Below are positions 1 through 19,489 of a stretch of DNA of 19,489 nt, piece by piece. The notes under the pieces were generated by a model. That model searched no databases. It worked only from the letters and a program-made list of their open reading frames with translations, and was not told the origin of the DNA. Positions within the stretch are counted from its first letter, which is position 1. Each line of letters starts with the position of its first letter. The stretch comes from Armatimonadota bacterium (GTDB lineage Bacteria > Armatimonadota > Armatimonadia > Armatimonadales > Armatimonadaceae), in the NCBI GenBank assembly GCA_043754515.1, contig JAYUUO010000010.1, positions 1-19,489 of the forward strand, in the 5' to 3' direction. The position numbers and the translations under genes were made by a program.

Positions 1-944
1 TGGCGGGAGCATTCGGGTCGAAAGTTTGGCATGGAGCAGGGAATGACGTCCGTCCGGCGTCGGCTCCATTCGTACGGCAATGCCGCGCGGCGCGGAGAGA
101 AGGCGTATGTTCGCGGTGGTTGCGCTTGAGGCGATCACAGCGGACCTTTCTTTGGGTGTATCCGTGTTGGAAACCGCCCCGAAGTTGAGAGATTGAGGCG
201 ATACCGTGTACTCCCCTGTCGCGGTGTAATGCACCTGAATCAGCACGGGCGGTAATCCCGGCTCTAGTAGCGGCGTGAGCAATGCCGCAGAGTTGTAGAC
301 ACCCGGTGTCCTCAATGCGGTGACCGACAACCGCGCCACGGCGGCTTTACCGTTGCTACCAGGAACTATATTCAACGACACATCTCCGACGTCCGGCAGC
401 GAATGCGTGAGACGAACCGGCCTACCCGATGCTCGGGAAACGGTTACGCTAGCGGTTTTGGTCGCTCCTCCGGTGATGTTGCCGAAATCCACTGCATCGG
501 AGGGAGTGACGACTCCGGTTTGACTGTCCCGGTGAGATGCAACGCGATGGGACTATCCGGTGTCTCTCGGGTGAAGAGGCTCACTTCTTTGGAGATCGGG
601 CCGGGTCGCTTCGTAGAATCGAACGCGATTATAAGGCTCGCGGAACCATGCGCGGGAATAACGGAAAGATCGCTGGTGGTCGTGCAACCACAGGAAGTGG
701 AGATGCGGGATACATGGAACGGCGCATCCCCGTTGTTAGATACCCGCGTGTTAGTAGACGGGCACGAACCCTCTATTACCGTGCCGAGATCGAGTATGGG
801 CGAGTCGAAGCGGGCAGTGCCCCCCCCCCCCCACAAATGCACTATCGTGGCGTGACCCAGCGCAACACCGCCGATGGTACATAACCCTGCCACAATTAGA
901 CTCACTGCTTTTCCGTCTATTTTCGTCAATATAGGGCAAGCCAC
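1..944 (-). pseudogene. DUF1573 / Ig-like multi-domain exported protein, interrupted by a 1-nt frameshift near 519-521; runs off the left edge of the window
   Basis: ORF 444..944 has an N-terminal hydrophobic stretch and the DUF1573 pattern (DLGTV...N.GD.P....I.TSCGCT...IP.......I.FDS...PG...K.V). After LTGTVK, a second minus-strand frame stays open to base 1 and reads TGVVTPSDAVDFGNI...YTVSPQSLNFGAV. The real start may be the GTG at 905. Confidence 0.7.
820..832 (-). repeat. G13 homopolymer (C13 on + strand) in the 5' part of the DUF1573 gene
   Basis: Direct reading of 13 consecutive C; encodes W-G-G-G-G on the minus strand. Confidence 0.9.
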
Positions 945-957
945 GTGTCGTTGTCAA
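928..957 (-). promoter_or_regulatory. Putative sigma70 promoter for the DUF1573 gene
   Basis: Minus strand TTGACA-N18-TATATT. Confidence 0.5.
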
Positions 958-1069
958 TGCCTGTCTGAAATTATTTCTTTGGTCACGTCTGATATCACTC
1001 CACTGGCTTTAGCAAGGCCACCGGCGCGGGCGATACGATACGCAATCGGTTCTCGAAAAGGAGACAATC

Positions 1070-1621
1070 ATGCTAGGTCCTATCATCGTCGGGGAGCGCG
1101 TCCGCCTCGCGCCGCCCACACCCGAAATGCTCGAAACGTTCTGCCGCTGGTTCGCCGACACCGAGGTCACGCGCTACCTCGCTAATATCTTCCCGTACAC
1201 CCTCGACGCGGAAAAGGAGTGGTTCGCGAACGTCGCGAAGAGCGAGCGCGGCGTTTTCTGGGCGGTGTTCGCGACAGACGAGCCGGGGGATCGGCTGATC
1301 GGCACGACCGGCATTCACGACATTCATGCGATCAACCGCTCGGCGCATAGCGGCAACCTGATCGGCGAGAAGGGCGAGTGGAACAAGGGCTACGGCACCG
1401 AAGTGGTGCGGATCCGCACCCGGTTCGCGTTCGACGAACTCAATCTGAACAAGATCAGCACAAACGTATACCTGCCGAATGTCGGGTCGAAGCGCGTGCT
1501 GGAGAAGGCCGGGTACCGCGAAATCGGCGTCGCCCGGCAGGACGTCTGGCGCGGGGGGAAGTGGCTCGACAAGTGGTACGCCGAGATCCTGCGCGACGAC
1601 TGGCTGGAAACGAACCGCTAA
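1070..1621 (+). CDS. GNAT N-acetyltransferase, RimJ/RimL family
   Basis: RBS AAAGGAG; motifs W..D.EVTRYL, IGEKGEWNKGYGTE, AFDELNLNKI, N.GSKRVLEKAGY. Confidence 0.9.
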   Translation: MLGPIIVGERVRLAPPTPEMLETFCRWFADTEVTRYLANIFPYTLDAEKEWFANVAKSERGVFWAVFATDEPGDRLIGTTGIHDIHAINRSAHSGNLIGEKGEWNKGYGTEVVRIRTRFAFDELNLNKISTNVYLPNVGSKRVLEKAGYREIGVARQDVWRGGKWLDKWYAEILRDDWLETNR

Positions 1622-1635
1622 AGGGTTAAGGCACG

Positions 1636-1675
1636 AAAAAAGGTCGGGCATTCATGTTGAATGCCCGACCTTTCT
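1636..1675. terminator. Bidirectional intrinsic terminator between the GNAT gene and tRNA-Pro
   Basis: Long inverted repeat AAGGTCGGGCATTCA-tgt-TGAATGCCCGACCTT with an A-run on the left and T-rich sequence on the right, between convergent genes. Confidence 0.85.
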
Positions 1676-1679
1676 GCTA

Positions 1680-1753
1680 TCGGGGCAGCGGGATTCGAAC
1701 CCACGACCTCTACCACCCCAAGGTAGCGCGCTACCAAGCTGCGCCATGCCCCG
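1680..1753 (-). tRNA. tRNA-Pro(GGG), CCA not encoded
   Basis: Reverse complement folds as a cloverleaf: acceptor CGGGGCA/TGCCCCG, D-arm GCGC-AGCTTGGTA-GCGC, anticodon stem CTACC/GGTAG with loop TTGGGGT, T-loop GGTTCGAATCC, discriminator A. Confidence 0.95.
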
Positions 1754-1766
1754 AAACCGCCTGCTC

Positions 1767-1795
1767 ACTGTATCGCGCTTACGTGCCGCTGTCAA
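1767..1795 (-). promoter_or_regulatory. Sigma70 promoter for tRNA-Pro, overlapping the 3' end of the S66 peptidase gene
   Basis: Minus strand TTGACA-N17-TACAGT ending 13 nt upstream of the tRNA. Confidence 0.7.
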
Positions 1796-2771
1796 ACCGG
1801 AAAGTGTTCCGGGCGAGGTTAACGGTTCCCGTTGCGCCGACCGGGAGCGTCAGGCGGCGGCTGATGTGCCCGTAAGCCACCCCGGACGCGACGGCCACGG
1901 ACAGCGGCGTGTTTGCGAGTACCAGGCGCGGGACGCCGATTGCGAGCCGTGCGTTCTCGTCGTCGCCCGCGCCGTTGAACGAACCGATCAGCACCCCGGC
2001 TAGATCCTCCAGGAGCCGCGCGTGTCTGAGTTGTGTTAGCATCCGGTCTACCGCGTACAACTCCTCGTGAACGTCCTCAATGACCAGAATCGCGCCGCCC
2101 ATATCCGGCAGGTACGGCGTGCCGATCAGCGAAACGAGTAGTGAAAGGCAGACGGGGAACACGGGCGCGGTGATCGCCCCGCCTTCGCCTGAGGGTGCAC
2201 GATGAGTCACCCAACCGGGCGCGTCCTCCGGCGGCGCGTAGGTGCTACCGAACCCGCTAATTCCCACCGCCTGCCAGAATGACGCCTCGCTGAACGGGTC
2301 CAGCGTGCCCTCGCCGAAGCCGTCCCCGGCAGTCGCCATGATCCCCGAGAAGGACGCGACGCCCGCGCGGCTCGCGAGAGCCAGCGACAGCGCGGTAATA
2401 TCAGAGTAGCCGATGACTGGCTTCGGGTCGGCGCGGATTGCCGCGTAATCGAGCCGATCAAGAATCCGGGCGCATCCGTACCCGCCGCGAGTACACAGAA
2501 TCAGGTCTATCTCCGGGTCCGCGAAGAAGCGGTTCATATCGCCCGCGCGTTGATCGTCCGACCCCGCGAGGTACAGGTAGCCGAGTTCCGCCGCGTTGCC
2601 GCCCGCATTATTGCCCAGCACGACGGTGTAGCCGCGCCCCTCAAGTACCCGTGCCGCCCGCTCAATTTCGGGAAGGGGGCTGGGGCCGGCGGGCGAGACC
2701 AGGCCGATGGTGCCGCCGACGGGGAGCGGGCGCGGGAGGGATAGTTTGCCAGACTTCATGAAGTTTCGCAT
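1779..2771 (-). CDS. LD-carboxypeptidase (peptidase S66, LdcA/MccF family)
   Basis: IGLVSPAG, YLAGSD.QRA, TRGGYG, catalytic Ser in GYSDITAL, Glu in ILVIED, His in YGH; RBS AGGAG. Confidence 0.92.
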   Translation of the reverse strand: MRNFMKSGKLSLPRPLPVGGTIGLVSPAGPSPLPEIERAARVLEGRGYTVVLGNNAGGNAAELGYLYLAGSDDQRAGDMNRFFADPEIDLILCTRGGYGCARILDRLDYAAIRADPKPVIGYSDITALSLALASRAGVASFSGIMATAGDGFGEGTLDPFSEASFWQAVGISGFGSTYAPPEDAPGWVTHRAPSGEGGAITAPVFPVCLSLLVSLIGTPYLPDMGGAILVIEDVHEELYAVDRMLTQLRHARLLEDLAGVLIGSFNGAGDDENARLAIGVPRLVLANTPLSVAVASGVAYGHISRRLTLPVGATGTVNLARNTFRFDSGT

Positions 2772-2935
2772 AGTGCTCCTAGTTTCGCGAGCATGTCTCG
2801 TGTTCCTGCTTGCCGCGGGGGCGGTTGAACAGGAGTCGGGGTATTTGTCCGAGGCGGTCGCCCTTAGGACGTCACCTTGTGCGCGCGGGGCGTTAGCGGT
2901 TACACTGGTGAAGCCCCAGGCTCAGAGGCTGACAT

Positions 2936-3559
2936 ATGACCGACTTCATCCCTACCGACTTTCTTATTACCATGCCCCTCGCGCGACTCCCGTCCGCCGC
3001 CATCTTCGACTGCGACGGGACGCTCATTGATACGATGCCCCTCCATTATGTCGCGTGGCGCAAGACGCTCGACGATCTGGGGCTTGCGCGCGTGTTCCCG
3101 GAAGCGCAGTTCTACGAGTGGGGAGGGACACCCGCGAAGGAGATCATCGAGCGTCTGAACGCGCAACACGGTTTGACGCTGGACGCGCACCCGCTCGCGA
3201 ACCGGAAGGAAGAACAGTACCACCTGCTGATCTCCGACGTTCAAATCGTCGCGCATGTTGTCGAGGAGGCCCGCCGCCTGAACAAAGCCGGGGTACCGCT
3301 CGCGGTCGCCTCCGGCGGGCGGCGGGATGTCGTGGAAGCCTCGCTCGTGAACGTCGGAATCCGCGACCTGTTCGGGCCGATAGTCGGCTCCGAGGACGTA
3401 CCGAATGGCAAGCCCGCCCCGGACGTATTTCTGCGAGCAGCGGAACTGCTCGGCGTCGTGGCGGCGGACTGCGTCGTCTTCGAGGACGCACCCGCGGGGA
3501 TACTGGCGGCGTACCGCGCCGGAATGCGGGTGGTAGACGTCACAAAGTCCGCGAAGTGA
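2936..3559 (+). CDS. HAD-superfamily phosphatase (beta-phosphoglucomutase/YqaB/CbbY-like)
   Basis: Motif I FDCDGTLIDT, motif II VASGG, GKPAPDVF, motif IV VFEDAPAGI.AA..AGM. Confidence 0.92.
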   Translation: MTDFIPTDFLITMPLARLPSAAIFDCDGTLIDTMPLHYVAWRKTLDDLGLARVFPEAQFYEWGGTPAKEIIERLNAQHGLTLDAHPLANRKEEQYHLLISDVQIVAHVVEEARRLNKAGVPLAVASGGRRDVVEASLVNVGIRDLFGPIVGSEDVPNGKPAPDVFLRAAELLGVVAADCVVFEDAPAGILAAYRAGMRVVDVTKSAK

Positions 3560-5030
3560 ACTCGCCCGCAATCCGGGCTATGTCACCGTGCAAAGCGCGG
3601 TCGGCGCGGAGCGGTTCGAACGGCGGGAGGTCGGGCGGGGGAAGGGCGACGCGCTCCGTCGCCTTACCGTCGCGGCGCAGGAAGTCAAGTTGGGCGGCTG
3701 ACATGTGGAGCACGGCGAGGATGGCGGCGAGCCGGTCGGTCTGCCGGTAGGCGGTCTGGGCGGCGAGGGTCGCCATCGGCACCACGTCCTGATTGTCGGC
3801 GTTGGTCGGGATCGAGGAGGTCGCGAACTGCTGGCACGCCCCGCGCATTTCGGCGAGAAGCGCGGTCGCGGTGAGTTGCGCCCCGGCGAGTCCGCTGTCC
3901 CGGCCCGGCTCATAAGCGAGCAGGAGCGGCGCGAATTCGTTGTGACGCGACGGCGTGCAGAGCAGGGCTATCTGCCGCTCGGCTAGCACGGCTACCTGGG
4001 TCAGCGCGGCGTTCAGCGTGTCGGCGGCGAACCCAACCGCCTGCCCGTGGAAGTTGCCGCCGTGTAGAACGCGGTCGGTGAAAAAGACCGGGTTGTCGTC
4101 CACCCCGTTGATCTCGGTCTCGATCACGGCGCGGGCGTACGATATGTTCTGTCGGCACGCGCCCAGAATCTGCGGGGCGCACCGGAGCGAGTACACTTCC
4201 TGAAGGGGCCGCGAGACGTCCTCGTACTCCCCATGTCGCTCCGCCTCCTCGCGAATGTGCCGCGCGCTTTCGATCTGCCCCGCGTGCCGCCGGACCTGAT
4301 GCAACCGGTCATCGAGCGCGGCGGCGCGGCAACCGAGTAGCCGATAGAGCCAGCCGGTGAGCGTCTCCGAAAGGGCGAGAAGTCGTGCCGCGCGAGACAC
4401 GGCGAGCGCGGCGTAGGCACTCAGAAAGGAGGTGCCGTTGACGAGTGCTAACGCCTCGCGCCCGGAGAGTGTTCGCGGCTTCAAATCGGCACGCCTTAAA
4501 CACTCCGATGCCGAAAGCCGCTCCCCGTCATAAAACGCTTCCCCCTCGCCCATGAGAACACGGGCGATGTGCGCAAGCGGAACCAGATCGCCGGACGCGC
4601 CGACGGAGCCGGACTCCGGCACGAACGGTACGATGCCCGACCGGAGCAGGGCGGCGTAAGCATGAGCGATGCCGCTCTCGACCCCCGAGTGCCCGCGCCC
4701 CAGCGTGTGAAGCCGCAGATACAGAGTCGCGCGAACGACTTCCAGCGGTGCCGCCGCGCCGTACCCTGCGGCGAGGTGCGCGATGAGCGAGGCTCCGAGT
4801 TGCGCGTCGCCCCCGACCTCCGTTACCACATGGGGTCCGAACCCAGTCGTGGTCCCGTAGATCGGCGTGCCCGCATCCTGCTGGCGCAAATAGTCGGCAT
4901 GTGAGGCGTCCATGCTTTCGGCGGTCGCTTCATTCAGGTAGATGTTCGGATAGTCGCGTGTCGCTACCTGCTGGACTGTTTCGGACACCAGGTCGGTGAA
5001 GGTGCCGATGTTATTGGATTCGGGGGGCAT
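3540..5030 (-). CDS. MIO-dependent aromatic amino acid ammonia-lyase, probably tyrosine ammonia-lyase (TAL)
   Basis: IYGTTTGFG, MIO-forming GSVGASGDLVPLA, REALALVNGTS, LQEVYSLRCAPQ, DDNP, HGGNFHG, TNADNQDVV. Start placed at ATG 5030 (MPPES) because the longer ORF overlaps the upstream gene. Overlaps the convergent HAD gene by 20 bp. Confidence 0.9.
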   Translation of the reverse strand: MPPESNNIGTFTDLVSETVQQVATRDYPNIYLNEATAESMDASHADYLRQQDAGTPIYGTTTGFGPHVVTEVGGDAQLGASLIAHLAAGYGAAAPLEVVRATLYLRLHTLGRGHSGVESGIAHAYAALLRSGIVPFVPESGSVGASGDLVPLAHIARVLMGEGEAFYDGERLSASECLRRADLKPRTLSGREALALVNGTSFLSAYAALAVSRAARLLALSETLTGWLYRLLGCRAAALDDRLHQVRRHAGQIESARHIREEAERHGEYEDVSRPLQEVYSLRCAPQILGACRQNISYARAVIETEINGVDDNPVFFTDRVLHGGNFHGQAVGFAADTLNAALTQVAVLAERQIALLCTPSRHNEFAPLLLAYEPGRDSGLAGAQLTATALLAEMRGACQQFATSSIPTNADNQDVVPMATLAAQTAYRQTDRLAAILAVLHMSAAQLDFLRRDGKATERVALPPPDLPPFEPLRADRALHGDIARIAGEFTSRTL

Positions 5031-5082
5031 TTGCCCGTGATTATACCGCCCCACCCGGCCCGACCCAATGCCACTTCCCGGC

Positions 5083-5745
5083 CTACCCCGCTTCGTAAGC
5101 CTCCCAGAGCGCGGAAGTGAATGCCGTCGCTCCATATCGGTTCGGTATCGGCGAGAGGTCGGCACCCGCGCATAGATACAACTCCTGGTTCGGAGGCGAA
5201 GCGTCCGCGGTAAGCGGGTCACCGGCTCTGGCACCGTGCCCAGCGAACGCCGGGCACACATCGGCGACGGCGGCACCGTGAACTGCGGCTAGCGTGCGCA
5301 GTGTTTCATTATAGCGGGCGACACCCTCGGCGAGATCGGCTTCCTTGCCGTCCATCGGGTCGTAAAGCGTAGGGAGCAGAATCTCGGCACGAAGGGAGAC
5401 CACGCGGAGCGAGGCCAGCACCGCGCCCCCATGTTTGCATAGCTCCGCGCACACCGCCTTCGAATCACCGAACGCTAGCCGGGACAGCTCGCTCGCTCCG
5501 ATTGTCATGGTAATGAGTGACGGAGCGGCGTTTATTTCGAGCAGTCGGGGAAGTTGTACGTAGCGCACCGTCGCCGCCGTCGCGCCGTCCGTCGCCAGCG
5601 CGATCATCTTCCAGGACGGGTCCCCGGCGACCAATCGCTCATAGAAACCGCTCGCCGCGCCCATATATCCGCTACCGTTACGACTCCGCGCGTCGCCGAG
5701 TGAGACGTAATAACGATTAACGGGGGCTATCGGGAGCGGGCGCAT
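5083..5745 (-). CDS. SGNH/GDSL hydrolase-fold protein with degenerate catalytic residues
   Basis: YVSLGDARS (block I), LATDGAT (block II), TMTIGASEL (block III), TLYDP.DG, YNE.LR.LA..HGA.VADV...F.GHG, PNRYGA (block V). Confidence 0.75.
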   Translation of the reverse strand: MRPLPIAPVNRYYVSLGDARSRNGSGYMGAASGFYERLVAGDPSWKMIALATDGATAATVRYVQLPRLLEINAAPSLITMTIGASELSRLAFGDSKAVCAELCKHGGAVLASLRVVSLRAEILLPTLYDPMDGKEADLAEGVARYNETLRTLAAVHGAAVADVCPAFAGHGARAGDPLTADASPPNQELYLCAGADLSPIPNRYGATAFTSALWEAYEAG

Positions 5746-5772
5746 GAGTATTCTGGAGGCGGGCGGGGAGTG

Positions 5773-6717
5773 TTACGCGCCGCTCAACTTGCCTTTGAAG
5801 TACGAGATCGTGCGCGTCAAGCCATCCTCCAGGCTAACTCTCGGCTCCCAGCCGAGCCACTCCTTCGCCTTCGTGATGTCCGGCTTACGTTGCTTCGGAT
5901 CGTCGGCGGTCGGAAGCGGCTCGAAAACGATCTCCGAGGCGGAGGCCGTCAGCCGTTTAATCTCCCGCGCGAACTCCAGCATCGTGCGCTCGGTCGGATT
6001 GCCGCAGTTCATGGGGCCGGCTTTGTCGCTCATCGCCAGCCGGTAAATGCCGTCCACCAGATCTGATACGTAGCAGAACGAGCGGGTCTGCTGGCCGTTC
6101 CCGTATACCGTGATGGGATCGCCGCGCAGTGCCTGGCCGACGAAGTTGGGCACGACGCGCCCGTCATTTAGTCTCATTTTCTCGCCGAAAGTATTAAAAA
6201 TACGGACAATCTTAGTGTCCACGCCGTGGTAGCGGCGGTACGCGACCGTCATCGCCTCGGCGTACCGCTTCGCCTCGTCGTAGCAACCGCGCGTCCCGAT
6301 CGGGTTGACGTTGCCCCAGTACTCCTCGGTCTGCGGATGAACCAGCGGGTCGCCGTACACCTCGGACGTCGAGGTGACCAGGAAGCGTGCCCCCTTCGAC
6401 TTTGCAAGTTCCAGAGCGTGGTAGGTGCCGAAACCGTTCACTCGCAGAATCTCGACCGCTTTGGTCGCGAAGTCCACCGGGGACGCGGGCGACGCCATAT
6501 GATAGATGACATCCACGGAGTCGGCGAACGTGATGCCGTTCGAGACGTCGGTGTTCTCCCACGACAGGCGAGGGTCGTTGGCGAGGTGCGCCAGGTTGTC
6601 GAGAGAACCGGTGAGCAGGTTGTCGAACACGACCACCTCGTAGCCTTCGGCGAGGAGGCGGTCGCACATGTGAGAACCGAGAAATCCGGCACCGCCGGTG
6701 ACGAGAGCGCGTGGCAT
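5773..6717 (-). CDS. UDP-glucuronic acid decarboxylase (UDP-xylose synthase) family SDR enzyme
   Basis: [81 protein letters not shown]. Confidence 0.93.
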
Positions 6718-6817
6718 AAAGTGTTAGTTGGGCCTTCCAGTATGTTCGGCGCGGCGGCGCGGCGGGATGCTTAAAGAATAGCCGATAAACAGCCCGCGCG
6801 TCAACCTCCCGAGCGGC

Positions 6818-7700
6818 TCAGGGGAAACGTGCCGCGAGCAACCGGAAAAATAAGGTGGGGGATATGCCCTCCGGTAGCCCTGACACGCCGCCGTCGCCCG
6901 ATTCAACGATTACCCAATCGCCTGCTCCGGTTTGCGCGACGTCAAGACTGATAAAGGGGCTGGAAAAGCGACGGGCGATCTCGCTCTAAACCGCAATGTT
7001 CTCCGTGTAATCCGGCTCTCGGACGAAGGGCGCGTGACAGAAACACTCGCCCCCACCGAAGAACAGGCGGTGTTCCTTGTGTTCCGGCTGGCCGAACGAC
7101 GTTTCTCCGATCTGTCGCAACGGGGCGAACCGGCGCAACACAAACCCGCCCGCGAAGTCCGTCCCGCGATAAGCGAGCAGGGCGTTCAGCACGGACTCGA
7201 AATGGGTACGGTCCGATTTCGCCGGCAGGTAGCACGCCTCGCGCCACTTGTGCTTCGCCGACTTCACATAGTCCTTCACTACCGCGGCGGGGCGTGACCA
7301 CGCCTCGTAGAGTTCCCAGGCGGCGGGAATGTTCGCCCCGTTTGTCCAGACCGTCTCCGGGGTGGAGCCTTTCAAATGCGCGTAGGCGTTCGGCAGATAG
7401 CGGGCTTCGCTATACTGCTCGGAGGTAGTGAGGAGTCGGAACCCGCGCTGTTCGCGCAGGGCATTGTCGAGGTCGGCGTACTCGGAACCCGTCAGCATCC
7501 AGCCGCGATACAGGATCGGCGCGTCGGTCTCCGGCGCGTTCCCAGTCGCGATTAGCGCGTCGCAAATCCCCGTCGCGGAGTGACTCCATATGGTACAAAA
7601 CGACGGCGAACCCGGCGTCGCGTGCCGCGTCTGCTTCGTCCGCGAAGTCCGGATCGGGGATGCGCTTGTCGTACATGTCGGAGGGGAATAGTAAGTGCAT
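6818..7700 (-). pseudogene. ATP-grasp (R2K-type) protein pseudogene with a frameshift (~7520-7560) and an in-frame TAG (6986-6988)
   Basis: N-terminus MHLLFPSD...PDPDFADE..AA in one frame; ILYRGWML, VVKDYVKSAKHKW.EAC and GGFVLRRF in another; beyond the TAG the same frame continues SPFISLDVAQ...DWVIVESGDGGVSGLP to TGA at 6818-6820. Confidence 0.8.
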
Positions 7701-7727
7701 GCCGCTTCGGGGATCTTTCGGGCGGGG

Positions 7728-8447
7728 CTATGTGGATTTTATACCACCGAACGCGGCGAACACCGCGTTCTTATGGAGTATCTCTATTCCGGTGAATCCG
7801 GTCTGGCGGAGCAAGTCGAGCTGATACCAGAGCGGCCTCGGAGTGTCTTCTTTTTCGATGTACGCGAATACCCGGTCACGATACTCCGTGCCATTTAGCC
7901 CTTCCAGGTACGCGCCATAGCGATCCCACATAAGTGCTTGGACGCCTACGTTTGATGCTTCCACTATATCTGATACCCACAAACCGCCGCCGGGTCGCAG
8001 GGCTCGAAACAGTTTAGCGTAGACCGTCTCCCACTCGAAGTCGTCTCGGAGGTGGTGCAACACGGAGCCAGCGACGATCACATCGAACGTGTTCTCGTCA
8101 AGATCGAGATCGCGTATGTCCCCCTGACGCGTCATGACCGCTCCCATGGTGGCCGCGCCGACCCACTCCAAGGCTCGGGCGAGCATCGGCTCCGACAGGT
8201 CAACGAGCGTCACGTCGCGGCCTGGTAGCCGCTCCAGCAAGGCGAGCGTAAAGTTGCCTGCGCCGCAACCGAGATCCAGCATATGGGCGGCTGTCGGTGT
8301 CACTGCGAGCGCGGCGTCCGCGATCAGGTCGAGCGCGAGCACTGCGTCAATTAGCGCGGTTTGCCCGATTTCGCGTTTGCTGAACCGTTCGACCTCGGCA
8401 TCGAAGCGGGCGCGGATCTCTTCCACAGTAGATTTAGTCGGCGTCAT
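7728..8447 (-). CDS. Class I SAM-dependent methyltransferase
   Basis: MLDLGCGAGN, VTLVDLSEPML, FDVIVAGSVLHHL, LRPGG.L.VSD. Confidence 0.9.
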   Translation of the reverse strand: MTPTKSTVEEIRARFDAEVERFSKREIGQTALIDAVLALDLIADAALAVTPTAAHMLDLGCGAGNFTLALLERLPGRDVTLVDLSEPMLARALEWVGAATMGAVMTRQGDIRDLDLDENTFDVIVAGSVLHHLRDDFEWETVYAKLFRALRPGGGLWVSDIVEASNVGVQALMWDRYGAYLEGLNGTEYRDRVFAYIEKEDTPRPLWYQLDLLRQTGFTGIEILHKNAVFAAFGGIKST

Positions 8448-8465
8448 AGTTGCTGTGGTTTCCCT

Positions 8466-9110
8466 TCAGACCGCGAAAACATCCAACACGGCGACCGACA
8501 AGCCGGGGAATACCTCGCTCGCCGCCGCTTCGCCGATGGCATAAACGGCCGCCGTCTCGACCTCGCCGCCTTGAAGCAGACGCAACACCTCCACCGTCTC
8601 CACGCCCGGCGAAACGACCCAACATTCGCGCACCTCGACCGCGCAGTAGTCGGCGATCTTAGACGACAACACGGACTTCGTGTCCGACTGCGACAGAATC
8701 TCGACGACCAGTTCGGGGGCGGGGGACAGTCCGCCGGGAGCGTCGGCAGGTAGATTTAACGCGAGCCGATCGTGGCTGATGAAAAGCGCGTCGGGTTGCC
8801 GGGTTCTGATCGGTACACGGCGTACCGTCACGTCACACGGTGCCGCGAGTGCTTCCCCCCGTTTTTGAGCCAGTTCGAACGCGAGGAACGCGACATAGAC
8901 GTTTCCCTGGATGCGTTGATGCCGCTTTGTCGGCGATGCCACAAAGTAACGTATCCCGTCTATAATGTCGTAGCGTCTGCGTACCGTCTCTTCGGCGAGA
9001 TACTCCTCGTATGTCATCGGGCGTGTGATGCCGGGGATCTCGGTGCCGTGTGCTTTCCTGTTGTCCGCGTGTACATTTCCTCTCGGTTTTTTCACGGATG
9101 CGATTGCCAT
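8466..9110 (-). CDS. Uma2 (DUF820) family putative restriction endonuclease
   Basis: MTYEEYL, SPT..HQRI, RQPD, APELVVEILS, K..DY....V.E.WVVSP; start at ATG 9110 with RBS AAGGAG. Confidence 0.88.
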   Translation of the reverse strand: MAIASVKKPRGNVHADNRKAHGTEIPGITRPMTYEEYLAEETVRRRYDIIDGIRYFVASPTKRHQRIQGNVYVAFLAFELAQKRGEALAAPCDVTVRRVPIRTRQPDALFISHDRLALNLPADAPGGLSPAPELVVEILSQSDTKSVLSSKIADYCAVEVRECWVVSPGVETVEVLRLLQGGEVETAAVYAIGEAAASEVFPGLSVAVLDVFAV

Positions 9111-9201
9111 TGATCTTGCTCCTTGTAACCGGATCGTACTACCAGGAACGGGCGGGGAGCGGAAACGAACCCTTATGCTCATCTCCGCTCCCCGCCCGAG
9201 C

Positions 9202-10605
9202 CTACTTCGTCACTTCGCGCACATCCACGAGTCGGCCCGCGATAGCCGCCGCCGCCGCCATCACGGGCGAGACGAGGTGCGTGCGCCCGCCCTTTCCCTG
9301 GCGCCCCTCGAAGTTGCGGTTCGACGTGGATGCGCAACGCTCGCCGGGTTGCAATATATCCGGGTTCATGCCCAGACACATCGAGCAACCGGGTTCGCGC
9401 CACTCGAAACCGGCGGACAGGAACACCTTATCCAGTCCCTCCTCCTCGGCCTGACGCTTCACCGGGTAGGAGCCGGGGACACACAACGCGCGTAGTCCCG
9501 CCTTTACTTTTTTGCCCGCCAGTATCGCCGCCGCCGCACGCAAGTCCTCGATGCGGCCATTCGTGCAGGAACCGATGAACACCGTATCCAGCACGATGTC
9601 GGTGATCCTTTGCCCCGGCGTCAATCCCATATATTCCAGTGCTCGCTCTACGGAGCGTCGGTCGGCGGGGTCGGCGTATTCGGACGGGTGCGGTACCGAG
9701 CCTGTTATCGGGGCGACCTGTCCGGGCGAGGTCCCCCAGGAGACGTGCGGCGCGATCTCGTCGGCGTGGAGTGCGATCTGTGTGTCGAAGGTCGCGCCCT
9801 CGTCGGTACGCAGGCCTTCCCATGCCGCGATGGCCTCGTCCCAAGCCGCGCCCGTCGGGATATGGGGACGGCCCGCGAGGTACGCCCACGTCTTCTCGTC
9901 CGGCGCGATCATCCCCGCCCGTGCCCCGGCCTCAATGCTCATGTTGCACACCGTCATGCGCCCCTCCATCGAAAGAGCGCGAATCACCTCGCCCGCGTAT
10001 TCGACTACGTAGCCGGTCGCGCCGTCGGTACCGATCTTGCCGATGATGGCGAGAATGACATCTTTCGCGGTCACGCCCGGCCCGAGTTTGCCGTCCACCG
10101 TGATGCGCATTGTTTTGGGAAGTGACTGCGGCAGACACTGCGTGGCGAGCACATGCTCCACCTCCGACGTCCCGATGCCGAAGGCGAGCGCGCCGAACGC
10201 GCCGTGCGTGGAGGTATGGGAGTCGCCGCAGACGATGGTCATCCCCGGTTGCGTCAGGCCGAGTTCCGGCCCGATCACATGTACGATCCCCTGCTTGGGG
10301 GAATGGATGTCGTAGAGCGTGATGCCGAACTCGCGGCAGTTACTTGCTAGCGTCTCCATCTGGAGACGGGAGATGTCATCCGCGATCGGCAGGGAGCGGC
10401 TGGTCGTCGGGACGTTGTGATCCATCGTCGCGACGGTCCGCGCCGGGCGGCGCACGGCACGGTCGGTGAGGCGTAATCCCTCGAACGCTTGCGGCGAGGT
10501 GACTTCATGAACCAGATGTAGGTCTATATACAGGAGCGCGGGCTGTCCGGCCTCCTCGCGAACGAGATGGGCGTGCCATATCTTCTCAAACAGCGTCTTC
10601 GGCAT
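9202..10605 (-). CDS. leuC: 3-isopropylmalate dehydratase large subunit
   Basis: [75 protein letters not shown]. Confidence 0.97.
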
Positions 10606-10658
10606 AGCAGGGCTTCTTTCACGCCCGGCTAGCCGGGCGAAACGGATTCTATGTCGTG

Positions 10659-10725
10659 ATTATACGCCATGCGCGCTGCCTAAGTCCAACTGATAACTTC
10701 CATATAGTTGATAGGTTTTACCTAT
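10659..10725 (-). promoter_or_regulatory. leuC promoter with upstream LysR-type (T-N11-A) boxes
   Basis: Minus strand TATAAT at 10659-10664; dyad ATAGG-tttta-CCTAT at 10711-10725; second T-N11-A at 10694-10706. Confidence 0.55.
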
Positions 10726-10779
10726 GAAAAAGCAGCATATTCGCGTCTGCGGCGCACATGCGCTCAGGCCAGGGCGCGA

Positions 10780-12180
10780 CTATCGCGCCGCCGCGACGGT
10801 GATTACCGAACAACCCATCGCGGAAGATACTTCCCTAACGGACGCGGCGGCTCGCCTCAGGAGCGGCGCGGGCGCGAACTCCCCGCCTCGTGCCACCGTG
10901 AGCAGTTCGTTCACGGAGCGGCCTGCATTGGGATATACGGCGACGCCGACGCACGCGACAAACTCCTCGCCCTCGGCGGCACCACAGGCGATCAGAATAT
11001 CTTCGAGGCGGGTAGCCGTCTCCCGCGCCTGCGTGTCATTTTGTTGCGGCATGAACAGGACGAAGTCGTCGGGCCGTCCGTCCACTCTTCCCGCCACATC
11101 CACTTTGCGGATCGCCGCGCTTACGGTTTGCCCGATCCGGTGGAGGAGTGCCTCGCGGCGCAACCCGCGTTCCGGCACCCCCCCCAGCGAGATGTAAAGT
11201 AGCGCGCACTCTCGGTTTTCCCGCGCCGACCGTGCCAAAGCCTCCCCGAAGCGCGCGGTCGCGTATGATGGGGCTAGTAGCCCGGTGCTAGGACAGGTGA
11301 GGGTGGAGGGGGCGGACTGGGCGCGGGTGCGATCCCGCACCTCCGCGTCGCCCATAATGCGCTTAAGTTTCCCAGTGGCGTTCTTGAGGATGTGCGACAC
11401 GTAGTTGCAGGAGATGCCGAACTGTTTGGCGATCTCGGTCTGGCTGTGGTCTTGGTAAAAGAACTCGAACAGCACCTTCTGCTCCAACTCCTTAAGCTTC
11501 AGCACCGCGTTCTCCAGCACGATCCGATCTTCTATCGGCAATTGCAACGTGACGTACTTGTCCGATCGTATCTTCTCCGGGTCAACGAGACCGATGGTAG
11601 CGTCGCCGTCCTCGGCCGCCGACCCAAAGGCGGAGACCTGGAAGGTCTGGCGAGTCGAGATTATCTCGTCAACCGCCTCCTCCGTCAGGTTTAGGACACG
11701 CGCGACTTCCTCCGTCTGTGGGGCGCGACCGAGTTCCACGGTGAGCGCGTCGGTAGTGCGCGATATCTTGACGGAGATCTCATGGAGCCACGCCGGCTCC
11801 TTGATTATCTTGCCCCTGTCTCGGAGGAAGTGACGGATGGCACCGGCGACGAAGTGGGTGGCATAGGTGCTAAACTTGATCTTCCGTTGCGGCTCTTTTT
11901 GCGCAGTGCGCTCCGGGTCGTAGTGGTCGAGCGCGGACAGGAGGCCCAGGAAGCCTTCCTGCACTAGATCCTCGAACGGCTCGCCCGAGCCGACGAAGCG
12001 ACGCGCGATGGATTCGACGAGGGGTGTGTGGTAGTGGGCGATCTTTGCTTTCAGTTCGGATAGGGTCGGGGTCGCTGTCGGCGCGGCTTCGCCGCGATGC
12101 CGCGCGACATACTCACACAGGCACGCAGTGACCTGTAACTCGTTCCGTTCACCCGATAATACGCTGGTTTTTGAAGACAT
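10780..12180 (-). CDS. SigB/SigF/SigG-type sigma-70 factor fused to a C-terminal degenerate GGDEF-like domain
   Basis: Region 2 (LVESIARRF...EPFEDLVQEGFLGL..A.D.YDP...KFSTYA....GAIRHFLRD), region 3 (ELGRAP..EEVA), region 4 HTH (SQTEIAKQFGISCNYVSHIL), then TCPSTGL...ALLYISL...IRKVDVAGRVDGRPDDFVLFMP...CVGVAVYP. Start at ATG 12180 or GTG 12219. Confidence 0.85.
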   Translation of the reverse strand: MSSKTSVLSGERNELQVTACLCEYVARHRGEAAPTATPTLSELKAKIAHYHTPLVESIARRFVGSGEPFEDLVQEGFLGLLSALDHYDPERTAQKEPQRKIKFSTYATHFVAGAIRHFLRDRGKIIKEPAWLHEISVKISRTTDALTVELGRAPQTEEVARVLNLTEEAVDEIISTRQTFQVSAFGSAAEDGDATIGLVDPEKIRSDKYVTLQLPIEDRIVLENAVLKLKELEQKVLFEFFYQDHSQTEIAKQFGISCNYVSHILKNATGKLKRIMGDAEVRDRTRAQSAPSTLTCPSTGLLAPSYATARFGEALARSARENRECALLYISLGGVPERGLRREALLHRIGQTVSAAIRKVDVAGRVDGRPDDFVLFMPQQNDTQARETATRLEDILIACGAAEGEEFVACVGVAVYPNAGRSVNELLTVARGGEFAPAPLLRRAAASVREVSSAMGCSVITVAAAR

Positions 12181-12248
12181 AATCTCTCGTGTTTCCTTGG
12201 CGCGTAGCCCGCGCGGCACGCGTCACTTCCTACTCAACCCAATGCCCT

Positions 12249-12266
12249 TGCATTTTCCTTGCCAAA
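12249..12266 (-). promoter_or_regulatory. Putative sigma54 (-24/-12) promoter for the sigma-GGDEF gene
   Basis: Minus strand TTTGGCAAGGAAAATGCA, GG-N10-GC spacing. Confidence 0.5.
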
Positions 12267-12322
12267 CACCCACGGAGATTATCGGAAATAATAACTTTTT
12301 TTGCATGGCTGAATAGGACCCA

Positions 12323-12339
12323 CGGCATAAAAACCGCAT
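12323..12339 (+). promoter_or_regulatory. Weak putative sigma54 promoter for pilT-pilC
   Basis: CGGCATAAAAACCGCAT, GG-N10-GC spacing but CCGC rather than TTGC. Confidence 0.3.
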
Positions 12340-12478
12340 AATTACCTGGTACCGTATTGTCATGCCCGGCGCGGCGTAGTTCCCTGATGAGTGGGAGCCT
12401 ATCTACCGAAAATATCGTGGCGGTAACCCGCCGCCTCGGCGGGGTGCGGCCCGTACCGGCTTGAAGGAGAATGTTTAG

Positions 12479-13789
12479 ATGAACCCGGCTTCCCTTATAT
12501 CTGATGATGATCTGGTTCTGTTACCGACGAGCGGGCGCCCGCGCGTCCCCGGCCTGACGGGGAATGGCAGTGTCGCGCCCGCCGTCTCGTCGGACGACGC
12601 CCAACTCCTGCGGGGGCTTCTGGAGGACGGGCCGCTCCCCACGCCCAAAGTCGGCGGTGCCTCCCGCCCCGCGCAGGGGTCCGGGTTCGGGCTCGATGAC
12701 ATGGAGGAAGTACGCTCCCTCCCTCTGAGCGAGACGCACATAGACGACATTCTACGCGTTAGTCAGCAACTCAAATCTTCGGACATACACATCACCGTGG
12801 ATCTGCCGCCGATGTACCGCATTGACGGAAAACTTACCCCCTCGAAATGGGAACTGGTAACGCAACGGGAGGCGCAACGTATCGTCTATGACATCCTCAC
12901 CTCGGATCAGATCGAGCGGTTCGAGCGCACCAAGGAGTTAGACTTCTCGTACGGCGTCGCGAACGTAGGGCGGTTCCGCTTCAACGTGTATCGTCAGAAG
13001 GGGAACGTCGGCTTCGCGATGCGCGCCATCCCGGCGACCATTCCTTCTATTGACCAGTTGCGACTCCCCTCCATCCTGAAAGAGCTGACCCGGAAGCACT
13101 CCGGCCTGATCCTCGTCACGGGCCCGACCGGCTCCGGGAAGTCCACCACCATCGCCTCAATGATTGATGTGATCAACTCGGAGAAGTCAATTCACATCAT
13201 GACGATGGAGGACCCCATCGAGTATCTGCACAGCCATAAAAAATCGATGGTGAATCAGCGCGAAATAGGGCAGGATACCGAAGGGTTTCACAACGCGATG
13301 CGCGCCGTCCTGCGCGAGGATCCAGACGTCATCCTGGTCGGCGAGATGCGCGACAAGGAAACCATCGCGGCCGCGCTCACGCTGGCGGAGACCGGACACC
13401 TAGTCTTCGGCACGCTCCATACACGGAACGCCCCACAGACGATTGACCGCGTCGTGGATGTCTTTCCGCCGGATCAGCAGGATCAGATCAAGGTGCAGTT
13501 GTCTAACTCGCTCGAAGCGGTGGTCGCGCAACAGCTCCTGCCGATGCTCGGCGGCGGGCGCATCGCCGCGATCGAGATTATGATCGCGACATCCGCGATT
13601 CGGAACCTGATCCGCGAGGGGAAATCGTACCAGATCACCTCCTCCATCGAGACCGGGGCGCAGTACGGGATGCAACCGATGGATAAGGTGCTCGCCGACA
13701 TGCAGAAAGCCGGCATGATCTCGTATGACGAAGCGATCACACGCGCGATTGACCGCGACAACTTCCTGCGTCTGTCTAAGGGCATATAG
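12479..13789 (+). CDS. pilT: Type IV pilus retraction ATPase PilT with an N-terminal extension
   Basis: SDIH, GRFRFNVYRQ, Walker A GPTGSGKST, EDPIEY, REDPDVILVGEMRD, AETGHLVFGTLHT, PilT signature AIRNLIRE; RBS GAAGGAG. Confidence 0.93.
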   Translation: MNPASLISDDDLVLLPTSGRPRVPGLTGNGSVAPAVSSDDAQLLRGLLEDGPLPTPKVGGASRPAQGSGFGLDDMEEVRSLPLSETHIDDILRVSQQLKSSDIHITVDLPPMYRIDGKLTPSKWELVTQREAQRIVYDILTSDQIERFERTKELDFSYGVANVGRFRFNVYRQKGNVGFAMRAIPATIPSIDQLRLPSILKELTRKHSGLILVTGPTGSGKSTTIASMIDVINSEKSIHIMTMEDPIEYLHSHKKSMVNQREIGQDTEGFHNAMRAVLREDPDVILVGEMRDKETIAAALTLAETGHLVFGTLHTRNAPQTIDRVVDVFPPDQQDQIKVQLSNSLEAVVAQQLLPMLGGGRIAAIEIMIATSAIRNLIREGKSYQITSSIETGAQYGMQPMDKVLADMQKAGMISYDEAITRAIDRDNFLRLSKGI

Positions 13790-13899
13790 GACAGACGGCG
13801 CGGCTGGGGGCGACACGGGGGAAAGGGCGACCGGAGAACCATCGCGTTCGGGGCGACGCCCGCAGATGGGGTTCGAGAAATATTTGAAGGGAAACACAC

Positions 13900-15108
13900 A
13901 TGGCTACATTTACTTACGAGGCGATTGATTCTATAGGGCGGCAGGTCAAATCCTCTATCGAGGCGGAGACGGAGCAACAGGTACTCTCTAAACTGCGCGA
14001 GCAGAAATTCAGCATTCTGTCGGTTCAGGAACGCAAGAGTAACGTCTTCAGCATGAAAGCGACCTACGGCGGCCCAAAACTGGTGAGCATCGTCGTCTTC
14101 TCGCGGCAGTTCGCAACCATGATTGACGCCGGTATTCCGGTGTCGAAATGCCTGGATATTCTCGAAGCGCAGACGAAAGACGTGCCGCTCAAGAACGCGG
14201 TGAACCAGGTGCGCAAGGATATCAAGGCGGGGTCGAACCTGGGTGACGCTCTGGGGAAACATCCGTCCTGTTTCAGCCGCCTGTATGTGAACATGATCAA
14301 GGCGGCGGAGATCGGCGGTATCCTGGATAACATACTGGACCGTTTGGCTACCTTTCTGGAGAAGGAGATGGAGATCAAGCAGAAGATTACCGCCGCGATG
14401 ATCTACCCGATCATCGTCCTCATTTTCTCCGTGCTGATGATTTTCGCCCTGTTCGCCTTCGTCCTGCCGCGCTTCAAAGAGATATTCCAGGACATCAAGG
14501 TGGAGTTGCCGGTCACCACCCAGGTGATGTTTAGCATTTCGGACTGGATCGTCCACGTCGGCTGGTTCGCGATCCCCGCGATCAGCGTCGCTACCTTCCT
14601 TGCGTTCCGCCAGTACTATAAGACGCCGGGCGGTCGTATGCAGTTGGACATGGTAAAACTGAAGTTCCCGCTCATCGGCGACATGGTCTTGAAGATGTCC
14701 GTCTCACGCTTCTCCCGTACTTTCGGGGTGCTAATCGCGGCGGGCGTGCCGATGATGCGCGCGATGGAAATCATCGGCGAGACGGCGGGGAACGCGGTGC
14801 TGACGAAGGCGATCAACGATGCCCGCTCTGCCATCCGGGACGGGCAACGTATCTCCACCCCGCTCGCCGCCTCCGGCCTGTTCCCGCTCATGGTGACGCA
14901 CATGATTGACATCGGCGAGGAGACCGGGCGGCTGTCGGAAATGCTGACCAAAGTCGCCGACTTCTACGACAAGGAAGTAGACGCGCAGGTCAAGGGATTG
15001 ACGAGTATTATCGAGCCGATGTTGATCGTTTTTATGGGCGTCATCGTCGGGTTCATCGCCATCTCCATCATGGGGCCGATGTTCAAACTAGTGTCGTCTA
15101 TCAACTAG
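13900..15108 (+). CDS. pilC: Type IV pilus platform protein PilC (T2SS F family)
   Basis: MATFTYEA, FSRQFATMIDAG, YVNMIKAAEIGG.L, AMIYP, GEETGRL..ML.KVADFY, IEP; transmembrane segments. Confidence 0.93.
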   Translation: MATFTYEAIDSIGRQVKSSIEAETEQQVLSKLREQKFSILSVQERKSNVFSMKATYGGPKLVSIVVFSRQFATMIDAGIPVSKCLDILEAQTKDVPLKNAVNQVRKDIKAGSNLGDALGKHPSCFSRLYVNMIKAAEIGGILDNILDRLATFLEKEMEIKQKITAAMIYPIIVLIFSVLMIFALFAFVLPRFKEIFQDIKVELPVTTQVMFSISDWIVHVGWFAIPAISVATFLAFRQYYKTPGGRMQLDMVKLKFPLIGDMVLKMSVSRFSRTFGVLIAAGVPMMRAMEIIGETAGNAVLTKAINDARSAIRDGQRISTPLAASGLFPLMVTHMIDIGEETGRLSEMLTKVADFYDKEVDAQVKGLTSIIEPMLIVFMGVIVGFIAISIMGPMFKLVSSIN

Positions 15109-15114
15109 CCTCGT

Positions 15115-15148
15115 GGGGCGGGAGATGATCCGCTCTCCCGCTCCTTTC
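15115..15148 (+). terminator. Putative terminator hairpin after pilC
   Basis: GGGGCGGGAGA-loop-TCTCCCGCTCC followed by only a short TTT. Confidence 0.5.
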
Positions 15149-15217
15149 CCATCCCACCGCCACGGCGGACGCGGTAATTCCCCTCCTGATCCCCGGCGAG
15201 TGTTGAATATCTTACTA

Positions 15218-15233
15218 TGGCACGGTTCTTGCT
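15218..15233 (+). promoter_or_regulatory. Consensus sigma54 promoter upstream of the first matrixin gene
   Basis: TGGCACGGTTCTTGCT matches TGGCACG-N4-TTGCW. Confidence 0.7.
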
Positions 15234-15323
15234 TGTGAACGGGTAATGGCGCGGGTATCATCGTAGTGGCACGCAACAAAACGTTCCCATACTCATAGTC
15301 CGCTTTTGCTGGGAGTTGCCTTG

Positions 15324-16199
15324 ATGTTCAGACCAGAAAAAAAAATTACGAAGGCTTTCCCCCTCCTCGGGGCACGCTCGGGGCTCACTATCCTCGGTGC
15401 TTTTGCCGTCCTTATATCCCTCCTTGCTGGTTGCGGCGGGTCGGGCGGGGGCACACCTGTGGCGACTCCGACGCCAACCCCTACGCCTGTCGCGCCCCCG
15501 ACTCCGGTGCCGCCCGCGGCCGGTAGCGCGCTGGATCGCACGATGCGGTCGAACTTCTCCCCGAATTACATCCCGAGCGACGCGAGCCGGTATCTGCGCT
15601 GGGCGGACAACAAAAAACTGCGCGTATTTATTCACGCGGGAGTCAACAACATCAAGGATAATGTCCCGGCACCGACGTTACCGGATGACGCCGTCCGCGC
15701 CCTCGTTCGCCAATCGCTCGACCTGTGGACGGCGCAGACCGGGGGAGATTTCCTTTTCACGCTGGTGGACGACGTGGCGAACTCAGACATCGAGATCTAT
15801 TTCGTGACCGATGTTCGCCGTCTGAACGGCACGACTTCCAGCGGTCTGGGCGTGACCAACTACTCGTTCTTTTACCCGGATGTAACCGACACGGCGCACG
15901 CGGTATTGAAAAAATCGGTCATTCAGGTGAGGGCGGATCAGAGTGCCGATGGACTCCTGGACGTCACTGCCCACGAATTCGGCCACGCGCTCGGAATCGA
16001 AAAGCACAGTCTGGATGATAATGACCTGATGTTCGCGACGAGCATCCCCCCGGCCGCGATTACCCAGCGCGACCAGAACACGCTCTTTTACCTGTACTAC
16101 TCGCCGACTGCACTCGGCGGTGCCTCGAAAGCGGCGCGTGGTCGGCACGGGGTGTATATCAGTGAGCTAATATGCGGTGACCGGACGCGGGGACACTAG
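15324..16199 (+). CDS. Lipoprotein matrixin-like (M10/metzincin) metalloprotease
   Basis: Signal with lipobox LLAGC, Pro/Thr linker TPTPTPTPVAPPTP, zinc motif HEFGHALGIEKH, Met-turn DLMF; RBS GGGAG before ATG 15324. Confidence 0.85.
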   Translation: MFRPEKKITKAFPLLGARSGLTILGAFAVLISLLAGCGGSGGGTPVATPTPTPTPVAPPTPVPPAAGSALDRTMRSNFSPNYIPSDASRYLRWADNKKLRVFIHAGVNNIKDNVPAPTLPDDAVRALVRQSLDLWTAQTGGDFLFTLVDDVANSDIEIYFVTDVRRLNGTTSSGLGVTNYSFFYPDVTDTAHAVLKKSVIQVRADQSADGLLDVTAHEFGHALGIEKHSLDDNDLMFATSIPPAAITQRDQNTLFYLYYSPTALGGASKAARGRHGVYISELICGDRTRGH

Positions 16200-16370
16200 T
16201 GTCGGCGGAGTCGGTACTTCTCCGTGCCGATTTCTCCTCCAGAAAACGCGAGCATTGACCGATAATGATGAGGTAAACATAAGTATGCCGTGGATTATTC
16301 ATTTCGCCTTTCTTGCTCCGTCAGGGTAGTTCGTGCACATATTCTAAGATCGCTCAACGAGGTTATTCAA

Positions 16371-17093
16371 TTGATCGCACGCAAATTGTTCCCGAGTTCG
16401 TTCGCGTCGGCACCGCGCCGTTCCGTAATCGCATCCGCTGTCGCCGTCAGCCTTCTACTGGCGGGGTGTGGGGGCGGTGCCACTGGCGGGTCTTCCGCGC
16501 CCGTGGCATCCGATAGCCGCGCGTCTTTACCCGACGCCGTCTCCCGGTCGTTCGCTCCGAACTACGATTCACGGATTGAGTCGCACGGGATCTGGCGCGG
16601 CAGGACGCTCCGCGTCTTCTTTCCAGGGGACGCCGATGCCGCGGTGGGTTCCGCCGCCCTAACGCGCTGGGAGGAGGCGACCGGCGGGTTCTTCCACTGG
16701 GAGCGCGCCCCGACGTCCGACACCGCGCAAGTCTCCTTTAATCTGGTCGGGACGGACACCTTCGAGCCGGGCGTGGTCGGCAAGACGCATTACGCGTACG
16801 ACGCGTCTAAGAACGAGTTGACGAGTGCCGATGTGCGGATAGCCCGGTCTGGCCCTGTCTCGGATCAGGTCGCGACCGCCGTTCACGAGCTCGGCCATGC
16901 TTTGGGTATTCACGGCCACAGCGATGCTACCTCGGATATGATGTTCGCCTCGCTCACCTCGCAGAGCGTAATCACGGAGCGGGACTTGAATACGTTATTT
17001 TACCTGTACCGCGATTCCGAGTCCGGCGTAGTAACTCCAGGACGCGCCGTGCACATGATCAACGTCACGATCGAATGCGGCGCGTCCCGGTAG
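16371..17093 (+). CDS. Second lipoprotein matrixin-like metalloprotease (paralog)
   Basis: Lipobox LLAGC, HELGHALGIHGHS, DMMF, IT.RD.NTLFYLY shared with the first copy; start placed at TTG 16371 after RBS GAGGT (ORF track starts at 16290). Confidence 0.85.
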   Translation: MIARKLFPSSFASAPRRSVIASAVAVSLLLAGCGGGATGGSSAPVASDSRASLPDAVSRSFAPNYDSRIESHGIWRGRTLRVFFPGDADAAVGSAALTRWEEATGGFFHWERAPTSDTAQVSFNLVGTDTFEPGVVGKTHYAYDASKNELTSADVRIARSGPVSDQVATAVHELGHALGIHGHSDATSDMMFASLTSQSVITERDLNTLFYLYRDSESGVVTPGRAVHMINVTIECGASR

Positions 17094-17096
17094 CCC

Positions 17097-17792
17097 CTAC
17101 CAGCGCGGCGAGTGGTTTGGCCCCGCTTCGGCGGACAGTTCGGCGACGACGCGGGCGAACTCGCCGGTGAGTCTGCCTAAGCCGGGATGCGTTCGCGTCA
17201 CGGCGGCGGCTTGATAGGCCCCCGCGAGGGCCTCGTAATACCGGAGCGTCTCATCCCGCCCCGGCTTGAACCGCGACCACAAGCCCGCCTCGGCGGCTCC
17301 GGCGTCCGCCGCCCCCTTCGCCGCCCGCAGATCGTCTAATATAGCCTGCGCGTTGTGCCGTTTATCCGACGCGGAGACCAGAAGTACGCTCACGCTCTCG
17401 CTGGGCAGATGCCGGACGTAGGTTTCCTTCCGACCCCGCCATGTCAGTAGTGGGGTGCCGTCCTCGGCGAGGCTCCAGCGGTCGCCGTCCGTACAGGCGG
17501 CGACTATGTGGGCGACGTCCGGCCCGAACCGCGCCTCAATGTCCGCTAGCCGGGGTAAGCCGCCCTGATCCTCGACCGCGTCGTGCAGTAGCGCGGCGGT
17601 CGCCTCCGTCTCCCCACCACCGTGTTCTAGCACGAGAGCGGTGACACCGAGTAGATGCGCGACGTAGGGGATCGCGGGACTGCCCGGCCCCCCGACGCCT
17701 TGGGTGCCTTTGCGAATCTGGGTCGCGTGCAAACCCGTGGCGTACGCGAGTGCCTCCGTAAAGCGTGATCCGAGCGGGAGATAATCCGTCAT
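17097..17792 (-). CDS. HD-domain hydrolase, Mesh1/small alarmone hydrolase-like
   Basis: F.EAL.YA..LH..QIRKG...PYVAHL, AALLHDAVED, FG.DVA.IV..CTD, W..RK, SDK.HN. Confidence 0.85.
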   Translation of the reverse strand: MTDYLPLGSRFTEALAYATGLHATQIRKGTQGVGGPGSPAIPYVAHLLGVTALVLEHGGGETEATAALLHDAVEDQGGLPRLADIEARFGPDVAHIVAACTDGDRWSLAEDGTPLLTWRGRKETYVRHLPSESVSVLLVSASDKRHNAQAILDDLRAAKGAADAGAAEAGLWSRFKPGRDETLRYYEALAGAYQAAAVTRTHPGLGRLTGEFARVVAELSAEAGPNHSPRW

Positions 17793-17913
17793 GGTTGGTG
17801 CCTTTGTTCGTTTAGTCGACGCGGTTGCCCCGCCGTGCTTTTATCCGGGGATATGCTTCTGTATTATCACGGCGGGGGGTACCCGACCACCGCGCTCGCG
17901 ATATAATGGGCGA

Positions 17914-19272
17914 ATGAGTTCTTACGGTAATCAGGGCGAAGAAGTGATCGTATTGGGGGCGGGTATGGCGGGGAGCGAAGCGGCGTGGCAAGCCGCGCGG
18001 CGCGGTGCCCGCGTCCGGCTGGTCGAGATGCGGCCGGTCCGCCAGTCCCCCGCGCACCAGACCGACAAAGCGGCAGAGATCGTCTGCTCCAACTCGTTTA
18101 AATCGAACCACCTATCGAACGCCTCGGGCGTGCTGAAAGAGGAGATGCGGCGGCTCGACTCGCTGATCGTCTCCTGCGCCGACCAGACCGCCGTGCCCGC
18201 CGGGGAGGCACTCGCGGTTGACCGGGACGCCTTTTCCGAACTCGTGACCCGTCGCCTCGAAAGCCACCCCAATATCACGTTCGTCCGCGCGGAGGCGACC
18301 GACATATCGCCGGACGCGGTGACCGTTATCGCGACCGGCCCGCTCACCAGCGACGCGCTCGCGGCGCGGATCGGCGAACTCACCGGGCGGTACGACCTGT
18401 ACTTCTACGACGCCGTGGCACCGATCATAGACGCGAGCACGATAGACTATTCCAAAGTTTTCCGCGCCTCGCGCCGTGGCAAAGGGCTCGAGACCGACGG
18501 GAGCGATGACGCGGCCTACCTGAACTGCCCGCTAAACCGCGAGGAGTACGAGAACATCGTCGCCGAGATCGCGGGCGCGGAGAAGGCACCAATCCATGAC
18601 TTCGAGGACGTGAAGTATTTCGAGGCGTGCCTTCCAGTCGAAGAACTCGCCGCGCGCGGCCCGCGCACCCTGGCATTCGGGCCGCTCAAGCCGGTCGGCC
18701 TGACCGACCCGCGTACCGGCCGGTGGCCGCACGCCGTGGTCCAGTTGCGCCAGGAAAATAGCGCGGGCACCCTGTTCAACATGGTGGGCTTTCAGACGCG
18801 CCTTAAGTGGGGCGAGCAGAAGCGCATCTTCCGTATGATCCCCGGACTCGAAAGTGCCGAGTTCGTCCGGTTCGGCGTGATGCACCGCAACACCTACATA
18901 CACTCCCCGACTCTGCTCGACGCCTCGCTCCGACTCCGCTCCGCGCCCAGCCTGTTTTTCGCCGGACAGATCGTGGGCGTCGAGGGCTACCTAGAGTCCG
19001 CCGCGATGGGGATGATCGCCGGGATCAACGCGGCGCGGCTGGCGGCGAAGGCGGAGCCGCTTCAGTTCCCGCCCGACACGATCCTCGGCTCGCTTACGCA
19101 GTATGTGAGTGCGTACGAAGGCAAGCAGTTCGCGCCGATGAACGCCTGCTGGGGTATCTTGCCGCCGCTCGCGGGGGATCGAGTGCGCGACAAGAAGGAA
19201 CGCGGGACGCTGATGGGACAACGCGCCCTGTGCTCGTTCGACGCCTTCTCGGAGCGGGAAAATCTCCGCTGA
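17914..19272 (+). CDS. trmFO: FAD/folate-dependent tRNA m5U54 methyltransferase TrmFO (Gid)
   Basis: GAGMAGSEAAWQ, EMRP, AEIVCSNS, VPAG.ALAVDR, FYDAVAP, YFEACLPVEELA, GPLKPVGL, NMVGFQTRLKWGEQKR, FGVMHRNTY, GVEGYLES. Confidence 0.96.
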   Translation: MSSYGNQGEEVIVLGAGMAGSEAAWQAARRGARVRLVEMRPVRQSPAHQTDKAAEIVCSNSFKSNHLSNASGVLKEEMRRLDSLIVSCADQTAVPAGEALAVDRDAFSELVTRRLESHPNITFVRAEATDISPDAVTVIATGPLTSDALAARIGELTGRYDLYFYDAVAPIIDASTIDYSKVFRASRRGKGLETDGSDDAAYLNCPLNREEYENIVAEIAGAEKAPIHDFEDVKYFEACLPVEELAARGPRTLAFGPLKPVGLTDPRTGRWPHAVVQLRQENSAGTLFNMVGFQTRLKWGEQKRIFRMIPGLESAEFVRFGVMHRNTYIHSPTLLDASLRLRSAPSLFFAGQIVGVEGYLESAAMGMIAGINAARLAAKAEPLQFPPDTILGSLTQYVSAYEGKQFAPMNACWGILPPLAGDRVRDKKERGTLMGQRALCSFDAFSERENLR

Positions 19273-19414
19273 CGCGCGAATAATGTTTGCCCGTCATGGT
19301 ACGTTGCGTCATTGTTTCTCGTCCCCCGGCATCGGCGCGGGGGACACCGACTCGCTGGCGCGGCAAGAAACGACCCCACCTAGTTGGTCTCATTAACTAA
19401 ACCCGAATCTTGAG

Positions 19415-19489
19415 TTGAAACAAGTCGGTCATCCCGATGTAGAATGAAGTCGCCAAACTTTAGCCCTACAAAAGGATGACATCCCATGC
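19415..19489 (+). promoter_or_regulatory. Possible promoter, RBS and start codon of a gene beyond the window
   Basis: TTGAAA...TAGAAT (19440-19445; long 19-nt spacer), AAAGGA, ATG at 19486. Confidence 0.35.

Follow-up and report, generated by a model that had tools for sequence, protein, structure and literature searches.

Here, we report that a gene of an Armatimonadota bacterium encodes a group-3 sigma factor joined to a catalytically dead GGDEF domain. We consider it moderately likely that this fusion is a phylum-wide, one-component c-di-GMP-sensing sigma factor, which works without an anti-sigma and ranks second in a cascade that leads from WhiG to the fusion and controls type IV pili. 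The gene is located in a stretch of 19,489 nucleotides (assembly GCA_043754515.1, contig JAYUUO010000010.1), all of which was analysed and is called the window here. The parts of the gene are as follows.

10780..12180, minus strand: sigma factor-degenerate GGDEF fusion gene, 466 aa from the ATG at 12180
11809..12036, minus strand: sigma region 2, aa 49-124 (Pfam PF04542)
11644..11772, minus strand: sigma region 3, aa 137-179 (Pfam PF04539)
11362..11499, minus strand: sigma region 4, aa 228-273 (Pfam PF04545)
11317..11409, minus strand: predicted continuous helix, aa 258-288, leading from region 4.2 into the GGDEF domain (AlphaFold2 model)
10858..11307, minus strand: degenerate GGDEF domain, aa 292-441 (Pfam PF00990 and a fold match with Z 18.3)

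An alternative GTG start at 12219 gives a 479-aa fusion protein (ORF reading). Regions 2, 3, and 4 are present and region 1.1 is absent (Pfam and model), and the Pfam GGDEF match (aa 344-430; 29 bits vs a cut-off of 23.8) lies in the same frame as the sigma regions. An earlier reading of this DNA from its letters (the sequence-only reading) had described a complete sigma factor running in frame into a GGDEF-like domain, which Pfam bears out, all in one frame. The AlphaFold2 model, computed on a 117-row alignment, has a mean pLDDT of 83.7 and a pTM of 0.47, i.e., it is reliable for each domain but not for how the domains are placed relative to each other; the connecting helix (258-288) also has low confidence at its last residues. 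Model residues 292-441 match solved GGDEF domains with Z up to 18.3 (rmsd 2.7 Å, 147 residues), so the C-terminal region, as modelled, adopts the fold proposed for it; the PleD match has a Z of 16.6, and solved GGDEF domains were matched by profile as well (E 3e-31). With the whole model, Foldseek returned sigma factors only, among the matches listed, and the GGDEF domain was resolved by a wider search. A co-fold in which residues 225-436 were supplied twice along with four c-di-GMP molecules, run with no control complexes, scored 0.00 and speaks neither for nor against the model. A frameshift or an assembly or sequencing artefact is ruled out, since full-length sigma-GGDEF fusions make up 117 of the 120 best homologs.

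The fusion is spread through most of the phylum. A profile match at E <= 1e-60 was present, nearly always singly, in 218 of 301 Armatimonadota genomes, a count that takes in f31, a family with 18 listed genomes; the two of these that were examined carry a sigma-only ortholog with no GGDEF remnant. The organism-labelled loci among 80 taken from GTDB are all from Armatimonadota, and three Atlas clusters scoring 0.98 are commonest in this phylum. A quick tree of 161 sigma domains places every fusion in a single clade (SH-aLRT 98), away from the canonical SigB paralogs; the f31 sigma-only proteins are nested within this clade, which we read as secondary loss of the domain. These orthologs (L092 and L093) end in a lysine/arginine-rich tail and are natural controls lacking the sensor domain. 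A decaying fusion copy was considered for the GGDEF-free genome G079 and rejected, as the protein there is an intact 280-aa sigma factor without the domain. The sister group of the fusions comprises 24 unfused sigma factors (P0196, P0210, P0212, P0216, P0218, and others), one cluster of which is labelled Actinomycetota; it is a possible source of the sigma part of the fusion.

The assignment of the sigma part to the SigB/F/G type, made from the letters, needs qualification. The SigB/F/G models are its best NCBIfam matches and the likeness stands, but every cut-off is missed (156.1 bits vs 234.35 for TIGR02980), and the fusion branches in a clade of its own. Its regions 2.4 and 4.2 read IRHFLRDRGKIIKEPAW and ISCNYVSH, whereas the SigB paralogs of the genome have IKRYFRDK and ISQMHVSR. 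The FliA/WhiG model TIGR02479 gives the fusion 84.1 vs 189.6 bits, also below the cut-off. The lack of an adjoining anti-sigma or anti-anti-sigma gene, noticed before, was upheld: a Pfam scan of 19 window ORFs found neither (0/19) and no RsiG anti-sigma next to the fusion gene, and neither class recurs as a neighbour of the fusion in the 80 loci. The canonical SigB paralog on C213 of the same genome does have an adjacent partner gene. Three small RsbW-like HATPase_c_2 proteins are encoded elsewhere in the genome, one of them beside canonical SigB, and because of these an anti-sigma may still act on the fusion in trans.

The genomic surroundings point to type IV pili. The divergent neighbours of the fusion gene in the window are two pilus genes, and this linkage, together with the promoter pair described below, is new here and absent from the earlier reading.

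12479..13789, plus strand: pilT-like T2SSE ATPase, divergent neighbour (Pfam PF00437)
13900..15108, plus strand: pilC-like T2SSF platform protein (Pfam PF00482)

Across the 80 loci, pilC adjoins the fusion in 45 (39 co-oriented, six divergent) and is absent from the flank in 25, the remaining 10 having too little flank. The fusion closes a pilO-pilP-secretin-pilB-pilT-pilC run in most loci, and in the family of the source genome it stands head-to-head with pilT-pilC instead, indicating that the pilus linkage survived rearrangement. PilB of the source genome (L235:7253-8980, G000:C63) has an MshEN-like motif at its N-terminus; in the pilM-pilN-pilO-secretin-pilB run on C63, a GCCGATAAT element is present upstream of pilM. 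Behind pilC in the window are two tandem matrixin-like (Peptidase_M10) genes (15306-16199 and 16290-17093), a pair also present in L009 and L137, and a good match to the WhiG-type motif (16238-16266) precedes the second. Other window neighbours are ordinary, i.e., tRNA-Pro(GGG) at 1679-1754, an aromatic amino acid lyase gene at 3540-5276, and a LeuC-type aconitase-family gene at 9202-10605.

Alignment of the intergenic regions revealed a bipartite motif, TG(A/C/G)(A/G)GA-N15-CCGA(A/C/T)AAT, in two back-to-back copies, one directed toward pilT and the other toward the fusion.

12278..12305, minus strand: candidate FliA/WhiG-type promoter toward the fusion, TGCAAA-N14-CCGATAAT, conserved within the family's intergenic sequences
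12385..12413, plus strand: candidate FliA/WhiG-type promoter toward pilT-pilC, TGATGA-N15-CCGAAAAT, top genome-wide match (22.9 bits)

The promoter matrix was built from the fusion family with the window and three near-duplicate loci left out, and it found 61 sites of at least 15 bits genome-wide, vs 24 and 28 in shuffles. The phylum's flagellin genes carry TAAAG with the same -10 as the promoter pair, and this -10 part resembles the flagellar consensus GCCGATAA (consensus as given in PMC8325347). A FliA/WhiG sigma is encoded on C36 of the source genome (240.5 bits, over the TIGR02479 cut-off), with a PAS-GGDEF-HD-GYP gene directly behind it (the pair at G000:C36:36080-39430, L149). FliA/WhiG is present in 12 of the 13 other genomes of the source's family and flagellin in two; the source genome and the other 11 gave no flagellin match, so a flagellar role in this family was rejected. 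Exact motif matches occur in 27/37 genomes with both sigmas (18/27 outside the training family), in 6/11 with FliA/WhiG only, and in 0/13 with the fusion only; the last count disfavours the motif as one that the fusion itself reads, bearing in mind that specificity may differ between families. Four of nine genomes with neither sigma also have exact matches (seven sites, all overlapping long open frames), and several matches in fusion-less genomes overlap open frames. In G012, a 98% complete genome in which no fusion was found, the motif still stands ahead of pilT and of a pilB that bears MshEN. It is likely that a non-flagellar FliA/WhiG sigma reads the back-to-back motif, and from this reading it follows that the fusion is probably the second tier of a pilus cascade. 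As a separate observation, an rpoN (sigma54) gene has a match of 19 bits to the WhiG-type motif immediately in front of it (G000:C22:13562, L153).

A phylum-wide search for a shared motif upstream of the fusion gene brought up only coding k-mers of pilC. In eight genomes of two families, the element CATCTCA-N16/17-TGGAATAA stands ahead of the pilin gene located after the fusion (L199, L200, L201, L206, and L259-L262), and G187 and G032 have four copies of it apiece. The source genome gave no match to it, and beyond the two families it was not found before 26 other homolog loci except for two weak matches. Judged from these sequences, the element is a candidate for the fusion's own promoter, rather doubtfully so, and its -10 could be an extended housekeeping element.

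The GGDEF domain has lost what a cyclase needs and kept what binds the product.

11062..11082, minus strand: degenerate A-site loop DGRPDDF, replacing GG(D/E)EF (sequence)
11098..11109, minus strand: RKVD, primary I-site RxxD (R358 and D361), invariant in 117/117
11221..11232, minus strand: R317 and R320, corresponding to secondary I-site arginines of cyclases (PleD R313, DgcR R163), 117/117
11008..11010, minus strand: R391, equivalent of PleD R390 and DgcR R237, 105/117

The motifs quoted in the sequence-only reading are in place, i.e., CPSTGL (296), ISLG (330), and DGRPDDF (367), and RKVD (358-361) does sit five residues ahead of the degenerate A-site. For comparison, 33 intact cyclase domains (the 29 best Pfam matches in the phylum plus four from the source genome) were aligned to the 117-fusion alignment; P0002 (self) and three truncated hits had been dropped from the 120 homologs. 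A second set of 75 divergent representatives consists of the 80 minus five that do not span the GGDEF domain. Of the residues invariant in the 33 cyclases, the metal Asp is kept in 18/117 fusions; F, K, N, and D of FKxxND in 1, 1, 0, and 1 of 117; the His in 0/117; and the first G, second G, and E of the A-site in 33, 16, and 16 of 117. The fusion domain studied here misses GG(D/E)EF, the metal-binding Asp, and the guanine-binding Asn of active cyclases, and the two G(D/E)EF string matches among the divergent representatives are both outside the A-site.

In contrast, R310, E313, R317, R320, R358, and D361 are each present in all 117 fusions, vs 22, 11, 21, 25, 31, and 31 of the 33 intact cyclases. 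Among the divergent representatives, RxxD is found in 69, R317 in 70, and R391 in 69, with all four residues together in 62 (individually, the RxxD pair and the R390 equivalent are kept in 69, 73, and 69 of 75); R320 is found in 55/75, and R365, universal in active cyclases, in 54/75. In a profile alignment, R358/D361 fall on DgcR R206/D209, R391 on R237, and R320 on R163, while R317 corresponds to PleD R313 by counting from the wide-turn Asp within the profile-alignment ranges. DgcR R163 is the arginine of the second subunit in the c-di-GMP cross-link, as described in the available part of 10.1101/2020.08.28.271692. The RxxD motif alone is weak evidence, since it is the ancestral state carried by 31/33 intact cyclases (a share biased upward by the choice of top-scoring domains); it is the contrast between catalytic loss and an I-site kept more strictly than in cyclases that is the evidence.

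The distribution of other GGDEF proteins was compared in 58 selected genomes (20 of the 83 without a match, seven of f31, and 31 with the fusion); as the genomes are related, these co-occurrence counts are not independent. Genomes with the fusion have a median of 10 GGDEF matches and a minimum of four (n = 31), those without it a median of two, with three or fewer in 15/20, and the f31 sigma-only genomes two each (7/7). Within families, the counts with the fusion and after its loss are 5 vs 1, 7 vs 1, and 8 vs 0 (the last genome 80% complete), and 35, 13, 14, and 15 vs 14, 0, 1, and 2. The source genome itself has four intact cyclase motifs. Both the secondary I-site arginines and this co-occurrence with GGDEF-rich genomes strengthen the receptor reading. 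The computational case for c-di-GMP sensing is strong, and from the residue pattern we consider it likely that the domain binds c-di-GMP. The one-component c-di-GMP-responsive sigma factor proposed earlier is thus upheld in part: the fold, the conserved RxxD, and the lack of an adjacent anti-sigma speak for it, while the RxxD spacing turned out to be ancestral and the trans-acting anti-sigma mentioned above would weaken it.

By analogy with known systems, we suggest the following mechanism. The non-flagellar FliA/WhiG sigma would transcribe the fusion gene and pilT-pilC from the back-to-back promoters, and at low c-di-GMP the fusion would transcribe pilus or surface genes. At high levels, c-di-GMP may act most simply as it does in PleD and DgcR, bridging the primary site of one GGDEF domain to the secondary arginine of a second domain, and the cross-linked dimer would keep the sigma away from RNA polymerase and out of the pool, which we liken to the action of c-di-GMP on WhiG through RsiG. 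That c-di-GMP holds the sigma off by cross-linking two GGDEF domains is a tentative proposal, nearly as plausible as not, and the off-direction, i.e., inhibition rather than activation, is uncertain.

It is unlikely that c-di-GMP at the I-site instead switches the sigma on, e.g., by lifting the GGDEF domain off region 4 via the helix, so that attachment genes are on when c-di-GMP is high. The same residue pattern would serve, and in the model the helix leads directly from region 4.2 into the GGDEF domain; however, the arginines of the secondary site, being invariant, suggest that two molecules are cross-linked, and sigma factors load onto polymerase as single chains. The f31 sigma-only orthologs keep regions 2.4 and 4.2, which fits a sigma factor that works free of the domain, yet this does not separate on from off. 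The PilB described above is another point for activation. In the MshEN class c-di-GMP promotes pilus extension (PMC8325347, in the part available), and the cultured Fimbriimonas is non-motile, its pili being thought to serve attachment (PMC4072686, main text).

It is improbable, too, that the GGDEF domain senses no c-di-GMP and has a role in structure or protein interaction (as an anti-sigma built into the protein, or as a site where cyclases dock) or binds another dinucleotide, with the I-site kept for that purpose. Folding or contacts with proteins can be reason enough to retain arginines, RxxD is ancestral, and 6/75 divergent representatives lack RxxD and yet keep the domain. One such representative was traced and is 92% identical to the second copy in genome G071 of family f18, where the fusion is duplicated (L255 and L258) and the pilC-linked copy has the full I-site set; the copy akin to the RxxD-less protein sits just before a pilin gene cluster. 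Two genomes, G012 (14 matches) and G010 (13), are GGDEF-rich although no fusion was found in them. Against these points, the kept set is exactly that of the ligand contacts and fold residues, more strictly held than in active cyclases, and within families the genomes that lost the domain or the gene tend to be poor in GGDEF matches. The least likely reading is that binding leaves the activity of the sigma directly unchanged and, after the manner of SgmT and PopA, tethers it to some partner or location or targets it for proteolysis: R310 and E313 are invariant beyond the known ligand contacts and could be a partner surface, but no conserved neighbours other than pilus genes were found in the 80 loci, and the domain itself retains the two arginines of the secondary site.

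Among the ECF groups, there are known sigma factors that carry regulatory extensions of other kinds at the C-terminus. A published description of a sigma-GGDEF fusion was not found in open-access PMC and bioRxiv, supplements aside, and the main text of the Fimbriimonas genome paper, in its available part, leaves GGDEF unmentioned (PMC4072686); the fusion apparently consists of known parts in a new architecture, undescribed in print. If our reading is true, a sigma factor with its own receptor would link the second messenger to the choice of promoter in a new way, one that most of a little-studied phylum has conserved, and it would offer a compact part for c-di-GMP-dependent expression.

Among known systems, SigB, SigF, and SigG, including cyanobacterial SigF, are closest to the sigma part by NCBIfam match, and the SigB-like SigF of Synechocystis transcribes pilA1 (PMC2532724, in the part available). 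The fusion differs from them in staying below their cut-offs, in its own clade, in its residues of regions 2.4 and 4.2, in having no adjacent partner-switching genes, and in the added C-terminal GGDEF domain. PleD, DgcR, and WspR share with the fusion all primary and secondary I-site residues and the helix into the wide turn, whereas the fusion lacks the catalytic residues and has a sigma factor in place of the input domain. The receptors PopA, PelD, and SgmT likewise combine a GGDEF fold with a dead A-site and a kept RxxD, and SgmT carries the degenerate GGDEF as a C-terminal module on a regulator (PMC3509222 and PMC12564702, in the parts available); in contrast, the output domain of the fusion is a complete sigma factor, and its c-di-GMP binding is predicted. 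A 2025 effector review lists PopA and PelD as GGDEF receptors and, in its available part, no sigma factor effector (PMC12564702). The nearest parallel in function is WhiG-RsiG, where c-di-GMP controls a group-3 sigma in the (RsiG)2-(c-di-GMP)2-WhiG complex of Rubrobacter and Streptomyces and, in Rubrobacter, genes for type IV pili and for DGC/PDE enzymes come under the switch by way of TAAA/GCCGATAA promoters; according to the available text, no other sigma/anti-sigma complex is known to be a target of c-di-GMP, and the word GGDEF is absent (PMC8325347). For the fusion such control is predicted. There, the sensor is a separate anti-sigma acting on WhiG; here, the sensor is fused to a SigB-like sigma, above which a WhiG-type sigma appears to sit.
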